Program-made: the position numbers and the translations under genes
The notes under the pieces: model-generated
Told to the model about the DNA's origin: nothing
Database searches by the model: none
Seen by the model: only the letters and a program-made list of their open reading frames with translations
Source of the DNA: Patescibacteria group bacterium
GTDB lineage: Bacteria; Patescibacteriota; UBA1384; UBA12157; JAENIV01
DNA length: 52,593 nucleotides
Assembly (NCBI GenBank): GCA_035288145.1
Contig: DATEAX010000028.1
Location: forward strand, 1 to 52,593
Direction: 5' to 3'
Shown here: positions 1-52,593 of the stretch, piece after piece
How positions within the stretch are numbered: position 1 is the first letter of the stretch
Layout of the letters: the number at the start of each line of letters is the position of its first letter

Positions 1-29
1 CGCCGGTTCGAATCCGGTCGGGCCCGCCA
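1..29 (+). tRNA. 3' end of a tRNA gene (5' part outside window), CCA encoded
   Basis: T-arm GCCGG/TTCGAAT/CCGGT at 2-18, acceptor 3' strand CGGGCCC 19-25, discriminator G26, CCA 27-29. Confidence 0.7.
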
Positions 30-69
30 GATAATATAAAAGTAAAAGATCATTGAAAAGAGAAGTATT

Positions 70-414
70 ATGGAAAAAGAACCAACTTCCGAAAATGAGG
101 AGAGTCCCGAACAACAGTTAGTTCGGCTGCTCAAAGAAAAAGGAGTTGAAGATCCTGAAGCCAGAAATTTATTAATTAATTGGACTCTTGAACAAGAAAA
201 ACAAGTTGAGCAATCAGATGATTATCATTTTGAACAAATTCAGTTTAATCTTCGAAGGGCACGCCTGCATTTTAAAGCAGGATTAGTAGATGCAGCATTT
301 GAAAACTTTGAAGCCGCCCTAACACAGGCTTGGAATGAAGAAAGGGATGAGCTTTATCAGGCAATTATGAAAGAAATGGATGAAATAGAAGATTCTATAA
401 AAAAATCACAATAA
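70..414 (+). CDS. hypothetical acidic helical protein (114 aa)
   Basis: ATG ORF from track; no family motif recognised. Confidence 0.5.
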   Translation: MEKEPTSENEESPEQQLVRLLKEKGVEDPEARNLLINWTLEQEKQVEQSDDYHFEQIQFNLRRARLHFKAGLVDAAFENFEAALTQAWNEERDELYQAIMKEMDEIEDSIKKSQ

Positions 415-741
415 ATTACTTCCCAACCACAATGGAGGCCCAAAAGGTTCCAGACCCGAGTGTCCCGCCGTTGAGGAGGACTAACGAAACTTATTTATCT
501 TCTTATCGCCATAGGAATAATTTTCTTAGCCGGAGGCGGCTACTACTATTATTATATAAATAGCTTAAAATCTCTAAACACTTACGGAAATCTGAAAGCA
601 AGTCCCGGCGGCAACCCCCAAACCTCATCCAAACCGGCTCAAAATCAAGCCGCCGATAATTCTTGCGCCGCATTTTCCAGCCGTTTCGGCACCTCGGCCC
701 AAGAACTCGTCAATTTTATAAATAACGAGCCGTATGCCGCG

Positions 742-1050
742 GTGGTGATGCGTGGTTATCGCTATGTCTCCGGTCAAGTCATTTCTCTTGCCCCTGGCAA
801 CAATCTACCCTTTCTTTTGACTTTTGACGGCAACGGCAAAATCACTGATTTTGATTGTAGCAATCCTCAAATTGCCAAGGATTACTCCCAAGATATTGAC
901 TTCAATATTCCCGAGACCGATTTTGCCCAAATTATTCGCTTCCGAGAAAGTTTGGAAGCCGAGCAAACCGTCACCTATCTTCAAAATATGACGACCACCC
1001 CGCCCGAAGCCAAACAAATTATTTTAGAGCGCATCCAGAAACTCCAATAA
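742..1050 (+). CDS. hypothetical protein; frame is open from 475 and encodes an upstream TM helix, so the true start is probably non-canonical near 484-493
   Basis: GTG 742 is the first canonical start; in-frame upstream KLIYLLIAIGIIFLAGGGYYYYY helix; AGGAGGA at 474-480. Confidence 0.5.
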   Translation: MVMRGYRYVSGQVISLAPGNNLPFLLTFDGNGKITDFDCSNPQIAKDYSQDIDFNIPETDFAQIIRFRESLEAEQTVTYLQNMTTTPPEAKQIILERIQKLQ

Positions 1051-1058
1051 TCGGGCCG

Positions 1059-1100
1059 TTGACCATCAGCATCAGTATTGGTCATTGGTCATTGGTCATT
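1059..1100. repeat. convergent-gene spacer hairpin built from tandem CATCAG x2 and ATTGGTC x3
   Basis: catcag 1064-1075 x2; attggtc 1077-1097 x3; TGACCA 1060-1065 pairs with TGGTCA units; last unit overlaps stop codon of the 1096 gene. Confidence 0.6.
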
Positions 1101-2052
1101 TTATAAAAATATAGATCTTGGTCTCTTTTTTTAAACTATTTAACCAATTGGTATAGGACTGCTGGATTTTGCCTTTTTTTTCAGCCACCTTGCCGATTTG
1201 AAATCCGGCCTCGGATTTGACCGGCCCGAAAATTTCGCCAATTTTCGCCTTAAACGCCGCCTCTTCAAATTCCGGCACCTGAAGATTATCAATCACCAAA
1301 TTCCCCCGCGCCAGCCAGCCCAAATCTCCGGCGCTGTCGCGGGTCTTAATATCCTCCGAATAGGTCTTGGCCAACTGATCCCAAGGTTCGTTGCTCCGCG
1401 CTTTATTGGCAACTTCATTGGCCCGCGCCTCGTCTTTAACGAGAATATGGGCGACTTTTACTTGGGCAATCAGCTGGTCTTGGATTTTTTCTTTAATCAC
1501 TTGGTCATGAACCAAATCTTTAAATTCATCTTCGGACATATCATAGAGGTCCCTTAGGGTTTTTTGGACATTGGCGATGCCGCCGCTTTGGTCGACAATT
1601 TTCGAAAAGGCCTCATTGACATCTTTTGAAGTTACCCGCAAACCGTTCTTCTGGGCTTCCCATGCCAGGAGCCGGTTTTCCACCAATTGGCCCATAATCT
1701 GCTCCCGAAGCTCTTTTTCAGCAGGCGAGGGCTGTTTGTTTCTTTCCGAGAAACGACGGATATAAGTAAGCTGCTGATAATATTCTTTGGCCCAAATGAT
1801 GTTTCCGCCGACAAAGGCAGCGGGGAATGGATAAATTTTCGCAGAAAATTTAACCTTGGAGCTTTCGGAATGACGAAGATAAATTTCCCGACCAAAATAA
1901 ATTCCTAATCCCAGGTAGGTTAAAAATATCAGCCAAAGGACTAAGGTCAAAAGCCAGCGAAATTCCAGCCGGGGTTTGAGACGGAATGCCAGATTGATTA
2001 AGAAATCTTTTGTCCGGAGCTTAATTTGTGACAAGTTGAGACTGATTTTCAT
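1096..2052 (-). CDS. membrane-anchored parvulin-type peptidyl-prolyl isomerase (PrsA/SurA-like)
   Basis: PpiC-domain stretch VKVAHILVKDEA..GDLGWLARG..FGPVKSEAGFQIGKV; N-terminal TM helix; ATG 2052 lies 2 nt after the upstream stop (TTG 2064 also possible). Confidence 0.85.
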   Translation of the reverse strand: MKISLNLSQIKLRTKDFLINLAFRLKPRLEFRWLLTLVLWLIFLTYLGLGIYFGREIYLRHSESSKVKFSAKIYPFPAAFVGGNIIWAKEYYQQLTYIRRFSERNKQPSPAEKELREQIMGQLVENRLLAWEAQKNGLRVTSKDVNEAFSKIVDQSGGIANVQKTLRDLYDMSEDEFKDLVHDQVIKEKIQDQLIAQVKVAHILVKDEARANEVANKARSNEPWDQLAKTYSEDIKTRDSAGDLGWLARGNLVIDNLQVPEFEEAAFKAKIGEIFGPVKSEAGFQIGKVAEKKGKIQQSYTNWLNSLKKETKIYIFIK

Positions 2053-2053
2053 T

Positions 2054-2623
2054 TTAAAACCCAAAAAACATATTAAAAACCAGGACTCCCCCTAAAATCA
2101 TCATGGTCACCAAAATCATTGTTGCCATCTTTTTTAAGTTTAACACACTGTTGATATACAAGTAAAATGTCTTAAAGATAAGATAAAAAACAAAGACAAT
2201 CACCAAGCTTTTGATTTTAGGGTCCACCGGCCAAAAGGTCATTGTCAAAAATATTTCCAAGATAAGGAGACCGGCGGTCGCCAGAAAAAGCTGGAAAAGA
2301 TTTTTATCCATATTCTCCGTCAGATGTTTAAAACGACTTTCGAGATGGAAAATTAAAATCGTCAAAGTAAAAACCACCGCAATAATCAGGGCCAAAGGTA
2401 CAGCCAGGCTGTAGCGAACGTTATAGAGGTCGTAAAGCCCGAGATAAAAAATTAAAAGAAGGAGAACTTCTGGCATTGATTTAAGAAAAAAGAAGCCCGA
2501 GATGGACAAAAATATCACCATTATCCTTAAAAAGAGCGAGGTTTCGAAATAGAAAAACCCCAATACGACCCCCAAAAGCAAAGGGTAAATCAAAAGATGC
2601 CAAGGGAATTTAGTGGGTTTCAT
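2054..2623 (-). CDS. polytopic membrane protein, unknown function
   Basis: 189 aa, almost entirely hydrophobic helices; tightly packed between neighbours. Confidence 0.6.
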   Translation of the reverse strand: MKPTKFPWHLLIYPLLLGVVLGFFYFETSLFLRIMVIFLSISGFFFLKSMPEVLLLLIFYLGLYDLYNVRYSLAVPLALIIAVVFTLTILIFHLESRFKHLTENMDKNLFQLFLATAGLLILEIFLTMTFWPVDPKIKSLVIVFVFYLIFKTFYLYINSVLNLKKMATMILVTMMILGGVLVFNMFFGF

Positions 2624-2624
2624 C

Positions 2625-4001
2625 TTAATTTAGATAATCTTCCCCGACAACCACCTGAATGTCAATACTGGTTTTCGCCCCCTCCTTGGTGGCAACCGTC
2701 GCCTTAAGCTGGGAGGCAATCTCCGAAGCCGCCCGCTGAAACTGACCAGAAGATAAGTCGTAAACAGTCGTTTTGGAAACCGGCGAGGTCGCATCGCCAA
2801 TTTTAACCACCTTGTAGCCGTAGCTTTGGAGAAAATGAGAAACTGTCGAGGCCACCCCCTTCTGATTGGTCCCGTTTAAAACCTCAATTTTTACCGCCGA
2901 GGTTGCCGCCGCATCTTGCGCTTGCTCGCCAAAGATATTTTTGGCAATAATTTGCAAATCGCCAAATTTATCAATGCCTTTGCGCGGATAGAGATAGTAG
3001 CCACGCCAGTCCTGCGAAGAAACCAGCGGTCCGTCTTGTGAGTTATCCAGGACCTTGTTGACAATGTTGGTCGTGTCAATTGTCTTGGCGACATTCCATA
3101 AAGAGTAAATTTCCTCAATTTGCATATTTGTCCGGACATGCTCGCCCAGAATGTTGATGATATCGGTAATTTTTTTGGGGTTGGCTAAGATGTTTAAAGA
3201 CAAGACCTTTTCCTTAACCGCCGCCATCACCTGCTCCTGGCGACGGGAACGGTCGAAATCCGAAGTGGTTTTACGCGAACGGACATATTTTAAAGCCAAA
3301 GCGCCATCCAGATGATGAAGGCCGGCGGAAATTTTGAAAGGCGCATAATCAATCATATTCTCTGCCGGGTAGTAAGGGTCGTAAATATCCTTATCAACGA
3401 AAATATCCACCCCGCCGACGGTGTCAACAATCTTTTTAAAGCCCTCAAAATCAAGACTGACATAGTAATGAATGGGAATCCCCAAGACATTTTCGATGGT
3501 TTTGGAAGAAACCGTCCCGCCGCTCGAAGTGACCTTTTTGTTATTCTCGCCTTGAGCATAGGCCTCGTTGAGCTTGGCATGCCCCCCGCCGGCAATCGGC
3601 ACCCAGAGATCGCGGGGAAGGGAAAGAAGCCCGAGTTTTTTATCTTGATAATTGAGCGAAGAGACAATAATCGTGTCCGAGAGGTAACCACCGGGATGAT
3701 TTTTGCCTCCCATGCCCAAAAGGAGAATATTGGTCCGGCCCTCGCTTTGACCTTTGATGGCTTGCTTACCAAAAAGGGAGAAGAGAGACGACTTCTGCTG
3801 GCCATCGGCGGTAATTTTTTTAATTGCCCGGTTGGCTGAAAGTCCAACCCAGGTGCCGACGCCTAAACCGATAACCAGAAAGCCCAAAACTACCCACTTG
3901 AGGGTTTTCTTCCACGGGTTGCGGGAAATTTTGACTTCCCTGGGTAACCCCGGCGGGACCGGTTGAACTTTATTTCGTCGAAATATCATATTTATCCTCA
4001 A
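2625..4001 (-). CDS. LytR-CpsA-Psr (LCP) family cell-envelope phosphotransferase with LytR_C-like tail
   Basis: N-terminal TM; ILLLGMGG..GYLSDTIIV..LLSLPRDLWVPI..KLNEAYA; C-terminal IEVLNGTNQKGVAS module. Confidence 0.85.
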   Translation of the reverse strand: MRINMIFRRNKVQPVPPGLPREVKISRNPWKKTLKWVVLGFLVIGLGVGTWVGLSANRAIKKITADGQQKSSLFSLFGKQAIKGQSEGRTNILLLGMGGKNHPGGYLSDTIIVSSLNYQDKKLGLLSLPRDLWVPIAGGGHAKLNEAYAQGENNKKVTSSGGTVSSKTIENVLGIPIHYYVSLDFEGFKKIVDTVGGVDIFVDKDIYDPYYPAENMIDYAPFKISAGLHHLDGALALKYVRSRKTTSDFDRSRRQEQVMAAVKEKVLSLNILANPKKITDIINILGEHVRTNMQIEEIYSLWNVAKTIDTTNIVNKVLDNSQDGPLVSSQDWRGYYLYPRKGIDKFGDLQIIAKNIFGEQAQDAAATSAVKIEVLNGTNQKGVASTVSHFLQSYGYKVVKIGDATSPVSKTTVYDLSSGQFQRAASEIASQLKATVATKEGAKTSIDIQVVVGEDYLN

Positions 4002-4051
4002 ACAAAAAATGCCTTTTTGGTTGATGAGGTCTATTTAAGTATAGCATTTTT

Positions 4052-4417
4052 CTAAAAAGGGTAGTAGGGGAGAGCAATTTGCGAAAATGAGTTTTTTTTG
4101 TGTTTACTGATTTTATTCAGCACCAGCTTCTCCTGACCTCTTTGATAGCCGAAAACCGGAATGTCTAAACTCCAGGCGAGGGCGTTGGCGCAAGTTATCC
4201 CCACCCGGACGCCAGTAAATGAGCCGGGTCCTTGATTTACCAAAATCGCCCGGAGATTTTGGAGGGTCTTTTTTTCTTTCTTAAGAACGCTATCGATAAT
4301 TAAAAGAAGCTCTTTGGACTGATCTTTGGTATCGAATTCAAAACATTTCTCGCCTTTTTCGCCGAAAATCGTCAGGTAAATTTTCTCCCTTTCGGTCGTA
4401 TCAATCCCTAAAATCAT
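4052..4417 (-). CDS. tsaB: tRNA t6A biosynthesis protein TsaB, short form (121 aa from MILGIDT)
   Basis: MILGIDT..QGPGSFTGVRVGIT..AWSLDIPV; the upstream 31 codons of the track ORF run through a repeat module and are unlikely to be coding. Confidence 0.75.
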   Translation of the reverse strand: MILGIDTTEREKIYLTIFGEKGEKCFEFDTKDQSKELLLIIDSVLKKEKKTLQNLRAILVNQGPGSFTGVRVGITCANALAWSLDIPVFGYQRGQEKLVLNKISKHKKNSFSQIALPYYPF

Positions 4418-4423
4418 TATATT

Positions 4424-4523
4424 TCTATTATCCCTTATTTCCGCTCCAGCGTAAATAAGGGATAGGATATAACTATCTTCGATTCTACCATATCCCAACC
4501 ATAAAATCAAACCATAAAATCAA
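4424..4523 (-). repeat. dispersed module copy A: promoter-like TTGATT-17-TAGAAT plus REP-type hairpin (with 13-nt tandem duplication of the -35 part)
   Basis: ~85% identical by eye to 12069-12148; hairpin TCCCTTATTT/AAATAAGGGA 4431-4462 around core CCGCTCCAGCGT 4441-4452; accataaaatcaa x2 at 4498-4523. Confidence 0.75.
4482..4510 (-). promoter_or_regulatory. sigma-70-like promoter inside module A, reading into tsaB
   Basis: minus strand TTGATT (4510-4505), 17-nt spacer, TAGAAT (4487-4482). Confidence 0.45.
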
Positions 4524-4556
4524 GCCCTGGGCCTAATTTTTCGGACCTGATTTTTT

Positions 4557-5039
4557 CTATTTTTCCACATACGTACGTTTTTTAATAGATATTTCCCTAA
4601 TATTTTCGCTGATGTGTTTAAATCTTATATAAATAGTATTTTTTGGTAATATTTTTTTTATTTTTTCTGCCCACTCGATGACCATGATTGCATCTTTCCG
4701 ACCCCAGTAATCCTCAATGCCGGCAGATTTAATCTCTTCGATTTTTTCCAGGCGATAGGCATCTACATGAATAAGTTTCCTAACCATATTGACTACACCT
4801 CGGAGGTGTAGTTTTGGTCGTAAAATGTTATATTCTCTTAGTACTACGAAAGTTGGACTGGTGATTGGCTCTTGGATGCCTAACCCTTTAGCCAGCCCTT
4901 TGACAAAAGCCGTTTTGCCGCTACCTAATTCGCCAATGAGACCGATGACTTCGCCGCCTCGCAAGTTTTTGGCAAAAATTTGTCCAAATTTTTCCGTCTC
5001 GGCGGCGCTAGGTGAAATCATCGCCAAAACTTTCTTCAA
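4557..5039 (-). CDS. tsaE: tRNA t6A biosynthesis ATPase TsaE
   Basis: Walker A GELGSGKT, TSPTF, HVDAYRL. Confidence 0.9.
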   Translation of the reverse strand: MKKVLAMISPSAAETEKFGQIFAKNLRGGEVIGLIGELGSGKTAFVKGLAKGLGIQEPITSPTFVVLREYNILRPKLHLRGVVNMVRKLIHVDAYRLEKIEEIKSAGIEDYWGRKDAIMVIEWAEKIKKILPKNTIYIRFKHISENIREISIKKRTYVEK

Positions 5040-6993
5040 CCGGTCTTTTCTTCTTTAATTTCCAAAGCCGGATAAAAAATATGACCAATAAAACCATCCC
5101 GAGCGCGGTGAGAACTTTGACGAGCTGGAGCCAAAAAGACGATTTCGAGGCCTTAACTTGGGGCAAAATATCCCCGGCCGACGCCACCTGCTTTCCTGAT
5201 TTCGCCTTGCTCGCTACCGAACTGGTTTTTGTCGTCGTGCTCGAACTTTTTGGGGCGGCGGCTTTTGAACTGGCGGTTTTCGTCGAGGAAGAACTTATTT
5301 TTCCCACCGCCTGAATGAGCTTAATATCTTCCAGATTTCTGGGCAAAATCCGCCAAGTATCCCGATACAAATTGACAATCCCGGTGATTTCAAAAATATC
5401 TCCTTTGTGCATTTCCGGTTTCTCAATCCCCGTGGCCGCCTGAATATAAATTTTCGCGCGGCCCGTTCCGTCATCAATATAAAAAGTATTCCCCGAAGTT
5501 TCCACCACCGTGCCAGTAATTTTGACTAAATAATTTTCGTAATTTCTGATTTCCCCGGTTTTGATTTCAATCGGTTCGGAATTCAAAGGGATATCTTCTT
5601 CCTCAACGATGTTCTCCTCATCCCCGCCGATTTCTGGGGGAACGATAACATTCGCCTTGGCGGGGGTCGCCTTGGTTGTCCACTGCCATAAATTATTAAA
5701 CCAGGCCCAAGTCCAGCCCTCCTCCCCTTCAGAAAAATTTGTCTCGTCAGCCAACAGACCGTCGGGGAAAAATAGTTTGACCGAATCACCGGTGTTATTA
5801 AGAGCAATGCCTGTTTGAGGACGATAAAATACCAGCCAACTTTTGGCAGGAATCACCGTGCCGTAAGGAATAAGATAATCTTCAAGTAAAAAGTAGGACA
5901 AATTAACGGGAGAAGCCAGCGGGTTATAGAGCTCAACCCACTCGCCCTCGTTGTCCGTGCCCAGAGGATTAGGTAAGAGCTCGGATAAAATCACACTCTC
6001 GCCCGTCGAAGCCCAAAGACCAATTCTTTCCGCTCGGGCTTTCTCTTCAATCGCCTGCCAGGCGGCGTTTTTTAAAACAAAATTATCGGTATCATAGAAA
6101 CTCGCCAGTCCCCGTTCCATCAGCTCAATATTAAAAACCTTGTTTTGAAAAATGATAATTGCCAAAGTCCGGCCAAAAGGATCGAACTGTTCATCCTCTG
6201 ATTTAGAGATAATTAAGTCAACACTTTTCCCCTGGAGAGTCTGAGCCGTATAATCCTTCGCCGGCAAATACATACTCTCGCTGGATTCTGGGCAGTCAAC
6301 GGCCAGCAATCTGACATATGAAGAAAGATCGCTAAGACCCGAGACCTTGATCGTATCGCCGTCAATCACCGAAGTCACCGAGACCGTCCGAATCATGGCA
6401 TTTTCCAAGTCCACCAGCGCCAAGACTTCCGGAGGATATTCGGGAATAATCAATTTACTGTTCGGCGCGCCCGGAGTTCCTCCCTTGACATAGCTTTTTT
6501 GCCAGTTGTCGTCGGAGGAAATTAGGGGATCAATTTTCTCCCAGGAGATATTGTCTCCCGGGTCGGTGGTCCATGTAAATGTTTCGGTGTAAGTACCATC
6601 CTCATTAGTCAGAACGATGGCATCGGCAGGATTGGCAAGAATCATCGATATCTCAACCACCGGGGCTATTACCGCCGGCCAGTGCTCTTTGAAAGCCGTT
6701 TTGTCACGGGCCAAGATTAAAAAATCTTTCGGCAAAATCACTGCCGCCGCATCAGTGATTGTTTTGTTGTCAAAAGTCCAATTATTTAAATTGACGGATG
6801 TCGTGCCCTTATTATAAAGTTCAACCCATTCTAAACCAGTTTCCGGCGTCGGGGCATTGGCCATCACCTCGTTAATGACGACATTCGAATCAACGAGCGG
6901 ATCACTCTCTGCCGCCAAAACTTTTTGAGTCCCTAAAAGAAAGAAAATAAATCCGATAAAAACAAATAACAAAAGATACTTTATTTTCCCCAT
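5008..6993 (-). CDS. secreted, C-terminally membrane-anchored nuclease: LTD - SNase (thermonuclease) - LTD - OB-like domain
   Basis: signal peptide; VVINEVMANAP..EWVELYN (lamin-tail domain) twice; VIDGDTIKV..VRLLAVDCPE..GRTLA..ERGLA (SNase); S/T/K-rich linker and terminal TM helix. Confidence 0.8.
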   Translation of the reverse strand: MGKIKYLLLFVFIGFIFFLLGTQKVLAAESDPLVDSNVVINEVMANAPTPETGLEWVELYNKGTTSVNLNNWTFDNKTITDAAAVILPKDFLILARDKTAFKEHWPAVIAPVVEISMILANPADAIVLTNEDGTYTETFTWTTDPGDNISWEKIDPLISSDDNWQKSYVKGGTPGAPNSKLIIPEYPPEVLALVDLENAMIRTVSVTSVIDGDTIKVSGLSDLSSYVRLLAVDCPESSESMYLPAKDYTAQTLQGKSVDLIISKSEDEQFDPFGRTLAIIIFQNKVFNIELMERGLASFYDTDNFVLKNAAWQAIEEKARAERIGLWASTGESVILSELLPNPLGTDNEGEWVELYNPLASPVNLSYFLLEDYLIPYGTVIPAKSWLVFYRPQTGIALNNTGDSVKLFFPDGLLADETNFSEGEEGWTWAWFNNLWQWTTKATPAKANVIVPPEIGGDEENIVEEEDIPLNSEPIEIKTGEIRNYENYLVKITGTVVETSGNTFYIDDGTGRAKIYIQAATGIEKPEMHKGDIFEITGIVNLYRDTWRILPRNLEDIKLIQAVGKISSSSTKTASSKAAAPKSSSTTTKTSSVASKAKSGKQVASAGDILPQVKASKSSFWLQLVKVLTALGMVLLVIFFIRLWKLKKKRPVEESFGDDFT

Positions 6994-7059
6994 GCTTTTA
7001 TCCCTTTAACCTGCAAAATACAACCCCTGGGGTTTGATTTTGGCCTGAATGGTTAAAAA

Positions 7060-7803
7060 TTATTTTATCTCTATTTCTCCCCCCTTATCTAAATCATTTT
7101 TGGAGATTTCGCCTTCCAAAGATTGGTCTTCGTCGGCCTTTTCGCCCGTCAGCAATTCCTGCTCGGGCGTTTTTTCCGGCGGAGGTGATGCCGGCGGCGA
7201 TGGCGGGGGCGCCTTTGGCGGCGTTAAAGTCCCTTCGCCGTCTAAAATTTGCTGCTCGCGGCTTTCGCTAGCAATTACCTCATCGTGTAAAGCCATAATC
7301 TTGGAAGATATTTCTTGAGGATTGGGGACTGATTGCAAAATAATGCTCTCTTTCTGCTCGCTGGCGGTTTCCACCAAAACATTGCCGTAGGAAAATAGAG
7401 TCGGCAACAAGCCGTTGATGCTTGATGTGACATCCTGAACCCGAAGAACTGAAAGTTGAGAGATTTTCCGACCGAAAAAGCCTACTTGGGTGATTTCAAC
7501 AATTTCCTGACGGGTGATGATATAGCAATTGTAATAAAAAGACATCCAGGCGACAAAGGCGAAAGTGATGCCTACGAGATAATAAGCCGAAAGGACTAAG
7601 GTGAGAAAATTCACCGCCAACCCCTGAAAAATTCTTCGGTCAAAATTAAAGACATAAATAATTACGAGAATAATAATAGGAATGACCAAAAATAAGAAAG
7701 AAAGCACAAATTGACCTAAAAAAGAGGCCCAGTGGCGCCGAGCAAAGACAACAATCTCTTTTTCATCTTTTGCACCCGGAATTGGAAAATGATATTCCGC
7801 CAT
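7060..7803 (-). CDS. membrane protein with bacterial PH (YdbS/YdbT-like) domain and Pro-rich acidic tail
   Basis: FARRHWASF followed by two TM helices and a PH-like beta region; PPKAPPPSPPASPPPE tail. Confidence 0.55.
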   Translation of the reverse strand: MAEYHFPIPGAKDEKEIVVFARRHWASFLGQFVLSFLFLVIPIIILVIIYVFNFDRRIFQGLAVNFLTLVLSAYYLVGITFAFVAWMSFYYNCYIITRQEIVEITQVGFFGRKISQLSVLRVQDVTSSINGLLPTLFSYGNVLVETASEQKESIILQSVPNPQEISSKIMALHDEVIASESREQQILDGEGTLTPPKAPPPSPPASPPPEKTPEQELLTGEKADEDQSLEGEISKNDLDKGGEIEIK

Positions 7804-7815
7804 TTTTTTGCTTTT

Positions 7816-8058
7816 TTAGATTTTAAAAATATCTTTTAAGTTTTTGCCCCAATCAAGGCGGCTGATGGCAAGAATCGAAACAACGATGATGACAAACATC
7901 AGAATCAAATAAATTAAAACGGCCCGACCGATGGCGTCACCCTTAAACCGTTTGGCCAGAACTTGAATCAGGCCATAGATATTAAAAATGATATAGATAA
8001 ATAGAAAGATGAACCAGATGATTAAGAAAATATACATAATAATAAATTTAAAATTCAA
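7816..8058 (-). CDS. small membrane protein (80 aa)
   Basis: two hydrophobic helices; ATG ORF in the operon string. Confidence 0.5.
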   Translation of the reverse strand: MNFKFIIMYIFLIIWFIFLFIYIIFNIYGLIQVLAKRFKGDAIGRAVLIYLILMFVIIVVSILAISRLDWGKNLKDIFKI

Positions 8059-8067
8059 ACATCAAAT

Positions 8068-8157
8068 ATCAAAATGGCAATGCAAAATTCAAAAATAATT
8101 AAAACGTTTTACATTTTTTCTTTCTCATTTTGCATTTTGATTTTTGCATTTTGATTT
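8068..8157. repeat. intercistronic AT-rich hairpin with perfect 14-nt tandem repeat
   Basis: ttgcattttgattt at 8130-8143 and 8144-8157; imperfect inverted partner atcaaaatggcaatgcaaaat at 8068-8088. Confidence 0.65.
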
Positions 8158-9284
8158 CAGTCTATCATATGTCCATACAAAGACATCAATCCGCCGCCAT
8201 GGTCAATAACAACCGCATTGCCATAGCCGCCGTAATACTGCCGAAGAACAATGTCGCCGGCGGCGGCGGCCCGAATAGGAGCACCATATCCATCATTCGA
8301 TGCCAAATCAATCCCGTTATGAAAAGAATAATAGGCGGTCCAGCTGGCCGGTCCAAATTCTTGGGTAATCCGAAAATTCACTAAAGGCCAGATGAAAATA
8401 CTTCCGATATAATCCCGTGGATTAACCGCACTGCCGTTTTTGTAAACCGTAAAATGAACATGCGGACCAGTGGAAAAACCGGTGCTGCCCTCATAACCGA
8501 TTATATCGCCTTGATTGACGCGGCCGTAGGTGACGCGATTGCCCCCTCCCTGCAAAGCGGCAATTTGGGCGCTTAATTTTTCCAAAGAAGCTCTGGCTTC
8601 GGCAACTTTCTGTTCAAAGGCCTTTTGAGCATCAACTGTTGACCTTAAAAGAATGTCTTTTTGGCTCTTTTGGGAATCCAGCCCCCGTTTCTGGGCCTGC
8701 TGCTGGCTTTTTAAATCCGAGAGTTGCTGTTTTTGTTTTTCCAGCTCATTGCGCTTGTTTTCCAGCTGGGCCTTAAGCTCTAAAATTGTTTTAATTGTCG
8801 TCTCAATTTGGTATTCCAGGGCCTCAATATACTGGGCCCGGTCAATCACTTCGGAAAGAGAATTTGAGCCAACAACTATTTCCACGGTTGACTGCTGGGG
8901 CGTTTCATACATCACCCGCATTGCCTCGAAAAGGTTTTCCTTTTGAATTGCCAGTTCTTTTTCTTTTTCGGCAATTTGGGCTTCGGTAGCATCAATTTCC
9001 TGCTGGGTCTGTTCAATCTTGAAATTGGTCTCGGCAATTTGGGCTTCAATTTGCGAAATGCCGGCATCAATGACCGCTATTTCGCTCTTCAGGTTTTGAG
9101 CTTCTTTCATTTTCTCGTCAGCGGCTTTTTTGGCCGCATTAAGCTCCTGACTCTTTCTAAGTTGTTCGGTTCTTAAAGAATCGATATTTTCCGCAAAAAC
9201 TGTCGTTGCCACCAAAGTAATCGCCAGAAAGATGACCGCCGGAAGTACTAAGCATCGAAGGAAAATTTTGAATTTTTTGCTCAT
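8157..9284 (-). CDS. coiled-coil M23 metallopeptidase (EnvC-like partner of FtsEX)
   Basis: signal/TM, long Q/E/K coiled coil, GYEGSTGFSTGPHVHFTV, GNAVVIDHGGGLMSLYGH; adjacent to ftsX/ftsE. Confidence 0.85.
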   Translation of the reverse strand: MSKKFKIFLRCLVLPAVIFLAITLVATTVFAENIDSLRTEQLRKSQELNAAKKAADEKMKEAQNLKSEIAVIDAGISQIEAQIAETNFKIEQTQQEIDATEAQIAEKEKELAIQKENLFEAMRVMYETPQQSTVEIVVGSNSLSEVIDRAQYIEALEYQIETTIKTILELKAQLENKRNELEKQKQQLSDLKSQQQAQKRGLDSQKSQKDILLRSTVDAQKAFEQKVAEARASLEKLSAQIAALQGGGNRVTYGRVNQGDIIGYEGSTGFSTGPHVHFTVYKNGSAVNPRDYIGSIFIWPLVNFRITQEFGPASWTAYYSFHNGIDLASNDGYGAPIRAAAAGDIVLRQYYGGYGNAVVIDHGGGLMSLYGHMID

Positions 9285-9287
9285 TTT

Positions 9288-10205
9288 TTATACTTTAAGA
9301 TATTTGCGAATAGAAAACATCGAACAGCCAACGCCAATAATGATGCCGACTAAAAACTGAAGCAGGAAAATCCAGGCAAGGTGGCTGGCAAAAAAAGTTT
9401 TCATATTTTCTGTCACCGTTTGCCCCAAATACTGATTAGTCAGCGGGCTTAAAATCGCAAAAACTCCGATGTACATTAAAGCCAAAGCCAAAATACAGGC
9501 AAGTAACCCGTAAAGCGTCCCTTCAACAATAAAAGGCACCCTGATAAACCGGTCTGACGCCCCGACTAAACGCATAATTTCGACCTCATTTTTGCGGGTA
9601 AAAATTGCCAAACGAATGGTATTTAAGATTACCAGAATTGAGACAATGATAAAAATAATCGAAAAAAGCCAGCCCATTTTCTTGATAAAACTGGTAATCG
9701 CCAAGAGTTTATCAATAATAACTTTGTTTTCTTCGTAGGAAATTTTATGAACGATCGGCTGAAAATCGTCCGAGGCAACATAATCGGCGATGTTGTTTAA
9801 ATTTTCCGGGTCGGTTGCCTTTATTGCTAACGACCGCGGCAGAGGATTTTCGCTTGAGGTCACCAGTTCTCGGATGCGCTGATTTTTTTGTCTCTCCTGC
9901 CAAATCTGGAGGGCCTCTTCCTTGGAAATATACTGAACTTCTTTGACATCGGCGCGTGTTGCCAATTTTTCTTGGAGGTCGCTGATTTCTTCGGTGGTGG
10001 CGGAATCCTTAAAATAAACCGTGATATCCATTTTTGCTTTAATCCGGTCGGTGGTTTTGTTAATCACAATTGTCATCACCACAAACATTGAAATAATCAG
10101 CAGGGTTAAAGTCATCACCAAGGTTGAGGCGAGCGACAGCCAGCGATTTCGCCAGAAATTGGTTAAACCCAAATTGGTAATTCTTGAAACTGAAATCCAA
10201 TTCAC
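9288..10205 (-). CDS. ftsX: cell division permease FtsX
   Basis: TM1, extracytoplasmic domain, three C-terminal TM helices, MRLVGASDRFIRVPF; downstream of ftsE. Confidence 0.85.
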   Translation of the reverse strand: MNWISVSRITNLGLTNFWRNRWLSLASTLVMTLTLLIISMFVVMTIVINKTTDRIKAKMDITVYFKDSATTEEISDLQEKLATRADVKEVQYISKEEALQIWQERQKNQRIRELVTSSENPLPRSLAIKATDPENLNNIADYVASDDFQPIVHKISYEENKVIIDKLLAITSFIKKMGWLFSIIFIIVSILVILNTIRLAIFTRKNEVEIMRLVGASDRFIRVPFIVEGTLYGLLACILALALMYIGVFAILSPLTNQYLGQTVTENMKTFFASHLAWIFLLQFLVGIIIGVGCSMFSIRKYLKV

Positions 10206-10222
10206 GTTGCGCTTCGCTTTCT

Positions 10223-10294
10223 ATACGAAATTACGAATTATATTACAAAAATACGAATCCTTTTTGTATTTTAGTATCGTTTCGTATTTCGTAT
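10223..10294. repeat. intercistronic AT-rich hairpin between ftsE and ftsX built from TACGAA units
   Basis: ATACGAAATTACGAA 10223-10237 vs TTCGTATTTCGTAT 10281-10294; inner stem TACAAAAA 10244-10251 / TTTTTGTA 10261-10268. Confidence 0.65.
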
Positions 10295-10299
10295 CAACA

Positions 10300-10980
10300 T
10301 TATATAACATAGCCGCCTTTCATCTGGTCTGAAACCAGCTTGCCGTTCTTTAAAAGTATCACCCGGCGCTTTAAGCGGTCAACAATCGCTTTGTTGTGGG
10401 TGGCTAAAATAACAATCGTCCCGCGGCAATTAATTCGGTCCAATAACTCAATAATTTCCCAGGCATTGACTGGATCCAGATTGCCCGTGGGTTCGTCGGC
10501 AATTAAAATTTTTGGGCTGTGGACGAGCGCCCGGGCAATGCTTACCCGCTGTTTCTCACCCCCTGAAAGTTCATCGGGCAAGTTATCTTTTCTCTTGAGC
10601 ATCCCCACCAGGTCAAGGATACGGGGAACTTTATCTCGGATTTCTTCAGGCAGGGCCTCGCAAACTTCCAGGGCAAAGGCGACGTTTTCGTAGACGGTTT
10701 TTTGGGGTAGAAGCTTAAAGTCCTGAAAGACAACGCCGACTTTCCGCCGAAAATAGGGGAGCTCCGAAGATTTAAGTTGGACGATATTTCGATTGGCAAC
10801 CAGAATTTTTCCCGAAGAGGGCTTTTCTTCACAAATTAAGAGTTTTACCAAAGTTGATTTACCGGCCCCGGACGGCCCGACAATCGAAACAAATTCTCCT
10901 TTTTCAATCCGGAGACTTATCTCACACAACGCCATAATTTTCTCGTTGTAGGCCTTGGTCACCTTGACGAGTTCAATCAA
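10300..10980 (-). CDS. ftsE: cell division ATP-binding protein FtsE
   Basis: GPSGAGKST, LSGGEKQRVSIARAL, ILIADEPTGNLD; TTG start with AAAGGAG 6 nt upstream. Confidence 0.92.
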   Translation of the reverse strand: MIELVKVTKAYNEKIMALCEISLRIEKGEFVSIVGPSGAGKSTLVKLLICEEKPSSGKILVANRNIVQLKSSELPYFRRKVGVVFQDFKLLPQKTVYENVAFALEVCEALPEEIRDKVPRILDLVGMLKRKDNLPDELSGGEKQRVSIARALVHSPKILIADEPTGNLDPVNAWEIIELLDRINCRGTIVILATHNKAIVDRLKRRVILLKNGKLVSDQMKGGYVI

Positions 10981-11144
10981 AAAAACTCCTTTGACTCTAG
11001 TTTAGCAGAAATTTAGTTTTTTACAAAGCATCAGCACAAATCTTGCTTAAGGCGTGCCAGAAGCAATTCCGGACAAGTAAAGATATAGGATAGTGGGCAA
11101 AAGCCGTAGCCGTTGCACTTCACCGTTCCTTCTCTGATTTTAAC

Positions 11145-11189
11145 ATAAAAAAGGGCTCTCCTACTACTCCTTGCGGAGTTTCGGAGAGC
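11145..11189 (-). terminator. intrinsic terminator of the 11269-11922 orphan
   Basis: minus strand GCTCTCC..(ACTCC-GCAA-GGAGT)..GGAGAGC followed by CCTTTTTT. Confidence 0.6.
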
Positions 11190-11268
11190 TATCTGAATCG
11201 ACAGCCCCTTCTGAGCAGAAGTGTCAAAGATTCAGAGAGACATAACACAGAGTCATAGTCTCCAAGAA

Positions 11269-11922
11269 TCAGCGAGAGACGACATGGCGGCCGTCGCTCC
11301 ACCTGCCCGGATACGTGACCGGATCGGCCCCGACGTCCCAGCCGCCACCCGAGGCGAGCCAGTAGCAGAAGACCGCCCAAGCAGTGCCTTCAATGTAGAA
11401 GATGTTGGCGCAACCATTAACCAGAAGGTCTCCTTCTTGGCCGCGCCCCTGCTTCTCCATCATCTGCCACATCCGGCCGAACGTCGTCTTAGCTTTCTTG
11501 CCAAGATTGGCCAAGATTGGCCCGTCCACTGAAGGCACGAGCAAGCAACGAATCCGTAGCGTCTCTGCGTTTTTTGCCGGCTCGATACCCGCGCTGTACA
11601 GTAAGGACTGGAGGTTAGGATGAATATAGCCAATGATCACATCGGCCGTCCCCCTGTCTTCCTGTGGTATCACCTTGAAGTAATCCTTGGGGGAGAATTC
11701 CCCGATAGCCGGCAGCTCTATGCTCTTCACAAACTTGAGCAGCCTAGGTGTCTGCGTGGCCGGCTTAGAGCCAACCGTCTTCGGCCATGGGTTCTCCTTG
11801 CGAAGGAATCGCTTGAAAGCATCAAGCCATTCCTTCCCTTTCTCCCCAAAGACTTTCTTAAGAAAGTCTTGCAATAGTCCGGGGAGCTCTCGGACTACTT
11901 CTCTGAGCATATCTTCCGACAT
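11269..11922 (-). CDS. G+C-rich orphan protein (217 aa), no recognisable family
   Basis: ATG with GCAAGGAGGAAGG RBS; own terminator; composition clearly richer in G+C than neighbours (line 11281-11340 has 43 G+C of 60). Confidence 0.6.
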   Translation of the reverse strand: MSEDMLREVVRELPGLLQDFLKKVFGEKGKEWLDAFKRFLRKENPWPKTVGSKPATQTPRLLKFVKSIELPAIGEFSPKDYFKVIPQEDRGTADVIIGYIHPNLQSLLYSAGIEPAKNAETLRIRCLLVPSVDGPILANLGKKAKTTFGRMWQMMEKQGRGQEGDLLVNGCANIFYIEGTAWAVFCYWLASGGGWDVGADPVTYPGRWSDGRHVVSR

Positions 11923-12068
11923 GGTCAGCCTTCCTCCTTGCGTTTGTGAGGTACGCCTCCTCCATTAGCTCCTTAGAGCTTAGCCGGTTAGAAACCCATC
12001 TATCTGGCATTTCCAACCACTTAGGCCCCAAGGAGTTTTTTGAAGGTATATAACCAAGGTTCTATGGT

Positions 12069-12148
12069 TCTATTATCCCTTATTTCCGCTCCAGCGTGAA
12101 TAAGGGATAGAACTTCATTATCTTACCATATCCCAACCAAAAAATCAA
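12069..12148 (-). repeat. dispersed module copy B: promoter-like TTGATT-17-TAAGAT plus REP-type hairpin
   Basis: aligns with 4424-4510; hairpin arms 12076-12084/12099-12107 around core CCGCTCCAGCGT 12086-12097; polX stop TGA lies inside the -35 hexamer. Confidence 0.75.
12120..12148 (-). promoter_or_regulatory. sigma-70-like promoter inside module B, reading toward the 11922 orphan
   Basis: minus strand TTGATT (12148-12143), 17-nt spacer, TAAGAT (12125-12120). Confidence 0.4.
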
Positions 12149-13863
12149 GACCTTTGGCTCCATTTTAAGAGCGAGTTCGCATTAAGGGTATTGATGATAT
12201 CCTCTTTTCCCAACCATCCCCGCCGCGCCACCGCCACCCCGAAGCGCATTAAATCGAAGTGATGGGCCTGGTGGGAATCGGTATTTACGGCAAATTTCAC
12301 GCCAAAAGTTTTCGCCTCTTTGCAAAGAGTGTCTTTAAGGTCTAAGCGATTGGGAAAGGCGGAAATTTCCAAAGCCGTTTGGTGTTTGGCCGCTGCCTTA
12401 AAGACCTTCTGCCAATCAACTTCGTATGGTTCGCGTTGGCCGATAATTCGCCCTGACGGATGACCGATGATATCCACATGGGGATGAGCAACCGCTTTCA
12501 AAAGTCGCTTGGTCATTATCTCCCTGTTTTGATAAAAGCTCGTATGGACTGAAGCGGTGACAATATCGAGCTTTTCCAGCATCCAATCCTTGATATCTAA
12601 ATCGCCGTTGGCTTTAATATTGACTTCAACCGAGGAAAGAATTTTCAACTTTGGGTGGGCTTTTTGAACAGTTTCGATTTCCTTCTGCCTTTTTTCTAAA
12701 GCTCTTTCATCCAAACCGTGAGCCACGCCCAGACCGACGGTGTGGTCGGAAATACAGATATATTGATACTCGAGTTTCTCGGCGATTCGCGCGATTTCCG
12801 AAATCGTCAAATAGCCGTCCGACCAGTTGGAATGGACATGGAGATCACCTTTGATATCTTCAAGCATGATAAGCGTCGGTAAGTTATTTTTTAAGGCGGC
12901 TTCAATTTCCCCTTGATTTTCCCGGAGTTCGGGCGGAATCCAAGCCATTTTTAAAAAACCATAAAAATCTTTTTCCAAGGAAAATTTATATTTTTTTTTG
13001 CCGACATTGGCCCCATGCTCGGATAAACTTTTGTTGATGCTTTGGGCATAAGTTCTTAAAGCGACATTGTGCTCTTTGGAGCCGGTGAAGTGCTGAAGCA
13101 AAGAACCGTATTCCTCTTCTGGAACAATTTCCAAATCAATTTGGGCGCCTCGAGAGTGAATGATGGTTGATTTGGCCGAACCCTTTGCAAGAACTTCTTT
13201 GACGGCCGTCAGCTTAGTAAAGTGGTCAATCACCTTTTCCGATGTAGGCGAAGTGGCGACGATATCGACATCGCCGACGGTCTCTCTCATCCGACGAAGC
13301 GACCCGACGAAATCCACTTTGCCGACTTCGGGAATTTTTTTGAGTTCTGAAACAATTTCTTCGGCAATCGGCAGGGCTTCCGTTAGGAGCATTCTGCCGG
13401 TCATTCTTTTAAGGATTTCAATTCCTCGCAGGATATTGGCCGCGGTTTTTTCTTTAAAAATTTTTTTTGCCTTGCCTTTTTTAATCTTTTGAGCTAAATC
13501 TTCAATGTCCCGGGCCTTAAGTTCGTGAGCAATTATTTGAGCTGTTTTCGGACCAATGCCGGGGATTTGTAAAAATTCGACTTCGGAGACCGGAACATCT
13601 TTTTTGATTTCGTCGAAATATTGAAGCTTGCCGGTTTTTAAGAGTTCTTCAATTTTCTCGGCAATTGACTCGCCCACGCCGGGAATATCGTTAAGGGCTT
13701 TAAGACCGCCTTTTTTATAAACATCAATCATCTCGTCGGCATAATTTTCGATGGTCTCGGACGCCCGCTCGTAAGCAATAATCCGAAATCTATCCCGTTC
13801 GTCTCCGAGTTCTAAAATTTTGGCGATTTGAAAAAGAATTTTTCCGATTTCTTTATTGGTCAT
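12145..13863 (-). CDS. polX: family X DNA polymerase with C-terminal PHP domain (PolX)
   Basis: HhH motifs GVGESIAEKI / GIGPKTA, GSLRRMRETVGDVDIV, PHP motif GDLHVHSNWSDG; ATG at 13863 (TTG 13869 in track). Confidence 0.9.
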   Translation of the reverse strand: MTNKEIGKILFQIAKILELGDERDRFRIIAYERASETIENYADEMIDVYKKGGLKALNDIPGVGESIAEKIEELLKTGKLQYFDEIKKDVPVSEVEFLQIPGIGPKTAQIIAHELKARDIEDLAQKIKKGKAKKIFKEKTAANILRGIEILKRMTGRMLLTEALPIAEEIVSELKKIPEVGKVDFVGSLRRMRETVGDVDIVATSPTSEKVIDHFTKLTAVKEVLAKGSAKSTIIHSRGAQIDLEIVPEEEYGSLLQHFTGSKEHNVALRTYAQSINKSLSEHGANVGKKKYKFSLEKDFYGFLKMAWIPPELRENQGEIEAALKNNLPTLIMLEDIKGDLHVHSNWSDGYLTISEIARIAEKLEYQYICISDHTVGLGVAHGLDERALEKRQKEIETVQKAHPKLKILSSVEVNIKANGDLDIKDWMLEKLDIVTASVHTSFYQNREIMTKRLLKAVAHPHVDIIGHPSGRIIGQREPYEVDWQKVFKAAAKHQTALEISAFPNRLDLKDTLCKEAKTFGVKFAVNTDSHQAHHFDLMRFGVAVARRGWLGKEDIINTLNANSLLKWSQRS

Positions 13864-13883
13864 GATCAAAATTAACCAATTTT

Positions 13884-13940
13884 TGAATTTTGAATTATGA
13901 ATTATTTTGTATTTAAATTCTTAATTCTTCATTCATAATT
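13884..13940. repeat. intercistronic AT-rich hairpin built from TGAATT(T/A) heptamers
   Basis: tgaattt/tgaatta/tgaatta 13884-13904 vs aattctt/aattctt/cattcat 13916-13936. Confidence 0.55.
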
Positions 13941-14489
13941 TTATAATTCTTTATACATTTTAATCGCGTCGGCATATTTTCCCTTACGGTAAAAACCTTT
14001 TGGCAAACGGGCGTATTCCTGAAAACCCAGTTTCCGATAAAGCTCAATCGCGATTGTATTTGTGCCAAACAAATCCAAAATAACAATTTTGATCGCCATT
14101 GCTTTTGCCTGATTTAAGATAAACCCCAAAAGGCGTTTGCCAATGCCGTCACTTCGAAAATCCCGATCAACCATCAAACTTAATGTGCCCACGTGGTCAT
14201 CGCGGGGACCGCCGCGAGCAACGCCGGCGCTGGCGATAATTTTACCTTGATAGGTTGCCCAAATATAAAATCCCCGCTTTTTCTCAATGCTGTCTAAAGC
14301 CGTCTTTATCCAATGTGTCTCCTCAAGAATTGTTTTGGGCCTTCCCGTGAAATTCAAAAAGGTGTCCTCTTCGGTCAGGCGATTAACAAATACTAAAAGA
14401 GCTGTTACCCTCTCCGTTGTGGGTAAATAGATTTCAACCTCTTTGCCGCTTTTGGTTTTGAATTTTTCGAGGGGTTTTTGGTTGAGCAT
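13941..14489 (-). CDS. GNAT family N-acetyltransferase
   Basis: LMVDRDFRSDGIGKRLL acetyl-CoA motif, ELYRKLGF; ATG 14489 (TTG 14504 in track). Confidence 0.8.
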   Translation of the reverse strand: MLNQKPLEKFKTKSGKEVEIYLPTTERVTALLVFVNRLTEEDTFLNFTGRPKTILEETHWIKTALDSIEKKRGFYIWATYQGKIIASAGVARGGPRDDHVGTLSLMVDRDFRSDGIGKRLLGFILNQAKAMAIKIVILDLFGTNTIAIELYRKLGFQEYARLPKGFYRKGKYADAIKMYKEL

Positions 14490-14567
14490 ATTTGATTTTA
14501 TCAAATTTTAATTTGCCAAACTTGCCTGTTTGGTTCTTGGCAAAATTAAAGTATGCTTTCTTCACGG

Positions 14568-14735
14568 TTATTTTTTAGCCGGTCTTTTGGGAATTCTGTG
14601 TCCCGCGGCGCGAGCTTTGGAAATGGTAATCGCTCTCTCTTGCTGTTCGGCGGCTTTCTTGGTCGGATGCGTTCCCAAAACCCGACCGCTTTCCTTCGAA
14701 AGCAAGACCCACTTTTTGCCGCGTTTTCTAATCAT
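14568..14735 (-). CDS. small basic protein (55 aa) missed by the >=60-aa ORF track
   Basis: own translation: MIRKRGKKWVLLSKESGRVLGTHPTKKAAEQQERAITISKARAAGHRIPKRPAKK; fills an otherwise empty 250-nt gap in the minus-strand array; GAAAGGA 6 nt upstream. Confidence 0.5.
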   Translation of the reverse strand: MIRKRGKKWVLLSKESGRVLGTHPTKKAAEQQERAITISKARAAGHRIPKRPAKK

Positions 14736-14755
14736 ATAAAATCCTTTCTTTTATT

Positions 14756-15361
14756 TCACTCAAATTGGAAACTTGTTAAGATTTCATCAAACATCGGCGC
14801 ATATTGGGAATAGTCGGAAAAGCCAATCACCAATTCAAGGGTATAGAAACTATCGCCTTTCAGCGCCGTCACTTGGTCGGTAATTGTTTGATTGCCTGAA
14901 ACAGAATCGAGATATTGCCATCTTCTTTCCTGGGCAGGCAAACCTCCCAAAGTCGCATTCGTTGCCGCGATCTCTTCCGCGTTTCCAACTTCTTGAAACA
15001 AATTAGTCCTGACTGTGTTTAGATATTCGTCAAGCGTCTGACTTTGGGAATTTGGACTGCCGTAAGCGCGAATGGTAATCGCCGGTGAACTTGAAGTCAA
15101 AGTCACCCCGTCGCCGTTTTGCGATTCCTGCTTGGAGAAGGTTTGAGGATATTCTAAAGCAAAACCGTATCTCGAATTTTGATAGGGCACCCGCTGACTC
15201 GTCGCGGACGATTTCGTCTGTGTCGGTGTAGGACTCTGCGATGCGCCGATTTTATAGAGATAGAATAGAGAGAAGCCGCCGATAATCCCGGCGATTAACA
15301 AAACTCCCACGATTACGCCCACGATGATTAAGATTGTTTTCGAACTGTCGTTTTTTGTCAT
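14756..15361 (-). CDS. membrane-anchored extracytoplasmic protein (PsbP/DcrB-like fold possible)
   Basis: N-terminal TM, S/T/P linker, beta-rich domain; family not recognised with certainty. Confidence 0.55.
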   Translation of the reverse strand: MTKNDSSKTILIIVGVIVGVLLIAGIIGGFSLFYLYKIGASQSPTPTQTKSSATSQRVPYQNSRYGFALEYPQTFSKQESQNGDGVTLTSSSPAITIRAYGSPNSQSQTLDEYLNTVRTNLFQEVGNAEEIAATNATLGGLPAQERRWQYLDSVSGNQTITDQVTALKGDSFYTLELVIGFSDYSQYAPMFDEILTSFQFE

Positions 15362-15380
15362 TTTGTCCTCCTTATGTAGA

Positions 15381-15689
15381 TTATAAACTTTCTTTTAACC
15401 ATTCTTTAACACCACGTGAAATTTTACTTACTGGTATCAATTCCAAAACAAAAGTTTCGTAGCTATGGATTTTCCGAACCTCTTGTTCTACTTTATCAAA
15501 TTTTGATTCATCTGATTCCATTATAAGCATAATTTCTTTAGCATTCTTAATCGTGCTTTTCCAATAGAAAGTTGAGTCAACTGAAAACTTTTTGGCACAA
15601 ACAATTAATCTTTTCTCTAAAAGACATTTAATAATTTTATCCGCTTCTGACTCATTGGCACAGGTTAAAAGAAATATTGCCGGTTTCAT
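15381..15689 (-). CDS. cutA: divalent-cation tolerance protein CutA
   Basis: length 102 aa, pattern LLTCANESEA..LIVCAK..YWKS..E..LIMES..IHSYE. Confidence 0.75.
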   Translation of the reverse strand: MKPAIFLLTCANESEADKIIKCLLEKRLIVCAKKFSVDSTFYWKSTIKNAKEIMLIMESDESKFDKVEQEVRKIHSYETFVLELIPVSKISRGVKEWLKESL

Positions 15690-15698
15690 TTTATTTTT

Positions 15699-18302
15699 TT
15701 ATCTTCCATGACATTTTTTATACTTCTTTCCGCTACCGCAAGGGCAGGGGTCGTTGCGGCCGACCTTGGGGACTGATGACGATGGCGTCGACGATGGGTC
15801 GGTCTGTGTCGCCGGTGTAGGAGAAACATCCAAGGGCGATTTCGTTCGCACCGTCACTTCGACGCCGCTATTCGGTACTGATTGCGCCGGCGTCTGCTCA
15901 ATCGCCGGCACCGAACCTTTTTCACCCCACCCCAGGGGTGGGGTCTGGTTATCCTCAAATGTCCCGGCGGCCATTGATTCGTCCGCGCCCTTCATTTGGA
16001 TTTGTCTTAAAGGTTGGGCCGCTATTTGGACCGGCGCCGGCCTAATCTCCGCTTTGAGCAGAATCTCCACCACTTGGGCATTGATATTGCCAATCAACCT
16101 TTGATATAGGCGGTACGCCTCGGCTTTATATTCCACCAGCGGATCGCGCTGACCGTAACCGCGAAGACCGATTCCCTCGCGCAAAACCTCCATCGCGTTT
16201 AAATGCTCGACCCACAAAGTATCAATTGACCTTAAGTAAACCATTCTTTCAATTTGGTTCATCGAATCCTGACCTATCTCTTGATACTTCAAAAGATATT
16301 GTCCTTTAGCCCCTTCTTCCATCAAATTCAAAATATCTTCATGAACTGATTTCCCCTCCAGAATCTTACGCCGCAGTAAATATATTGCCTGGCGGTGTTT
16401 GTTTTGGACATCATCGTATTCAACAAGATGTTTTCGAATATCAAAATTATGACCCTCAACTTTTTTTTGAGCCGACTCAATCGAACGAGAAATTAACGAA
16501 TGCTCGATGGGCATGTCATCGGGCAAATTGAGGCGGTTCATCAGATTTTTCATTCTTTCGCCGCCAAAAATCCGCATTAAATCATCTTCCATAGAAACAT
16601 AAAACACCGACGAGCCAGGATCGCCTTGACGGCCCGAACGCCCACGAAGCTGATTGTCAATCCGCCGGGCCTCATGTCTTTCCGTACCCAAGACATGAAG
16701 GCCCCCGGCATGGACGACTTTTTGATATTCCTTCTCATTAAACGGCGCGCCGCCTAAGATGATATCCACCCCCCGGCCAGCCATATTGGTCGCCACCGTT
16801 ACCGCTCCTGGTCGGCCAGCTTGGGCGATGATTTTTGCCTCACGTTCGTGGTGTTTGGCATTGAGAACCTCATGTTTGACACCCATTCTTTTCAAAATGC
16901 GCGAAAGCTTTTCGCTTTTTTCAATCGAAATCGTGCCGACCAAAATTGGTTGACCTTTCTCCGACCGTTTTTTGATATCTAATGCGACGGCCGTCAATTT
17001 AGATTCCTCGCTCTTATAAATCTGGTCTTGAAGATTCTCACGAATCATTTTTTTATTTGTCGGAATAACCACCACTTCAAGTTTATAAATTTTGAAAAAT
17101 TCCTCCGCTTCGGTCTCCGCCGTTCCCGTCATCCCGGCCAGTTTCCTATAAAGACGAAATAAATTCTGAAAAGAAATCGTCGCCAAAGTATCGGATTCCC
17201 GCTGAACTTCCACCCCCTCTTTGGCTTCAATTGCCTGATGGAGACCTTCGCTATAGCGCCGGCCCGGCATCAGCCGCCCCGTAAACTCGTCAACAATGAT
17301 GACTTCGCCATTTTTGACAACATAATCCCGGTCTTTTTTGTAAAGAGCATGAGCAATTAAGGCCTCTTCCAAGTGGTGGACAAGCTGGATATACCGGCTG
17401 TCATAAACATTTTCCAAACCCAATATTTTCTCAACTTTTTTCATCCCCTCGTCAGACAAAGTCACGGCGCGCATCTTTTCATCAACCTGGTAATCTTCAG
17501 CGGCTTTGAGTCGGGGAACGAGCTCCGCAAACTGACGATATAAAGCGGCAGACTCTTCGGCGGGCGCGGAAATAATCAGCGGCGTGCGCGCCTCGTCAAT
17601 CAAAATTGAATCAACCTCATCAACGATGGCAAAGTTTAAATCCCGTTGAACCATCTGCTCACGGCTCTGAACCATATTGTCTCGAAGATAGTCAAAACCA
17701 AATTCATTATTTGTGCCGTAAGTGATATCCGCCGCATAAGCGTCTCTGCGGGAAATTGGCAAGAGATTGGCATATTCGATCGTCGTTGGTTCAACGTCCT
17801 GTTTTTGAGGCGTAAATAGAAACGAGGCTTCGTGATTGATGGCGGCAACTTTCAGCTCCAACTTATCAAAAATTGGCCCCATCCAGGCGCAGTCCCGACG
17901 GGCCAGATAATCATTGACCGTGATTAGATGCGCCCCTTTGCCTTCTAAGGCATTCAAGTATAAAGCTAAAGTCGCAACTAAAGTTTTTCCTTCGCCGGTC
18001 TTCATTTCGGCGATTTTTCCTTGATGAAGGATGATGCCACCCATTAACTGAACATCAAAATGCCTTTGACCGATGGTTCGTTTGGCCGCCTCGCGCACCA
18101 CGGCAAACGCTTCGGGAAGGATGTCGTCCAAAGATTCATTTTGCGCCAGACGCTTTTTGAATTCACCTGTCTTCCCCTGAAGTTCAGCATCTGTCAAATG
18201 CTCAAAATTCTTTTCCACACCATTGATTTTTTCAACCATCGGTCTAAGGCGGGCCACCTCGGCCTCATTAGACCCGAACATTTTACTTAAAAAAGCGAGC
18301 AT
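15699..18302 (-). CDS. secA: preprotein translocase ATPase SecA
   Basis: [12 protein letters not shown]-terminus, [42 protein letters not shown]-terminal zinc motif [14 protein letters not shown]. Confidence 0.95.
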
Positions 18303-18347
18303 TTTCTGCCTTTCAGAGAACATTATAGCAAAACTTGAAAGATTTGG

Positions 18348-18758
18348 CTACTCGGATTTCTTTCTTTTTATCTTCCTGATTAACCACCGTGGCCCATAAG
18401 TCCCGGCCTCATACATCTTTGCCAAGTAATATTTCGCCGGATAGCGCGAGCCCATTTTAACCCTTTCTTTATATTTAAGGATATGTTGTTCCAAACGCTC
18501 CTGGGCTAAATCAACCGAGCCAAAAAAATCCGAGGTCCGCTCGCAGACAAAAATCGGATTTTTACAACCCGGCAAAGTCATCGTTATCCGGACAACCTTA
18601 TCCACCCCGCCCTTGGGACCGCGGGTGTCCGATAAGACAACTTCAGAGGTTGCCGGTTCTTTGACCATAGGTTCGTATTTGCGAATTTTTTCTTCAATAT
18701 AAGAACGAAGCCCCGGATCAATTTTTAATCGCTTATGTCCTTTAATGATAATCTTCAC
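18348..18758 (-). CDS. hpf: ribosome hibernation/RaiA-HPF family protein
   Basis: MKIIIKGHK..L.IDPGLRSYIEEKI..DLAQERLEQHILKYKER pattern of S30AE/HPF. Confidence 0.7.
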   Translation of the reverse strand: MKIIIKGHKRLKIDPGLRSYIEEKIRKYEPMVKEPATSEVVLSDTRGPKGGVDKVVRITMTLPGCKNPIFVCERTSDFFGSVDLAQERLEQHILKYKERVKMGSRYPAKYYLAKMYEAGTYGPRWLIRKIKRKKSE

Positions 18759-19990
18759 GATTTCTTTATCTCTTTAAATCCCAGATATTTATGCAAAACT
18801 TTGGGGATTTTGATCGAGCCGTTTTTTTGTTGATTGTTTTCCATTAACGCCACCATTGTTCGGCCAATGGCTAAGGCGGTGTCGTTTAGAGTATGGACAA
18901 ATTCCTTTTCTCCCTCCTCCGTTTGAAATTTAATATTTAGCCGGCGCGCCTGAAAATCGGTGTCGTGCGAACAAGAAGTCAGTTCCCTATATTCATTTTG
19001 CGACGGAATCCAAACTTCGGTATCAATTTTTTTTGCATTGGGAGCGCCCAGCTCTCCCCCGGAAATGTTGACCAGACGATAGGGGAGACCCAAATCTTCG
19101 AAAATTTCTTCATTTATTTCGACCAGTTCAGTAAAAATCTTCCAGGAATCTTGGGGGTTCGTAAAAACAAACATTTCCATTTTGTCAAATTGGTGAGCGC
19201 GAATAATCCCCCGCGTATCTTGGCCGTAAGAACCAGCCTCCCTTCGAAAACAGGTTGAAAAGCCCCAATATTTTTTGGGGAGTTCTTCTTCCCTGAAAGT
19301 TTCGTCGCTGTGATAGGCGGCTAAAGGCACTTCGGCCGTGCCGACAAGATAAAGATTATCCTCATTTGGATTTACTCGATAAATCTCATTTTTCTCCGCC
19401 GGAAAAAAGCCACTGCCAAACATGGCTTTTTCTTGCACCAGGGCTGGCGGAATGAGGCCGATAAATCCCTCTTTGGTCAATTTTTCGATTAAATAATTTA
19501 TTAAAGCAAATTCCAGCAAAACCGCTTCTTTTTTTAGAAAATAAAATCGGCTGCCGGAGATTTTGGTCGCCCGTTCAATATCAATAATATCCAGTTCTTT
19601 GCCCAAGCTGACATGGTCTTTGACGGGAAAACCAAACTTAGGCGGCCGGCCGGATTCTTTTTCAATTTTATTGCCTTCCTCTTTGGAAGGGACTGATTGG
19701 TGAGGAAGGTTATGAAGTTGAGACGCTGCTTCGAAATAGGCCTCCTCGTTCTCGCGAAGTTGTGGTTCGAGATCCCGAAGCATTTTTTTGATTTCGAAGG
19801 CGCGTTCGTTTTTCTCCTTTTTCTTTGCCAGTACATTTTGCTCGGCCCGAAGCATCTCGACTCTCTTTAATAAATCTTTTCTCTCATTATCAAGTTTAAT
19901 AACCTTATCCAGATTAAACTCCGTATGCTTTTTTTTAAGCGCTTTTTTTACGGCCGCTAAATTTTGACGAATATAGTTTATGTCGAGCAT
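18755..19990 (-). CDS. serS: seryl-tRNA synthetase
   Basis: N-terminal coiled-coil arm, FRREAGS, TAEVPL, ELTSCSHDTDFQARRL, HTLNDTALAIGRTMVALMEN. Confidence 0.93.
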   Translation of the reverse strand: MLDINYIRQNLAAVKKALKKKHTEFNLDKVIKLDNERKDLLKRVEMLRAEQNVLAKKKEKNERAFEIKKMLRDLEPQLRENEEAYFEAASQLHNLPHQSVPSKEEGNKIEKESGRPPKFGFPVKDHVSLGKELDIIDIERATKISGSRFYFLKKEAVLLEFALINYLIEKLTKEGFIGLIPPALVQEKAMFGSGFFPAEKNEIYRVNPNEDNLYLVGTAEVPLAAYHSDETFREEELPKKYWGFSTCFRREAGSYGQDTRGIIRAHQFDKMEMFVFTNPQDSWKIFTELVEINEEIFEDLGLPYRLVNISGGELGAPNAKKIDTEVWIPSQNEYRELTSCSHDTDFQARRLNIKFQTEEGEKEFVHTLNDTALAIGRTMVALMENNQQKNGSIKIPKVLHKYLGFKEIKKS

Positions 19991-20007
19991 TCTCTTTACC
20001 AGAATTA

Positions 20008-21552
20008 TTATATCCCTTTTAATCTCTCTAAAACAAGTTTTTTATCCAAACTGGCCAACAGCCAGCCGGCTTGAGGACCGGAATCCTTGCCCAAAAAAAT
20101 AAGGTAAATCGCCGCAAAGGCCTGGCGCGGAACGATCCCCATTTCTTGACGAAGTCGGTGGATTTCCCGATGCAACTCTTCGCCATTTAAATCTTTGGTC
20201 GCGACAATCTCGGCAATTTTTCGCAAAAAATCTTTTTGCTCTTTTGATAAATCTTTGGCTGCTTCTGGCAATTGCTCCTGGACAGCAAATTGATAATCTT
20301 CAGGAGCAAATTTTTTAAGCCACTCCTTGGCAATTCTTAGACGGTTTTCGATTTCCTTTCGTTCGATTTCTGAAAGCGGCCTTCCCTTTTCTTTTTGGGC
20401 ATAATCGAAAATATCACACCGCGGCATTTGTAAAAGATTGGCGACTTTAGAAAATCTAAGCCGGTGTTGCGGCTGGGGCTTTGCGACATCGATTTGGGTG
20501 TAATAAAACGCCCTCGCCAGATCTGATTTCGGGGCGGCCGCCGCCGCCCGATCGTACTCATCATAGAGAAGAGGAATCGTCTCGCCCTCGGGCTGAAACT
20601 CAATGGTTCTTTTATAGCGGGTGCGGATAAATAAAAATCTTAATAAATTTTCCGGTAAAAATTCCGCCATATCTTTAGCTGTCACGCCCAAACCTTTTGA
20701 TGAAGACATTTTTGCGCCGCCAACCAAAATATGTTCGTAGCGGATATCATAAGGCGGATTAATTTTGAGAATGCTCCGGGCAATTCTATCGGCAATATCG
20801 CGCGAACCGCCGGCGGCAAAATGGTCTTTGCCTTCACCTTCAATATCGGATCCGAAAACCTGCCACTGGACCGGCCATTCAACTTTCCACGGCAGTTTGG
20901 CCTTGCCGCCAAAGGGCGAAACCGAATCTTGAGCCCCACAACCCTTGGCCCAACTGACTAAGTTTTCTTGACACTGGAATCTTACCTCTCGGCCATTCCA
21001 GTCCGTCACCCTCGTGGTGCCGATTTTGCCGCAGCGAGGACAGACGACCTGGAGGGGAAACCAGTCCGGTCCTTTGTCCGAGCCGGAAACTTCTTTATAA
21101 ATGGTCCGAATCTCCTGGGCGCGGTCAAGCATTATTTTAATGGCATTGTCAAATTTCCCTTCTCGGTAAAGCTCGGAAGTCCGGGCAATCTTTGGTCTTA
21201 TCCCCAAATTATTAAAGACCGCTTCAAATTCTGATGCATATTGTTCGGCAAAGCTTTTGTGTTTGCCGTCGGGCGCGGGAATCTCGGATAAGGGTTTACC
21301 CATATGTTTAAGCCAGCTTTTCTCCAAATAAACCGGCAGGCCGTCCAAGGGATCAAAATCGTCAAAAATATAAATAAATTCCGCCGATTTGCCCGCTTCG
21401 ATGAGACCTCGCCGGACCAAATCGTGGATGATGACTCCTCGCAAAGAACCGATGTGAGCATGTCCGGAGGGCGTCAGGGCATCGGTGATAATAAAAGAGT
21501 TCTTCGATGATTTTTTTAAAATATCCTCAACGATCTCATCTGCCCAAAACAT
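20008..21552 (-). CDS. lysK: class I lysyl-tRNA synthetase
   Basis: SGHAHIGSLRG (HIGH variant) and GGAKMSSSKG (KMSKS variant); likely start MFWADEIVE at 21552 (track ORF to 21609). Confidence 0.85.
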   Translation of the reverse strand: MFWADEIVEDILKKSSKNSFIITDALTPSGHAHIGSLRGVIIHDLVRRGLIEAGKSAEFIYIFDDFDPLDGLPVYLEKSWLKHMGKPLSEIPAPDGKHKSFAEQYASEFEAVFNNLGIRPKIARTSELYREGKFDNAIKIMLDRAQEIRTIYKEVSGSDKGPDWFPLQVVCPRCGKIGTTRVTDWNGREVRFQCQENLVSWAKGCGAQDSVSPFGGKAKLPWKVEWPVQWQVFGSDIEGEGKDHFAAGGSRDIADRIARSILKINPPYDIRYEHILVGGAKMSSSKGLGVTAKDMAEFLPENLLRFLFIRTRYKRTIEFQPEGETIPLLYDEYDRAAAAAPKSDLARAFYYTQIDVAKPQPQHRLRFSKVANLLQMPRCDIFDYAQKEKGRPLSEIERKEIENRLRIAKEWLKKFAPEDYQFAVQEQLPEAAKDLSKEQKDFLRKIAEIVATKDLNGEELHREIHRLRQEMGIVPRQAFAAIYLIFLGKDSGPQAGWLLASLDKKLVLERLKGI

Positions 21553-21735
21553 GACGCTCCTTGCAGTCGCGAAATCGAAATGTCTGCCTCGCCGAGTCAA
21601 GACGGGCAAAAATTAAAATTCAAAACTATCATTATGATATCGCTTCGCGATTTATATCAATTATTCAATAACATTTTACTAAAAAAGAGAATCTTATTCA
21701 ATTAAATCTCTTTTTGAGTCTTAAAAAAATATAAA

Positions 21736-22257
21736 TTATTTAATTTCAATAATTTGACAGAACATTTTGCCAATGGGCGTGACAATCTCCGCTCTTTCCC
21801 CCCTCCCTTTGCCCATCAAAGAATGGCCGATGGGCGAATCAATCGAGATCTTTCCAGAAGAAGGATCGGATTCGGAAACGCCGACAATCGTGTAAGAAAG
21901 GGTATGACCATTCATTTCCAAAGTCACGATTGAACCAAGCTCAACTTTGTCTGTATTATTTTTAGCCATAACTTTGGCTCGCCGAAGCATTTCTTCCAGT
22001 TCCAGAATTCTTCCCTCTACAAAAGACTGCTCGTTTTTGGCATCTTCATATTCGCTGTTTTCGCTTAAATCGCCAAATTCGCGGGCAGTTTTGATTCTTT
22101 CGGCCACTTGAGAACGACGAGTTTTAAGAGCCCGAAGCTCCTCTTGAATTTTTTCAAAACCTTTGCTCGTAAGTAAAATTTGGTCTTCCACAACACCTCT
22201 TTTTAAAAAATCCCTTCTTTTCTTATATATTTTAGAATAGTCCATTGAGAATGTCAA
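21736..22257 (-). CDS. greA: transcription elongation factor GreA
   Basis: GDLSENSEYEDAK, coiled-coil N-domain, C-terminal FKBP-like domain. Confidence 0.9.
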   Translation of the reverse strand: MTFSMDYSKIYKKRRDFLKRGVVEDQILLTSKGFEKIQEELRALKTRRSQVAERIKTAREFGDLSENSEYEDAKNEQSFVEGRILELEEMLRRAKVMAKNNTDKVELGSIVTLEMNGHTLSYTIVGVSESDPSSGKISIDSPIGHSLMGKGRGERAEIVTPIGKMFCQIIEIK

Positions 22258-22484
22258 TATATCGAATTAGATAACGAAAAATGCTACTTAAGCGAACTTC
22301 GTTAGCTCATTAAAAATGTTACTGAAATATGTGAAGGATATAAGCCGAGGCAAAACACGGCGTGGTTCTATTAGCCAATATTAAAACCTACATTCTATTT
22401 TACCCTGTGGATAACTTTTTTCAAAGATTAAGATTCGAGTTCCTTAGAAACTACCCGGCGGACGCCGATGTTCGGAGGGCGAGC

Positions 22485-24386
22485 CTACTGTTGACTAAAA
22501 TACCAACTGAAAACTTCCTGGACAACTGGTCCGGCCGTGGCATGCCCCTCGCCCCCATCTTCAATTAAAGTGGCAACGACAATTTCCGGATTAGCGTAGG
22601 GGGCGAAAGCAATCATCCAGGCATGGGTTTTGCCTTCCGAGCCAAACTGGGCGGTGCCGGTTTTTGCCGCCGCCTGAACTGGAAGATCCCCCAGACGCTT
22701 CGCCGAGCCCGAGGTTACTGCCTGACGCATACCCTCGCGAATGACTTGGAGGTTTGCCCCATCGATAATACCTGACCTTTTGACTTCCTTTTTAAATTCC
22801 CAAATCAACTTGCCGTCTTTGTCGGTGATTTTAGAAACGATTTGTGGTTTTAAAACTTCTCCCCCGTTGGCAATGGCGGCAGCAGCCGTTGCCATTTGAA
22901 TCGGCGTCACCAAAAAATCTCCCTGACCAATTCCCAAATGATAAGTATCGCCAAGATACCAAATTTCTTTTTTGGTCTTTTCTTTCCACTCGGGATCCGG
23001 CACCAGACCCTTAGCTTCCGCCGGCAGGTCAATCCCGGTTCTTTCTTCAAAGCCAAATTTTAACAAGTAATCCTTTAATTTCACTATTCCCAAACCCCGA
23101 ATTTTATCCCAGCCGCCGGCGACAGCATAGAAAAATATATTAACACTTTCGGCAATTGCCTTGCGTACATCCGTCAGTCCGTGAACCTTCCAGTCCGGAT
23201 AAGTATAATTGCCAACTTTGATTTCTCCAGGAGCATTAATGGTGGTATTTTCGGTGATGACGCCTTCCTGGAGACCGGCGGCGGCAATCACCGGTTTAAT
23301 CGTCGAGCCAGAGGGATAGGTCCCGGAAACCGCCCGATTAAAAAGGGGTTTTCCGGGGTCATTTAAAAGTTTTTGAAATTCCTCATCAAGGTCTTCGGAG
23401 GAAAAAAGATTGTTATCGAACGTCGGGACGCTTGCCAGCCCCAAGACCTGGCCGGTTTGAGGATGTAAGGCAACCATTGCCCCGCCGGGAGAATCCGCTT
23501 CCTCAACCGCCAACTGCAAAGCATTGGTCATTTTATCTTCCAAGCCGGCATTTAGGCTTAAAAATAAATTATTGCCCGGTTGGGGCAGAGTTTTAGAAAG
23601 CTCCCGCTGCTGGCGGCCGTGCGAATCTACCTCGACTTCCAAAATCCCCGGCGTACCCTTAAGATATTTTTCGTAAACTGCTTCCAGACCTTCCCGGCCG
23701 AGAATATATGAGAGTTTATAATTCGGATAATTCTTTAAATCTCGATCGGTCATTTTGCTGGTATAGCCGACAACCGGCCCCAGACCAAAAACCGAGGTAT
23801 ATTCACGGATTGGTTTTTTTTGAATCACCACCCCGGGAAGGTTGATGGTTTTATACTCTAAAATCATTGCGGTCTCGCGGTCAAGATTCTCTTTTAAGAC
23901 GATCGGGTCATAAGAAGAAAGGGCCCTGCTCTTGACTTTAACCCTGATTTCCTCTCTGGGAATTTGGCTCGTACGGCTTAATTTCTCAAAGATTTCCTCT
24001 CTTTCTTCGGTCTTTTTGGGAAAATCCAAGGGGTAAATTTCCAAATTGTAAGCGGCTTTGTTTTTGGCTAAAATTGTCCCTTTGGCGTCATAAATCATCC
24101 CCCGGGGAGGTTCAATTTCTCGGGCCCGGATGCGATTGCCTTCAGCCAAAAGGCGATTGAAGCTTCCTTGGCTGATTTGAAGGCGCAAAAGTTGGAAAAT
24201 GAGCGCCCCGAAAACCAACAAACAACCAAGGTATGGCAACCACAAGGACTTCTTTTTTTCTTTAAAAATCTCACCGCCGGTAGCTTCCTGATTAAATTCC
24301 TCATACTCCAAAACCGGCTGGCGCAAACTTCGAGACATCCGATCGCCGGGAAGAAATTGATCATCGTAAAAATCAAAAATCGACAT
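22485..24386 (-). CDS. mrdA: penicillin-binding protein 2 (elongasome transpeptidase)
   Basis: SGSTIKP (SxxK), ESVN (SxN), KTGTA; follows mreBCD. Confidence 0.92.
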   Translation of the reverse strand: MSIFDFYDDQFLPGDRMSRSLRQPVLEYEEFNQEATGGEIFKEKKKSLWLPYLGCLLVFGALIFQLLRLQISQGSFNRLLAEGNRIRAREIEPPRGMIYDAKGTILAKNKAAYNLEIYPLDFPKKTEEREEIFEKLSRTSQIPREEIRVKVKSRALSSYDPIVLKENLDRETAMILEYKTINLPGVVIQKKPIREYTSVFGLGPVVGYTSKMTDRDLKNYPNYKLSYILGREGLEAVYEKYLKGTPGILEVEVDSHGRQQRELSKTLPQPGNNLFLSLNAGLEDKMTNALQLAVEEADSPGGAMVALHPQTGQVLGLASVPTFDNNLFSSEDLDEEFQKLLNDPGKPLFNRAVSGTYPSGSTIKPVIAAAGLQEGVITENTTINAPGEIKVGNYTYPDWKVHGLTDVRKAIAESVNIFFYAVAGGWDKIRGLGIVKLKDYLLKFGFEERTGIDLPAEAKGLVPDPEWKEKTKKEIWYLGDTYHLGIGQGDFLVTPIQMATAAAAIANGGEVLKPQIVSKITDKDGKLIWEFKKEVKRSGIIDGANLQVIREGMRQAVTSGSAKRLGDLPVQAAAKTGTAQFGSEGKTHAWMIAFAPYANPEIVVATLIEDGGEGHATAGPVVQEVFSWYFSQQ

Positions 24387-24387
24387 C

Positions 24388-24864
24388 TTATACCAACCTA
24401 ATCTCTTCTTGGGGTTTTAAAAAACGACCGGTCAAAAAATAAACAATTATTCCCCAGAAACCATTGATTAAGGCATCATAAATTATCTGCGGACCGGGCG
24501 GGATGCGGGCGTAAAGGAAAATTATTAAGTTGAGAAACAAAAAAATCATTACCAGAAAAAAATAAATCCAGCCGATATTCGGCGGAGGAACGGCCTTTAA
24601 AATGACAAAATTTAATAAAAGTAAAACCGCCAAGAGAAGTAAAGTGTAAATACCAAAACGGAGAGGGGAGGCCAGGTCCAAAAACAAACCCCCCAAAGAA
24701 GCCACGAGAAGGGCATCTTGAAAAAAACCTCGTAAAAGAAGAACAAGACTGACCAGATATATTAAATTCGGGATGACGGAAAAAAACGACCATTTCGAAA
24801 AAAAACTTAATTGCAAAATCACCAATAACAAGATGGCTAAAATTTTAATCATATTTGTTTTCAT
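24388..24864 (-). CDS. mreD: rod shape-determining protein MreD
   Basis: polytopic 158 aa membrane protein between mreC and mrdA. Confidence 0.75.
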   Translation of the reverse strand: MKTNMIKILAILLLVILQLSFFSKWSFFSVIPNLIYLVSLVLLLRGFFQDALLVASLGGLFLDLASPLRFGIYTLLLLAVLLLLNFVILKAVPPPNIGWIYFFLVMIFLFLNLIIFLYARIPPGPQIIYDALINGFWGIIVYFLTGRFLKPQEEIRLV

Positions 24865-25694
24865 TGGACAACAAAAACAAACTCCAAAAAATAAATTTGG
24901 ATGGGGGATTTTATCGTCACTTTTTGAAAAATCTCGCCCTCGCGGGAGATGACCTCGTTGACGTTGCCAACAATAATCCCCATGGGAATATCCCCGCCCA
25001 AACCGGAAGTGACCACCTGCTCTCCCTTTTGGATTGAGATGTTCAGGGGGATTTCTTCAACCGCAAGCCCCCCCAGTCCGCCGCGCAAAAGTCCGGTGCC
25101 CCGGGATTCCTGCAAGACCACCGGCACCAGCGAGTTACTGTCAGTAATAAGAATGACTTCGGCAGATTTTTCCCAAATGTCGCGGATTGTGCCCACGAGA
25201 AAACCCTGCGAGATTACCGCCTGGTTGGTTTTTAAACCGTCGGCGCTGCCGCGGTCAATGACAATGGTTTTTAGATAACCGGTGATTGACCGGCCAATGA
25301 TATTGGCGGGCAATAATTTCAGTTCGCCTTTAGTATTAAAAAAACCCATTTCCTTTTTTAAGATTTCATTTTCATGTTGGGTTTCATTTAAAATCGCCAA
25401 CTGACTTTGAAGGGCCAGATTTTCTTGAATGAGACGTTGATTTTCCCGTGTCTTCTCGCCCAAACTCAATAAGTTTCGAAAAAAAATTGATACCCTGTCA
25501 ACGGTAAAGTTCGAGACAATCGTCAGGGGCTTAGTCGCCTGGAAAAGAAGATTACGGCCTCCATCAAGGATGCCCGTCGGTGCCAAAACGAAACCAAAAA
25601 TCAAGATTAAAAAAATTACCAATAGAAATCGGAAATTAAATTTGCTAAAAAAAGAAAAGTTAATCTTGGAAACTTTAGGAACGATTCTTTTCAA
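24861..25694 (-). CDS. mreC: rod shape-determining protein MreC
   Basis: N-terminal TM, coiled coil ENQRLIQENLALQSQL, beta-barrel domains with GFLVG / GIIVG motifs. Confidence 0.85.
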   Translation of the reverse strand: MKRIVPKVSKINFSFFSKFNFRFLLVIFLILIFGFVLAPTGILDGGRNLLFQATKPLTIVSNFTVDRVSIFFRNLLSLGEKTRENQRLIQENLALQSQLAILNETQHENEILKKEMGFFNTKGELKLLPANIIGRSITGYLKTIVIDRGSADGLKTNQAVISQGFLVGTIRDIWEKSAEVILITDSNSLVPVVLQESRGTGLLRGGLGGLAVEEIPLNISIQKGEQVVTSGLGGDIPMGIIVGNVNEVISREGEIFQKVTIKSPIQIYFLEFVFVVQ

Positions 25695-25709
25695 TTACGC
25701 TCCTTACTT

Positions 25710-26759
25710 TTAAGGATTAAACTGGGTGGGTATTAAGACCTCTTTGAGATTTTCCAAATCTTCCAGAACCAAACCGGTGCCCCGAACGACCGAGGTGAGA
25801 GGATCGTCAGCCACATGAACGGTCGTTTGGGTAGATTGCTTGACGATGGTATCCAAACCCCGAAGCAGAGCCCCGCCGCCGCAAAGAACAATCCCTTTTG
25901 CCATAATATCCGCCACCAGTTCCGGAGGGGTTTCCTCCATCGTTGCCCTGATAGCATCGACTATCTGCAAAACCGAACGGCGCAAGGTCGCCTGAATTTG
26001 TTCGGCATTAACCATAATTTCTTTGGGTAGCCCTGTGACCAAATCGCGACCGCGCATCGGGAGATGAGCGTTTTCTTTGGGAGTGACGGCCGAGCCGATG
26101 GCAATTTTAATTTCTTCCGCGGTTCTTTCGCCCAAAAGGAGATTGAGTTTATCCCGGGCAAAACTGATAATATCCTGATTCATTTCGTCGCCGGCGATTC
26201 GGAGAGAACGTGAAGCAACAATGCCTCCCAGCGAAATCACCGCCACTTCGGTGGTGCCGCCGCCGATATCAACAATCATATTGCCGTTGGCCTCTTGAAT
26301 GGGGAGCCGGGCGCCGATGGCGGCAGCGACCGGTTCTTCTATCAAAAAAACTTGGCGAGCGCCGGCGTTTAGAGCCGCCTCTTCGACTGCCCGGCGTTCA
26401 ACCTCGGTCACGCCGTAGGGAATACCGATGACCACCCGTGGTCTGGGAAATAGAGAAAATTTCTCCCGATGGACTTTATCAATAAAATACTTCAGCATCT
26501 GTTCGGTAACTTCGAAATCGGAGACCACCCCGTCAACCAAGGGACGGATGGCGACAATGTGCGAGGGGGTCCGGCCGACCATTTTCCGGGCCTCGTTACC
26601 GATAGCTAAAATCTGTTTTGATTTCTGGTTGATGGCGACCACCGAGGGTTCGTTAATGACAATGCCCTTATCCCGAACATAAACCAAAGTATTGGCCGTG
26701 CCCAAATCTATACCGATATCGTGGGAGAAATAACCCCACAAATGATCAAGAATAATCAT
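25710..26759 (-). CDS. mreB: actin-like rod shape protein MreB
   Basis: IGIDLGTANT, NEPSVVA, LIEEPVAAAIG, DIGGGTTEVAVISLGG. Confidence 0.95.
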   Translation of the reverse strand: MIILDHLWGYFSHDIGIDLGTANTLVYVRDKGIVINEPSVVAINQKSKQILAIGNEARKMVGRTPSHIVAIRPLVDGVVSDFEVTEQMLKYFIDKVHREKFSLFPRPRVVIGIPYGVTEVERRAVEEAALNAGARQVFLIEEPVAAAIGARLPIQEANGNMIVDIGGGTTEVAVISLGGIVASRSLRIAGDEMNQDIISFARDKLNLLLGERTAEEIKIAIGSAVTPKENAHLPMRGRDLVTGLPKEIMVNAEQIQATLRRSVLQIVDAIRATMEETPPELVADIMAKGIVLCGGGALLRGLDTIVKQSTQTTVHVADDPLTSVVRGTGLVLEDLENLKEVLIPTQFNP

Positions 26760-26839
26760 TCTGAATCCTTACTTTGCTACTGCAAAGTTGAGTTTAACAA
26801 AAAAGAAGGCCAAGTAAAAGTCCTGCCCTGCCGGTACAG

Positions 26840-27624
26840 AGGGGACGGTTCTCTTTTTATCTTATGTTTGATATTTTTCTAATCTCTACCCAAAATGATG
26901 CTGAATTTTTCGGGTTTCATTATCTCTCTGATGAATCGAACCCCAAACCCGCCTTAAATAACTCGAAACAACCAAATCCCCAACAATCAACTTTTCATAG
27001 GATTCCTGTCTATCTTTTTGGTTTTTACCAAGACCTTCATAAAAAATATCCTCTGTGAGTAGTATATTTTTGTCGCCCAGAACATAAAATCGATAACTCG
27101 AATAACGATATTCTTCAGGATTAACGACTAAACCTTTTCTGACCGGATTTAGTTCAATATATTTCCCGCACTGAATAAAATATTCGTCTTTACCAACCGG
27201 CTGGCTCTTAAACCTATCTTGCCAAAAATGGCCGACCCATCTATATTTTCTTTTGTAATAATGAAAATAAGCTAAATTAATTTTCTTCATAAAAAGCGAA
27301 AAACTGTGAGCTTTTTGGGTTTTCATAAGCATATGGACATGGCTGGGCATTAAACAATAATGAAAGAGATCGAACGGCAATTCATTCTTGTACTTCGACA
27401 TCAAATCGAGATAATAACGATAATCGTCATCTTTTTTAAAAACGAAATTTTTGTTATTTCCCCTTGTCATAATATGATAATAACTACGTGACAAGAGTAA
27501 TCGCGGCGGTCTTGGCATAGATCCAATATAACACGAAGTTAAGTAAAAAATATCAATGTCCATGGTAAAAGAGAACCGTCCCCTAATAGCGTCCCCTAAT
27601 AGTAGAATATTCACGCTGGAGCGG
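26840..27624 (-). mobile_element. REPtron-like unit 1: RayT/IS200-like Y1 transposase gene bracketed by an 18-bp perfect inverted repeat plus REP-like core
   Basis: AGGGGACGGTTCTCTTTT 26840-26857 and its exact reverse complement 27567-27584; tandem CGTCCCCTAATAG x2 27577-27602; core ACGCTGGAGCGG 27613-27624. Confidence 0.7.
26886..27518 (-). CDS. REP-associated tyrosine (HUH-Y1) transposase, RayT/IS200-like
   Basis: YHIMTRGN, HUH motif PSHVHMLM, YIELNPVRKGLV, YRYSSY; likely start MPRPPRLL at 27518. Confidence 0.85.
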   Translation of the reverse strand: MPRPPRLLLSRSYYHIMTRGNNKNFVFKKDDDYRYYLDLMSKYKNELPFDLFHYCLMPSHVHMLMKTQKAHSFSLFMKKINLAYFHYYKRKYRWVGHFWQDRFKSQPVGKDEYFIQCGKYIELNPVRKGLVVNPEEYRYSSYRFYVLGDKNILLTEDIFYEGLGKNQKDRQESYEKLIVGDLVVSSYLRRVWGSIHQRDNETRKIQHHFG

Positions 27625-27652
27625 GATTGGGGGATAAACATTGAAACTCAAC

Positions 27653-28558
27653 TTACTGATACTTCTTCAAATTTTCCGCGTGTTCCTCTGCGGTCCGGGA
27701 ATAAACCGCATGGCCGTCTTCTTTATGAAAAAAGTAGAGAAAGCCATCCTTTTGAGGATGAAGGACAGCTTCAATTGATTTGATGCCGGGATTGGCGATC
27801 GGACCCGGGGGGAGCCCGGGATTCAAGTAAGTATTGTAAGGCGAATTGAGTTTATAATCAGCAAGGGAAATTCTCTCCCAGCTTCCTTTGGCATATTGGA
27901 TTGTCGGATCGGCTTCCAGTTTGATATTTTTCTCCAACCGATTTAAGTAAACACCGGCGATTTTGGCTCGGTCTTCATCAAATTTGGCTTCCCGTTCAAC
28001 AATCGAGGCCAAAATTATTGTCTCGCGGGTGATTTTCATTTGGGCCGTCTTTTTATTAAAATTATCAAGCATTTCCCGCCGGATGTCCTCCGGTTTGGCA
28101 TCGGGAAGAAAGCGGTAGGTGTCGGGAAATAAATAACCTTCATCTGCCGAGGCCGCCTGTATCAACTGACCAGCCTTAATGATTTTTTTATTGGCCAACG
28201 CCTCGTCAATTTGGGTCAAGCGCCAGCCCTCGGGAATGGTGATTAAATATTCCGAGGTCTTGCCGGAAACTAAAATAGCCAAAATTTCTTTAATGCTTTG
28301 GCCGGGTGATAATTTATAGACGCCGACCTGAATTAATTCGCCTTTGAGTTTGATATACAAAGTAAAAACATTCGCCGAAGGAATGATGCCGGCACTTTCA
28401 AGATTTCCGGCAATTTCCCTGGTGCTTTGACCGGAACGAACGATAAAATCGCGGGGTTCGCCTCGCCCTTTCTTATTGAGTAAATAATAAAAATAAATTC
28501 CCAGCAAGATAATGCCAAGAAGGATTATCAAGATGATGATGAAGAAAAGTTTTTTCAT
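27653..28558 (-). CDS. mltG: endolytic murein transglycosylase MltG (YceG-like)
   Basis: N-terminal TM, LysM-like segment, ASIVEREA, YNTYLNPGLPPGPIANPG. Confidence 0.9.
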   Translation of the reverse strand: MKKLFFIIILIILLGIILLGIYFYYLLNKKGRGEPRDFIVRSGQSTREIAGNLESAGIIPSANVFTLYIKLKGELIQVGVYKLSPGQSIKEILAILVSGKTSEYLITIPEGWRLTQIDEALANKKIIKAGQLIQAASADEGYLFPDTYRFLPDAKPEDIRREMLDNFNKKTAQMKITRETIILASIVEREAKFDEDRAKIAGVYLNRLEKNIKLEADPTIQYAKGSWERISLADYKLNSPYNTYLNPGLPPGPIANPGIKSIEAVLHPQKDGFLYFFHKEDGHAVYSRTAEEHAENLKKYQ

Positions 28559-28965
28559 TTTTTTTGAGCTACATTAAGATATTGCTCTAAAATCATTTTC
28601 GCCGCCAGTTTATCCACCTCTTCTTTATAGCGGCCTGACCGGGGATTTAAGGAAGAATCCTTAAGAACTCGTTCGGCATCTTTGGAAGTCAGGGTTTCAT
28701 CAACAAAAACGACCTCAACATCGAGATTTTTTTTGAGTTCAAGGGCAAAGGCATGAATTTTATCCGCTTGGAGGCTGTCTCGAAAGTGAGGCAAGCCGAT
28801 GACGATATTTTCGATTTGCTCTCGTCTTACGAGACGGCTTAATTCATGAACTGCCTCATTGAGGTTTTTATTTTCAATCACTCCCCATGTGGCGACGAGA
28901 TTATTTTCGGCAATTGCCACCCCAATTCTTCTTTCGCCCATATCCAGACCAAGTATTTTTTTCAT
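28555..28965 (-). CDS. ruvX: YqgF/RuvX putative pre-16S rRNA nuclease
   Basis: ILGLDMGERRIGVAI, IVIGLP, DETLTS. Confidence 0.88.
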   Translation of the reverse strand: MKKILGLDMGERRIGVAIAENNLVATWGVIENKNLNEAVHELSRLVRREQIENIVIGLPHFRDSLQADKIHAFALELKKNLDVEVVFVDETLTSKDAERVLKDSSLNPRSGRYKEEVDKLAAKMILEQYLNVAQKK

Positions 28966-30653
28966 GTCCCAGCTCCCGGTGAGGACAAGGGGGAATGGGA
29001 TGAGACCGGAGTCGGACTTTTGACCGCTTCCGGTTCCAAATAATCAAGTTTCACATCGACATTTCGTCTGAAGTTGGGAATCCTTTTTAATGGCCAAAAA
29101 GCCGGCCTAAATTGGATGCTTGATCCCGCCAGCCCCTCGATTCTTTCTAAATATTTCTCCGCCTCCTTGCGATTTTTACCCAAAAGATTTTCTTTAATTT
29201 TTTCTTTGTCGATTTCGGAGGAAATTTTTGCCGTTGTGCTTACGTCCAACAAAACCAGGTTTTGATCGTAACGTTTTTCTTTGACTTGCGAAGTGATGAG
29301 GTCATTGGGACCCAAAGAAATCATTTTGTCAGTGGGAATTTGTTCAGTCAAGATGGCGACAATAAATTTCTCAAAGTCGTTTTTGGAGAAAGCGATTTGT
29401 CTCAAACGTTGTTTAATTTTTAAATTAAAATCCTGGGCTTCGCCGTCAACTTTGACCGAAGAAATTTCTTCAACGATATCTATTTGAAGACCGCTTTCCA
29501 AAGCAATCTGACCACCGATTTTGTCCGCGAGGTCTTTCTTCAAATCTTCAGTAAGTGTTTTGGTCAGTTTTTCTTTGGCGGAATCGTAATCGGCCTGGGA
29601 GACCACTTGAACTTCTTTGGAAAATCCGCCGGTCAAATCTTTGCTTGATTGGCCATAAATTTTTTCCTGCTGTTCAGCCGAAAGACCGACAATGGTAAAG
29701 CGGCCGGCTTTGACATTATATTCTTCGCCGGGATTTTCCGCTTCAATCTCAACCGTCGCCGTGCCCGGGACAATATTGCCGCCGCGGATTGACGTCCCGG
29801 GAACGCTGGCGGTGGTTTTTCCGACAAAAGTTTTTGATGATGAGGAAAATTTTGTGCCTTGGCCGAAGTTTTGCTCGCTTGAATCCCAATAATTATAGAG
29901 TGTAAGAGTTCCAATCGCTTTGCCGCCTAAATTTTTCTTTCCCGTGGTCGGAAATTTCTCTTCTTTCTCCCGGGTAAGGTCGATTAATCCGCCGCCATAA
30001 ATCTTACTTTCCGGATTAGAGGGTTTGTCTCCTTGAAGCGTCACTTCAAGATTTTTTTGAAAACTTTCCGCCTGAACCTGAAGTTGAATGTTGACTTTGG
30101 GAAAAATTAAAAATGCCCCAGTGAGGATTAGCAAAACGACGATTGCCAAAAGCGGCCAGAGAATTTTACGATACCTTGACCAATCTATTTCTTTCTTAAT
30201 CTTCGGCGGCCGCCAGGTTTCTTGGGGCGTGGGCAAGCCGACGTCTTTTTTTTGCCAGCCGCCTGCTTGCTCCTGAAAATGATGCACCTGAACCCCCTTG
30301 GGTTTCTCGTCCTTAAGAGGCGTCTTTGGGGTATCGTCAATTTCAATCACCTCGTTACGGGTGGGCAGGGGTGCCGGCGGGAGAACTTCCGGATGCTCGC
30401 TTTTAACCGATTCATAAACTTTGAGGCCAACTTTGGCCGCCAGATTCCTACCGATTTTATCGGCGGTGACAATGGCAATTTCTTTACCAATAATGCTGGC
30501 TTCTTTTAAAAGAAGCCGCAGATTAACCACGCTTTGCAGGAGGGTGGCCTCGCGGGGAATAACTAAACTTAGACGAACAGCTTTCGACTGTTTGATTTTA
30601 TCGATGACGGAAGTAATTTCCTCGTCCGGTTCAAGATAAAGAATTTCGTCCAT
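28962..30653 (-). CDS. bitopic membrane protein of unknown function, coupled to ftsA-like gene
   Basis: cytoplasmic N-domain, one TM (ILWPLLAIVVLLILTGAFLIF), large extracytoplasmic domain; 4-nt overlap with ruvX and 2-nt gap to ftsA. Confidence 0.6.
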   Translation of the reverse strand: MDEILYLEPDEEITSVIDKIKQSKAVRLSLVIPREATLLQSVVNLRLLLKEASIIGKEIAIVTADKIGRNLAAKVGLKVYESVKSEHPEVLPPAPLPTRNEVIEIDDTPKTPLKDEKPKGVQVHHFQEQAGGWQKKDVGLPTPQETWRPPKIKKEIDWSRYRKILWPLLAIVVLLILTGAFLIFPKVNIQLQVQAESFQKNLEVTLQGDKPSNPESKIYGGGLIDLTREKEEKFPTTGKKNLGGKAIGTLTLYNYWDSSEQNFGQGTKFSSSSKTFVGKTTASVPGTSIRGGNIVPGTATVEIEAENPGEEYNVKAGRFTIVGLSAEQQEKIYGQSSKDLTGGFSKEVQVVSQADYDSAKEKLTKTLTEDLKKDLADKIGGQIALESGLQIDIVEEISSVKVDGEAQDFNLKIKQRLRQIAFSKNDFEKFIVAILTEQIPTDKMISLGPNDLITSQVKEKRYDQNLVLLDVSTTAKISSEIDKEKIKENLLGKNRKEAEKYLERIEGLAGSSIQFRPAFWPLKRIPNFRRNVDVKLDYLEPEAVKSPTPVSSHSPLSSPGAGT

Positions 30654-30655
30654 AG

Positions 30656-31912
30656 TTATTCTCGCAAATTGGTGACAATTCGATTTAAAATATTATCCAT
30701 CACTTTTTCTTCGCCGACAAGGTCAATCGCCAAATTAGCTAAACTCATTGGCGTTATATCCCAAGGATTAGTTAATTCCTTAGTTTGGTCAAGGATATTT
30801 TCGACATCCTGCGGCCTGATGAAATGGACCGAGGGCTTGCGGGCGAAGGGCAGTCCGGGATTCCATTGGGCGGATTTTAAAACTTCTTCAATGTCCGGCA
30901 ACAGGGCACCACCGCCGCAAATCAGAATTCTGGACGGCAAAAGTTCCAGCGAAGAAAACTCCTCTAAAGTTAATTCTACCCCCGAAAGCCAAACCTGGCA
31001 ATCGGTCCCGAGAGCCTTTTTGACAAATTTTGCGTCTTCTGCCGGAAGCTCCCCACGAGAATATTTGATTTTAACGCTTTCGGCTTCTTCAAATGACGAG
31101 CCGAAAACTTGAGCGATTCTTTTGGTAAAAGACCTCCCGCCCAAAGCAAACATTTTCGTGCCTTCCACCCCGCCTTGGCTGACAACGGCCAGGTCGGTCG
31201 TCCCGCCGCCAATATCAATAAAGATGGCGGAAAATTCCGTTGATTCTTTGGGACCGATGGAACGGGCTAAAGCGTAAGGGTCGGCAACGATGGAAAGGAG
31301 GTCCAAACCCAGCTCGGCGGCGATAGTTTGCAAAGCCCCTAGATGAACAATCGGGGCAAAGGCGTTGAAAACGCCGACTTGCAGTTCGCGTCCCTGGAAA
31401 CCCAAAGGATTGGTCACTTTGTAACCGTCAATTTTGACATCAACAATGGCGGCGTTGACGAGTTTCACATCAACTTCGGCGTGACCGGTTTCCCAGGCGA
31501 GAATCTGGCGGGCGCGGTCAAAGGAGCGGCGTTGAATGCGAGAGATGATATCCTTGAGTTCTTCCAGAGTGATGCCTTTTTTATGATCCGGTCGAGTGTA
31601 TTTGATGGTGGTGGTATTTCCCTTGACAAGTTCGCCGGCAATGCCCATAATCACTTGGCTAGGCATGATTTTTGCCATTTCTGCTGCCCGCTCGAGGGCT
31701 TTTTGGCAATTGCGGACAACGCCATGAATGTCGGTGACTGCCCCGCCCTGCATATCCGAGAGTTTTTGTCGCTGGCGGCCGGAACCAACGACAATGCCTT
31801 TATCGTCTTCGACTTTAAAAATCAAGCATTTGGCATATTCCGTGCCAATATCCAAAGCGATGGCGTAGCGGTTTTCGATTTTTTTCTGCCCTAAGAAGTC
31901 AAATAGACCCAA
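30656..31912 (-). CDS. ftsA: actin-like cell division protein FtsA (or PilM-like ASKHA ATPase)
   Basis: ALDIGTEYAK, FIDIGGGTTDLAVV, ICGGGALLP; TTG start. Confidence 0.8.
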   Translation of the reverse strand: MGLFDFLGQKKIENRYAIALDIGTEYAKCLIFKVEDDKGIVVGSGRQRQKLSDMQGGAVTDIHGVVRNCQKALERAAEMAKIMPSQVIMGIAGELVKGNTTTIKYTRPDHKKGITLEELKDIISRIQRRSFDRARQILAWETGHAEVDVKLVNAAIVDVKIDGYKVTNPLGFQGRELQVGVFNAFAPIVHLGALQTIAAELGLDLLSIVADPYALARSIGPKESTEFSAIFIDIGGGTTDLAVVSQGGVEGTKMFALGGRSFTKRIAQVFGSSFEEAESVKIKYSRGELPAEDAKFVKKALGTDCQVWLSGVELTLEEFSSLELLPSRILICGGGALLPDIEEVLKSAQWNPGLPFARKPSVHFIRPQDVENILDQTKELTNPWDITPMSLANLAIDLVGEEKVMDNILNRIVTNLRE

Positions 31913-31913
31913 A

Positions 31914-31927
31914 TTTACCCCGCTCCT
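31914..31927 (-). repeat. solo half-copy of the type-2 REP-like palindrome
   Basis: minus strand GGAGCGGGGTAAAT identical to plus strand 33369-33382. Confidence 0.55.
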
Positions 31928-32060
31928 TTAGCTTGACGAAATTTAAATTATTTTTGATGTTTTTTTGTTGTAAGTTGTATGTTAATCTCTATACATCAAA
32001 AATACGGATTCCCAAATCCTTCTTATATTAATAGTATAGCGCAAATCCAGCCGGATACCA

Positions 32061-32087
32061 AAATTTACACCCCTGGGGTGTAAATTT
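32061..32087 (-). terminator. 13-bp perfect inverted repeat, probable terminator of 32122-32484
   Basis: AAATTTACACCCC-T-GGGGTGTAAATTT; T-rich on minus strand after the stem. Confidence 0.5.
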
Positions 32088-32121
32088 ACTCTTCCTATCC
32101 TGATTTTCTTAATTCTTTAGA

Positions 32122-32484
32122 TTATTTGTGCTCTGCAAGTAATCTCTGTAATTTTCTTTTAAGAGTAGAAATCCTGACTTCAGCTCGATCATTGAGGCTT
32201 ATTTGCATCATTGCATCTTCATTTGCCCCTCTGTACTTAGTTTCATTTGCACGTCTAATTATTTGGTGGCCTTCTTCGATTCCTTTTTTCGTATCAGCAA
32301 TTTCAACCATTATCCTCATCAATTCCACCTCATCCTGACCTATAGATTCCGGATTTACCGCCATTGATTCTAAAGTATTCTTTTTTTCTATTTCTCCGGT
32401 TTGTTTTTGAGACTCTCCAAACTCTTTCGCTGCTTGTTTTTCTTCTTCAGACCTAAATTCATCTCCGTTGTTCATTTCATTCAT
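32122..32484 (-). CDS. acidic hypothetical protein (120 aa)
   Basis: ATG 32484 with GAGGAGG 6 nt upstream; no family motif recognised. Confidence 0.55.
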   Translation of the reverse strand: MNEMNNGDEFRSEEEKQAAKEFGESQKQTGEIEKKNTLESMAVNPESIGQDEVELMRIMVEIADTKKGIEEGHQIIRRANETKYRGANEDAMMQISLNDRAEVRISTLKRKLQRLLAEHK

Positions 32485-32603
32485 AATTTTCCTCCTCAAA
32501 TGTTTTTAACCTTAGAAAGCTTTTGCCTTCCTACCTTCATTTAACTCTCTCTCTGCTTGTCAAGAGTTTGTCAATAATTTATCTTGTCTTACCAGTGTTA
32601 CCC

Positions 32604-33387
32604 AATTACCCCGCTCCTGGAGCGGGGTTAAAAATGGTTAAATATGTTATGATAAGAGTATGAAAAGAGCAGTTGGGTTAGTTACCGGAGAAGTCTATCA
32701 TATTTTTAATAGAAGTATCGTTGATTATCGGATATTTAATAATGATGAAGAATATTTCAGAATGATGAATTTACTGAAATACTATCAAATCAGAAGTGAA
32801 ATTAAATTCTCTGAATTTATTCAATTAAAACAGATTGAGGGATATGGTTTTGACAGATTTTTTGAAATCATTTCCAAAGATAAAGAAAAAGTTGTACAGA
32901 TTATAGCTTACTGTCTTATGCCTACCCACTTTCACTTAATCCTTAAACAATTAGCTGAAAAAGGAATTTCATCTTATATGGCAAACACACTAAATAGTTA
33001 TACACATTACTTTAACATGAAACACAGAAGAAAAGGTCCTTTATGGGAGAGTAAATTCAAAAACGTCTTGGTAAATAATGACGAACAATTGATCCATCTG
33101 ACAAGATATATTCATCTAAATCCTGCCACTGCTTTATTAACTGAAAAACCAGAACAATGGTCATTCTCTTCATATAATAAATATTTATCAACATCGTGCT
33201 CAACTTCTACGCTTTGCCAATATAGTGATATTTTAGATATTAAAACATCAGAGTACAAAAAATTCGTAAATGATAGAGTTTCATATCAAAGAGAATTAGC
33301 CAAAATCAAAAATTTATTACTGGATTAAACCTTATTCTGCCCCCTTACCTATTACCTACCACGCTCCTGGAGCGGGGTAAATGGTTC
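32604..33387 (+). mobile_element. REPtron/IS200-like unit 2: Y1 transposase gene flanked by direct copies of a palindromic REP-like sequence
   Basis: ATTACC..CGCTCCTGGAGCGGGGT..AAATGGTT at 32604-32638 and 33351-33387; palindromes centred on T32618 and T33368. Confidence 0.7.
32660..33328 (+). CDS. REP-associated tyrosine (HUH-Y1) transposase, RayT/IS200-like
   Basis: YHIFNRS, HUH motif PTHFHLIL, RYIHLNPATALL, WSFSSY. Confidence 0.85.
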   Translation: MKRAVGLVTGEVYHIFNRSIVDYRIFNNDEEYFRMMNLLKYYQIRSEIKFSEFIQLKQIEGYGFDRFFEIISKDKEKVVQIIAYCLMPTHFHLILKQLAEKGISSYMANTLNSYTHYFNMKHRRKGPLWESKFKNVLVNNDEQLIHLTRYIHLNPATALLTEKPEQWSFSSYNKYLSTSCSTSTLCQYSDILDIKTSEYKKFVNDRVSYQRELAKIKNLLLD

Positions 33388-35070
33388 CAAAATCGCTTTG
33401 ATGCGGCGGACGCCGGCGGATGAAGATTCCTCTTTAATGATTTTGAAATGGCCGAGTACGCCGGTATTTTCAACATGGGGTCCGCCGCAGACCTCGCGCG
33501 AGAAATCGTCAATCGAATAGACCTTTACTTTTTCGCCGTATTTTGAGGTAAATTGAGCTTCGGCGCCTTTTGCTTTAGCTTCTTCAACGGTCATTTCGTC
33601 CATCTTCACCGGAAGATTTGCCGCGATTTTTTGATTAACGATGACTTCGATTTTTTTAATTTGCTCGTCGGTTAATTTTTCAGGATAGGAAAAATCAAAA
33701 CGGAGCCGCTCGGCGTTGATATTCGAACCGCGCTGATGAACATCGGCTCCCAAAACAATCTGTAAGGCCTTAAGCAGAAGATGGGTCGCGGTATGGTATT
33801 TCGTCTCCATCTCGCCTTCGCCTGCCAGCCCCCCCTTAAACATGCTTATTCCGGCGCGAGAAATTTCCCGATGCTTTTTTTGCTCAACATCAATATCTTG
33901 ATCCGTAATCTTAACTTGATTCATCGCCGCATAATCTTGATACATTCTTATCGGGCATCCCTGGGATTGAAACAAATCAAAAGCGTCTTTGGCTGAATAT
34001 TCCCTTCGGTTTTTGATAATCTCTTCACATTTTGTTAAAACTACGCTAAAAGATTTTGCTTCGTTAAAAATTATTCCTTCAATTTTTTGTTGATTATCTT
34101 TTAATTCTGGATATTGACTTTTAAGGCTTTCGATGATTACGGAAATGATATTTTTAATCCAAGTGGGCTCGAATTCTTTCATCCCGCTGTAATCCACTAA
34201 ACGTCTGATTAATTTCCTCAAAACCGATTCTCTTTCATTTTTGCCTGGAACTATCCCCGCGCTGGTAATCATCACGCTTGAACGCAGATGATCGGCAATC
34301 ATTCTGATGGATTCACCGTCTTTATCTTTTTTAAACGGCGTTTCTTCTTCAATTGAATTGATTGTCGGTTGAAAGACATCCGTCTCGTAAATATCATCAA
34401 GTCCATTTAACACCGCCAGCGTTCTTTCCAAACCCATGCCCGTATCTACACCTTTCTTTTCAGATTTCTCGTACTTTCCGTTATTAAAAACATATTCATT
34501 AAAAACTATATTCCAGATTTCAATATCATCAAAGTAAAATTCAACCGTTGGGCCGCCGGGGGAGTTTTCCGCGCCAAGCGACCAAAAATTATCGTCGCCT
34601 TGACCTTCAATTTTTTCTAAACCTTCCAACTGCTCCAATATTTTTTTTGATTCATCATCTGTTGCGATATCAATTTTTGCTTTACTTTTTTCAAAATAAG
34701 TGACTGAAATTTTTTCTTTATCAATTCCCAACCACTTTTTACTTGTTAAAAACTCCCAAGCAAATTCAATCGCTTCTTTTTTGCCGTATCCCCCGAAGGA
34801 AAAATTGCCGAGCATTTCAAAAAAAGTGAGATGCGTCTCGTCGCCAACCTCTTCAATATCAGATGTCCGAAGGCATGGTTGGCAAGTGACAATATTTTTC
34901 GCGGGCGCTTTTTCGGGATTAAGATAAAACTCTTTGAACTGTTGCATCCCGGCAGTGGTAAACAAAACCGACGGGTCATTTTCCGGGATTAAACTTGAGG
35001 CCGGAAATTCGCGATGGCCGCGCTCGACAAAAAATTGAATAAATTTTTGTCGGAGTTCTTGAGAGGTCAT
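33352..35070 (-). CDS. alaS: alanyl-tRNA synthetase, compact form ending right after the editing domain
   Basis: FTTAGMQQFK, RTSDIEEVGDETHLTFFEMLGNFSFG, HTATHLL, CGGPHV, GVRRIKAIL; last 11 codons lie in the REP-like repeat. Confidence 0.9.
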   Translation of the reverse strand: MTSQELRQKFIQFFVERGHREFPASSLIPENDPSVLFTTAGMQQFKEFYLNPEKAPAKNIVTCQPCLRTSDIEEVGDETHLTFFEMLGNFSFGGYGKKEAIEFAWEFLTSKKWLGIDKEKISVTYFEKSKAKIDIATDDESKKILEQLEGLEKIEGQGDDNFWSLGAENSPGGPTVEFYFDDIEIWNIVFNEYVFNNGKYEKSEKKGVDTGMGLERTLAVLNGLDDIYETDVFQPTINSIEEETPFKKDKDGESIRMIADHLRSSVMITSAGIVPGKNERESVLRKLIRRLVDYSGMKEFEPTWIKNIISVIIESLKSQYPELKDNQQKIEGIIFNEAKSFSVVLTKCEEIIKNRREYSAKDAFDLFQSQGCPIRMYQDYAAMNQVKITDQDIDVEQKKHREISRAGISMFKGGLAGEGEMETKYHTATHLLLKALQIVLGADVHQRGSNINAERLRFDFSYPEKLTDEQIKKIEVIVNQKIAANLPVKMDEMTVEEAKAKGAEAQFTSKYGEKVKVYSIDDFSREVCGGPHVENTGVLGHFKIIKEESSSAGVRRIKAILEPFTPLQERGR

Positions 35071-35687
35071 TTATTTCCTAAAATAAGTTTTTTGACAAAA
35101 TCCCCTAAATTGGCAAAACCGACGGTCACCGGATTTCTTTTCTCCGATTGCGACTTTGAATACCAAGCGTCATGGACTTTATCATACATTCCTTCGGCAC
35201 CTTTGACTTTTTGAACAAAGAAAACCGTCTCGTAGGGTAAAGGCATCACCTTGTCTTTATATTTATCCGCCCGGGGAACGCCAGCATTGTAGGCGGCGAG
35301 GGCTAAATCTAAATTTCCATTATACTTATCTAAAAGCCCCTTAAGATACCACGACCCATAGCGAATGGAAACTTCCGGATTATACAAATCACCCATAGGT
35401 TCGCCGAGTTCGCCGGCAATCGACTGCCCTGTGCCGGGCATAATCTGCATTAAACCCTGGGCGCCGACCGAGGAGGTTGAGGAAGGATTAAAGCGGCTTT
35501 CGGTGTAAATTACCGCGGCGACCAAATTAGGCCTTAGGGAACGCTGGTCCGAATATTTTTTAATCGAATCCCGATAATCCAAAGGATAGAGAAGTTCACC
35601 CCAGACATGGGGAAAGAAAAAATAAAAAATCGCCAAAAGAAGAATTGTCACCAAACTTAGAATGATAAATTTTGCCAATCTTCTCAT
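35067..35687 (-). CDS. membrane-anchored lytic transglycosylase (SLT domain)
   Basis: ESRFNPSSTSSVGAQGLMQIMPGT, AAYNAG. Confidence 0.88.
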   Translation of the reverse strand: MRRLAKFIILSLVTILLLAIFYFFFPHVWGELLYPLDYRDSIKKYSDQRSLRPNLVAAVIYTESRFNPSSTSSVGAQGLMQIMPGTGQSIAGELGEPMGDLYNPEVSIRYGSWYLKGLLDKYNGNLDLALAAYNAGVPRADKYKDKVMPLPYETVFFVQKVKGAEGMYDKVHDAWYSKSQSEKRNPVTVGFANLGDFVKKLILGNK

Positions 35688-35759
35688 CTTTATTCCATCT
35701 CCGTTAAAATCTGCTATTATTATAGTAGCATTCTTTTAAGAGAATGTGAACCGTCCGAG

Positions 35760-35788
35760 TTGACAAAGATAAGGATGTCCGTTAAAAT
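35760..35788 (+). promoter_or_regulatory. sigma-70-type promoter of the sigma factor gene
   Basis: TTGACA 35760-35765, 17-nt spacer, TAAAAT 35783-35788. Confidence 0.5.
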
Positions 35789-35824
35789 TTCAATGTTGAG
35801 GACTCTTCTTAGGAGGTGAAAAAG

Positions 35825-36739
35825 ATGCTCGAAGAGTTGGACCTTGAAAACTTGGAAGCCGAAAACGATTACGATGGTTCAAAAGACAGAGAGCTGGATA
35901 GGCTTTGTTTGACGGACAGCGTCGAGCTCTGGCGACGGGAGGTTGGAAAAACTCCTCTTTTAACTGCCAAGGAAGAAATTGACCTTGCCAAGAGAATCGA
36001 GGCCGGTGACGAGGAGGCGCGAGCGAAACTTATTGAAGCCAATCTGCGCCTCGTCATCAGTATCGCCAACGAATGTCTCAAGAAACATCCAGGGCAGGGT
36101 TTATCCTTACCCGATCTGATTCAGGAAGGCAACATCGGCCTGATGAGAGCCGCCAAAAAGTTCGATTGGCGTAAGAAATGCCGCTTTTCGACTTACGCTA
36201 CATGCTGGATTCGTCAGGCGATTACCAGAGCGATTGCCAACCAGGCAAGGATGATCCGATTGCCATGTCAAAAGGTTGAAACCGTAAACAAAGTCAAGCG
36301 AACCATTGGTGTCATGTTTAGCAATCTGGGTCGCGAGCCAAAGCCCGAAGAACTGGCCCAAGAAATTGGGCTACCCCTCGAAATAGTTATTGTTGCCTTA
36401 AGGGGAGAGCCCGTTTCGCTTGAGGAAACCGTCGGCGAAGGTATGAGAACCTTAGAAGAGGTTATCCCCGACGAGACCACTGATGAACCTTTCGAGATTC
36501 TACTCCGACGGGATAAGGGGGAGGAAATCGCTAGGATATTGAATGAGCTCCCCGAGCGAGAACAAAACATTATTCGTCAGCGTTTTGGCCTGGAGGACGG
36601 AAATCCCTTGACACTTGACGAAGTCGGCCTCTTAAACAAGGTCTGCCGGGAAAGAGTCCGTCAGATTGAAAAAAAAGTTCTCCATAAATTATCACATCCA
36701 CATCGTTGCCGAAAACTTCGAGAGCTTGTTTCCGACTAA
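35825..36739 (+). CDS. sigma-70 family RNA polymerase sigma factor (group 1/2-like)
   Basis: [59 protein letters not shown]; ATG 35825 is 8 nt after AGGAGG (track GTG 35816). Confidence 0.9.
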
Positions 36740-36762
36740 CCCCGCCACCAGCGGGGTTTTTT
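36740..36762 (+). terminator. intrinsic terminator after the sigma factor gene
   Basis: CCCCGC-CACCA-GCGGGG followed by TTTTTT. Confidence 0.75.
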
Positions 36763-36971
36763 CATTTTAGAAAACTGATTTGGATGCCGTAATAGGCGTG
36801 AATTAAAACAACGATTAACAGCAGAATCCAAACAACCCTGGTGTGAACCCAAAATGGCAATTTCAAAATCCGCGCGCCAATGAGAATTTGTAAAATTAAA
36901 AGCCCCAGAGCCAAAAACCCGAGCCAGATATTGAGAGGTCTTCCCCAAATTATCGGGTTTGGCAAAATCAT
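36762..36971 (-). CDS. small two-helix membrane protein coupled to the cupredoxin gene
   Basis: 69 aa, two hydrophobic helices, 4-nt overlap with upstream gene. Confidence 0.5.
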   Translation of the reverse strand: MILPNPIIWGRPLNIWLGFLALGLLILQILIGARILKLPFWVHTRVVWILLLIVVLIHAYYGIQISFLK

Positions 36972-37363
36972 TGGACGATGATTTTTCCTTTCATATTCGG
37001 ATGAAGCGTGCAGAGATAATCGAAAGTCCCGACAGTATCAAAGGTCTTTTGGAAGTTTTCGCCCGCCTTGAGATTGCCGCTGTCAAAAGATTTATCAGTG
37101 GCGGTGACGGTATGAGCAGTGGAATCTTCATTGCTGAAAGTGATTCGACTTCCTGCTTTAATCGTGAGAGTTCCCGGCTGAAAAGAGGAATTCTTAATTT
37201 TGACCTCTTGGGCGGCCGGAGCAGACGGCGTTCCGGAAGATGTTCCTCCGGGTGTCGGACTGGCGGTTGGGGAATTATTAGTTCTTCCGGCTACGAGCCA
37301 TAAAATCAAACCGCCAACGACAATAGCGATAACAACACCAATAATAATCGAGAGATTTTTCAT
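36968..37363 (-). CDS. membrane-anchored type-1 copper (cupredoxin, amicyanin/plastocyanin-like) protein
   Basis: N-terminal TM, P/T/S linker, ligand pattern AHTV .. YLCTLHPNM (C-x2-H-x2-M). Confidence 0.85.
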   Translation of the reverse strand: MKNLSIIIGVVIAIVVGGLILWLVAGRTNNSPTASPTPGGTSSGTPSAPAAQEVKIKNSSFQPGTLTIKAGSRITFSNEDSTAHTVTATDKSFDSGNLKAGENFQKTFDTVGTFDYLCTLHPNMKGKIIVQ

Positions 37364-37416
37364 TTTACCACCGTCTATATTATATCATATTTCCTAAATA
37401 GTGCCTCATCCCAAAA

Positions 37417-37502
37417 TGCCGAGGGCGGGACTCGAACCCGCAAGACCGGTTAAGGTCACAACATTTTAAGTGTTGCGAGTTTGCCAATTTCTCCACCTCG
37501 GC
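37417..37502 (-). tRNA. tRNA-Leu (anticodon UAA), long variable arm
   Basis: reverse complement GCCGAGG..CAACA-CTTAAAA-TGTTG..GGTTCGAGTCC..CCTCGGC-A folds as a class II cloverleaf. Confidence 0.9.
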
Positions 37503-37540
37503 CTAACTCCATTTTATCTCAAAAAAAGTTCCCAAACAAC

Positions 37541-37577
37541 AAAAAAGGTTCCGAATTCCCTTGGAACTCGGAACCCC
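37541..37577 (-). terminator. intrinsic terminator of the 37582-37869 orphan
   Basis: GGTTCCGAATTCC 37547-37559 / GGAACTCGGAACC 37563-37575 (12 of 13 pairs); T-run on minus strand (plus A-run 37541-37546). Confidence 0.65.
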
Positions 37578-37581
37578 AGAC

Positions 37582-37869
37582 TTAGGCAAGGACTCGGGTC
37601 AACTGACTTCTGATTTGTTGCTCGAGCAAGCCCTTACTCTCATCGGCTCTTTCAGCCAAGCCGATAAGTTCCGCTATTTCCGCCTCGAGGTTGCGGAGCT
37701 CACAGCGGAGCCCCTTGGTGAGTCTTTCGGCGTCATCGTAAGTTTCCACCAAAACCAACCCTTCAGCCGTCACACAACTGCCGCCGACAGACGAGTAAAT
37801 CTCGTCAATCGCCGCTCGAACTTCCCGGTACTCCTGCAAAAGGTTCCCCAGCCGATGACAACAGCCCAT
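37582..37869 (-). CDS. G+C-rich orphan coiled-coil protein (95 aa)
   Basis: ATG with GAAGGAGGAAGG RBS, own terminator and TTGACT-16-TAAACT promoter (37952-37925). Confidence 0.55.
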   Translation of the reverse strand: MGCCHRLGNLLQEYREVRAAIDEIYSSVGGSCVTAEGLVLVETYDDAERLTKGLRCELRNLEAEIAELIGLAERADESKGLLEQQIRSQLTRVLA

Positions 37870-38009
37870 CGCCTTCCTCCTTCCATCACTGGTCTGGTCG
37901 TTTCAATCAGCTGCCGATATCCATAGTTTATCATAAACCAGCGTAAAGTCAATCAATTTTAATCTTCTTTTACTCCGCCAGTATCGAGCGATACCGGGGA
38001 TAAACTTTG

Positions 38010-38972
38010 TTACTTCAAAACGATCTCCCAATTTTTGCCGTTCATTCTGATTGAAGCGTCAATCGTAAAACCGGCGGCTTTTTTGTGGCCGCCGCCGCCG
38101 AAGAGCCGAGCGATTTGTGAAACATCAACTTCGTCGTTTTCGGTCCGAAGCGAGGCCCGCAACTCTCCTTCCCGCGTTTCAAAGAAAAGCATTGCCGCCC
38201 GAGAGTCGGGAATCGAGTTCATCAAATTGACCACCCCCGCCAAATCGTAATAAGTTGCTCCGCAGGTTTGGAGATCATGCGAGGTAATCACCGATGAGAC
38301 AATCTCAAGTTCTTGATTTTTATGAAGCCGCGAAAGAGTAATCCCCCAAAGTTTTAAAGCAGCGACACTTTTATTTAAGGCGACATTTTTGGCAATCGTT
38401 TTTAGTTTGGCGCCGTAGCCTAAAAGTTCCGAGGCAATTTCTAAAGTGACGGGCGTCGTATTAGAATGTTTAAAACCGCCGGTATCGGTGTAGATACCCG
38501 TCAAAATGGCCGTCGCCATCTCCCGATCAATGCTCACCGGTAATCTTTTAATTATCTGCCAGACAATTTCCGCCGCTGACGAGGCCCCTTGATCAACAAG
38601 GTTCAAATTGGCAATTTTCCAAAGATCATTCTTGGGATGATGGTCAATGTTAATCAGATTCTTAAAGACCCGAGCAAATTTTTTCAATCTCTCGGCAAAA
38701 CCGGTCCTTTTTAAATCCCCAGAGTCAATGACGATAATACAATTAAAATCGCCGAAGAGAATGTCTTTTTGAATTTTTTCAACTTCGGGCAAAAATAAAA
38801 ACGGCCGGGGAATTTCATCTTTGCAGACCATGGAAACTTTTTTTCTAAGTTTCCTCAAAACTAAAAAAAGAGCTACCGTCGCTGCCACCGTATCGCCGTC
38901 GGGCTCCTCATGGATCATCAACAAAAAATTATCTATAGTTTGGATTTTTGCAATTATTTTATCTTGAAGCAT
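38010..38972 (-). CDS. nrnA: DHH/DHHA1 phosphoesterase (NrnA-like oligoribonuclease/pAp phosphatase)
   Basis: DGDTVAA, DSGD, IDHHP, GGGHKKAAGF. Confidence 0.88.
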   Translation of the reverse strand: MLQDKIIAKIQTIDNFLLMIHEEPDGDTVAATVALFLVLRKLRKKVSMVCKDEIPRPFLFLPEVEKIQKDILFGDFNCIIVIDSGDLKRTGFAERLKKFARVFKNLINIDHHPKNDLWKIANLNLVDQGASSAAEIVWQIIKRLPVSIDREMATAILTGIYTDTGGFKHSNTTPVTLEIASELLGYGAKLKTIAKNVALNKSVAALKLWGITLSRLHKNQELEIVSSVITSHDLQTCGATYYDLAGVVNLMNSIPDSRAAMLFFETREGELRASLRTENDEVDVSQIARLFGGGGHKKAAGFTIDASIRMNGKNWEIVLK

Positions 38973-39435
38973 TAAGGATTACAACTTTTCTTTCTTCTTG
39001 GGGAAGATCGGTTTCCGTAAATTTATATTGTTCTTGGCCCTCGACGTTTATTCCCTCTTCCTTGGTAAAACTTTCAAGATTTTCCTCGTACATCGGAATG
39101 ACAATTTTCGGATCAATTTGGGAAATGACCTCGATGGCGGTTTTGGTTTCCGTAAAGACGCCTCCACCAACGCCAATAAGCAAGACATCAATACCATTGA
39201 GTTTTTCTAATTCCTGATCAGATAAAGTCCTTGCTTTTTTCATCCAGGCAACGGTCATTTTTTCGGAAAATAAGACAATCGTGCCGTCAATAACCTCGAC
39301 TTGAACCCCGCCGGATTCGTATTCGCCCGGGGTAGAAATTTTTAAATCTCCCAGACAAATTTCCGCGCCGATTTTGACTTGCTTATTCTTTGTTTTTAAA
39401 GAAAAGTTTTCTTTGCCCTGCCAAGTGATAATCAC
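38959..39435 (-). CDS. hypothetical protein (degenerate MBL-fold/UPF0173-like N-terminus)
   Basis: MIITWQGKENFSLK start resembles UPF0173 hydrolases but no HxHxDH motif seen. Confidence 0.45.
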   Translation of the reverse strand: MIITWQGKENFSLKTKNKQVKIGAEICLGDLKISTPGEYESGGVQVEVIDGTIVLFSEKMTVAWMKKARTLSDQELEKLNGIDVLLIGVGGGVFTETKTAIEVISQIDPKIVIPMYEENLESFTKEEGINVEGQEQYKFTETDLPQEERKVVILNASR

Positions 39436-40595
39436 TTTTCTTCCTTTCCTGCGGCCTTTGAATCTTTAGGTTTGGGCTTTTTTTTCTTGGCGCTCCGAGT
39501 CTCTTTGCCAAGCTCTTTAAGCGAGAGGTTCAATTTATGGACCACTGGATCCAAAGAAATAATCTTGAATTGGTAGGTTTTGCCTTCCTCAATAATATCC
39601 TTAGGGTCAATGATTTTTTCACCGAGCTCGGAAACATGAACCAGGCCATCAATGCCGTCGGCTTTGACAAAAGCCCCGTATGGAGTGATTTTGGTGACTG
39701 TGCCTTCGACAATGTCGCCGGCCTTTTTTAATTTGGCTAATTTTAACCACGGATCCGGCTGGAGCCGCTTAATTGAAAAAGAAAGGCGACTTCCTTCTTT
39801 GGAAATGACCTTAACTTTTATTTTCTCGCCAATCTGAAATTTTTCTTTAAGGTCGGCGATATGCTCCCAAGAGGCCTCGGATATATGAACCAATCCTTCA
39901 ATCTCGCCAGAATCTTTCATCTCGGTTTTGACAAATAAACCGAAATCGACAATCCCAGTGATTTCGCCTTCCAGGTTATCGCCGATTTTAATACTTTTAA
40001 TTTTCTCTTGCTGAAGAAGGTCGCCCGCCGCTTTCTCGGAAAAAATTAATTTGCCCGCCCCTGGTTCAAAAGTCAAAATTTTCACCTGAAGGGTCTGACC
40101 GACCAAAGCTTTCAGACGATTTAAAATTTCTTCACGATTGCCTGAAGGCACTTTGGGGTAATGTGAGGATGCCAATTGCGAAACCGGTAAAAACCCTTCA
40201 TAGTCGCCGAACTGACAAAGCAAACCTCCCTTATTGGCATCGAGGACCTTAATCTGCAAGGTTTCGCCGACATCAAATTTGTCTTGTAAAATCTTCGAAA
40301 CCCTTTCCTTGTCCGCCCGCCTCAAAGACAGAACAACAAAGCCGTCATCATTTTCAATCGTTAAAACATAGGCAAAAATTTTATCCCCCTCTTTAAGGTC
40401 GCCAATCTCGGGAGAAAATTCCTGTTCCGGAATAATGCCCCGCGTTAGCCCGCCGACATCAACGACAATTTTATTTTTTAAAATTTGAAGGATTTTTACT
40501 TCGCAAAGCTCGCCAGCTCTCACCGGCACCAAGCGGTTGCCGAGGGCGGTGGCTAAATCTTTCATTGTTTGAGGATTTTCCATAAACGTTTCCAA
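39432..40595 (-). CDS. rpsA: 30S ribosomal protein S1 (four S1 domains, Lys-rich tail)
   Basis: four repeats of the G..v.G.V..i...G.fV pattern. Confidence 0.88.
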   Translation of the reverse strand: METFMENPQTMKDLATALGNRLVPVRAGELCEVKILQILKNKIVVDVGGLTRGIIPEQEFSPEIGDLKEGDKIFAYVLTIENDDGFVVLSLRRADKERVSKILQDKFDVGETLQIKVLDANKGGLLCQFGDYEGFLPVSQLASSHYPKVPSGNREEILNRLKALVGQTLQVKILTFEPGAGKLIFSEKAAGDLLQQEKIKSIKIGDNLEGEITGIVDFGLFVKTEMKDSGEIEGLVHISEASWEHIADLKEKFQIGEKIKVKVISKEGSRLSFSIKRLQPDPWLKLAKLKKAGDIVEGTVTKITPYGAFVKADGIDGLVHVSELGEKIIDPKDIIEEGKTYQFKIISLDPVVHKLNLSLKELGKETRSAKKKKPKPKDSKAAGKEEK

Positions 40596-40600
40596 TCTTT

Positions 40601-41008
40601 CTATGGGAGATATTTTTCAAAAATTTTTTTCTTTTCGAATTTTTCCATCTCTTTGGGCAAAACAAATAATTTATACCTGATGATATTTAGCACCCAAATA
40701 AGCGAAATGCCAACGAGAATCAGCAACAATAGGCGGCTGCCTAAATAGGGGATTTTCTGCCAGCGGAAAAAGATTAACGCCAAGCCGAGAAATCCGATAA
40801 AGGCAAATAAATTGGCCAATTTCCAATTGACTTTTTTAAATACTTCTTCGGCTCGTCTGGCTTTCAAAGAAAAAATGATTGTCAAAATCACCGAAAGCCC
40901 AAATGGAACGACGAGATATTGGTACAAACCGTCTGCTTGCGGCGTTACTTCCAAAAGACGGGTTCCTTGAAATAATTTTTGTGGGTCAATTTGGTTTAAA
41001 AAATTCAT
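40601..41008 (-). CDS. membrane protein, unknown function
   Basis: start moved to MNFLNQ (41008) because the track ORF runs into tRNA-Phe. Confidence 0.5.
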   Translation of the reverse strand: MNFLNQIDPQKLFQGTRLLEVTPQADGLYQYLVVPFGLSVILTIIFSLKARRAEEVFKKVNWKLANLFAFIGFLGLALIFFRWQKIPYLGSRLLLLILVGISLIWVLNIIRYKLFVLPKEMEKFEKKKIFEKYLP

Positions 41009-41014
41009 CGTCGG

Positions 41015-41086
41015 TGCCGGATCGCAGAATCGAACTGCGGACACGTGGATTTTCAGTCCACTGCTCTGCCACTGAGCTAACCCGGC
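41015..41086 (-). tRNA. tRNA-Phe (anticodon GAA)
   Basis: reverse complement GCCGGGT-TA-GCTC-AGTGGCA-GAGC-A-GTGGA-CTGAAAA-TCCAC-GTGTC-CGCAG-TTCGATT-CTGCG-ATCCGGC-A. Confidence 0.92.
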
Positions 41087-41199
41087 AAAATGTTAAATTA
41101 AGAACGGGAATCGCCTATTTCCCATTTCGTCTTTCGAATTATCTTATTTGATTTTAGGAGGCTAATATTTAGATCTTTTTGAATATAGCAGAAAAGTAT

Positions 41200-41751
41200 T
41201 CATTTGGCAAATTTGAGGCGGATTTTGTTTACAATATAGATTGCCAAAAAACCATAACCGATGCCAAAGAGGGCCCCTGCCAGAACATCGCCTGGATAAT
41301 GCATACCGTTGTGCAGTCGGGCAAAGGCCATTAAAAGTGCAAAGAAAATCGCCGCTAACCAAACCCAAGTTTTTCTTCGATAGAAATATAAATACAATGT
41401 TAAGAGCGCCGCTGTTGCTGACATATGGCCGGAGGGAAAAGATGAATCCACCCACATTTCGCCAGTAGAGATGATGCTTTGCGAAAAAGCGATATACGGC
41501 CGTTCGCGAAAGTAGACGCTTGCCAAGGTTTGCTTCAAAACCAAATCGCTAATCACAAAATAAACCATACCGATAAAAATCGTTCCCCAAAAAATCCACT
41601 TGCCGCGTTTCTTATCAAAAATCAGAGCAAGAATTGCCAAAATGAGCCAAAAAAGAATTAAAGCTGGCAGCCAGCTGAAATAAAAAGTCAAACTATCCAA
41701 AACAGTCCCTTGGCCGAGATGATTTAAAAAACGGACAATCTCAAATTCCAT
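41200..41751 (-). CDS. PAP2 family membrane phosphatase
   Basis: YFRERPY, SFPSGHMS, ARLHNGMHYPGDVLAG; ATG 41751 (track TTG 41814). Confidence 0.85.
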   Translation of the reverse strand: MEFEIVRFLNHLGQGTVLDSLTFYFSWLPALILFWLILAILALIFDKKRGKWIFWGTIFIGMVYFVISDLVLKQTLASVYFRERPYIAFSQSIISTGEMWVDSSFPSGHMSATAALLTLYLYFYRRKTWVWLAAIFFALLMAFARLHNGMHYPGDVLAGALFGIGYGFLAIYIVNKIRLKFAK

Positions 41752-41896
41752 ATTGTATCCTGACCAATACTCTTTAATCTTGACAAAAAACTTTTGATGA
41801 CGCAAGACCGGCAAAAAGCTATGGGAATATCATCCAGTCATAACTGCCGGCAGAAATGGCGGTTTTGTGTGATATAATTCTTATTAGTTAAAGGGG

Positions 41897-42748
41897 GTGA
41901 ACCATTTGTCACGCCAATGCCAGCGTCCTGGTTGCCCAACTCCGATTGCCGAATTTGTCGACCCGGAAGTCCTCTATTGTGGTTATTGCCAGTATGATTT
42001 GATACGCGGCATCCCGGATCTGGTCAGCAGCTATCTTGATGGCCGTTCCCTGCCAGATAAAGACATCCGTTTCCTCTTCAACCACTTAAAAGTAGAGACA
42101 AAAGAAGAGTTTTGCCCGGCTCGAGAATTCTCCTTGTACCTCGGATTCCACAAGGCCTACTTTAGCAAAACCCTTCAAAAGGATTGGCTCTCGGGCAAGA
42201 AAGTCAAAAGAAGCGACCCTCGGTGTCCGAAGAGACGCATCATCTGGATGATTCCTTTTGAGGAAACTGTCAGGATTTTGGACATCGAGCGCAACTGGAT
42301 TACTGTTTATCAAGCGGCCAAATTGGGCGTGAAACACCAGACACTGCTCCACTATGTCCATTTGGACTACTTTGGACCGACGCACCAGCACTATACCGGA
42401 GCATTGATGATTTCCCGGTCATTTCTTCCCCAATTTAAAGAGCGATATGCCGCAATTGTCAAGGAAAGAAGGAAGCTGAAGAGTCGTCGCTATTGGCAAA
42501 AAGACCGCTTAACTCCCGAGATAATCGGCTCGGTGCTCGGAGTTTCGGGGGGATCGGTCAGCACCTGGATAAGAAAGGGATGGCTACCGGCCAAGCGCTT
42601 CGGCCACTGGTGGCTGATTAAAAGACCGGATTTCCGGGAATTTCTCGAGCGGCTCGCCCGTGGCGAATTTTCCGTCCGTCCTCTGCCACCTGATAAGTGT
42701 CGAGCAATTCTGGAGTCCGCACCTTGGAAAAACCTCCCGATGTCTTAG
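41897..42748 (+). CDS. putative DNA-binding regulator: N-terminal Cys4 zinc ribbon plus three tandem excisionase/MerR-type (HTH_17-like) winged-helix modules
   Basis: CQRPGC..YCGYC; three modules each ending in W/h..I.r..h..h pattern, best one LTPEIIGSVLGVSGGSVSTWIRKGWLPAKRFGHWWLIKRPDFREFL; TTG 41906 has better RBS spacing than GTG 41897. Confidence 0.65.
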   Translation: MNHLSRQCQRPGCPTPIAEFVDPEVLYCGYCQYDLIRGIPDLVSSYLDGRSLPDKDIRFLFNHLKVETKEEFCPAREFSLYLGFHKAYFSKTLQKDWLSGKKVKRSDPRCPKRRIIWMIPFEETVRILDIERNWITVYQAAKLGVKHQTLLHYVHLDYFGPTHQHYTGALMISRSFLPQFKERYAAIVKERRKLKSRRYWQKDRLTPEIIGSVLGVSGGSVSTWIRKGWLPAKRFGHWWLIKRPDFREFLERLARGEFSVRPLPPDKCRAILESAPWKNLPMS

Positions 42749-42778
42749 CCCCGCACCATTTGGTGCGGGGCTTTCGTT
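42747..42778 (+). terminator. intrinsic terminator after the regulator gene
   Basis: AGCCCCGCACCA-TT-TGGTGCGGGGCT then TTCGTT. Confidence 0.65.
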
Positions 42779-42785
42779 AAAAAAA

Positions 42786-42814
42786 TTGACAAAATTTTCC
42801 GTCTTCGTTACATT
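42786..42814 (+). promoter_or_regulatory. sigma-70-type promoter of the lipoprotein/peptidase operon
   Basis: TTGACA 42786-42791, 17-nt spacer, TACATT 42809-42814. Confidence 0.55.
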
Positions 42815-42818
42815 AAGG

Positions 42819-42864
42819 GGCTTTACCCTGAAACCCGCGGGTAAGGCCTTAGCCAAGCGGGTTT
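42819..42864 (+). promoter_or_regulatory. 5' leader with two mutually exclusive hairpins
   Basis: hairpin 1 GGCTTTACCC 42819-42828 / GGGTAAGGCC 42839-42848; hairpin 2 AAACCCGC 42831-42838 / GCGGGTTT 42857-42864. Confidence 0.4.
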
Positions 42865-42914
42865 AGCATATTGAAAACAGATTCTGGCCAGTCATCAGAA
42901 AAAGGAGGAAACCA

Positions 42915-43475
42915 ATGAAAAAGCTGATGGCCGTAGTCGTGCTTTTGGCAATCGTGGGGTTAATTTACGCCTGCGTTGCCAAAACAGAAAAGACCATTCC
43001 GGAACCTTCGGGATTCCGGCTCTCCCGAACTCCCCAGGCAAGCATCGATTTGGTCCAAGACAGGGATTCTCAAAACATCGCGATTTCCTGGGTGAAAGAT
43101 GGGCAAGGCAGAATTGCCACGGTTAATGAGCCGATTGGCGAAGAGGTGACGATTGGCACCCCGCAGAATGAGGATTCAGAGCGGGGCGTTTCGGTTAACA
43201 TCAATCTGCCCAAAAGGGAAATCCAGAAGTACTGGCTCTGTCTTGAGGGCAAGAAGGGTCAGAAGTGCCGACTTGAAACCAGCTTTCTTGACGCAAGGGG
43301 TCGAATCTGGCCGAAAAAGCCGATGGGATTCTCTTTCCGGCTCCATCGTGAAGGCAAGGTCTTCCGGGCTTACCTTCTGCTCACCTGCAATCCCAAAAAA
43401 ACACCATCTCAAGCAATGACCTTATGGGAAGTTGCCAAAAAGGATGTTTTTCCGGGTCATGGAGGCAAGCGATGA
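42915..43475 (+). CDS. putative lipoprotein (186 aa), unknown family
   Basis: signal peptide ending GLIYAC; AGGAGG RBS; stop overlaps next start (ATGA). Confidence 0.65.
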   Translation: MKKLMAVVVLLAIVGLIYACVAKTEKTIPEPSGFRLSRTPQASIDLVQDRDSQNIAISWVKDGQGRIATVNEPIGEEVTIGTPQNEDSERGVSVNINLPKREIQKYWLCLEGKKGQKCRLETSFLDARGRIWPKKPMGFSFRLHREGKVFRAYLLLTCNPKKTPSQAMTLWEVAKKDVFPGHGGKR

Positions 43476-45424
43476 AAAGGCTCTTCATTCTCCTTGTCCT
43501 CCTTGCCGAGCCGACCTTTGGTTCGGAAACTTGGCATCTTCCGCCGGAAAACTGGGGACGGCTCCATATCCCCGCGGATGAAAACTACTCGACCGCGGGC
43601 CAGCTTTCTTCGACCATCGCCCAAGGCACGCGGGTGGGGGTTTTCGGCCGGGCCGGGGCAAATCTCGATTATGGCGGCTGGCAGCTCAAAACCACCAGCT
43701 TCTGGCTACCAAATTCCGCCACCGGCGAAGGAGAAGAATTCTGGCAGGCCGTCGGCAATGTCTATCTCAAACCAGGGGGATTTCCCCTGGCTTTGACCGG
43801 CGCGGGAGCAACTGATTACCCGACCACTGCGATGTGGGCAACCCAGGGCTATGCCGTGCCGCCGCTCTTCGGTCTTCCCCAAGTAAGCCAAAAGGGCAAC
43901 TTTTATCCTTACGCCGCTGACGGCAAGACCACCATTGCCCAAAATGGTTGTCTTCTCTGCAGCATCCTTGCCGGGGCCAAGCGGATCAACCGTTGCCCGT
44001 GGAGCATTGAATTCTACAACGACTGGCTGGCGCTAAACCACGGCTTCAATGTCCGCGATATCCGCTGTCCGATTGCCGCCAACCTGGTGGGATTCCAGTA
44101 CATCGGCGAGTTTAAGTGGAACATCGCGACGATTGAGAAGTATCATGCCCGCGATTGGCATGAGGTCGGTAAAATGGGAGTCAAGCGGCGAAACGGCAAA
44201 TGGGGCACCCACTTTGTCGGCATCTCGCCCGGAGTGATTTTGCCCGGTAAGATTTTGGGGATGATGGACCCAGCTTGCCGGTCGGATTACTTTAACCAGA
44301 CGCGCTATCGGCCGCGCCGGATTAAGGTTTTCGCCCCGGTCGTTCCCCAGGACAGCGCCAGCTTGGTGAGCATCCCCTATCTTTGGCGGCAAAACGGCTG
44401 GTGGCTCGGGACGCCGGTTTATCCGCCTGACTGGGGAACAATTGCCTCGGCTTCGGAGAATTCGTCTCCGGATGTTTCGTCGCGGCCAGCGGCCAATCAA
44501 TTGGCCGGCGCAACCCTGGCAAGTTCCGGTCTGGCCCGGCTCGATGCTTTTACCAATCAAAACGTCTTTCTCGAAAGGGTCGAGACGCCGCGGTTTATTT
44601 TGACCCCGGAAAATTCCGAGGAGGTCGCCGAAGGAGCAACTCTGGATACCGATTTCGGCAGTGCTCCCGAAGACGATGATTCACTCGAGATTGACGAGGA
44701 AGATTTGCTCTCCGAGCCGCCGCCGGACGATCATTCAGTCATGGGACTGCTGGCCGCACCGCAGGGTCGATACATCTTCTTCCTTTCCGGCCCGCCCAAT
44801 GCTCCTTACCAAGTGACTTGCTGGGGGATGGATAACCTCGGGAAGCCGATGGCGGACAAAATCCTTGCCGGCGTCCTTGACGCAAGCGGCAAAGCAAGTA
44901 CCTTTGTGGATTTTGACCCAGGTATCACCGCCTTCAAACTGGGTACTATCCGTCAAATGAGCGTCGGCTCCGAAGTGAGTTTCTCTTCGGAAGTGACCGA
45001 AACCTCGGCGACGGAGTTTTCCGTAGAGAATGCCGACCGAAGCGCCGGCGTAAAAGTCCTTTCATTGGCCGAGCCGTCAATCGGCGCGACGGTCTGGACG
45101 CGGGGCAAGGTAATCTCGCTTGCACCAGAGATTATTGTCGAAGCAACCGAGGTCAAAATCCTTGGAAGCGGTCTTCCGACCATCAAACCGCTCGGGATTG
45201 CCGGAAAATGGCCGACGCTTGCCAACGGACTGCTGGCAAAAATTGCCGGCAAAGTTGCCACCGTCAATGGTTCAACCGCGATTATCGATGATGGCGGAGA
45301 AATCCTGACATTGACCGCGGTCGACAAACCGCTCAAAACCGGGGACTTTGTGACTCTCGTCACCGTTCTTCGGGCAAACAAAATCCTCCGGCCAAGACCC
45401 GGCTCAATTCAAATCTTGGATTGA
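43472..45424 (+). CDS. secreted protein with papain-like Cys-His-Asp domain (C39/NlpC-P60-like order) and C-terminal OB-like module
   Basis: signal peptide MKRLFILLVLLAEPTFG; QNGCLLCSILAG, GKWGTHFVGI, MMDP; acidic linker; tail KIAGKVATVNGSTAIIDDGGEILTL resembles the tail of the 5008-6993 nuclease. Confidence 0.6.
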   Translation: MKRLFILLVLLAEPTFGSETWHLPPENWGRLHIPADENYSTAGQLSSTIAQGTRVGVFGRAGANLDYGGWQLKTTSFWLPNSATGEGEEFWQAVGNVYLKPGGFPLALTGAGATDYPTTAMWATQGYAVPPLFGLPQVSQKGNFYPYAADGKTTIAQNGCLLCSILAGAKRINRCPWSIEFYNDWLALNHGFNVRDIRCPIAANLVGFQYIGEFKWNIATIEKYHARDWHEVGKMGVKRRNGKWGTHFVGISPGVILPGKILGMMDPACRSDYFNQTRYRPRRIKVFAPVVPQDSASLVSIPYLWRQNGWWLGTPVYPPDWGTIASASENSSPDVSSRPAANQLAGATLASSGLARLDAFTNQNVFLERVETPRFILTPENSEEVAEGATLDTDFGSAPEDDDSLEIDEEDLLSEPPPDDHSVMGLLAAPQGRYIFFLSGPPNAPYQVTCWGMDNLGKPMADKILAGVLDASGKASTFVDFDPGITAFKLGTIRQMSVGSEVSFSSEVTETSATEFSVENADRSAGVKVLSLAEPSIGATVWTRGKVISLAPEIIVEATEVKILGSGLPTIKPLGIAGKWPTLANGLLAKIAGKVATVNGSTAIIDDGGEILTLTAVDKPLKTGDFVTLVTVLRANKILRPRPGSIQILD

Positions 45425-45433
45425 GCCATTTGC

Positions 45434-45466
45434 CCCCGCACCATTCTTTGAAGGGTGCGGGGTTTT
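45434..45466 (+). terminator. intrinsic terminator after the peptidase-like gene
   Basis: CCCCGCACC / GGTGCGGGG stem then TTTT. Confidence 0.7.
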
Positions 45467-45478
45467 CAATTACACCAC

Positions 45479-45509
45479 TTGACTTTTTTTTGCCATAATG
45501 TGATATAAT
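45479..45509 (+). promoter_or_regulatory. extended -10 promoter placing the TSS at or next to the ATG of 45516 (leaderless)
   Basis: TTGACT 45479-45484; TG-A-TATAAT 45501-45509; ATG at 45516; 12-mer TGTGATATAATT also at 41868-41879. Confidence 0.5.
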
Positions 45510-45515
45510 TAAAAT

Positions 45516-46028
45516 ATGAAACAACCAATTCTAAAAATCATTCTCATCATCCTCGCGGTCGCGATTCTCGGAACCGGGGTGGCCTACGGCACCATCAACT
45601 TGGTTAAAAGGAAAGAAAATCCCCCTTCACCCACCCCAACGCCGAGCATCACCCCCCGAATATCGCCGACCTCGCCGGCAACCACACCCACATTTGATAC
45701 GACGCCAAAATCCGCTGAAGTATTGACTGCCGCTTTACTCTGGGCAAGACGCGACGAGCTGGTGGGACAAACCGTCATTGTTGAAGATGTCGTTACTTTT
45801 CTTTCCAGCTGTCCGACAGTGGAAGGCGTCCGGCCCGAACAATGTTCGACCGGTCTTTATCTTGGAAGCCAGGAAGACAACAACTTTGCTCTCTATAAAA
45901 ACGGTAAGACAATCACCTGTCGAGGCATGCCCGCCACCTGTGAGGGTTTTGCCAAAGACCAAAAAAAGCGTTTTTCCGGGACTTTGGTCAAAAGCCAACT
46001 GACCACCTATTATCTTAATGTTCTCTAA
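45516..46028 (+). CDS. membrane-anchored protein with P/T/S linker (170 aa), unknown function
   Basis: N-terminal TM starting at residue 5, PSPTPTPSITP linker, Cys-containing globular domain. Confidence 0.6.
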   Translation: MKQPILKIILIILAVAILGTGVAYGTINLVKRKENPPSPTPTPSITPRISPTSPATTPTFDTTPKSAEVLTAALLWARRDELVGQTVIVEDVVTFLSSCPTVEGVRPEQCSTGLYLGSQEDNNFALYKNGKTITCRGMPATCEGFAKDQKKRFSGTLVKSQLTTYYLNVL

Positions 46029-46059
46029 GCCGCCTTTTTTCTAATTTACGGGTAAAAAC

Positions 46060-46088
46060 TTGACAGGGCCTTAAAAATCCTCTATACT
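46060..46088 (+). promoter_or_regulatory. sigma-70-type promoter of 46145-46567
   Basis: TTGACA 46060-46065, 17-nt spacer, TATACT 46083-46088. Confidence 0.55.
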
Positions 46089-46144
46089 ATCCTCAAATCC
46101 GAGCGATCGGCTTCTCCCGCAGGTTCACAGGGAGGTGATTTCCG

Positions 46145-46567
46145 ATGACACTCGGCGAGGCGAAAGAGATTTTGAAGGGGTATTACCCTTTCAGAATCCA
46201 AAGAAAACGATTGCGTCTTAACCTAGACGCGCTGGCCAAAGAAACAAACTACCAACCGCTGGTAGATGGCCCAACTCAAAAGAGCTGGCCGATATCAGAC
46301 CTGATCCCCAACGAATCGCCGGATAAGCAGGCACGATTTCGTGCCGCTTTCCGGACGATCTGGGAAGCGGAAAAACTGAAGGTGGAAGGGTTGTGGGACG
46401 ACCCCTGGTGGACCGATCTCAAGGTAGAACCGTTTTCGAAGCGGCAGACCTCCGAGATCTATCTCTGGGTTTCCAAGAGTTTGTCCCTATCACAAATCCG
46501 AATCCTCGAGGACACCCTCGAGCAAATTGCCCCTGAAGCAGTTTGCTTTGAAAGGGTGGCCGCATAA
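46145..46567 (+). CDS. orphan protein (140 aa)
   Basis: GGAGGTGA RBS 6 nt upstream; own promoter and terminator. Confidence 0.55.
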   Translation: MTLGEAKEILKGYYPFRIQRKRLRLNLDALAKETNYQPLVDGPTQKSWPISDLIPNESPDKQARFRAAFRTIWEAEKLKVEGLWDDPWWTDLKVEPFSKRQTSEIYLWVSKSLSLSQIRILEDTLEQIAPEAVCFERVAA

Positions 46568-46586
46568 CCGAACTTGCGGGAGTTTC

Positions 46587-46630
46587 TGCCCCGGTGTTGT
46601 TTTCGCCCAACTCAACCGGGGCATTTTTTT
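46587..46630 (+). terminator. intrinsic terminator
   Basis: TGCCCCGGT 46587-46595 / ACCGGGGCA 46615-46623 then TTTTTTT. Confidence 0.7.
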
Positions 46631-46668
46631 AAGTATTTAATATTTGAAGTCCGTTTGAGTCCGGAAAT

Positions 46669-47289
46669 TTAATCCAATGGCGTCGGGGTGGGGGTGGGTG
46701 CGAAGAGACAGGTGATTGGGTCCTTTATTTCACCTGTAGATTCATTGCCCGATGGATCCCGAAATTTTACCCAAACCGTTTTGGTGGAAAAGGGGTTGCC
46801 GCAGGGCGAGCCGCCATAGCGGTCATCAGCCAGATTCCAATTCGTCCGGGTGGTTTGGTATGCCTCGTATGGGCTCCATTTGGTCGTCGGAGGGTTGCCG
46901 GCAAGATAATTATTGGTAAATTTCATCGCCTGAACCGTGCCGTTGTTATCAGTAGCGCTTAAATTCAAAGTCACCGCGGTCCCTCCTGTTACTTTCGGAG
47001 CATCATTATTGATTTTGATGGTGCCGGTCGGCGGGGTAATGTCCCCAAGCACTTGGGTCTCCAGGGTGTTGCTTAAGATATTGTGGCTTCCCTGACTATC
47101 GGTATAATTTAGACTAGCGGTATTTTGAATTGTGCCAATAACCTCGGCTTTAAAAACCTGGGTGGAAATAAAGATGCCGGCAGCAAGGAGTGTCAGCCCA
47201 TACAAGCCAAAAATAATTTTCTGCCGTTTAGCCAGACGGTGAAAAGTTTTTTTAAGCCAGGCGATAATTTTTTTGGTCATTGGACTCAA
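46669..47289 (-). CDS. membrane-anchored surface protein (206 aa), Ig-like/DUF11-like beta domains
   Basis: N-terminal TM; beta-rich; PTPTPTP tail; 10-nt gap to the LVIVD gene. Confidence 0.55.
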   Translation of the reverse strand: MSPMTKKIIAWLKKTFHRLAKRQKIIFGLYGLTLLAAGIFISTQVFKAEVIGTIQNTASLNYTDSQGSHNILSNTLETQVLGDITPPTGTIKINNDAPKVTGGTAVTLNLSATDNNGTVQAMKFTNNYLAGNPPTTKWSPYEAYQTTRTNWNLADDRYGGSPCGNPFSTKTVWVKFRDPSGNESTGEIKDPITCLFAPTPTPTPLD

Positions 47290-47299
47290 TCTCCCCTAT

Positions 47300-49570
47300 T
47301 TAATTTGCCGTTACCTGAAAAGTGACTGTAATCGTGCTCCCCGGTTGGCCCGTGGGGGCAATGCTTTGAAATTGGAAACCGCTGAAATAAAGAACATTGT
47401 TGTTAAGAGTAAAACTGTCGTCGCCAGCGGCTTCGGTGACGGTCGAGCCATTGACTTTGGTCTGACCCGAAACATAGGTGGAACCGGCAGGGACGGCATC
47501 AGCTAAACTTAAGGCCGTCATCGTCTGGCTGGTGGGGTTGGTAATCGTTAAAGTGTAGGCGATTGTTCCGCCGCGGCTGACCGATGAGGGTCCGGTTTTG
47601 ACAAGTTGAAGCGGGGTCGGGGTCGTCCCGACTGAAGCAATGTCTATCAAATAATTATCGTCGGTTAAGAAGGCGTAACCCCCGGAAGCGGTCACGGCGC
47701 GGACAACACCGACAACACCGCCAGGATATGGCAATGTCAGAAAAGCCGTCTCTTGGGGAGCGGCGGGATTGCTAACATTGAAAATCTGGAGACCCTTAGT
47801 GGTGTTGCTGGAGATGGCGACATAAGCCGAAGTTCCCGAGACATATACCCCGAACGCCGAGTCCTTAGTCACTGTCCTGGAAACCTGCTGAAGAGCGCTG
47901 GGATTGCTGATGTTCAAGATATAGAGACCGGCGGTTCTGGCCGCCACATAGGCAAGGTTTCCGGAGATAACCACATCGTTGGCAAAATTAGCGGTCGTAA
48001 ATGAACTCAATATTCGTGGAGCGGCGGCATTGGCAACATCAATGCTCTGAACCGCGCCGGTGCTGGTGCCGCTACCATCAGCAACAATTGCCGTATTGCC
48101 GCTTACTGCGACGGAAAAAGCCTGTCCAGGGGTATCCAGCTGACCAAGAATACTGGGAGCGGCGGGATTACTGACATTGGCAATCACCAAACCGGCCAAA
48201 TAATCGGCAATGTAGGCCTTGCCCGAAGCCACCGTTACCCCGTAGCCGGAATCGGGCAAGTTCAGAGTTCCTGTAAGTGTTGGGCTAAGGGGATTTTGGA
48301 TGTTGATGATTTTGAGAGTTTGATTATCCGTGGCGTAAAGGTAATTGCCCTCAATGGTCAAGTCGTTGACTGCTCCGAGGGTGAAAGTGGCGATATGAAC
48401 CGGGGCATTGGGCTGACTGATATTGTAAATCCAAATGTCGGCCTTGTTGCCGCTAGAAACATTGTTCACTGCGTAAAGATAAGACCCGCTTATGGCAACC
48501 GCCGGCACATTAATCACCTTGCCTAAACGCCCCAAGACCGATGGACTCGAGGGATTGGTGATATTAATGGTTACCAGACCGCCTTGGCCGCTGGCAACGA
48601 CTGCAAACCCGCTGACAACGGCTGGCCGGCCGCGCAAGAAGCCGGTGAGAGCCACAAAAGAAGCGCTCTGGGGCAAAGCCGGGTTAGAAAGATTAAAGAT
48701 TTCCAAACCGTTATTCGTCGTAATGCCAGAATATTCGGTCATAAAAAGGTAGCTGCCGAGAACGGTCAAACCAGAGGCCGCCCCTCTGGTAATTACCCTG
48801 TTGACCAATTGGGGACTGCTGGGATTGGCAATGCTTACAACAAGAAGTCCGCCGGTAGAAATGTTGGCATCGGCGACATAGGCATAGCTACCACTTAAGC
48901 TAACATCCATGGCGACGGCGGCGGCCAGCGTTCCTAAAACCCGGGGAGATGCGGAATTGCTGACATCAGCGGTAATCACGCCGGTCGTATCGGCAATCAC
49001 CGCGGTTGTTCCGGTAATGGCCGATGCCCGGGCAAAGTTCGGCGTATTTAAAGTGCCGAGAACACTGGGAGCGGCAGGATTGCTAATGTTGATGATTGCC
49101 AAACCGAGGGTGCCGATACTCACATAGGCCTTGGTCCCGGAAATGGTTATCCCGTTAATTGCCTCTCCCAAAGTTAGGGAACCCGCCACGACCGGATTAG
49201 CGGGATCGGTGACTTGAAAAACCTTAAAATTCTTATCAGCCCCGACATAAGCGTAATTTCCCGAGACAGCGATAGCAAGGAAGATGGTCGAATCAAAAAA
49301 ACTTTTAACAAGAATCTTGCTCGGTGTGCTTACATCAGCGATATGGAAACCAAGCGATGAAGTCGTATAAACGTAATTTCCGGCTATCGCCACTTGATAG
49401 GTCTCGCCGCTCATCGCCGGCGTTTTACCAATCCACTGGGCGGTTTGGGCTTCGGCTTTGGGAACAACTTTACCCGCAAAGTTAAAAGAAAGCACACTTG
49501 TCAGCAAGAGCGACAAAACTATCCCTTGGAGAACTTTAATAATGATAAATCCCCGTTTGGCCTGTTTCAA
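47300..49570 (-). CDS. secreted LVIVD-repeat beta-propeller protein with C-terminal DUF11-type domain
   Basis: signal peptide; ~40-aa repeats (SGNYAYVA.., GL.I.NISNPAAP, GTL); tail GGTIAYTLTITNPTSQ..AVPAGSTYVSG. Confidence 0.8.
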   Translation of the reverse strand: MKQAKRGFIIIKVLQGIVLSLLLTSVLSFNFAGKVVPKAEAQTAQWIGKTPAMSGETYQVAIAGNYVYTTSSLGFHIADVSTPSKILVKSFFDSTIFLAIAVSGNYAYVGADKNFKVFQVTDPANPVVAGSLTLGEAINGITISGTKAYVSIGTLGLAIINISNPAAPSVLGTLNTPNFARASAITGTTAVIADTTGVITADVSNSASPRVLGTLAAAVAMDVSLSGSYAYVADANISTGGLLVVSIANPSSPQLVNRVITRGAASGLTVLGSYLFMTEYSGITTNNGLEIFNLSNPALPQSASFVALTGFLRGRPAVVSGFAVVASGQGGLVTINITNPSSPSVLGRLGKVINVPAVAISGSYLYAVNNVSSGNKADIWIYNISQPNAPVHIATFTLGAVNDLTIEGNYLYATDNQTLKIINIQNPLSPTLTGTLNLPDSGYGVTVASGKAYIADYLAGLVIANVSNPAAPSILGQLDTPGQAFSVAVSGNTAIVADGSGTSTGAVQSIDVANAAAPRILSSFTTANFANDVVISGNLAYVAARTAGLYILNISNPSALQQVSRTVTKDSAFGVYVSGTSAYVAISSNTTKGLQIFNVSNPAAPQETAFLTLPYPGGVVGVVRAVTASGGYAFLTDDNYLIDIASVGTTPTPLQLVKTGPSSVSRGGTIAYTLTITNPTSQTMTALSLADAVPAGSTYVSGQTKVNGSTVTEAAGDDSFTLNNNVLYFSGFQFQSIAPTGQPGSTITVTFQVTAN

Positions 49571-49599
49571 ACTCCCTCCTTTTAATGCGGTCTATATTT

Positions 49600-49627
49600 A
49601 TTATAAACCGACATTTCATTCTGTCAA
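49600..49627 (-). promoter_or_regulatory. sigma-70-type promoter of the LVIVD operon
   Basis: minus strand TTGACA (49627-49622), 16-nt spacer, TATAAT (49605-49600). Confidence 0.5.
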
Positions 49628-49635
49628 GTAAAATT

Positions 49636-49670
49636 TTAAAAAACAATCCCCATCCGTATGGATGGGGATT
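49636..49670 (-). terminator. intrinsic terminator of the phosphatase-like gene
   Basis: AATCCCCATCC 49646-49655 / GGATGGGGATT 49660-49670, T-run on the minus strand. Confidence 0.7.
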
Positions 49671-50104
49671 TAACCGCCGTGCTTGAGGGAAAAATTGCGC
49701 CAAAAGTTCTCTTGACTGCCGGTTTCAACCGGTCCCGCTTTCTCCATCACCTGATGGAACGAAAGATTCCTTTCGCGAATCAGCCACAAGCCAGCCATCA
49801 GATTCGTCCTGCCCTTACCATAACGGCTGTGAATAAGAACAGGATGCTTCAGAAGTATCTCGTGGTAAAGAATTTCAAAAAACTCTTCAAGTTCGCGGCA
49901 AGACGGCGTATCACCCTCTTTAAGATAAAGGGTATAATGGGCGATGCACCGACGTTTGATCTCTTCTTCCGTTTCTTTAGAGAGCGGCTCTAAAGAGATA
50001 ATCGCTTCAATCCCTTTATCAAAAAGAAACTTGATATCCTCTGCTTCAGGCATCTCTGACCCGGCCAAGACACCTTCCTCGAACCATTGAAATCGGTCAT
50101 GCAT
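49670..50104 (-). CDS. dual-specificity/PTP-fold phosphatase homologue with Ser in place of the nucleophile Cys
   Basis: VLIHSRYGKGRTNLMAGLWLI aligns to the HCxxGxxR(S/T) P-loop; Ser codon AGC at 49826-49828. Confidence 0.7.
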   Translation of the reverse strand: MHDRFQWFEEGVLAGSEMPEAEDIKFLFDKGIEAIISLEPLSKETEEEIKRRCIAHYTLYLKEGDTPSCRELEEFFEILYHEILLKHPVLIHSRYGKGRTNLMAGLWLIRERNLSFHQVMEKAGPVETGSQENFWRNFSLKHGG

Positions 50105-50206
50105 TCATCTCACCCCCTTTCACCCCTTTGTATCTTGTTATCCGTTAGAATAGCACAGTTTCCTCCGAATTGCCAGAACAAATCCGTGATAAAAACGGTC
50201 GTCTTA

Positions 50207-50245
50207 CAAAAAGAGCCCCCACACCTTGCAAGCAGGGTGTGGGGG
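50207..50245 (-). terminator. intrinsic terminator closing the vWA operon
   Basis: CCCCCACACC 50216-50225 / GGTGTGGGGG 50236-50245; minus strand continues CTCTTTTT. Confidence 0.75.
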
Positions 50246-50250
50246 ATAGA

Positions 50251-51147
50251 CTAGTCGGTAATCGCCAGCGGCCGCATCGCTCTTTCGACGATGGGCCCTA
50301 CCCCCGGGGAAACCGGGAAAGTGAACTCATCGCGCCTTGTCCACGTCGGCTCCTTAACCAGAAACTCGACGTGAAGCCAGGGAGCTGTCTGATGGAGGAA
50401 AACCACCGCCAGCTCCTTTTCGCCAGCGTTCTCGGCAATGGCAATCGCCCGCTCAAGGCAGACATCGGCGTTCGGCTGGTCCTTTACGACCACGACCTTG
50501 GCCGGATAGATATTCGGCAGGATCGGGGTGAAGGTCTCCGCCAGCCAAAGTCCGGAGCTGGCGGTCTTGCCGGAGAAATGATTGACCGCCTCTTCGGCCA
50601 GCTTGAAATGGGCCACAGTTCTCGTCCTGTCCATTTGCTGGGCCTGCGTCGGCAGCATCATTTCCCGGCTCGACCGATTAACTTCGCCCGCCAGCTGGTT
50701 GGTCTTTTCGATGAGCAATTGGCCGTAATGGCGAGAATCCTCGTCTTGGCGGTCAATATTGCCTAAAACGGAGACAACCTGTCCGCCGGTGCGGGGAAAA
50801 CCGGTACCCATAAGGTAATTGAACTGAAATTCATCCTCATTGGGTTTGAGGGAAATCGCCCGATTCATCGTCCCGAGATCGTCGATATAGAGCCCGCGCA
50901 GACTGGTCGGGATTTCCGATGCCTCCTCAATCGTTGTCTCGTGTCCTTCGGCGTCAATCCCCATATGCCGGTAGCAACTGGCGAGAAAAATCGCCCGGTC
51001 CCGCTCCGGGTCATAGATATCGGTCTTGCCGATTATCTCCCGTACACGAACCGCCTTCAGCGTACCGGCTTTCTCGAGACACCGGGCCTTTTCCATGCCG
51101 CCGTCGTGAGCGCCGCCGTCAATCATCGCAGGTGTTCTTGTTTGCAT
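50251..51147 (-). CDS. soluble protein of unknown family (298 aa), last gene of the vWA operon
   Basis: ATG 51147 is 6 nt after AAAGGAGGTGA (the track start 51165 lies inside that RBS); no motif recognised. Confidence 0.6.
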   Translation of the reverse strand: MQTRTPAMIDGGAHDGGMEKARCLEKAGTLKAVRVREIIGKTDIYDPERDRAIFLASCYRHMGIDAEGHETTIEEASEIPTSLRGLYIDDLGTMNRAISLKPNEDEFQFNYLMGTGFPRTGGQVVSVLGNIDRQDEDSRHYGQLLIEKTNQLAGEVNRSSREMMLPTQAQQMDRTRTVAHFKLAEEAVNHFSGKTASSGLWLAETFTPILPNIYPAKVVVVKDQPNADVCLERAIAIAENAGEKELAVVFLHQTAPWLHVEFLVKEPTWTRRDEFTFPVSPGVGPIVERAMRPLAITD

Positions 51148-51161
51148 CTTATCACCTCCTT

Positions 51162-51890
51162 TCATCCATCAATGGCCGTAAATGTTACCGGAAATTGCTT
51201 TTGAGACCAGCTCTTGAAAAACTGGTTAAAGATTCTCCGGAGCCGTTCGTGATCTTTAAGATGCACGGCCTGTTTTTTGTTGACCAAGCCCGGATACCAG
51301 TAAATCTTGATGTTTACGGGCGGGCTATTCGGTCTTGGACAAACCTTCGCCATCTCCTCAAGAATCTCGGAGTCGCTGCGCGCTTTAAGATAAGCCCTCG
51401 TCAGAGTCAACTCCTTCGAAGATTGGAGAAGATCGGAAATTACCACCAGATGCCACTTGCCGGTACCGGACTGGGTCAAAACCTCGTTTACAAAGTCGAT
51501 TACCTCAAGAAGCGGGGTACTGCCAACCCTGGGATTCTCGGCAAAGGCCCGCTCAACTTTGACCACCATCTCCTTGACCTGACTTTGTCTAGATTTCCAG
51601 GCCGGGGGAGAAATCTGGAGGGTATGTTGAGCAACGATCCGATAACAATAGGCCTCGCCGGCGGGAGCAAAGAAAATCATTTTCCACTTGGCGCCGGAGG
51701 AATACTTCAGGGCAAAATCTCTGGCCGCCTGCTTAGCATGATTTAAGGCGGCATCGGCTTGAACTACCAAGCTGTGGCTATTGTCGACGATCAAATACTC
51801 CTCCTGATAAGTATTACCAGTGTCCATCGGCATGCACCCAGGGAGAAAAAGCCAAAGGGTTAGAAAAACCATCTTTCTCAAGGCTTGCAT
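51162..51890 (-). CDS. vWA-domain lipoprotein with complete MIDAS motif
   Basis: lipobox LFLPGC; YLIVDNSHSL (DxSxS), GSTPLL (Thr), HLVVISD (Asp); ATG 51890 with CAGGAGGTGG RBS. Confidence 0.75.
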   Translation of the reverse strand: MQALRKMVFLTLWLFLPGCMPMDTGNTYQEEYLIVDNSHSLVVQADAALNHAKQAARDFALKYSSGAKWKMIFFAPAGEAYCYRIVAQHTLQISPPAWKSRQSQVKEMVVKVERAFAENPRVGSTPLLEVIDFVNEVLTQSGTGKWHLVVISDLLQSSKELTLTRAYLKARSDSEILEEMAKVCPRPNSPPVNIKIYWYPGLVNKKQAVHLKDHERLRRIFNQFFKSWSQKQFPVTFTAIDG

Positions 51891-52578
51891 CGTCACCACC
51901 TCCTGTATTCCCGTCCATCGAGCATTCGGCAATCCGGAAGCCATATCTTGCTAAAGTTGGACGAAGCTCCTCGACGGTCGTCGTCAAAGTGTGATTGATG
52001 AGTCGATTGACCTCCTCGGCTGAACGGCGGATTCTTTCTTCCAGCTCGCCAATCCGACGCTGAAGATGCCGCTGGATTCTCTCTTGATGTCTGACTCTTT
52101 CAGCCCGCTCCAGCTCGTTGTGATCCTGCTGCATCTTTGCCCGAAAAGCGTTAAACTTCTTAATCTCGCTCTCGATACCTCGGCTAAGGGTGATATCCCT
52201 AAGCTCTTGGGCGATTTTTGTCAGGATCTTATCTGTCTTATCATCAATCGCCTTGGCCTTATCAAGAAACTTGGCCGCCAAGTAACTAATGACCGGAATT
52301 GGGGCAATGTTGGCAATGCCAAGAGACAAACTCGCGGCATCAAAACCCTCTAAACCGCCAATGCCGGCACGTAACAGACCAAGAGCCGCGGTAATAATCA
52401 AGAATATACTACCGCCGACGATTCTTAACCGGGCGAGTTCGTGGGCTCCCCAGATTAAAGCGACAACAACACCGAATGTCAGCAGATAGGGCAGGGCGAC
52501 AAAAGAACCTTCAGTACCCCGGTAGGCCTCGGCAATCACCAAGAATGTCAAGCTGCTGTCAATGCTCGCAAGGAACAT
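51814..52578 (-). CDS. membrane protein with three to four N-terminal TM helices and a long charged coiled coil
   Basis: hydrophobic first ~105 aa, then KILTKIAQELRDI..ELERAERVRHQERIQRHLQRRIGELEERIRR; 3' end overlaps the vWA gene by 77 nt. Confidence 0.6.
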   Translation of the reverse strand: MFLASIDSSLTFLVIAEAYRGTEGSFVALPYLLTFGVVVALIWGAHELARLRIVGGSIFLIITAALGLLRAGIGGLEGFDAASLSLGIANIAPIPVISYLAAKFLDKAKAIDDKTDKILTKIAQELRDITLSRGIESEIKKFNAFRAKMQQDHNELERAERVRHQERIQRHLQRRIGELEERIRRSAEEVNRLINHTLTTTVEELRPTLARYGFRIAECSMDGNTGGGDDASLEKDGFSNPLAFSPWVHADGHW

Positions 52579-52593
52579 CGCTCCAACCTTAAC

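Follow-up and report, generated by a model that had tools for sequence, protein, structure and literature searches.

The window analysed here (the whole stretch under study, 52.6 kb of contig DATEAX010000028.1 from a Patescibacteria group bacterium) carries a small unit, unit 1, composed of a TIRYT gene and the repeats that flank it. Unit 1 lies co-directionally in the mltG–mreB spacer, where its neighbours are YceG/MltG (27653–28558) and, across the unit, MreB, MreC and PBP2; these assignments were confirmed with Pfam, which gave no match for the ORF in the MreD position. The TIRYT gene (26886–27518, minus strand) runs from an ATG at 27518 to a stop at 26886; its product, a tyrosine transposase-like protein of the HUH/Y1 type, is 210 aa long and has H60-V-H62 and the catalytic Y120 (H59, H61 and Y119 in the query lacking the initial Met). 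A longer ORF of 251 aa was rejected as the unit 1 gene, since it would cross a repeat and since the homologues start with MPRxxR in all 30 sequences aligned.

As the initial annotation had reported, the gene is enclosed by a perfect 18-nt inverted repeat. The tip block of the downstream (3') terminal inverted repeat, AGGGGACGGTTCTCTTTT, is conserved in relatives and occupies positions 26840–26857, 28 nt past the stop codon, with its outer end GGGGACGG toward mreB. Its exact reverse complement forms the tip block of the upstream (5') terminal inverted repeat at 27567–27584, 48 nt ahead of the ATG, and unit 1 thus spans 745 bp (26840–27584). Even when three mismatches were allowed, AGGGGACGGTTCTCTTTT matched the window only at these two ends (2 matches versus 0.07 expected), and no further copy was found in the 52.6 kb. 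Inside the tips, an element-specific 11-nt inner block, TTGATATTTTT at 26868–26878, is 100% complementary to positions 27546–27556 of the upstream repeat (AAAAATATCAA on the plus strand). The inverted repeat is therefore a two-part structure of ∼39 nt, made up of an 18-nt block and a perfect 11-nt block. Neither end folds significantly on itself on either strand (z = -0.5, +0.16, +0.89 and -0.39), compared with genuine hairpins in the same window, namely a dispersed promoter-plus-hairpin module (z = -5.2) and a palindrome flanking a second Y1 gene, unit 2 (z = -4.6).

A putative extended -10 box, TGTTATATT, can be read at 27525–27533 on the minus strand. TATAAT-like boxes occur at the same position, just before the ATG, in most related loci; the box itself was not among the matches of a consensus promoter scan. 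Considering that it ends 6 nt ahead of the ATG, transcription from it would yield a leaderless or near-leaderless mRNA. Since no terminator-like site was detected in unit 1, transcriptional read-through past the unit into mreBCD is likely to be preserved. Rfam identified no known RNA family within or near unit 1.

A Pfam search with the Y1_Tnp profile (PF01797), which the initial annotation had proposed, matched the unit 1 protein with an E-value of 6.8e-17, and no other domain was found at E ≤ 0.1. The HVH motif (H60, H62) and Y120 within KYIELNPV align with HMH and YIYINPV of E. coli TnpA-REP (PDB 4ER8), and H60, H62 and Y120 are invariant among the 31 sequences aligned, bearing out the earlier recognition of an HUH motif and a tyrosine helix. 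The family as a whole is strongly conserved, with a mean column identity of 70% in the homologue alignment. Against the NCBIfam models, the protein scored 75.2 bits for REP_Tyr_transpos (NF047646; cut-off 80), so that the equivalog threshold was missed, and 22.3 bits for transpos_IS200 (NF033573; cut-off 55). PGAP-type models narrowly miss this gene. In the AlphaFold model (pLDDT 79) the C-terminus is helical, with low confidence. TnpA-REP (4ER8) was the top PDB match both by sequence and by fold (fold E 1.2e-9, TM 0.74); the transposases of IS608 and ISDra2 were also significant hits by fold, but at only ∼4e-5. The unit 1 enzyme is of the TnpA-REP/RAYT class and not of the IS200 class, in agreement with the initial assignment to RayT.

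Within that class, genes of the TIRYT kind and the TIRtrons that contain them were named by Di Nocera, De Gregorio and Rocco (2013, BMC Genomics 14:522, PMC3733652), and TIRYTs 'probably' correspond to TnpA-Y1 subclass 2.1 of Quentin et al. (2018, PMC6006769). Using the reference sequences of Di Nocera Additional file 5, BLASTP of the unit 1 protein against 13 TIRYTs gave E-values of 6e-27 to 2e-42. The main-group TIRYTs were 31–38% identical (E 1e-30 to 2e-42), with the best E-value, 2e-42, at 37% identity, whereas five REP-associated RAYTs gave E-values of 1e-9 to 4e-7. An N-terminal signature, MPRxxR..H....RGNN, is common to the unit 1 protein and the TIRYTs. By these sequence comparisons, the protein groups with the published TIRYTs and not with the REP-associated RAYTs.

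At least 763 homologues of the unit 1 protein were found at E ≤ 1e-5 in the protein collection, most of them unnamed or labelled 'transposase' or 'hypothetical protein', and hundreds of CPR homologues are present in sequence databases. The initial annotation was not aware of REP/RayT systems being established in such genomes; correspondingly, we found no paper that unites CPR/Patescibacteria with RAYT or IS200. We compared unit 1 with 29 related loci from Berkelbacteria, CPR2, Gottesmanbacteria, Woesebacteria, Nealsonbacteria, Microgenomates, MAGs labelled Saccharibacteria and one Omnitrophota. The 18-nt tip block is present at the equivalent place in 28 of the 29 loci (per-column conservation 76–100%), with AGGGGACGGTTCTCTTTT lying in nearly all of them ∼50 nt before the ATG and ∼35–45 nt after the stop, and the tip-to-tip length ranges from 726 to 872 bp. 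The proteins of this CPR-wide clade are only ∼58–76% identical, yet the outer 18 nt are near-invariant. Since the 18-mer is common to relatives across many CPR lineages at equal distances, it represents a conserved element end rather than a genome-specific REP. The inner block behaves differently: its identity is 74% between the two ends of one element versus 45% between elements (permutation p < 0.0002). As judged from these alignments, the inner ∼11-nt block varies between elements and matches within each element. Some genomes contain two to three diverged copies as well as solo ends of the family, and the protein tree is discordant with the organism labels, Berkelbacteria rows appearing in three or four places.

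At the upstream end, the 13-nt tandem duplication described previously (CGTCCCCTAATAG x2, positions 27577–27602) was confirmed. The duplicated unit combines the terminal 8 nt of the repeat with 5 nt of flank. Among relatives, 25 of 59 element ends carry a comparable stutter, compared with 1.2% of control positions, and in 21 of these 25 cases the inner boundary of the stutter lies no more than 8 nt from the tip. The duplication at unit 1 exemplifies a 'tip plus flank' stutter seen across the family. Because the start points of the stutters are spread across several positions, no single cleavage site is implied. Replication slippage is an unlikely origin for the 13-nt repeat, as no microhomology borders unit 1, and is possible for shorter stutters at the C-run.

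As a tentative proposal, towards which we do not lean, the stutters may be natural footprints of TIRYT chemistry, consisting of a nick inside the GGGGACGG tip, a short 3' extension into the flank and rejoining. Cleavage would then fall within the tip, on the C-rich strand (A^C^CGT^CCCC), and the enzyme would stay linked to the 5' end while a polymerase adds a few bases of flank at the 3' end; the enzyme would finally rejoin the strands, much as happens when a rolling-circle Rep protein terminates prematurely. If this were true, comparative sequence alone would map the cleavage region of a never-assayed enzyme class, and TIRYTs would be active nick-and-rejoin enzymes in present-day CPR genomes. 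In the literature searched, we found neither a biochemical study of TIRYTs nor a description of the stutters or of the co-varying inner block.

The view that unit 1 was inserted into the mltG–mreB spacer is supported by a syntenic Berkelbacteria contig (L037), in which the order is PBP2-mreD-mreC-mreB-[94-aa HTH gene]-mltG; a different small gene is found there, and no Y1 unit. Since the spacer of L037 is too diverged and holds this other gene, no base-level empty-site junction could be drawn from it. Related units occupy unrelated genomic places in different genomes: in none of the other related loci does mltG lie beside the unit, and a fragment of mreB is found near the unit at a single locus (L028), ∼4.7 kb away. 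Contigs from four metagenome runs all contain the filled site with zero differences, and no transposition, excision or empty-site joint of unit 1 was seen in them; as contigs hide rare variants, this absence weighs little. With one copy in the window and diverged copies in other genomes, the activity of unit 1 would be low at best.

Outside the element, on its upstream flank, lies a partial third copy of the dispersed promoter-plus-hairpin module (27608–27637, plus strand), with ACGCTGGAGCGG at 27613–27624. This 12-mer had been noted to recur inside modules at 4.4 and 12.1 kb, and it does so on the opposite strand at 4441–4452 and 12086–12097 (3 matches versus 0.17 expected), with similarity around it reaching 30 nt at 83–87%. 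Simple insertion of unit 1 into a complete promoter module was rejected by sequence comparison, because the module's missing -35 half is not found across the element. The ACGCTGGAGCGG motif is absent from the surroundings of the 29 related units, apart from one 1-mismatch match in 245 kb, and it resembles the palindromes flanking unit 2 (CACGCT[CCT]GGAGCGGG). In other genomes, the unit-2 palindrome varies together with the Y1 genes of the unit-2 family, and unit 2 is syntenic in three Berkelbacteria. The modules are a hairpin family separate from the unit 1 ends, and the earlier proposal that they are REPs of unit 1 is not supported. A GTAG tetranucleotide is indeed present at 27602–27605, as annotated, but its position is not that of a REP tag: it falls within a TAGAAT box, 8 nt from a 4-bp mini-palindrome and outside the inverted repeat, and has no counterpart at the other end. 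A lone tetranucleotide of this kind is not significant by itself. A metagenome scan with the module hairpin pattern matched only three JGI contigs, all representing this same locus, and hence carries no copy-number information on the hairpin. An extra metagenome contig showed two inverted module hairpins ∼700–730 nt apart; at the DNA level it is not closely related to either unit 1 or unit 2.

Three other accounts of unit 1 were weighed. The initial annotation regarded it as a REPtron, that is, a gene between inverted REPs whose RayT acts on dispersed REP-type modules, those carrying the 12-mer at 4.4 and 12.1 kb. Its RayT-class enzyme, enclosing inverted repeats and insertion all stand; the repeats themselves, however, are not REPs. 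A REP is a palindrome that forms a hairpin, carries a GTAG tag and occurs in tens to hundreds of copies (PMC2817692; PMC3333891; PMC3479197). The ends of unit 1 are unfolded (z from -0.5 to +0.9, against the two genuine hairpins), are common to ∼29 other genomes rather than genome-specific, and have no extra copy in the window. It is true that the partial module copy with its 12-mer lies ∼5 nt from the stuttered end and that its left arm can form an 8-bp stem, containing one mismatch, with the repeat tip, a fold that is not significant. Given that the 12-mer is missing around the related units and resembles the palindrome that accompanies the unit-2 family, and that the NF047646 score falls under its cut-off, we consider a REPtron very improbable. 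An ordinary IS200/IS605 insertion sequence, moving by single-strand 'peel and paste' via subterminal hairpins, would account for the shared Pfam Y1_Tnp domain and for the significant structural similarity to the transposases of IS608 and ISDra2. It is contradicted by an NF033573 score of less than half the cut-off, by the better match to TnpA-REP in both sequence and fold, by ends that are inverted repeats free of significant hairpins, and by the fact that no identical copies were seen; we regard this account as barely credible.

The third account holds that unit 1 is a domesticated, immobile gene, in which a Y1 protein serves a host function in DNA processing or regulation and the repeats are operators or binding sites. 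A single intact copy in the window, identical in four metagenome runs, and the strong conservation of the protein family (70% mean column identity) would be expected of such a gene, and class 2 TnpA-Y1 genes are generally low-copy and without demonstrated autonomous mobility (PMC6006769). Moreover, the nearby unit 2 behaves in this way, being syntenic in three Berkelbacteria. Against this, the 29 loci share no conserved neighbourhood, unit 1 is missing from the syntenic site of L037, the tree is scrambled relative to organism labels, and some genomes hold multiple diverged copies and solo ends. In addition, the repeat ends, and not the gene alone, are conserved across phyla, as expected if they are needed for propagation. 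Domestication is thus unlikely, although it deserves more weight than the other two accounts.

We conclude that unit 1 is, with high probability, a TIRtron, in which two-part terminal inverted repeats enclose a TIRYT gene that probably has a promoter of its own. In such an element, the TIRYT would recognise both ends via the tip and inner blocks and nick within or beside the GGGGACGG tip. The unit may rarely move or be transferred as a whole, in the manner of an insertion sequence with low activity, and repeated nicking and rejoining at the tip would leave 'tip plus flank' duplications, including the 13-nt repeat. At its landing site between mltG and mreB, unit 1 would have come to lie beside a worn module copy from a hairpin family to which it is not related. 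A gene that is very common in CPR bacteria is thereby reannotated: it is neither an IS200 transposase nor a REP mobiliser and belongs to a TIRtron with near-invariant ends. From the invariant 18-mer, the stutter boundaries and the inner block specific to each element, definite oligonucleotide substrates can be designed and a cut region predicted. Within a single genome, the window also contrasts unit 1, which is TIR-flanked, non-syntenic and transposon-like, with unit 2, which is hairpin-flanked, syntenic and RAYT-like.

Compared to known systems, unit 1 shares with IS200/IS605 TnpA (IS608, ISDra2) the HUH/Y1 core and the format of a small single-gene unit of ∼0.7 kb. IS200/IS605 elements differ in having distinct, asymmetric left and right hairpins without inverted terminal repeats (PMC6006769) and are often found in many identical copies. 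The E. coli REPtron (TnpA-REP/RayT, PDB 4ER8, with flanking REP/BIME; Nunvar 2010, PMC2817692; Ton-Hoang 2012, PMC3333891; Messing 2012, PMC3479197) resembles unit 1 in enzyme class, fold, HUH and Y...NP motifs, and in a gene bracketed by repeats in inverted orientation. The two proteins are only 23.5% identical, however, and the ends of unit 1 are non-palindromic, shared across genomes and unrepeated in 52.6 kb.

With TIRtrons, unit 1 has in common a RAYT-like HUH/Y1 gene flanked at fixed distances by non-REP terminal inverted repeats, and a low copy number. The published consensus GGGGWSAS, a non-obligatory motif found in 'some' TIRs, is fitted by GGGGACGG at 7 of 8 positions, with G for A at position 7. 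Among the differences, the protein at 210 aa is shorter than the main-group TIRYTs (∼216–238 aa). A C-terminal extension similar to an HTH marks most published TIRYTs and Quentin subclass 2.1 (PMC6006769), and Pfam did not detect such a domain (Bac_DnaA_C, HTH_23 or HTH_28) in the unit 1 protein. The alignments with TIRYTs stop at residues 141–184, and the protein lacks the ...LG..F...IE...RGRP tail, ending ∼20–30 residues before most TIRYTs with only a conserved WGS..QRYNE.RKI tail. Unit 1 also differs in its 18-nt tip, which is almost invariant over the whole clade, and in its CPR host, a group outside both PMC3733652 and PMC6006769. Within the known TIRtrons, unit 1 is a real but ordinary representative from CPR bacteria.

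The transposase gene of unit 1, the Y1 element with inverted ends between mltG and mreB, runs on the minus strand from an ATG at 27518 to a stop at 26886 and encodes 210 amino acids. A mechanical ORF list offers a 251-aa alternative starting at 27641; since this longer form would run through the repeat and all homologues begin with MPRxxR (30/30 aligned), the 210-aa start is preferred. The initial annotation's reading of the product as a HUH/Y1 enzyme is upheld: a profile search matched Pfam Y1_Tnp (E 6.8e-17), and the alignment to the sole PDB sequence match, E. coli TnpA-REP (4ER8), places HVH on HMH and KYIELNPV on DYIYINPV, with the HUH motif and catalytic tyrosine intact. H60, H62 and Y120 (H59, H61 and Y119 in the 209-residue query without the first Met that served for most searches) are invariant across the homologue alignment. 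REP_Tyr_transpos is the nearest NCBIfam model at 75.2 bits, slightly below its cut-off of 80, and the IS200 model scored 22.3 bits against a cut-off of 55. The best structural match of an AlphaFold model (pLDDT 79, 31-sequence input) is again 4ER8 (E 1.2e-9, TM 0.74), with the IS608 and ISDra2 transposases at ~4e-5. Clustering of a protein library at 50% identity reduces the CPR clade to two full-length representatives (at 61% and 55% identity to the unit 1 protein), and the next relatives beyond it are at <=49%; in that library 10,620 clusters reached E<=1e-10.

The gene is enclosed, as originally annotated, by a perfect 18-bp inverted repeat, with AGGGGACGGTTCTCTTTT downstream at 26840-26857 and its reverse complement upstream at 27567-27584. 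Allowing up to three mismatches, the window contains no match besides these two (0.07 expected). A second perfect inverted block of 11 nt (26868-26878 and 27546-27556) completes a two-part repeat of ~39 nt. For REPs, a hairpin-forming palindrome is the defining feature. None was found at these ends: compared with shuffled sequence, folding gave z-scores of -0.5, +0.16, +0.89 and -0.39, neither end being better, whereas the same test detected clear folds in the hairpin of the dispersed modules (z -5.2) and in the palindrome of unit 2, the second Y1 gene of the window (z -4.6). Moreover, the same 18-mer bounds homologues in other genomes, and the REP description is rejected. On the C-rich strand, the tip of the repeat (27577-27584 and all related loci) reads CGTCCCC and so starts with CGTC, which also tags the second REP superfamily of Di Nocera, one with no known transposase; the likeness may be coincidence. 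A perfect 11-nt inverted repeat also lies farther out (AAGTTGAGTTT / AAACTCAACTT, 26785-26795 and 27644-27654), where it encloses the entire mltG-mreB spacer including unit 1; it may be due to chance.

Relatives were sought in one genome per prokaryotic species, which yielded 29 loci at 58–72% protein identity, plus one at 41%. Their host labels are Berkelbacteria, CPR2, Gottesmanbacteria, Woesebacteria, Nealsonbacteria, Microgenomates, Saccharibacteria-labelled MAGs, unclassified Patescibacteria and one Omnitrophota. In nearly all 29 loci, the gene is surrounded by (A)GGGGACGGTTCTC(TTTT) as its longest inverted repeat, located ~50 nt 5' of the ATG and ~35–45 nt 3' of the stop, with a tip-to-tip length of 726–872 bp. 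The columns of the 18-nt repeat are 76–100% conserved, compared with only ~60% identity for the proteins; the 18-mer is therefore a conserved terminus shared by a family of elements and not a repeat evolved inside the window's genome. Repeat positions 29–39 vary from element to element, yet match at both ends of any one element (74% versus 45% identity; 0/5000 permutations reached the observed value).

The perfect 13-nt tandem duplication previously noted at 27577-27602 is confirmed; each copy joins the outermost 8 nt of the 18-mer (CGTCCCCT) to 5 nt of flanking sequence, AATAG. Such 'tip plus flank' duplications, or stutters, recur beside the elements of the 29 loci and are a hallmark of the family; examples are AGCGGCAGAGGGGACGG x2 (L003), TAGCAAGACTAGGGGACG x2 (L016), CCGTCCCCTAAAGGGTCCTGT x2 with a partial third copy (L021) and CCCCTAGGT(T) x2 (L007). 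An end was counted as stuttered when a repeat of >=8 nt began in the final 8 nt of the end repeat, took in >=2 nt of flank and reappeared farther out; 25/59 ends qualified, compared with 1.2% of the control positions scored in these loci (n = 2495). The duplicated tip portion is <=8 nt in 21/25 stutters, with modes of 8, 7 and 5 nt; this boundary tally counts from the CCCC run, so that the window's CGTCCCCT is scored as 7 nt. No microhomology borders the two 13-nt copies of the window, which disfavours simple slippage as their origin. Instead, the TIRYT (the enzyme of a TIRtron, a RAYT-like gene between terminal inverted repeats) may nick within the GGGGACGG box, and a nick, short extension and rejoining, or a staggered break with fill-in, would then generate the stutter. 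The spread of stutter boundaries indicates that there is no single clean nick site. We found no description of stutters in the literature searched. Solo right-end copies (the repeat plus ~25–40 nt of internal sequence, some stuttered) occur 0.3–2 kb from complete units in L001 (~3317), L003 (~4602), L018 (~40), L022 (~6233) and L026 (~3792). A Gottesmanbacteria homologue (L024, 5001-5627) has H-V-Y in place of H-u-H as its metal-binding motif and retains inverted repeats and a stutter.

Beside the stutter, the reported GTAG (27602-27605) and the 12-mer at 27613-27624 are present, and the 12-mer is indeed shared with the modules at 4.4 and 12.1 kb (4441-4452 and 12086-12097; three occurrences versus 0.17 expected in the window). 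The two modules (4418-4513 and 12063-12151) are each ~90 nt long, ~85% identical and located upstream of minus-strand genes; on that strand each also holds a promoter close to consensus (TTGATT-17-TAGAAT with TG), and the 12-mer lies in the loop of their strong hairpin. The copy beside unit 1 is partial (left arm, loop, four right-arm bases, then the TAGAAT box), inverted relative to the other two, and abuts the stutter. The TIRtron family does not share the 12-mer motif, which gave a single match, with one mismatch, in the 245 kb around the 29 relatives. Most likely, unit 1 landed beside a worn module copy. Should the 12-mer family be linked to an enzyme of the window at all, unit 2 is a better candidate than unit 1; the family resembles the unit-2 palindromes (right copy CACGCTCCTGGAGCGGGG versus CACGCT---GGAGCGGG in the unit 1 flank). 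The metagenome runs X1, X3 and X4 each contain an extra contig, of 1774, 2777 and 2228 nt respectively and at similar depth, on which two module hairpins lie in inverted orientation ~700–730 nt apart. The JGI metagenome contig Ga0209323_10062221 (L032), elsewhere >99.8% identical, lacks the window's 90 nt at 4679-4768, a population indel inside or beside a minus-strand gene.

Pfam places YceG/MltG on one side of unit 1 and MreB, MreC and PBP2 on the other, in agreement with the proposed insertion between mltG and mreBCD-mrdA, except that the ORF in the MreD position has no Pfam match. mltG adjoins the unit in none of the 29 related loci, and an mreB fragment occurs only in L028, ~4.7 kb away. 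Two Berkelbacteria contigs syntenic with the window were obtained via the unit-2 protein. One of these, L037 (PBP2-mreD-mreC-mreB-[94-aa ArsR-like gene]-mltG-ruvX...ftsA...Y1(unit 2)-alaS), has the operon as in the window without unit 1, and its mltG-mreB spacer contains neither the unit 1 repeat nor the 12-mer. A 94-aa ArsR-like HTH gene (4131-4415) occupies this spacer in place of the Y1 unit. Accessory genes seem to land in this spacer repeatedly. A maximum-likelihood protein tree is discordant with organism labels, themselves uncertain for MAGs: the Berkelbacteria sequences, namely the window and three other rows, are scattered over three or four places, and the Berkelbacteria sequence L004 groups with a Saccharibacteria-labelled MAG (support 100/99). 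Together with diverged copies (three in one genome, two in another) and solo right ends near several elements, this is consistent with the unit moving, or being transferred, rarely and as a whole. No transposition event was seen. Four public metagenome runs all carry exactly the window's arrangement, with no empty-site joint, which counts against current activity of unit 1.

Unit 2 (region 32604-33387; gene 32660-33328, plus strand; compared loci L033/L036, L034/L037 and L035) behaves like a classical RAYT, with conserved synteny and flanking palindromes. The order ftsA...Y1...alaS is kept in two other Berkelbacteria contigs, where the gene is bounded by the window's palindrome, ACCCCGCTCC-W-GGAGCGGGGT; a relative in a more distant Patescibacterium has the compensated variant AACCCACCCC-W-GGGGTGGGTT. 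Unit 2 appears to be a RAYT that is inherited vertically and whose REP-type hairpins co-evolve with it. Its upstream palindrome copy in L033 is also stuttered (TTACCCCGCTCC x2). The alaS frame stops inside the right-hand palindrome (33352-33384), and the last alaS codons are therefore repeat-derived.

A TIRtron is defined as a RAYT-like gene between terminal inverted repeats that have no relation to REPs; many of these repeats share a GGGGWSAS motif and are similarly spaced from the gene (PMC3733652). In BLASTP against the supplementary alignment of Di Nocera et al. (PMC3733652), the unit 1 protein matched the main TIRYT group, including pfs 148A, cps 4446, sml 1152 and gbm 2474, at 31–38% identity (E 1e-30 to 2e-42), while five REP-associated RAYTs reached only E 1e-9 to 4e-7 (E. 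coli b228, 23.5% identity). It also shares the N-terminal MPRxxR...H....RGNN signature of that group. The initial REPtron reading thus stands in part: a TnpA-REP-class enzyme does lie between inverted repeats, but these are not hairpin-forming REPs and the protein is nearer to TIRYTs. No paper combining CPR or Patescibacteria with RAYT or IS200-type elements was found in the literature searched, in line with the initial annotation, although sequence databases hold hundreds of CPR homologues. Subclass 2.1 of Quentin et al. (PMC6006769) is characterised by a C-terminal HTH-like domain; none was detected in the unit 1 protein by Pfam or by alignment to TIRYTs, which ends at residues 141–184, and the protein finishes at 210 with a conserved WGS..QRYNE.RKI tail. 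From these alignments, we file it as a TIRYT and, for want of that domain, withhold assignment to subclass 2.1. We conclude that unit 1 is a CPR member of the TIRtron/TIRYT kind, which is known yet biochemically unstudied, and is neither a REPtron nor an IS200 element.

Follow-up and report, generated by a model that had tools for sequence, protein, structure and literature searches.

REPtrons, in which a RAYT gene is flanked by cognate REPs, were reportedly described by Nunvar in 2010, and to our knowledge REP/RAYT systems have been studied almost solely in Proteobacteria and Cyanobacteria, with REPs of the GTAG type. In E. coli the protein of such a unit is the TnpA_REP known as YafM or RayT, the gene for which is flanked by its cognate REPs (Ton-Hoang 2012, PMC3333891; Quentin 2018, PMC6006769). 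REPs are also found inside genes, including ligase and tRNA-synthetase genes (Di Nocera 2013, PMC3733652). No REP-like hairpins were reported for subclass 2.1 of Quentin 2018 (PMC6006769), which corresponds to the TIR-flanked TIRYTs, and the repeats of the latter are plain terminal inverted repeats, GGGG[AT][CG]A[CG] (Di Nocera 2013, PMC3733652). The Rickettsia palindromic elements (RPEs; PMC3733652) are short palindromic repeats that have entered essential genes of a reduced genome without breaking the reading frame, and they are tolerated there as extra peptide loops. In the literature searched, we found no paper on RAYT/REP systems or on palindromic in-frame elements in CPR bacteria.

The window, the 52,593-nt stretch of DNA analysed here, is contig C28 of a patescibacterial assembly of 664 kb in 62 contigs (44.6% G+C, 93% complete; genome label G000). 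A sequence-only reading of the window had noted a 222-aa ORF with HUH and RYIHLNPA motifs and a palindrome on either side of it, the right one with a mismatch, all of which can be read directly from the DNA (Table 1); in the translation the motifs are THFHLIL and RYIHLNPA. Its assignment of the gene to the Y1 HUH enzymes of the RayT/IS200 superfamily is supported by a match to Pfam Y1_Tnp (PF01797) at 29.3 bits, above the cut-off of 23, and by the invariance of H90, H92 and Y150 across 49 homologues. The sole NCBIfam match of the protein is REP_Tyr_transpos (NF047646; E 6e-16), at 58.6 bits and thus short of the equivalog cut-off of 80 bits, and there was no match to NCBIfam transpos_IS200 (NF033573). 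The sole match among PDB sequences was 4ER8, the E. coli TnpA_REP (RayT). An AlphaFold (AF2) model of the protein, with the 49 homologues as input, had a pLDDT of 90.2, and its best structure match in the PDB by Foldseek was again 4ER8 (E 5.6e-7, TM 0.68). The transposases of ISDra2, IS608 and IS200 ranked behind it, at E values of about 3e-4 and beyond, and nearly all of the top 30 matches were to TnpA_REP, ISDra2, IS608 or IS200. The model has a helical insertion at the N-terminus and a single long C-terminal helix (residues 196-221); neither an HTH nor a DnaA_C-like C-terminal domain was found with Pfam, which reports Y1_Tnp only, or in the model. The tyrosine motif, RYIHLNP, is of the form Y...NP and not Y...Q. 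In sequence and in predicted fold the protein is nearer to E. coli TnpA_REP than to the TnpA of IS200/IS608, and the gene is predicted to encode an intact HUH/tyrosine ssDNA nuclease-ligase of the RAYT (TnpA_REP-like) type. The narrower description of the protein as IS200-like is not supported: the motif is the class-2 Y...NP, the closest relative is TnpA_REP, and near-identical copies were found in none of the genomes.

Judged by motifs rather than by the authors' profiles, the protein resembles subclass 2.1, Bertels group 1 and the TIRYTs, with which it shares xH[FIV]H, WE, Y[IV]HLNP, SS following the tyrosine helix and a size of about 220-240 aa. It differs from the TIRYTs, and the unit from the TIRtrons, in that each end of the window unit is a stem-loop and in that no C-terminal HTH-like domain was found in the protein.

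Table 1. Features of the window unit and of related hairpins in the same genome. Positions are those of the window unless a contig is named.
Feature	Position	Strand	Details
Left-end 5' region, three TTACC foot motifs	32589-32608	+	motifs at 32589-32593, 32598-32602 and 32606-32610
Left hairpin	32609-32627	+	CCCCGCTCC-T-GGAGCGGGG; 10 bp if 32608/32628 is counted
Left A-rich spacer and 3' foot	32628-32641	+	TTAAAAAT-GGTTAA; read from the sequence
Extended -10-like box	32645-32653	+	TGTTATGAT; 6 nt before the ATG at 32660
Gene for 222-aa RAYT-like Y1 HUH enzyme (predicted)	32660-33328	+	HUH, H90-F-H92; catalytic Tyr, Tyr150
Right-end 5' region	33328-33358	+	AACC overlaps the stop codon (33328-33331); two TTACC motifs
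Right hairpin	33359-33377	+	CCACGCTCC-T-GGAGCGGGG; one mismatch, at 33361
Right spacer and 3' foot	33378-33386	+	TAAAT-GGTT; outer boundary of the unit at 33384-33386
Last 11 codons of alaS	33352-33386	-	EPFTPLQERGR-stop; read through the right hairpin
Solo hairpin in secA	15924-15944		ACCCCACCCC-A-GGGGTGGGGT; in frame (TPPLGWG); type of the C31 unit
Solo hairpin in tsaE	4792-4812		ACTACACCTC-G-GAGGTGTAGT; AACC/GGTC feet; in frame (KLHLRGVV)
Type-2 solo hairpins (five)	C26:20583, C40:431, C46:10, C62:691, C62:2078		
Stem of the C42 unit			CCCCATACC / GGTATGGGG
Stem of the C31 unit			CCCCACCCC / GGGGTGGGG
Stem of the C54 unit			ATCACCT-ACG-AGGTGAT
Stem of the C14 unit			GATACACTT-ACG-AAGTGTATC

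The hairpins at the two ends of the gene are here called type 2. TTACC motifs precede both; the left hairpin is followed by TTAAAAATGGTTA (to position 32640) and the right one by TAAATGGTT (to 33386), and the loop base on the + strand is T in both. The 16-mer core has four strand-matches in the window against 0.29 expected, and none of 100 shuffles reached four. Folding of the ends as ssDNA, on both strands, gave -11.6/-13.1 kcal/mol for the left end and -9.4/-7.6 kcal/mol for the right end, with z-scores of -2.5 to -4.6 (-3.7 for the left hairpin at -11.6 kcal/mol); in these folds the outer ACC/GGT feet also pair. Among type-2 copies the 5' spacers vary in length and sequence, and the 3' side is kept in the type-2 solo hairpins as T(T)AAAA(T)GGT[TCA]. 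In orthologues of the window gene, (T)GA-ACC is found directly at the stop codon.

Using tblastn, we found four paralogues of the window protein in G000, on contigs C42, C31, C54 and C14, with identities of about 53-66%. Further Y1 genes were found in unit 1 (31-33% identical to the window protein) and on C25, the latter a seventh gene with its own hairpin cluster. All five G000 units, the window unit and those of the four paralogues, are bracketed at both ends by a private hairpin stem of their own. The view that the flanking palindromes are the cognate repeat of the gene is thus borne out by each paralogue, and so is the view that the genome holds multiple enzyme/hairpin subfamilies, which now comprise the five units, unit 1 and the seventh Y1 gene with its cluster. 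The units on C42, C31, C54 and C14 have in common the outer feet (T)AACC ... GGTT(A). Each module, of about 45 nt, consists of a foot (T)AACC, a short spacer, a 7-10-bp stem with a loop of 1-3 nt, an A-rich spacer and a foot GGTT(A).

To describe the family more broadly, 60 units were fetched from 13 genomes, and 52 of these had clean left/right end pairs with a shared apical stem. In 104 modules, with pairing computed directly and without a covariance model, the two arms are complementary at the seven apical positions in 93-100% of cases, and each position shows 3-5 pair types; when the partner was slid, as a control on the same modules, pairing dropped to 17-71%. The 5' arm is rich in C and the 3' arm in G: at the four apical positions, 54-64 of the 104 modules have C-G, against 0-6 for G-C. 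The consensus of the feet is (C/T)TAACC on the 5' side and GGTTA(A/G) on the 3' side, with a median distance of 13 nt to the loop on either side. In a maximum-likelihood tree the stems track the protein clades. The stem CCGCTCC is kept across the type-2 clade (the window, G002 and G005), and its sister clade has CCACCCC; CATACC and ACAC[CT]T are found in other clades. The loop bases of the orthologues agree at both ends, being A/A in G002 and T/T in G005.

The family was found in 22 of 41 related genomes, with at most eight intact, diverged copies each, and in 40 of 301 genomes sampled over the Patescibacteria (about 13%). It comprises 3,412 protein clusters at E<1e-5, annotated as 'hypothetical' or 'transposase', from Berkelbacteria/Patescibacteria. 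Within a genome, protein identity reached at most 67.6%, with a median of 50% (129 pairs, 12 genomes), from which it appears that coexisting units are old lineages and not the products of recent transposition bursts.

Two further proposals of the sequence-only reading concerned the hairpins themselves. Ends in direct orientation had been taken as the mark of IS200/IS605 and inverted ends as that of a REPtron. Feet included, the module is almost perfectly palindromic and folds on both strands, and of the 52 clean units 29 have direct ends, 18 have inverted ends and 5 have some other arrangement; orientation is therefore not a usable classifier. Type 2 had also been related to the type-1 hairpin of unit 1 by a 3-nt insertion. 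At the level of strings this is correct (CACGCT-GGAGCGG versus CACGCT-CCT-GGAGCGG); the derivation of one type from the other is unsupported, because stems change wholesale between clades and because the proteins of the two units are only 31-33% identical. The match of the strings involves only the mismatched, right-end copy of type 2.

To find solo hairpins, the whole genome was scanned for ACC and GGT feet that enclose a perfect stem of 7 bp or more. The scan gave 58 double-foot hairpins, compared with 5-14 when the genome was shuffled, and inspection left about 24 solos of the hairpin superfamily in G000. Five are of type 2, as expected from the earlier suggestion that more copies would be found genome-wide, four or five are of the C31 type, two of the C14 type and one of the C42 type; none is of the C54 type. 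About 12 have stems that lack a unit in the 93%-complete assembly, among them the solo in tsaE, for the stem of which no cognate unit was found there. The stems of the type-2 solos equal those of the unit with 0-1 mismatch in 19 nt. In all, there are seven copies of type 2 and about 34 modules of all types in 664 kb. About 40% of the solos lie in frame within essential genes; gene ends are among the other sites. At least nine in-frame hairpins are in housekeeping genes (Tig, LigA twice, SecA, GatA, RecG, ValRS, TsaE and the tail of AlaRS), and of the two in LigA one is internal and the other makes up the last seven codons.

We consider it likely, with a probability of roughly 0.7, that the window unit is a REPtron-like enzyme/hairpin system of a two-footed, non-GTAG kind, resident in Patescibacteria. 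Its components and logic are those of known REPtrons. As in these, a Y1 HUH protein with the Y...NP motif, for which 4ER8 is the best match in both sequence and predicted fold, is encoded by a gene that is bracketed by its own palindromic repeat; each genome holds several diverged and mutually specific enzyme/repeat pairs, intragenomic identity is low, and inheritance is largely vertical. There are also differences. The window module lacks the GT[AG]G tetranucleotide and has instead the two palindromic feet (T)AACC...GGTT(A), and there are a handful of copies per type here, in contrast to tens to hundreds of REPs. A share of solos as large as that found here in frame in essential genes is a further difference. 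The window protein, moreover, is longer, at 222 aa, has a long C-terminal helix and falls below the NCBIfam RAYT cut-off, and the patescibacterial host lies outside the surveys cited above. The solos also resemble the RPEs, as palindromic repeats that keep the reading frame of essential genes in a reduced genome; the latter, however, are longer and no cognate enzyme is known for them, whereas the hairpin types described here are paired with a resident Y1 gene.

Under the REPtron-like reading, the variable tip of the stem would be the specificity element read by each paralogue, and the invariant feet would be common sites of cutting and joining. On ssDNA, for example at a replication fork, the enzyme would bind its own hairpin, cut near the feet by means of Tyr150 and rejoin. 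Rejoining would copy or move hairpin modules into new sites or into pre-existing sites that bear feet, and the resident enzymes would spread the hairpins or would keep them matched to themselves. With up to eight mutually specific pairs in genomes of less than 1 Mb, the family offers a natural panel for the study of how Y1 enzymes read hairpins. In-frame hairpins also shape proteins in reduced genomes, including ligase, SecA, GatA and tRNA synthetases, and confound annotation, as in the tail of alaS.

Comparison of the solo sites with those of relatives bears on how the hairpins arrive and change. In GatA, the hairpin is a clean insertion of 39 nt, or 13 codons, in a conserved motif, and this is the one solo for which the insertion boundaries could be fixed. 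One of its feet (aaC GGT TTa, which encodes the N-G-L of NGLPVG) belongs to the ancestral sequence of the host gene, suggesting that the element went in next to a foot-like motif that was already there. The LigA site is occupied in G000, G001, G002 and G007 and empty in five relatives, including G008, a member of the genus to which G001 and G007 belong. In three of these four genomes the LigA stem is that of a resident unit (type 2 in G000, L034 in G001 and L040 in G002). The flanks of the LigA module are identical in G000 and G001, GACCTTTTACCCC...GGGGTGGAAATGGTTA, and the two differ only in the apical 11 nt, GCTCC-T-GGAGC versus ATTT-CGT-AAAT. At the TsaE site, G000, G001 and G007 have modules that differ in their stems, and eight relatives, again including G008, have an empty site; the TsaE tips of G001 and G007 are those of units L032 and L055, and the SecA tip of G001 is that of unit L033. 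For 9 of 11 intragenic hairpin tips in all, the genome that carries the tip also holds a unit with a matching stem.

At LigA, TsaE and Tig the module has replaced ancestral codons, with net changes of +6, +8 and 0 codons, and a plain cut-and-paste model fails to explain this replacement as it is read from the sequences compared. A tentative reading of the differing tips, which we regard as possible though not as the probable one, is that resident Y1 enzymes overwrite, with their own cognate tip, the inner stem and loop of modules already present at fixed, foot-bearing sites, with the reading frame kept. The pattern from which it comes, that of LigA in G000 and G001, recurs in TsaE and SecA. 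If true, such rewriting of tips would add site-directed DNA editing of a new kind to the activities of HUH enzymes. On this reading the enzymes would also seed new hairpins, and the sites rewritten would include some in essential genes.

The window unit has an FtsA-like gene on one side and the 3' end of alaS on the other in G000, G002 and G005, and also in L083, a Logan contig with an 84% orthologue of the window gene. In eight other relatives the alaS site is empty, alaS ending ...RRIKAILE-TAA with neither hairpin nor Y1 gene, and in several of them the FtsA-like gene comes directly after alaS. The empty sites do not set the exact ends of the unit, the intergenic DNA of these relatives being too diverged, and L083 fixes the right end only: there, the alaS stop codon abuts the right foot (GGTTAAATT-TTA-CTCCAAAAT), which places the outer right boundary of the unit as given in Table 1. 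At the alaS end the window is 10 nt short relative to L083; the stop codon is gone and alaS is fused to the hairpin. The possibility that the unit had inserted precisely at the stop codon of alaS was rejected, since L083 keeps the stop and the 10-nt deletion in the window is secondary. A recent horizontal arrival, as might be proposed from the conservation of the Y1 protein (73-79% identical, versus 47-52% for AlaRS), was likewise rejected, because the FtsA-like neighbour is 85-91% identical. As far as the loci compared tell, the window unit is old and mostly stationary. A 77% type-2 unit in another organism adjoins cutA, so units appear to relocate over long times. The spacer between uvrA and uvrC holds a unit in six genomes, and these units are of different clades and have different stems; the spacer may be a hot spot, or units may have been replaced in place.

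Among the other explanations, the one that survives best is that the unit is an autonomous IS of the IS200/IS605 type. The whole unit would then excise as a single-stranded circle and reinsert 3' of a target tetranucleotide, and the solo hairpins would be by-products or decayed copies. The likeness to IS608 and ISDra2 extends to the catalytic fold and to the subterminal hairpins at both ends of a single small gene, and in the window unit and its orthologues both ends have hairpins with an identical loop base. Several units are present per genome, the 77% type-2 unit is at a different locus, and the uvrA/uvrC spacer, in which six genomes have units from different clades, may be a preferred target. 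IS608 lies beside TTAC, and the GatA solo adjoins a host AACC motif that resembles the foot of the element. We nevertheless hold this explanation to be unlikely. The tyrosine motif is Y...NP and not Y...Q, transpos_IS200 does not match, the predicted fold is nearer to TnpA_REP, and the protein, at 222 aa, has extra N- and C-terminal parts; no tnpB was found with the window unit. Moreover, near-identical copies are missing from the 129 pairs of proteins compared in 12 genomes (maximum 67.6%), synteny is kept across genera and the position of the unit is stable in the long term, and in the family of the window unit the ends are palindromic on both strands and variable in orientation.

Still less probable is that the enzyme is fully domesticated, with a host function at structured DNA, for instance in the resolution or marking of fork hairpins or in the control of adjacent genes. 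On this account, the hairpins would be fixed cis sites, immobile now, and the matches between solos and units would go back to old events. That ORFs are intact and catalytic residues invariant over deep divergence is compatible with such a function, as are the stable position of the window unit, the very low number of hairpin copies and the predicted overlap of a hairpin with the promoter region of the gene. However, the presence of modules varies within a genus, G001 and G007 being filled at LigA and TsaE and G008 empty at both, and the same sites hold different tips, each of which matches resident units. Solo stems also match unit stems, with 0-1 mismatch in 19 nt, despite the fast turnover of stems between clades.

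That the hairpins are transcription terminators of the ordinary sort, or palindromes that arose by chance and have nothing to do with the gene, is so improbable as to be negligible, since, although the right hairpin does lie between convergent genes, there is no T-run, a promoter/terminator scan found no terminator-like sites in 32450-33500, the stem recurs ahead of the gene, stems and protein clades vary together, copies lie inside ORFs and the counts far exceed those of shuffled sequences. By the sequence-only reading, terminators were to be recognised by the lack of further copies and by the same flanks persisting in relatives without the gene; further copies were found, and the empty alaS sites have neither hairpin nor gene.

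The extended -10-like box between the left hairpin and the gene is probably the unit's own promoter, judging from its sequence, and would give rise to a leaderless mRNA; the 6-nt spacing between box and ATG fits a leaderless transcript. The left hairpin would overlie the -35 region of this promoter, an arrangement that makes autoregulation plausible, enzyme bound at the left hairpin probably limiting its own expression. A generic -35/-10 scan did not list the TGTTATGAT box. In the family, a TGnTAnnnT box is present ahead of the start codon in 37 of the 60 units, and its spacing is exactly 6 nt in 28.

Hairpins of the kinds that flank the RAYT-like Y1 units were also found within protein-coding genes (table below). 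Two type-2 hairpins, the stem of the studied unit, lie in ligA; the internal one encodes PRSWSG and the terminal one supplies the last seven codons, TPLQGRG-stop. LigA carries an additional extra segment, PPTPRLRRAGKAQSS, which resembles one more palindromic insert, from a separate family. The module in tsaE is translated as KLHLRGVV, followed by NMVR, which is encoded by the GGTTAG foot. This site is occupied by other stems in the related genomes G001 and G007 and is empty in eight relatives. The hairpin in secA, which has the stem of the paralogous unit on contig C31, falls in the C-terminal linker of the protein, and SecA of G001 has a CATACC-type hairpin nearby within the same linker.

G001 and G007 have eight units apiece and both the LigA and TsaE hairpins; G008, of the same genus, has a single unit and neither hairpin. 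Within this one genus, the number of units and the intragenic hairpins may be linked.

Features discussed, with positions in the window unless a contig is named
Feature	Position	Strand	Remarks
ligA	C62:687-2807		genome G000 (that of the window)
tsaE	4557-5039	-	
hairpin module in tsaE	4792-4812		in frame
secA	15699-18323	-	
C31-type hairpin in secA	15924-15944		in frame; peptide TPPLGWG
alaS read-through into right hairpin	33352-33386	-	11 codons; compared with locus L083
Y1 unit in uvrA/uvrC spacer	C54:10800-11560		G000; also loci L008, L033, L040, L042, L051
seventh Y1 gene	C25:8683-9267		above NCBIfam RAYT cut-off, 96 bits

The alaS gene of the window runs on across the right hairpin of the studied unit. 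Because the TAA stop is kept in L083, the 84% orthologue, the window copy has lost its own through a 10-nt deletion, which accounts for the 11 extra codons. AlaRS ends equally short, at ...RRIKAILE, in all 11 relatives checked, which indicates that in this lineage AlaRS typically lacks the C-Ala domain. In G002 (locus L030/L002), alaS terminates in another palindrome, CCACGGGCT-GA-AGCCCGTGG, directly past the ILE codons, and a Nudix-like ORF lies between alaS and the type-2 unit. The spacer 3' of alaS in G007 (locus L023) is empty of the unit and contains a type-1-like element, TTATCCCTTATT-TCCGCTGGAGCGTA-AATTGGGGATAA, the repeat that goes with unit 1 of the window.

The uvrA/uvrC intergenic site is occupied by a Y1 unit in six genomes from two families, and these units differ both in protein clade and in stem. 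Lastly, three hairpins of a further type (ACACGCT-AA-AGCGTGA; region C25:8500-8700) stand in tandem after the seventh Y1 gene and form a cluster that is more classical REP/BIME-like; copies of this hairpin also occur on contigs C18 and C54.

What the first reader, a model, noticed from the sequence alone, without database searches (positions are those of the whole stretch)
41868..46630. About 4.8-kb G+C-rich accessory island of five plus-strand genes with a modular promoter and terminator layout
From 41.87 to 46.63 kb the strand polarity flips to plus and G+C rises visibly. Line 43501-43560 has 36 G+C of 60, against 23 of 60 at 24541-24600. Every transcription unit has textbook signals: TGTGATATAATT extended -10 boxes at 41868 and 45499, TTGACA-17-TACATT at 42786, TTGACA-17-TATACT at 46060, and GC-stem terminators at 42747, 45434 and 46587. 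Two of the terminators share the CCCCGCACC/GGTGCGGGG stem. All five products are orphans to my eye. No integrase, att repeat or phage structural gene is visible, so the mode of acquisition is unclear.
Basis: partly seen in the sequence, partly recalled or inferred. Interest (0 to 1): 0.6.

Follow-up and report, generated by a model that had tools for sequence, protein, structure and literature searches.

The report
Lineage-specific GC-rich gene mosaic, not a discrete island
The five plus-strand genes are real, GC-rich and absent from this site in related genomes, but they are only the left half of a patchwork of at least 10.7 kb of separately acquired envelope and regulator genes with no mobility machinery, which makes it an ordinary variable region in a tiny bacterial genome.

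Summary
The 4.8-kb block has 52.8% G+C against 44.6% for the genome, and it ranks among the four richest of 814 windows.

The "island" boundaries are only half right. The left edge, after the PAP2 gene at 41814, is a true synteny break in all eight other genomes of the family. The right edge at 46630 is not a boundary. Raised G+C, raised GC3, atypical tetranucleotides and loss of synteny all continue to the contig end at 52593.

There is no integrase and there are no flanking repeats. The promoters and the CCCCGCACC terminator stem are in the host genome's own style.

The block holds four transcription units:
- **g1:** a DNA-binding protein with a zinc ribbon and excisionase-type HTH. Its family is scattered patchily in relatives.
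- **g2-g3:** a translationally coupled cassette, also found in five unrelated genomic contexts. g3 is a secreted multidomain protein with a remote C39_2-like Cys160-His247-Asp266 peptidase domain and tandem OB folds.
- **g4:** an anchored protein, probably translated from a leaderless mRNA, with an orphan Cys-rich domain.
- **g5:** a true ORFan.

Independent assemblies reproduce the arrangement, so it is not a chimera. I file it as an accessory mosaic of moderate interest.

The parts
41013..41086 (-). tRNA-Phe(GAA). It belongs to the conserved left flank and is not the insertion point, because PAP2 lies between it and the variable region.
   Evidence: ARAGORN; Rfam tRNA at 66.6 bits
41200..41814 (-). 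PAP2-family phosphatase gene, the last gene still syntenic with relatives. It marks the left boundary of the variable region.
   Evidence: Pfam PAP2, E 2.3e-19. Homologues at 50-63% identity sit in the same place in G001, G004, G007 and G008.
41844..41853 (.). Perfect 10-bp palindrome CTGCCGGCAG at the -35 position of the g1 promoter. It is a candidate operator and is untested.
   Evidence: (I15) and 97: the only exact copy in the window
41868..41879 (+). Extended -10 promoter (TG-TGATATAAT-T) of g1
41906..42748 (+). g1, a 280-aa DNA-binding protein. It has an N-terminal Cys-rich zinc-ribbon-like motif followed by excisionase/HTH_17-type winged-helix modules. The ORF can also be read from GTG 41897.
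   Evidence: NCBIfam TIGR01764 'excise' at 29.0 bits (cut-off 28.8) on residues 208-249. Pfam HTH_17 E 5e-5, below cut-off. Family alignment with invariant Cys and Trp. The 280-aa call in other assemblies.
42749..42770 (+). Terminator hairpin CCCCGCACC-ATTT-GGTGCGGGG after g1
   Evidence: -25 kcal/mol, z -6.3
42786..42814 (+). Sigma-70-type promoter TTGACA-17-TACATT of the g2-g3 operon, followed by a leader of about 100 nt
   Evidence: 10 of 12 matches
42915..43475 (+). g2, a 186-aa small protein with an N-terminal signal or anchor (lipobox-like ...LIYAC). It is the upstream partner in a conserved two-gene cassette.
   Evidence: 34% identity, E 2e-26, to the ORF directly upstream of the closest g3 homologue. 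An equivalent 163-197-aa ORF lies directly upstream of each of the five g3 homologues examined, overlapping it by 1-4 nt or ending 1 nt before it.
43472..45424 (+). g3, a 650-aa secreted multidomain protein. In order: signal peptide; beta-sandwich (about 19-123); papain-like C39_2-type domain (about 130-290) with Cys160, His247 and Asp266; acidic linker; Ig-like domain; two C-terminal OB folds (about 500-650).
   Evidence: ATGA overlap with g2 and a GGAGG 6 nt upstream. Family alignment with invariant H247 and D266. AlphaFold2 model with pLDDT 79.5 and pTM 0.76. hhalign against Peptidase_C39_2 gives 89% probability, E 2e-6, with the triad aligned; shuffled and reversed controls score no more than 18.5 against 41.9. 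OB-fold structural matches.
45434..45462 (+). Terminator hairpin with the same CCCCGCACC/GGTGCGGGG stem, after g3
   Evidence: -21 kcal/mol, z -3.3
45499..45510 (+). Extended -10 promoter of g4. It ends 6 nt before the ATG, so the mRNA is probably leaderless.
   Evidence: Three other TGnTATAAT sites in the genome have the same 7-nt offset to an ORF start.
45516..46028 (+). g4, a 170-aa protein with an N-terminal TM anchor, a Pro/Thr-rich linker and an orphan Cys-rich C-terminal domain
   Evidence: Only residues 2-106 (anchor, linker and at most about 30 residues beyond) find weak matches in 162 genomes of the class. No family hit.
46060..46088 (+). Sigma-70-type promoter TTGACA-17-TATACT of g5
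   Evidence: 11 of 12 matches, the best in the region
46145..46567 (+). g5, a 140-aa ORFan with no signal peptide
   Evidence: Only itself among 5.8 billion clusters. No family hits.
46587..46621 (+). Terminator hairpin plus a T7 run after g5
   Evidence: -23.5 kcal/mol, z -2.6
46669..52593 (-). Continuation of the lineage-specific, GC-elevated region on the minus strand. It holds an anchored Ig-like protein, an LVIVD-repeat/DUF11 surface protein, a DSP-phosphatase-fold protein and three unknowns, and it runs to the contig end.
   Evidence: G+C 50.9%. GC3 at the 59th-99th percentile. Same tetranucleotide distance as the plus-strand block. No counterpart at the syntenic site in relatives. Pfam hits.

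Best explanation
The 4.8-kb plus-strand block is the left part of a lineage-specific, GC-elevated region of at least 10.7 kb (41.87-52.59 kb, open at the contig end). This region sits directly after the conserved block DHH / lactamase_B / S1 / TM protein / tRNA-Phe / PAP2. The genome is very small (0.66 Mb) and CPR-like.

The region is not one mobile element. It is a mosaic of small, independently distributed gene modules that now run on the host's own promoter and terminator style:
1. **g1** is monocistronic. It encodes a zinc-ribbon plus excisionase-type winged-helix DNA-binding protein, probably a transcription regulator.
2. **g2-g3** is a translationally coupled cassette that occurs as a self-contained pair in unrelated genomes. 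In every locus examined it is G+C-richer than its surroundings.
3. **g4** is probably leaderless and encodes a membrane-anchored Cys-rich protein.
4. **g5** is an ORFan.

Shown:
- the anatomy of the block;
- its absence from the syntenic site in relatives;
- the composition;
- the cassette's conservation;
- the remote homology to the peptidase family;
- the validity of the assembly.

Inferred:
- The modules arrived by horizontal transfer and illegitimate or homologous recombination, not by a site-specific integrase.
- g3 is exported and acts as a cysteine peptidase or amidase on cell-wall or surface substrates, targeted by its OB and Ig-like domains.
- g2 is its membrane-anchored partner, acting as inhibitor, immunity protein or chaperone.
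For: **Synteny.** The left-flank genes are collinear in 8 of 8 family genomes. After PAP2 or the TM protein, those genomes reach homologues of own contig C47 within 1.3-2.8 kb, and none carries any gene of 41.9-52.6 kb there.

**Composition.** G+C ranks 4th of 814 windows. GC3 is raised in 13 of the 13 ORFs from g1 to the contig end. Tetranucleotide distance has z of about +3.9 for both halves.

**No mobility genes.** The only tyrosine recombinase is on contig C49. No boundary repeats were found and there are no phage-structural or defence-family hits.

**Independent module histories.**
- g1 homologues occur in 6 of 40 relatives, each in a different context.
- A g3 homologue occurs in only 1 of 8 family genomes, elsewhere in that genome.
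- The g3 family has about a dozen full-length representatives among 1.8 billion proteins.
- The closest g3 homologue (43% identity) lies on a 231-kb contig with PurL and PFOR, whereas the same-family homologue shares only 27%.

**Cassette.** The g2-like plus g3-like pair is conserved in all 5 other loci examined. It is G+C-richer than its locus in 6 of 6 cases.

**Peptidase domain.** Searches support it. Viral 'Peptidase' structural matches have TM-scores of 0.43-0.45.

**Host-style signals.**

**Not a chimera.** Thirteen contigs from many samples carry g5. The eight shown are collinear with the window over the parts they cover, and a 15.5-kb contig spans sigma-70 to the gene after g5.
Against: - There is no genome of the same genus for comparison, so the time and direction of acquisition cannot be fixed. 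'Absent in relatives' holds only at inter-genus distance (64-75% identity for the S1 protein).
- After G+C normalisation the tetranucleotide signature is only mildly atypical (correlation 0.885 against a mean of 0.939, z about -1.8).
- The terminator stem and promoters are in the native style. The LVIVD and Ig-like genes to the right have 56-60% paralogues elsewhere in the same genome. Part of the region could therefore be old, fast-evolving native surface-protein DNA.
- g3 hits no Pfam, NCBIfam or PDB sequence model directly, and the PDB fold search returned only the OB domains.
- The role of g2 is pure inference.
- The right boundary is unknown because the contig ends.
Confidence: 0.65

Rival explanations
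1. It is a discrete 4.8-kb genomic island (41868-46630) acquired in one event by a mobile element, with the excisionase-like g1 as a relic of its recombination module.
For: The strand switch and G+C rise begin sharply at 41.87 kb. g1 carries an excisionase-family HTH domain. tRNA-Phe lies 0.8 kb to the left.
Against: There is no integrase in the window, and the only one in the genome is on C49. No direct repeats sit at the proposed ends. Composition and the synteny break continue past 46630. The five genes never co-occur elsewhere, and g1 and g2-g3 have separate distributions. g1 homologues sit alone among housekeeping genes. The tRNA is separated from the block by the conserved PAP2 gene, and its 3' end faces away.
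Confidence: 0.08
2. It is a native, fast-evolving envelope-protein locus. The genes are old residents of the lineage that diverged beyond recognition, and G+C is raised by amino-acid composition and expression-linked codon choice, not by transfer.
For: The promoters and the CCCCGCACC terminator stem are genome-wide features. The neighbouring LVIVD and Ig-like genes have paralogues in the same genome. The G+C-normalised tetranucleotide signature is only mildly atypical. Most products are secreted or anchored, a class that evolves quickly. The g2-g3 cassette is G+C-richer than its context in every genome, which could reflect an intrinsic bias.
Against: GC3, which is largely free of amino-acid effects, is raised in all five genes (z +0.7 to +2.0), including the cytoplasmic g1 and g5. 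The g3 family is phyletically incongruent, with 43% identity to a homologue in a non-reduced genome against 27% in the same family. All eight relatives have only 1.3-2.8 kb at this site.
Confidence: 0.2
3. It is an assembly or binning artefact: a G+C-rich fragment of another organism joined to a CPR contig.
For: It holds the highest G+C in a fragmented 62-contig MAG, and it lies at a contig end.
Against: The junction PAP2 | g1 is 100% identical in four independent assemblies. A 15.5-kb contig from another sample spans sigma-70 through g5 to the next minus-strand gene, and 13 contigs in all carry g5 in contexts collinear with the window.
Confidence: 0.02

Closest known systems
Classical tRNA-linked genomic islands and integrative elements
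   Same: Atypical G+C and codon usage, absence from relatives at a conserved chromosomal site, a cargo of surface and secreted proteins, and a nearby tRNA gene.
   Different: There is no integrase or other recombinase, no att duplication, and it is not inserted in the tRNA. The content is several independently distributed modules. The regulatory signals are in the host's own style.
Peptidase_C39_2 (PF13529), C39-like papain-fold cysteine peptidases. They are described as single-domain peptidases related to bacteriocin-processing C39 (PMC10318531) and are counted among the catalytic domains of phage endolysins (PMC8223927).
   Same: The g3 domain at about 130-290 aligns profile-to-profile with its Cys, His and Asp matched to the family's catalytic triad. 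The Cys lies near the start of a helix and the His on a beta-strand in the model.
   Different: There is no direct HMM hit, so it is below family membership by sequence. It is embedded in a 650-aa secreted protein with beta-sandwich, Ig-like and tandem OB domains. It is always paired with a small upstream partner gene.
Co-transcribed papain-like protease / inhibitor pairs such as staphopain-staphostatin (recalled from general knowledge, not tested here)
   Same: A papain-fold cysteine hydrolase gene is tightly coupled to a small partner gene in one operon.
   Different: Here the partner lies upstream, carries a signal or anchor sequence, and shows no detectable similarity to staphostatins. Inhibition is only a hypothesis.
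Excisionase / MerR-like HTH_17 DNA-binding proteins (TIGR01764, PF12728)
   Same: The C-terminal module of g1 reaches the NCBIfam cut-off. Two further modules fit the same pattern in the family alignment.
   Different: The protein is 280 aa with an N-terminal zinc-ribbon-like motif and several tandem modules, has no partner integrase, and its homologues sit singly among housekeeping genes.

Membership tests
Integrase-mediated genomic island | Composition atypical for the host genome | tested here: met
   G+C ranks 4th of 814 windows. GC3 is at the 76th-98th percentile. Tetranucleotide distance ranks 5th of 416.
Integrase-mediated genomic island | Absent from the same site in related genomes | tested here: met
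   0 of 8 family genomes carry any of these genes after PAP2. Only inter-genus comparisons were possible.
Integrase-mediated genomic island | Integrase or other recombinase gene within or beside the island | tested here: not met
   The single PF00589 match in the genome lies on contig C49. No PHROG integration hit apart from a weak HTH match.
Integrase-mediated genomic island | Flanking direct repeats (att) at both ends | tested here: not met
   No boundary repeat of 14 nt or more between 41.8 kb and either 46.6 kb or the contig end. The true right end may lie beyond the contig.
Integrase-mediated genomic island | Insertion at the 3' end of a tRNA gene | tested here: not met
   tRNA-Phe at 41013-41086 is on the minus strand with its 3' end facing left, and the conserved PAP2 gene separates it from the block.
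Peptidase_C39_2 (PF13529) / clan CA | Match to the family HMM above the gathering score | tested here: not met
   No Pfam hit for g3 or for any of 13 family members at E up to 1.
Peptidase_C39_2 (PF13529) / clan CA | Profile-profile homology to bona fide members | tested here: met
   hhalign against 20 PF13529 domains from relatives gives 89.4% probability, E 2.1e-6 and score 41.9. The reversed control scores 18.5 and 30 column shuffles score at most 14.7.
Peptidase_C39_2 (PF13529) / clan CA | Conserved Cys-His-Asp triad in the right order and structural setting | tested here: met
   Cys160 is present in all members that cover the region, and H247 and D266 are invariant. They align to the family's C, H and D. 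Cys lies in helix 156-172, His in strand 244-257 and Asp at the end of strand 261-266.
Peptidase_C39_2 (PF13529) / clan CA | Hydrolytic activity | not testable with these tools
   Needs expression and assay.
Excisionase (Xis/AlpA type) | HTH_17 / TIGR01764 DNA-binding domain | tested here: met
   TIGR01764 at 29.0 bits against a cut-off of 28.8. Pfam HTH_17 at 23.9 bits, below the cut-off of 27.
Excisionase (Xis/AlpA type) | Small single-domain protein encoded next to its integrase | tested here: not met
   g1 is 280 aa and multi-module. There is no integrase nearby, here or next to its homologues.

The most novel reading that the evidence does not exclude
The g2-g3 pair is a self-contained, horizontally travelling module made of a secreted cysteine hydrolase and a membrane-anchored inhibitor or immunity partner. 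A host-dependent ultra-small bacterium uses it on the envelope of its host or of competitors. The site downstream of PAP2 is a recombinase-independent capture hotspot where such envelope modules accumulate and are refitted with native promoters and terminators.
Probability: 0.15. Interest if true: 0.6.

Novelty: new member of a known kind. Interest (0 to 1): 0.35.

Why it matters
Ultra-small, host-dependent bacteria have little room for accessory DNA. A patch of at least 10.7 kb (at least 1.6% of the 0.66-Mb assembly) of lineage-specific envelope and regulator genes at one site shows where such genomes stay flexible.

The region also offers concrete candidates for host-interaction functions. 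The most useful is the g2-g3 cassette. It is a rare, cross-lineage two-gene module built round a remote C39-like peptidase, and its substrate and partner function can be tested directly.

As a genomic island in the strict sense, the finding is ordinary and its proposed limits are wrong on the right side.

Tried and rejected
- **Single-sequence AlphaFold2 of g3:** it failed (pLDDT 31). Only the 13-sequence alignment gave a usable model.
- **PDB fold search of the whole g3 model:** it returned only OB-fold matches and nothing for the peptidase domain.
- **Profile search of the g3 family against PDB sequences:** nothing. Pfam on all family members also gave nothing.
- **The search for related loci in genome contigs:** the g3 alignment was not conserved enough, and the single protein found no relatives.
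- **Metagenome scan with PAP2, looking for sister species:** it found only the same strain and distant PAP2 proteins.
- **Joining C28's right end to another contig:** no end overlaps were found. Synteny in relatives predicts that contig C47 follows, but adjacency is unproven.
- **Identical TGTGATATAATT 12-mers as evidence of a duplicated 'module':** rejected. With 60 TGnTATAAT sites in the genome, several pairs sharing four extra bases are expected by chance (own estimate).
- **Rfam:** no RNA family in the block apart from the tRNA.
- **PADLOC:** no defence system.


Full report
**Setting.** The window is the whole of contig C28 of a 664-kb, 62-contig assembly with 44.6% G+C and 92.7% estimated completeness. 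Its relatives have genomes of 0.5-1.3 Mb. From this I infer an ultra-small, CPR/Patescibacteria-type bacterium.

**Observation.**
- two TGTGATATAATT boxes at 41868 and 45499;
- TTGACA-17-TACATT at 42786;
- TTGACA-17-TATACT at 46060;
- three GC-stem hairpins;
- the 36/60 against 23/60 G+C counts.

The hairpins fold at -25, -21 and -23.5 kcal/mol, well below shuffled sequence.

The five plus-strand ORFs are real, and gene calls in independent assemblies reproduce them. Two starts need correcting. g1 begins at TTG 41906, giving 280 aa with an AGGGGG seven bases upstream. g3 begins at ATG 43472, giving 650 aa. This ATG overlaps the g2 stop as ATGA and has GGAGG six bases upstream. There are therefore four transcription units, not five. 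No hairpin follows g4.

**Composition.**
- The block has 52.8% G+C, against a mean of 44.5% (sd 2.5) for 4.8-kb windows. It is 4th of 814, and every richer window overlaps it.
- GC3 of the five genes is 0.53-0.64, against a genome mean of 0.48 (sd 0.08). That is the 76th to 98th percentile.
- Tetranucleotide distance from the genome mean ranks 5th of 416, z about +3.9. After G+C normalisation the deviation is mild (correlation 0.885 against 0.939, z about -1.8).
- None of this stops at 46630. The stretch 46631-52593 has 50.9% G+C, the same tetranucleotide distance, and GC3 up to the 99th percentile.

**Boundaries by synteny.** The block DHH phosphoesterase / lactamase_B / S1 protein / 147-aa TM protein (then PAP2) is collinear in all eight other genomes of the family. 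In those genomes the next genes, 1.3-2.8 kb further on, are homologues of own contig C47 (5070 to 1317), followed by C33 and C10. None of the 13 ORFs of 41.9-52.6 kb is found there.

The left edge (41814/41868) is therefore a true break. I could not link C28 to C47 by sequence overlap. No genome of the same genus is available, and the large protein collections hold only near-identical copies of g1, g3 and g5. 'Accessory' is therefore shown only at inter-genus distance.

**Not an artefact.** The PAP2 | g1 junction is 100% identical in four independent assemblies. A 15.5-kb contig from another sample spans the sigma-70 gene through g5 into the next minus-strand gene, and 13 contigs from many samples carry g5; the eight shown are collinear with the window over the parts they cover.

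**Mobility.**
- The window has no integrase or transposase, and the single tyrosine recombinase of the genome is on C49.
- There are no boundary repeats.
- There are no phage-structural or defence-system hits.
- tRNA-Phe lies 0.8 kb to the left, but the conserved PAP2 gene lies between it and the block, and its 3' end faces away.

**Regulatory signals are in the host's style.** TGnTATAAT occurs 60 times in the genome. Of these, 43 lie in the 14% that is intergenic, and 30 lie within 150 nt upstream of a same-strand ORF. Three other sites share g4's 7-nt offset to the start codon, so leaderless starts are not peculiar to the block.

The CCCCGCACC...GGTGCGGGG hairpin recurs on contigs C14, C31 and C55, at gene ends on C14 and C55. 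The two identical 12-mers are within what consensus plus chance would give. So the 'modular textbook layout' is real, but it is how this genome writes its genes in general. If the DNA is foreign, its non-coding signals have been supplied or reshaped by the host.

**g1.**
- It carries an excisionase-family HTH at residues 208-249 (TIGR01764, 29.0 bits against a cut-off of 28.8; Pfam HTH_17 is below cut-off).
- Its homologues (26-35% identity) occur in 6 of 40 relatives, and four of these were aligned with it. The alignment shows an N-terminal Cys-rich motif and two further segments with the same helix-turn-helix-plus-Trp pattern.
- The homologues sit singly in different contexts. One lies between fusA and tuf, one between pyrimidine-synthesis genes, one beside dinB, and one beside a restriction-modification and defence cluster.
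- I read g1 as a multi-module DNA-binding regulator and not as an excisionase.
- A perfect palindrome, CTGCCGGCAG, lies at the -35 position of its own promoter and is unique in the window. It is a candidate operator, untested.

**g2-g3: a conserved cassette.** g3 belongs to a rare family. There are 22 hits, about a dozen of them full-length, among 1.8 billion representatives. It has no Pfam, NCBIfam, PHROG or PDB sequence match.

In all five other loci examined, a 163-197-aa ORF with an N-terminal hydrophobic segment lies directly upstream, overlapping the g3 homologue by 1-4 nt or ending 1 nt before it. The flanking genes are unrelated from locus to locus. The partner of the closest homologue is 34% identical to g2, E 2e-26, and the others are very divergent.

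The closest g3 relative (43% identity) lies on a 231-kb contig that also encodes PurL and pyruvate:ferredoxin oxidoreductase, so I infer its genome is not a reduced one. The homologue in the same family (G001) shares only 27% and lies elsewhere in that genome, next to typA and a cyclophilin gene. In all six loci the cassette is G+C-richer than the rest of the locus, by 2 to 12 points. Together these points favour repeated horizontal movement of the pair, although an intrinsic compositional bias is not excluded.

**g3: architecture.** With the 13-sequence alignment, AlphaFold2 gives pLDDT 79.5 and pTM 0.76. The domains, in order, are:
1. a signal peptide;
2. a beta-sandwich;
3. an alpha/beta domain;
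4. a disordered acidic linker;
5. an Ig-like sandwich;
6. two OB folds.

The OB folds match RPA, Stn1, YgiW and HIN-type structures. By sequence they also recur in large surface proteins rich in CarboxypepD_reg repeats.

**g3: the peptidase domain.** The alpha/beta domain carries Cys160 (present in every member covering it) and invariant His247 and Asp266. I took twenty Peptidase_C39_2 domains from relatives' genomes and compared profiles. hhalign gave 89% probability, E 2e-6 and score 41.9, with Cys, His and Asp aligned to the family's triad. A reversed control scored 18.5, and thirty column shuffles scored at most 14.7. Two phage 'Peptidase' models match structurally with TM-scores of 0.43-0.45.

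PF13529 is described as a family of single-domain peptidases close to the bacteriocin-processing C39 family (PMC10318531). It is also listed among the catalytic domains of phage lysins (PMC8223927). I therefore treat g3 as a secreted papain-fold hydrolase that works like a C39_2 peptidase. It does not meet the family's own HMM threshold.

The substrate (peptidoglycan stem peptides, or surface or host proteins) is inferred. So is the role of g2 (anchored inhibitor, immunity protein or chaperone).

**g4 and g5.** g4 has a TM anchor, a Pro/Thr linker and a Cys-rich C-terminal domain. Only residues 2-106 (the anchor, the linker and at most about 30 residues beyond) find weak matches in 162 genomes of the class. 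g5 has no homologue beyond itself in 5.8 billion clusters and no family hit. Both have good expression signals and are present in all independent assemblies, so they are probably real genes of unknown role.

**Verdict.** The interpretation 'accessory' is supported, but 'a 4.8-kb island' is not. The block is the plus-strand half of a larger lineage-specific mosaic of envelope and regulator modules that lacks any mobility apparatus and uses native signals.

I hold the best explanation at 0.65: horizontally derived modules accumulated at a flexible site. The main rival is a fast-evolving native surface locus (0.2). A single integrative element (0.08) and an assembly artefact (0.02) are unlikely.

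As a class of thing it is known, and the most interesting component is the g2-g3 cassette.

Noticed in passing
window 44385-44417 and 44939-44958 (g3); locus L025: Another assembly of the same population (ENA ERZ28563625) lacks 33 nt, an in-frame loss, at 44385-44417 and about 19 nt at about 44939-44958. The second loss shifts the frame, so g3 is split there into 483-aa and 149-aa ORFs. This is either population heterogeneity with partial pseudogenisation or an assembly error.
   Followed up: partly
own genome contigs C14:6229, C31:17123, C55:5213; window 42749 and 45434: The same hairpin stem, CCCCGCACC / GGTGCGGGG, recurs five times in a 664-kb genome, at gene ends on C14 and C55. It is either a shared terminator style or a small palindromic repeat family.
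   Followed up: partly
genome-wide; window 45501-45516: Four TGnTATAAT boxes in the genome end exactly 6 nt before an ORF start (an offset of 7), and two more lie at offsets of 4 and 10. This suggests that leaderless mRNAs are a regular feature of this organism.
   Followed up: partly
loci L012, L032, L054, L056, L057 and window 42915-45424: The g2-g3-type cassette is G+C-richer than the rest of its locus in all six genomes examined, by 2 to 12 points.
   Followed up: partly
window 41045-41199; L017 4035-5153, L018 3989-5026, L023 2805-3830: Three genomes of a sister genus carry a 341-372-aa gene between the TM protein and PAP2. Its homologue in this genome lies on another contig (C23:1149-2216). 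The conserved flank has therefore also been rearranged locally.
   Followed up: no
L014 6950-7756 (genome G007): A g1-family gene and a 295-aa membrane-protein gene lie between fusA and tuf, interrupting the otherwise conserved str-operon neighbourhood.
   Followed up: no
window 41844-41853: The perfect palindrome CTGCCGGCAG lies at the -35 position of the g1 promoter and is the only exact copy in the window. It is a possible autoregulatory operator.
   Followed up: partly
L064 1-59 (JGI contig Ga0209322_10079097); window about 43007: A 1.5-kb metagenome contig is 100% identical to window 43007-41529. Its last 59 nt match nothing in this genome, and the break lies at the inverted repeat at 42999-43019. 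It is probably a chimeric contig end.
   Followed up: partly
window 46669-49570; own contigs C48, C6, C3: The anchored Ig-like protein and the LVIVD-repeat protein to the right of the block have 56-60% identical paralogues on three other contigs. They form a small multigene family of surface proteins.
   Followed up: no

Follow-up and report, generated by a model that had tools for sequence, protein, structure and literature searches.

A rare, translationally coupled gene pair in Patescibacteria encodes a predicted exported cysteine peptidase and a partner that resembles the enzyme's own middle domain

Introduction

What is known of secreted cysteine peptidases that are encoded beside a small dedicated partner? 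Staphostatin genes are encoded downstream of the protease gene, and Spi of Streptococcus pyogenes is a free-standing inhibitor that is homologous to the SpeB prodomain and whose gene adjoins speB. Both staphopain-staphostatin and SpeB-Spi are protease operons with a co-transcribed inhibitor (PMC3462683). Similarly, the Bacteroides C10 proteases Bfp and Btp are co-transcribed with the staphostatin-like proteins Bfi and Bti, whose genes lie either upstream or downstream; the Bfi and Bti proteins are of 116-138 aa, predicted to be rich in β-structure and exported, some of them as lipoproteins, and the stop codon of btiZ is found 14 bp before btpZ (PMC3462683). A comparable fold occurs in phage. 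HHpred matches domain N5 of mycobacteriophage Lysin A to a C39-like peptidase as well as to S. aureus cysteine proteases, and a C39/staphopain-like module also serves as an endolysin catalytic domain (PMC3314691).

Here we analyze a two-gene unit found in a 52,593-nucleotide stretch of patescibacterial DNA, which we call the window. To our knowledge, little has been described of the molecules by which CPR bacteria attach to other bacteria, feed on them, and at times kill them, and named candidate effectors are very few. In our search of the literature we met no earlier account of a pair of this kind from CPR bacteria.

Results

A self-contained, translationally coupled operon

Two open reading frames on the forward strand make up the unit, as the first-pass annotation of the window had claimed. 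The first (gene 1, 42915..43475, +) encodes the partner, a putatively membrane-tethered protein of 186 aa from a divergent family, and the second (gene 2, 43472..45424, +) encodes, from the ATG at 43472, a multidomain cysteine peptidase of 650 aa whose sequence points to export. The ATGA at 43472-43475, also noted in that annotation, is the overlap of the gene 1 stop codon and the gene 2 start codon. A Shine-Dalgarno GGAGG precedes gene 1 (42904..42908, +); another GGAGG (43461-43465) lies within the last codons of gene 1 and, with the ATGA that follows it, forms the coupling junction (43461..43475, +). The limits of the unit are given by two hairpins, each with a U-run. The left boundary is a GC-rich hairpin that acts as terminator of the preceding HTH gene (42747..42772, +; RNA fold −24.7 kcal/mol, z −6.2), and the terminator hairpin after gene 2 (45434..45462, +; RNA fold −21.0 kcal/mol, z −3.3) is the right boundary. 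A sigma-70-like promoter, TTGACA-17-TACATT (42786..42814, +), agrees with the consensus at 10 of 12 positions and is the sole such site in 42600-45700; the count of promoter-like sites is not above that in shuffles, and the support for this one is its position. The two genes are a self-contained, translationally coupled operon.

The flanking hairpins have CCCCGCACCATT...GGTGCGGGG in common. The idea that they are the ends of a longer duplicated cassette was rejected, the likeness being restricted to about 35 nt. Integration of an island at tRNA-Phe was likewise rejected, as a search for an integrase gave none and the region of high GC is located 5' of the tRNA gene and not at its 3' end.

Five modules follow the predicted signal peptide of the enzyme

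The full-length AF2 model of the gene 2 product has a pLDDT of 77.9 and a pTM of 0.76. After the signal, the product consists of five modules: an N-terminal β-sandwich, a clan-CA peptidase domain, a disordered linker, an acidic β-domain, and a tandem OB-fold tail. The signal itself, residues 1-17 (43472..43522, +), is a short hydrophobic N-terminus, conserved wherever the sequence of a homologue begins at its true N-terminus; a conserved W-x-[LIV]-P motif stands just after it. The cleavable signal peptide proposed in the first-pass annotation agrees with the hydrophobic N-terminus and with a candidate site between TFG and SE, and the homologues, read in the same way, show AXA-like sites at the equivalent place; from the sequence we infer that the peptidase is Sec-exported and its signal cleaved. 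The N-terminal β-sandwich (residues 18-126; 43523..43849, +) has ten β-strands in the AF2 model and evolves fast, with a mean pairwise identity of 20.6%.

The linker that follows the catalytic domain (residues 296-351; 44357..44524, +) is mostly disordered, with pLDDT <50 at 292-297 and 322-351, and it is tolerant of change, since a population variant has a 36-nt in-frame deletion in it. The acidic middle domain (residues 352-484; 44525..44923, +) has eight β-strands by DSSP and a net charge of −9 to −20 in all nine proteins; its poly-acidic loop (residues 396-413; 44657-44710 of the window) is disordered, with pLDDT <50. Of the acidic linker and OB-like tail described previously, the acidic stretch is found, within the eight-strand β-domain, and the tail gives OB-fold matches. 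In Foldseek, the tandem OB-fold tail (residues 485-650; 44924..45421, +) matches S1 D3-D4, HIN-200, RPA, RMI, Stn1-Ten1, and YgiW at probability 1.00, and it bears the conserved motif WPEMANCLL (WPTLANGLL in the window). Large CarboxypepD_reg-rich surface proteins carry the same OB tail. The tail had also been said to be common to the nuclease encoded at 5008-6993. Comparison of the two (BLASTP E 0.008 over 53 aa; hhalign E 0.0026, probability 11%; hmmsearch E 3e-4 among 307 ORF segments) reveals a weak link through a single OB-like unit of ~65 residues, and not a shared tail.

A staphopain/C39-like catalytic domain with an invariant predicted triad

A Foldseek search with the full-length model was dominated by the OB-fold, the sole cysteine-protease match being weak (3isr, probability 0.15), and for this reason the catalytic domain (residues 127-295; 43850..44356, +) was modelled alone. 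The resulting AlphaFold model (pLDDT 88.6, pTM 0.87) finds staphopains A, B, and C at the top of the PDB (1pxv, 1cv8, 8oig, 1y4h; probability 1.00, TM 0.50-0.57), followed by Alr0975, AvrPphB, interpain, and IdeS, in keeping with the papain-like fold that had been proposed. The motifs on which that proposal was built, QNGCLLCSILAG, GKWGTHFVGI, and MMDP, are all present in the 650-aa protein, and the proposed Cys, His, and Asp are conserved in the homologues: Cys160, His247, and Asp266, together with Gln140 upstream of them, are invariant in 11 of the 11 sequences that contain the domain. Cys160, the predicted nucleophile (codon 43949..43951, +), stands at the N-terminus of helix 160-172; His247, the predicted general base (codon 44210..44212, +), is in β-strand 244-257 by DSSP; and Asp266, the predicted third member of the triad (codon 44267..44269, +), ends strand 261-266 by DSSP. 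A Cys at a helix N-terminus, then a His on a β-strand, then an Asp is the arrangement of clan CA. Gln140 (codon 43889..43891, +), which in sequence position sits 20 residues N-terminal of Cys160, is a candidate oxyanion-hole residue; Cys163, next to Cys160, is not conserved. The third triad residue of staphopain is Asn, while in the enzyme studied here it is Asp. As modelled, the domain is a clan-CA, staphopain/C39-like cysteine peptidase. Its mean pairwise identity is 37% and its net charge is basic, +2 to +11.

Sequence profiles place the domain in no described family. None of the 11 members matched Pfam C47 at E<=10, a PDB-sequence profile search was empty, and PF13529 (Peptidase_C39_2) matched one of the 11 with an E-value of 0.034, which is far below threshold. 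In the viral library, Foldseek matched the domain to a phage 'Peptidase', a phi29-gp13-like protein, a tape-measure protein, and a 'Lysozyme/Endolysin' (E 5.6e-5, TMq 0.62), and these lysin and tail 'peptidase' modules match it equally well as or better than staphopain does. Because protease and lysin folds score alike, the fold does not fix the substrate class, be it protein or peptidoglycan peptide. The hydrolase class suggested at first is retained in part: C47/C39-like peptidases and 'peptidase' modules of phage lysins turn up as relatives, but NlpC/P60 and CHAP domains are absent from the Pfam and NCBIfam results and from the top 50 PDB fold matches.

This bears on the first-pass suggestion of an amidase effector and its immunity protein, here taken as a contact-dependent pair of T6SS or T7SS type. 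A small envelope protein does adjoin a papain-fold hydrolase, and one fold match, of low probability (0.38), is to a CdiA-CT/CdiI complex. Against this, the 'effector' has a Sec signal peptide, Tae-like matches are absent along with those to NlpC/P60 and CHAP, and secretion-system genes are found neither in the window nor at the other loci; moreover the partner gene comes first, an order that is atypical of effector-immunity layouts and at odds with the claim that this one is the usual kind. We consider a contact-dependent system of this type very improbable.

The pair is conserved in a rare family

An exhaustive HMMER search of 1.84 billion representatives yielded ~13 clusters of the gene 2 family at E<=1e-10, and the relatives, about a dozen in number, are 25-43% identical (HMMER). 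All of the taxonomically labelled carriers are Patescibacteria (CPR), the labels of P0011 and P0026 being Patescibacteria and CPR3, and SecA of the window organism is 75-78% identical to SecA of Patescibacteria MAGs. One carrier without a taxonomic label, L004, has purL; this gene and certain others of L004 are unusual in CPR genomes. The peptidase family is rare and is not a general CPR trait. One of its members, from candidate division CPR3, is named 'Peptidase C39-like domain-containing protein' in UniRef, and neither protein of the pair gave a match in the standard libraries (Pfam, NCBIfam, PHROGs, PADLOC, PDB sequences), the anti-phage defence profiles of PADLOC included. A word-indexed protein search returned near-identical fragments of the same population only, with no gain when the family alignment was the query, and the back-translated WPEMANCLL pattern had 0 matches in GTDB genomes and occurred in two JGI metagenome contigs.

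The pair recurs elsewhere, as had been anticipated; with both genes kept at nine independent loci and the catalytic residues invariant, the features exceed what chance would give. In nine of nine independent loci the partner gene is directly upstream of the peptidase gene and encodes 162-197 aa with an N-terminal hydrophobic anchor; the intergenic gap is −4 to +1 nt in all nine, and most of the other loci have GG-rich junctions akin to that of the window. The remaining neighbours are unrelated and differ from locus to locus. In most loci the unit has a higher GC content than its flanks, and in four of them the difference is clear. Since the neighbours are unrelated in every locus and the GC content is higher in most, the pair may be an accessory, possibly mobile module.

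Could the enzyme be a housekeeping autolysin that acts on the cell's own peptidoglycan during growth, division, or pilus insertion, with the partner as a local regulator? Its fold equals that of the phage lysin peptidase modules, and the window is rich in cell-wall genes (PBP2, LCP, M23). However, a core wall enzyme would be widespread in relatives, not confined to so few clusters, and the unrelated neighbours and GC contrast likewise argue against an autolysin, which we regard as an unlikely explanation.

A predicted membrane-anchored and fast-evolving partner

The window partner begins with the signal/lipobox segment MKKLMAVVVLLAIVGLIYAC (42915..42974, +), whose Kyte-Doolittle hydropathy reaches 3.05. 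This N-terminus, ...LLAIVGLIYAC, fits a PROSITE PS51257-type lipobox, [LVI][ASTVI][GAS]C, with Cys20 as the lipobox cysteine. The earlier description of gene 1 as encoding a lipoprotein therefore suits the window protein but does not extend to the family: a lipobox is present in two of the nine partners, and a hydrophobic N-terminal anchor in all of them. A lipid anchor, or a signal anchor that stays uncleaved, probably keeps the partners on the outer side of the cytoplasmic membrane. They are putative β-proteins that, in their mature form, have about 134-169 residues and are mostly basic. They are the fastest-evolving component of the pair, at 17% mean pairwise identity, and a leave-one-out HMM recognises seven of the nine; inhibitors and immunity proteins often evolve fast. 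For the nine partners, inhibitor families in Pfam (staphostatin I57, chagasin I42, and others) gave nothing at E<=10, and a PDB profile search with the partner family returned noise only.

The partner family is related to the enzyme's own middle domain

With hhalign, partner residues 95-160 (43197..43394, +) are homologous to peptidase residues ~423-484. The alignment of the partner family with the middle β-domain has a probability of 89.4%, an E-value of 2e-6, and a score of 42.3, against scores of at most 26.7 for reversed, column-shuffled, and block-shuffled controls; reciprocal weak HMM matches fall at the same positions, and a conserved DP motif ends both the partner and the middle domain. 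In terms of these profiles, the partner family is an ancient, fast-evolving, divergent paralogue of the acidic middle β-domain of the enzyme, which is a new finding. On the model of Spi, the partner might instead be related to the N-terminal β-sandwich, as a prodomain-like inhibitor would be; with an hhalign E-value of 0.33, this was rejected. Nor do the charges of the partner and the acidic domain support complementarity, the sign being wrong: the net charges co-vary positively (Spearman +0.76, n=9).

The homology is of interest for two alternative roles of the partner. The first is that of a non-inhibitory membrane tether or docking subunit, which would pair with or replace the acidic β-domain and so keep the peptidase at the cell surface. 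The enzyme itself is anchorless whereas all nine partners have an anchor, the domain to which the partner is homologous is non-catalytic, partners are basic where the middle domain is strongly acidic, and the OB tail recurs in large surface proteins. Yet the positive covariation of the net charges is not complementarity, an identity of 17% signifies faster evolution than is expected of a purely structural anchor, and the known operons with such a layout encode inhibitors; we view a tether as a possibility of limited weight. In the second, the partner would be the substrate of the enzyme, which would be a dedicated processing peptidase comparable to those of C39 leader cleavage or LapG-LapA release. 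Cleavage of the partner, and possibly of the acidic loop of the enzyme, would mature or release a surface factor. The C39-like annotation and the weak Peptidase_C39_2 match are consistent with such a role, as is the homology of two domains that both end at a DP motif, and the disordered acidic loop is a possible cleavage site. We nevertheless doubt strongly that the enzyme is a processing peptidase: there is no double-glycine leader, no ABC domain fused to the protein, and no adjoining exporter of the ABC type on the same strand (the ABC neighbours in L004 are on the opposite strand, and the other loci are without them), and, DP excepted, the partner is too variable to contain a conserved cleavage site.

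Discussion

What does the partner do for the enzyme? We propose, with a probability of roughly one half, that it is the cognate inhibitor or immunity protein of the exported peptidase, and by analogy with known operons this is the most likely mechanism. Because the genes are translationally coupled, both proteins would be made in roughly equal amounts. Upon leaving the membrane, the enzyme would be bound by the partner and kept inactive beside the producer's envelope. Once released or engaged, the enzyme would cleave peptide bonds in the envelope of another cell, be it in the stem peptides or cross-links of peptidoglycan or in surface proteins, with the β-sandwich and OB modules binding the target. 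Conservation of the pair in nine of nine loci, the 17% identity of the partners, the homology of the partner to the enzyme's middle domain, and the precedents of staphopain-staphostatin, SpeB-Spi, and the Bacteroides proteases (PMC3462683) speak for an inhibitor. On the other side, the partner matches no known inhibitor family; it is mostly basic and the catalytic domain is basic too, such that charges give no pointer to docking there; and homology to a non-catalytic domain suits a docking or tethering role equally well.

A further and speculative proposal, to which we give a low likelihood, is that the pair is a CPR-specific weapon based on self-mimicry. The internal acidic β-domain would regulate or auto-inhibit the peptidase, its tethered duplicate would protect the producer in trans, and the released enzyme would cut the wall or surface proteins of a host and thereby open access for the epibiont. 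The epibiotic lifestyle of the organism is an assumption.

The pair provides a concise hypothesis that is open to test by expression: an exported cysteine peptidase and a partner evolved from a domain of that enzyme. The peptidase belongs to a sequence family that is not covered by Pfam, NCBIfam, or PHROGs. If the partner is an inhibitor, then it represents a new inhibitor family and a new route to self-protection, in which the duplicated part is a C-terminal domain inside the enzyme and not a prodomain. If self-mimicry is true, then the pair would add a new principle of immunity proteins, in which the protective factor descends from a C-terminal domain within the effector, as well as a concrete CPR effector of host attack. 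Likewise, if the enzyme cleaves peptidoglycan, then the C39-like lysin module of phages has in it a cellular counterpart. Being rare, the family will not explain CPR biology in general.

Finally, how does the pair compare with the systems described before? Staphopain-staphostatin (S. aureus scpAB and sspBC; MEROPS C47 and I57) provides the best fold match in the PDB and the same plan of a secreted papain-fold peptidase with a small, specific, co-transcribed β-protein inhibitor. However, the enzyme analyzed here has no sequence-level membership among the staphopains and has four extra modules, and staphostatin is cytoplasmic (PMC3462683), whereas the partner is predicted to be exported or anchored and is encoded upstream with translational coupling. 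SpeB-Spi differs in that its homology is to an N-terminal prodomain and Spi is cytoplasmic, while here the homologous β-domain is C-terminal to the catalytic domain. Phage lysins have a fold akin to that of the catalytic domain, but the present enzyme is cellular and predicted to be Sec-exported, and it has a dedicated partner. The T6SS Tae/Tai pairs also combine a papain-superfamily hydrolase with a small protective protein located in the envelope; in contrast to them, the pair described here has a Sec signal, no T6SS, neither NlpC/P60 nor CHAP topology, and the partner gene in first position. The Bacteroides Bti-Btp pairs come closest in layout and localisation. Their peptidases are of the SpeB-like C10 family and their hosts are diderm, and our catalytic domain matches the folds of interpain and IdeS only weakly. 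In the account of these pairs, unlike in the one studied here, the inhibitor is not described as related to any domain inside its enzyme (PMC3462683).

Results

The two open reading frames, their ATGA coupling and the motifs quoted in the first-pass annotation were all found where it had placed them. On the forward strand, 42915..43475 encodes the 186-residue partner and 43472..45424 the 650-residue peptidase. The partner's stop codon overlaps the peptidase's ATG at 43472-43475, and each start codon is preceded by a GGAGG motif 6-7 nt away. The homologues do not support a longer reading of the peptidase from 43424, in which the signal peptide would come to lie inside the protein. A promoter-like TTGACA-17-TACATT site (42786-42814) and a hairpin followed by a U-run on either side of the pair, at 42747-42772 (-24.7 kcal/mol, z -6.2) and 45434-45462 (-21.0 kcal/mol, z -3.3), together set the bounds of a two-gene transcription unit. 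Both hairpins are terminator-like and their stems are nearly alike (CCCCGCACCATT...GGTGCGGGG), a likeness limited to about 35 nt; the hairpin 12-mer is absent elsewhere in the 52.6-kb window (three matches, counting the reverse-complement arm, versus 0.35 expected). Just downstream, separated from the pair by the terminator hairpin, is a 170-residue signal-anchored protein (45516-46028, forward strand) with a Pro/Thr-rich linker and a Cys-rich globular part; it has no family match and does not stand beside the pair at other loci.

What kind of enzyme is the 650-residue protein? The annotation read a Cys-His-Asp set in it, and in the family alignment Gln140, Cys160, His247 and Asp266 are indeed invariant in all 11 sequences containing the domain, whereas the second cysteine of the quoted motif, Cys163, is not conserved. 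The papain arrangement appears both in the AlphaFold2 model of the whole peptidase (pLDDT 77.9, pTM 0.76) and in that of residues 125-295 alone (pLDDT 88.6, pTM 0.87): Cys160 begins a helix, His247 lies within a β-strand, and Asp266 ends the strand that follows. When the isolated domain was compared with the PDB using Foldseek, the top matches were staphopains A, B and C (probability 1.00, TM 0.50-0.57, about 180 aligned columns), followed by the primitive phytochelatin synthase Alr0975, AvrPphB, a Josephin-type clippase, interpain A and IdeS/Mac-1, all of them members of clan CA; no NlpC/P60 or CHAP structure was named in the top 50. Of the papain-like, C39 and NlpC/P60 hydrolases named in the annotation, the papain-like fold is borne out and NlpC/P60 is not. 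Both the fold and the order of the catalytic residues are those of clan CA, and by sequence the domain belongs to none of C47, C39/C39_2 and NlpC/P60-CHAP: Peptidase_C39_2 touches one of 11 members (E 0.034), and one member carries the UniRef name 'Peptidase C39-like domain-containing protein'.

In a viral structure library the best matches equal or slightly exceed those in the PDB (E 5.6e-5, TMq 0.62) and are all from phages, under the names Peptidase, phi29-gp13-like morphogenesis hydrolase, tail tape measure, Lysozyme and Endolysin. These matches agree with the published HHpred analysis of mycobacteriophage Lysin A domain N5, a predicted cysteine protease that matched a C39-like peptidase and S. 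aureus cysteine proteases (PMC3314691). Taken together, the fold matches of the modelled domain establish a clan-CA cysteine peptidase and do not discriminate between protein and peptidoglycan-peptide bonds, either of which is compatible with the fold. That the enzyme is a self-directed autolysin accompanied by its regulator is, in our estimate, rather improbable.

The catalytic domain (residues 127-295) is one of several modules. It is preceded by a fast-evolving β-sandwich (residues 18-126) and followed by a mostly disordered linker (296-351), an eight-strand β-domain (352-484) that is acidic throughout the family (net charge -9 to -20) and includes a disordered poly-acidic loop (residues 396-413), and a tail of two OB-folds (485-650) whose fold matches include S1 D3-D4, HIN-200, RPA/RMI and YgiW. 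The OB tail also occurs in large CarboxypepD_reg-rich surface proteins. It had been described as shared with the nuclease at 5008-6993; the likeness is real but weak, and confined to about 65 residues. On the reverse strand, that region encodes a 661-residue protein, probably a surface nuclease, consisting of two lamin-tail domains (LTD), a staphylococcal-nuclease domain and a DUF5689-like OB end, and this OB unit is the sole part weakly related to the peptidase tail.

Searches of Pfam, NCBIfam, PHROGs, PADLOC and PDB sequences returned no match for the partner or the peptidase, and a word-indexed search recovered only same-population fragments. One of these, in a Rifle aquifer sample (L001, ENA ERZ28563625 scaffold_149087), matches window 42615-45605 in DNA except for two substituted positions and two deletions. 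The first deletion removes 36 nt from the linker (window 44385-44420) and keeps the frame; the second, of 19 nt (about 44940-44958), breaks the peptidase gene into a 483-residue product and a separate 149-residue OB-tail ORF. The break is either an assembly error or a true event in which the gene has decayed or been split. Scanning all 1.84 billion cluster representatives with HMMER yielded 22 proteins at E<=1e-3, 13 of them at E<=1e-10. About ten are full-length relatives (25-43% identity); other, weaker matches have the C-terminal tail alone in common with the peptidase. The peptidase thus belongs to a real sequence family, though to none that is curated by sequence. One 521-residue member (P0012) is without the N-terminal sandwich and the catalytic-Cys helix while keeping the His, the Asp and the C-terminal modules; this could mean a pseudo-enzyme or a gene call cut short.

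DNA was available for nine independent family members (the window, L002/L003, L004/L005, L006, L007, L008, L009, L010 and L011/L012), and the proposed pairing recurs in all nine: a gene for a partner of 162-197 residues lies directly 5' of the large gene on the same strand, with a gap of -4 to +1 nt. At L010 the large gene had been called from the wrong start; its true ATG overlaps the TAA stop of the partner and, read from there, the protein has its signal peptide. A GG-rich Shine-Dalgarno-like motif lies within the partner's final codons in most loci. The remaining neighbours are unrelated between loci (purL, ABC transporter genes, TypA, a PPIase, a Leu-dehydrogenase-like gene, a P-type ATPase, an MS channel), so conservation is confined to the two genes of the pair. 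Every partner has a strongly hydrophobic N-terminal segment. The window partner, annotated as a putative lipoprotein, fits a lipobox pattern at Cys20, but lipoprotein status does not extend to the family, since only two of the nine have a lipobox. The partners are very divergent (mean pairwise identity 17%), leave-one-out HMMs pick out seven of nine, and by sequence the partner falls in none of the known inhibitor families. We consider it distinctly improbable that the partner is the substrate of a dedicated processing enzyme.

At two loci, L006 (4439-5539) and L011 (7189-12121), the pair's neighbours are also large secreted proteins: a pilin-like N_methyl plus LTD protein, a GHL15-like protein of 967 residues and a protein of >1373 residues with a CBM_5_12 domain. 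This suggests that the unit tends toward surface or secretome gene surroundings. In the high-GC part of the window, the pair forms a surface-protein cluster with a 756-residue LVIVD-repeat/DUF11 surface protein (47300-49570, reverse strand) and, after it, a 206-residue anchored protein with a weak Big_7-like match (46669-47289, reverse strand). A 144-residue dual-specificity phosphatase of the 'polymorphic toxin system DSP-PTPase' type (49670-50104, reverse strand; PF22785, E 8e-11) adjoins ORFs without a family match. A contact-dependent effector-immunity pair is, in our view, very improbable indeed.

The window encodes SecA, SerRS, class-I LysRS, AlaRS, PBP2, LCP, M23 and PolX, and its SecA is 75-78% identical to that of Patescibacteria MAGs labelled Berkelbacteria or Saccharibacteria. 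Two other carriers of the pair are labelled Patescibacteria and candidate division CPR3, and another, L004, is a 231-kb contig with purL, a gene unusual for CPR genomes. GC content steps at about 41.8 kb from about 0.43 (1-41800) to 0.50-0.60 (41800-52593). The boundary (near 41814-41897) falls between a PAP2 gene and a 283-residue protein (41897-42748) with a zinc ribbon and an HTH_17/excisionase-like domain (PADLOC mad1 match, E 5.5e-4). No integrase was found; the high-GC part may be an island or a mobile element, or may mark an assembly join. In most other loci, too, the pair exceeds its flanks in GC content, clearly in three of them. The values are 0.557 versus 0.454 in the window, 0.526 versus 0.464 in L004, 0.523 versus 0.457 in L006 and 0.441 versus 0.386 in L011, the excess being weak at L007. 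This excess either stems from the composition of the proteins or hints at horizontal movement.

Discussion

Our analysis shows a multidomain clan-CA cysteine peptidase, predicted to be exported and with its catalytic set intact and invariant, and a small protein that is obligately co-encoded, translationally coupled and, as read from its N-terminal segment, membrane-tethered. Where did the small protein come from? On the Spi/SpeB model, a protease inhibitor originates in a part of the enzyme outside the catalytic domain. To test this, we aligned the partner profile in turn to the profiles of the enzyme's non-catalytic domains. No relation to the N-terminal sandwich emerged (E 0.33). The acidic middle domain matches over about 60 columns (probability 89.4%, E 2e-6, score 42.3), partner residues 95-160 aligning with enzyme residues 423-484 or so and a conserved DP closing both. 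Controls scored far lower: 12.2 and 13.5 for reversed alignments, at most 16.7 in 200 column shuffles and at most 26.7 in 200 block shuffles preserving local strand patterns. Aligned globally, the two are co-linear from end to end (E 3e-6), with confidence in the C-terminal half only, and plain HMM searches matched the reciprocal regions weakly, always at the same positions. By profile comparison, then, the partner and the acidic middle domain of its enzyme are paralogues.

We propose, with a probability of roughly one half, that the partner is an inhibitor or immunity protein for the peptidase, by analogy with precedent operons and because of the gene coupling and the very fast evolution of the partner. 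The small protein would bind the enzyme about one-to-one outside the membrane and block it close to the producer's own envelope; the enzyme would attack peptide bonds of a foreign envelope, with targeting by its β-sandwich and OB modules. Counting against inhibition, partner and catalytic domain are both basic, and the co-variation of charge between partner and acidic middle domain is not complementary, in a small family with weak statistics. Homology to a non-catalytic domain suits tethering of the enzyme as well as inhibition, and we regard a tether as possible, if unlikely.

New here are a clan-CA family absent from the curated sets of Pfam, NCBIfam and PHROGs and a partner family derived from an internal domain of the enzyme; literature searches turned up no earlier account of such a pair in CPR bacteria. 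As an inhibitor, the partner would have precedents in staphopain-staphostatin, SpeB-Spi and, above all, the Bacteroides Btp/Bfp proteases, which are co-transcribed with exported, sometimes lipoprotein, staphostatin-like Bti/Bfi genes lying upstream or downstream (PMC3462683). The probable working of the pair resembles that of these known protease-plus-cognate-inhibitor operons.
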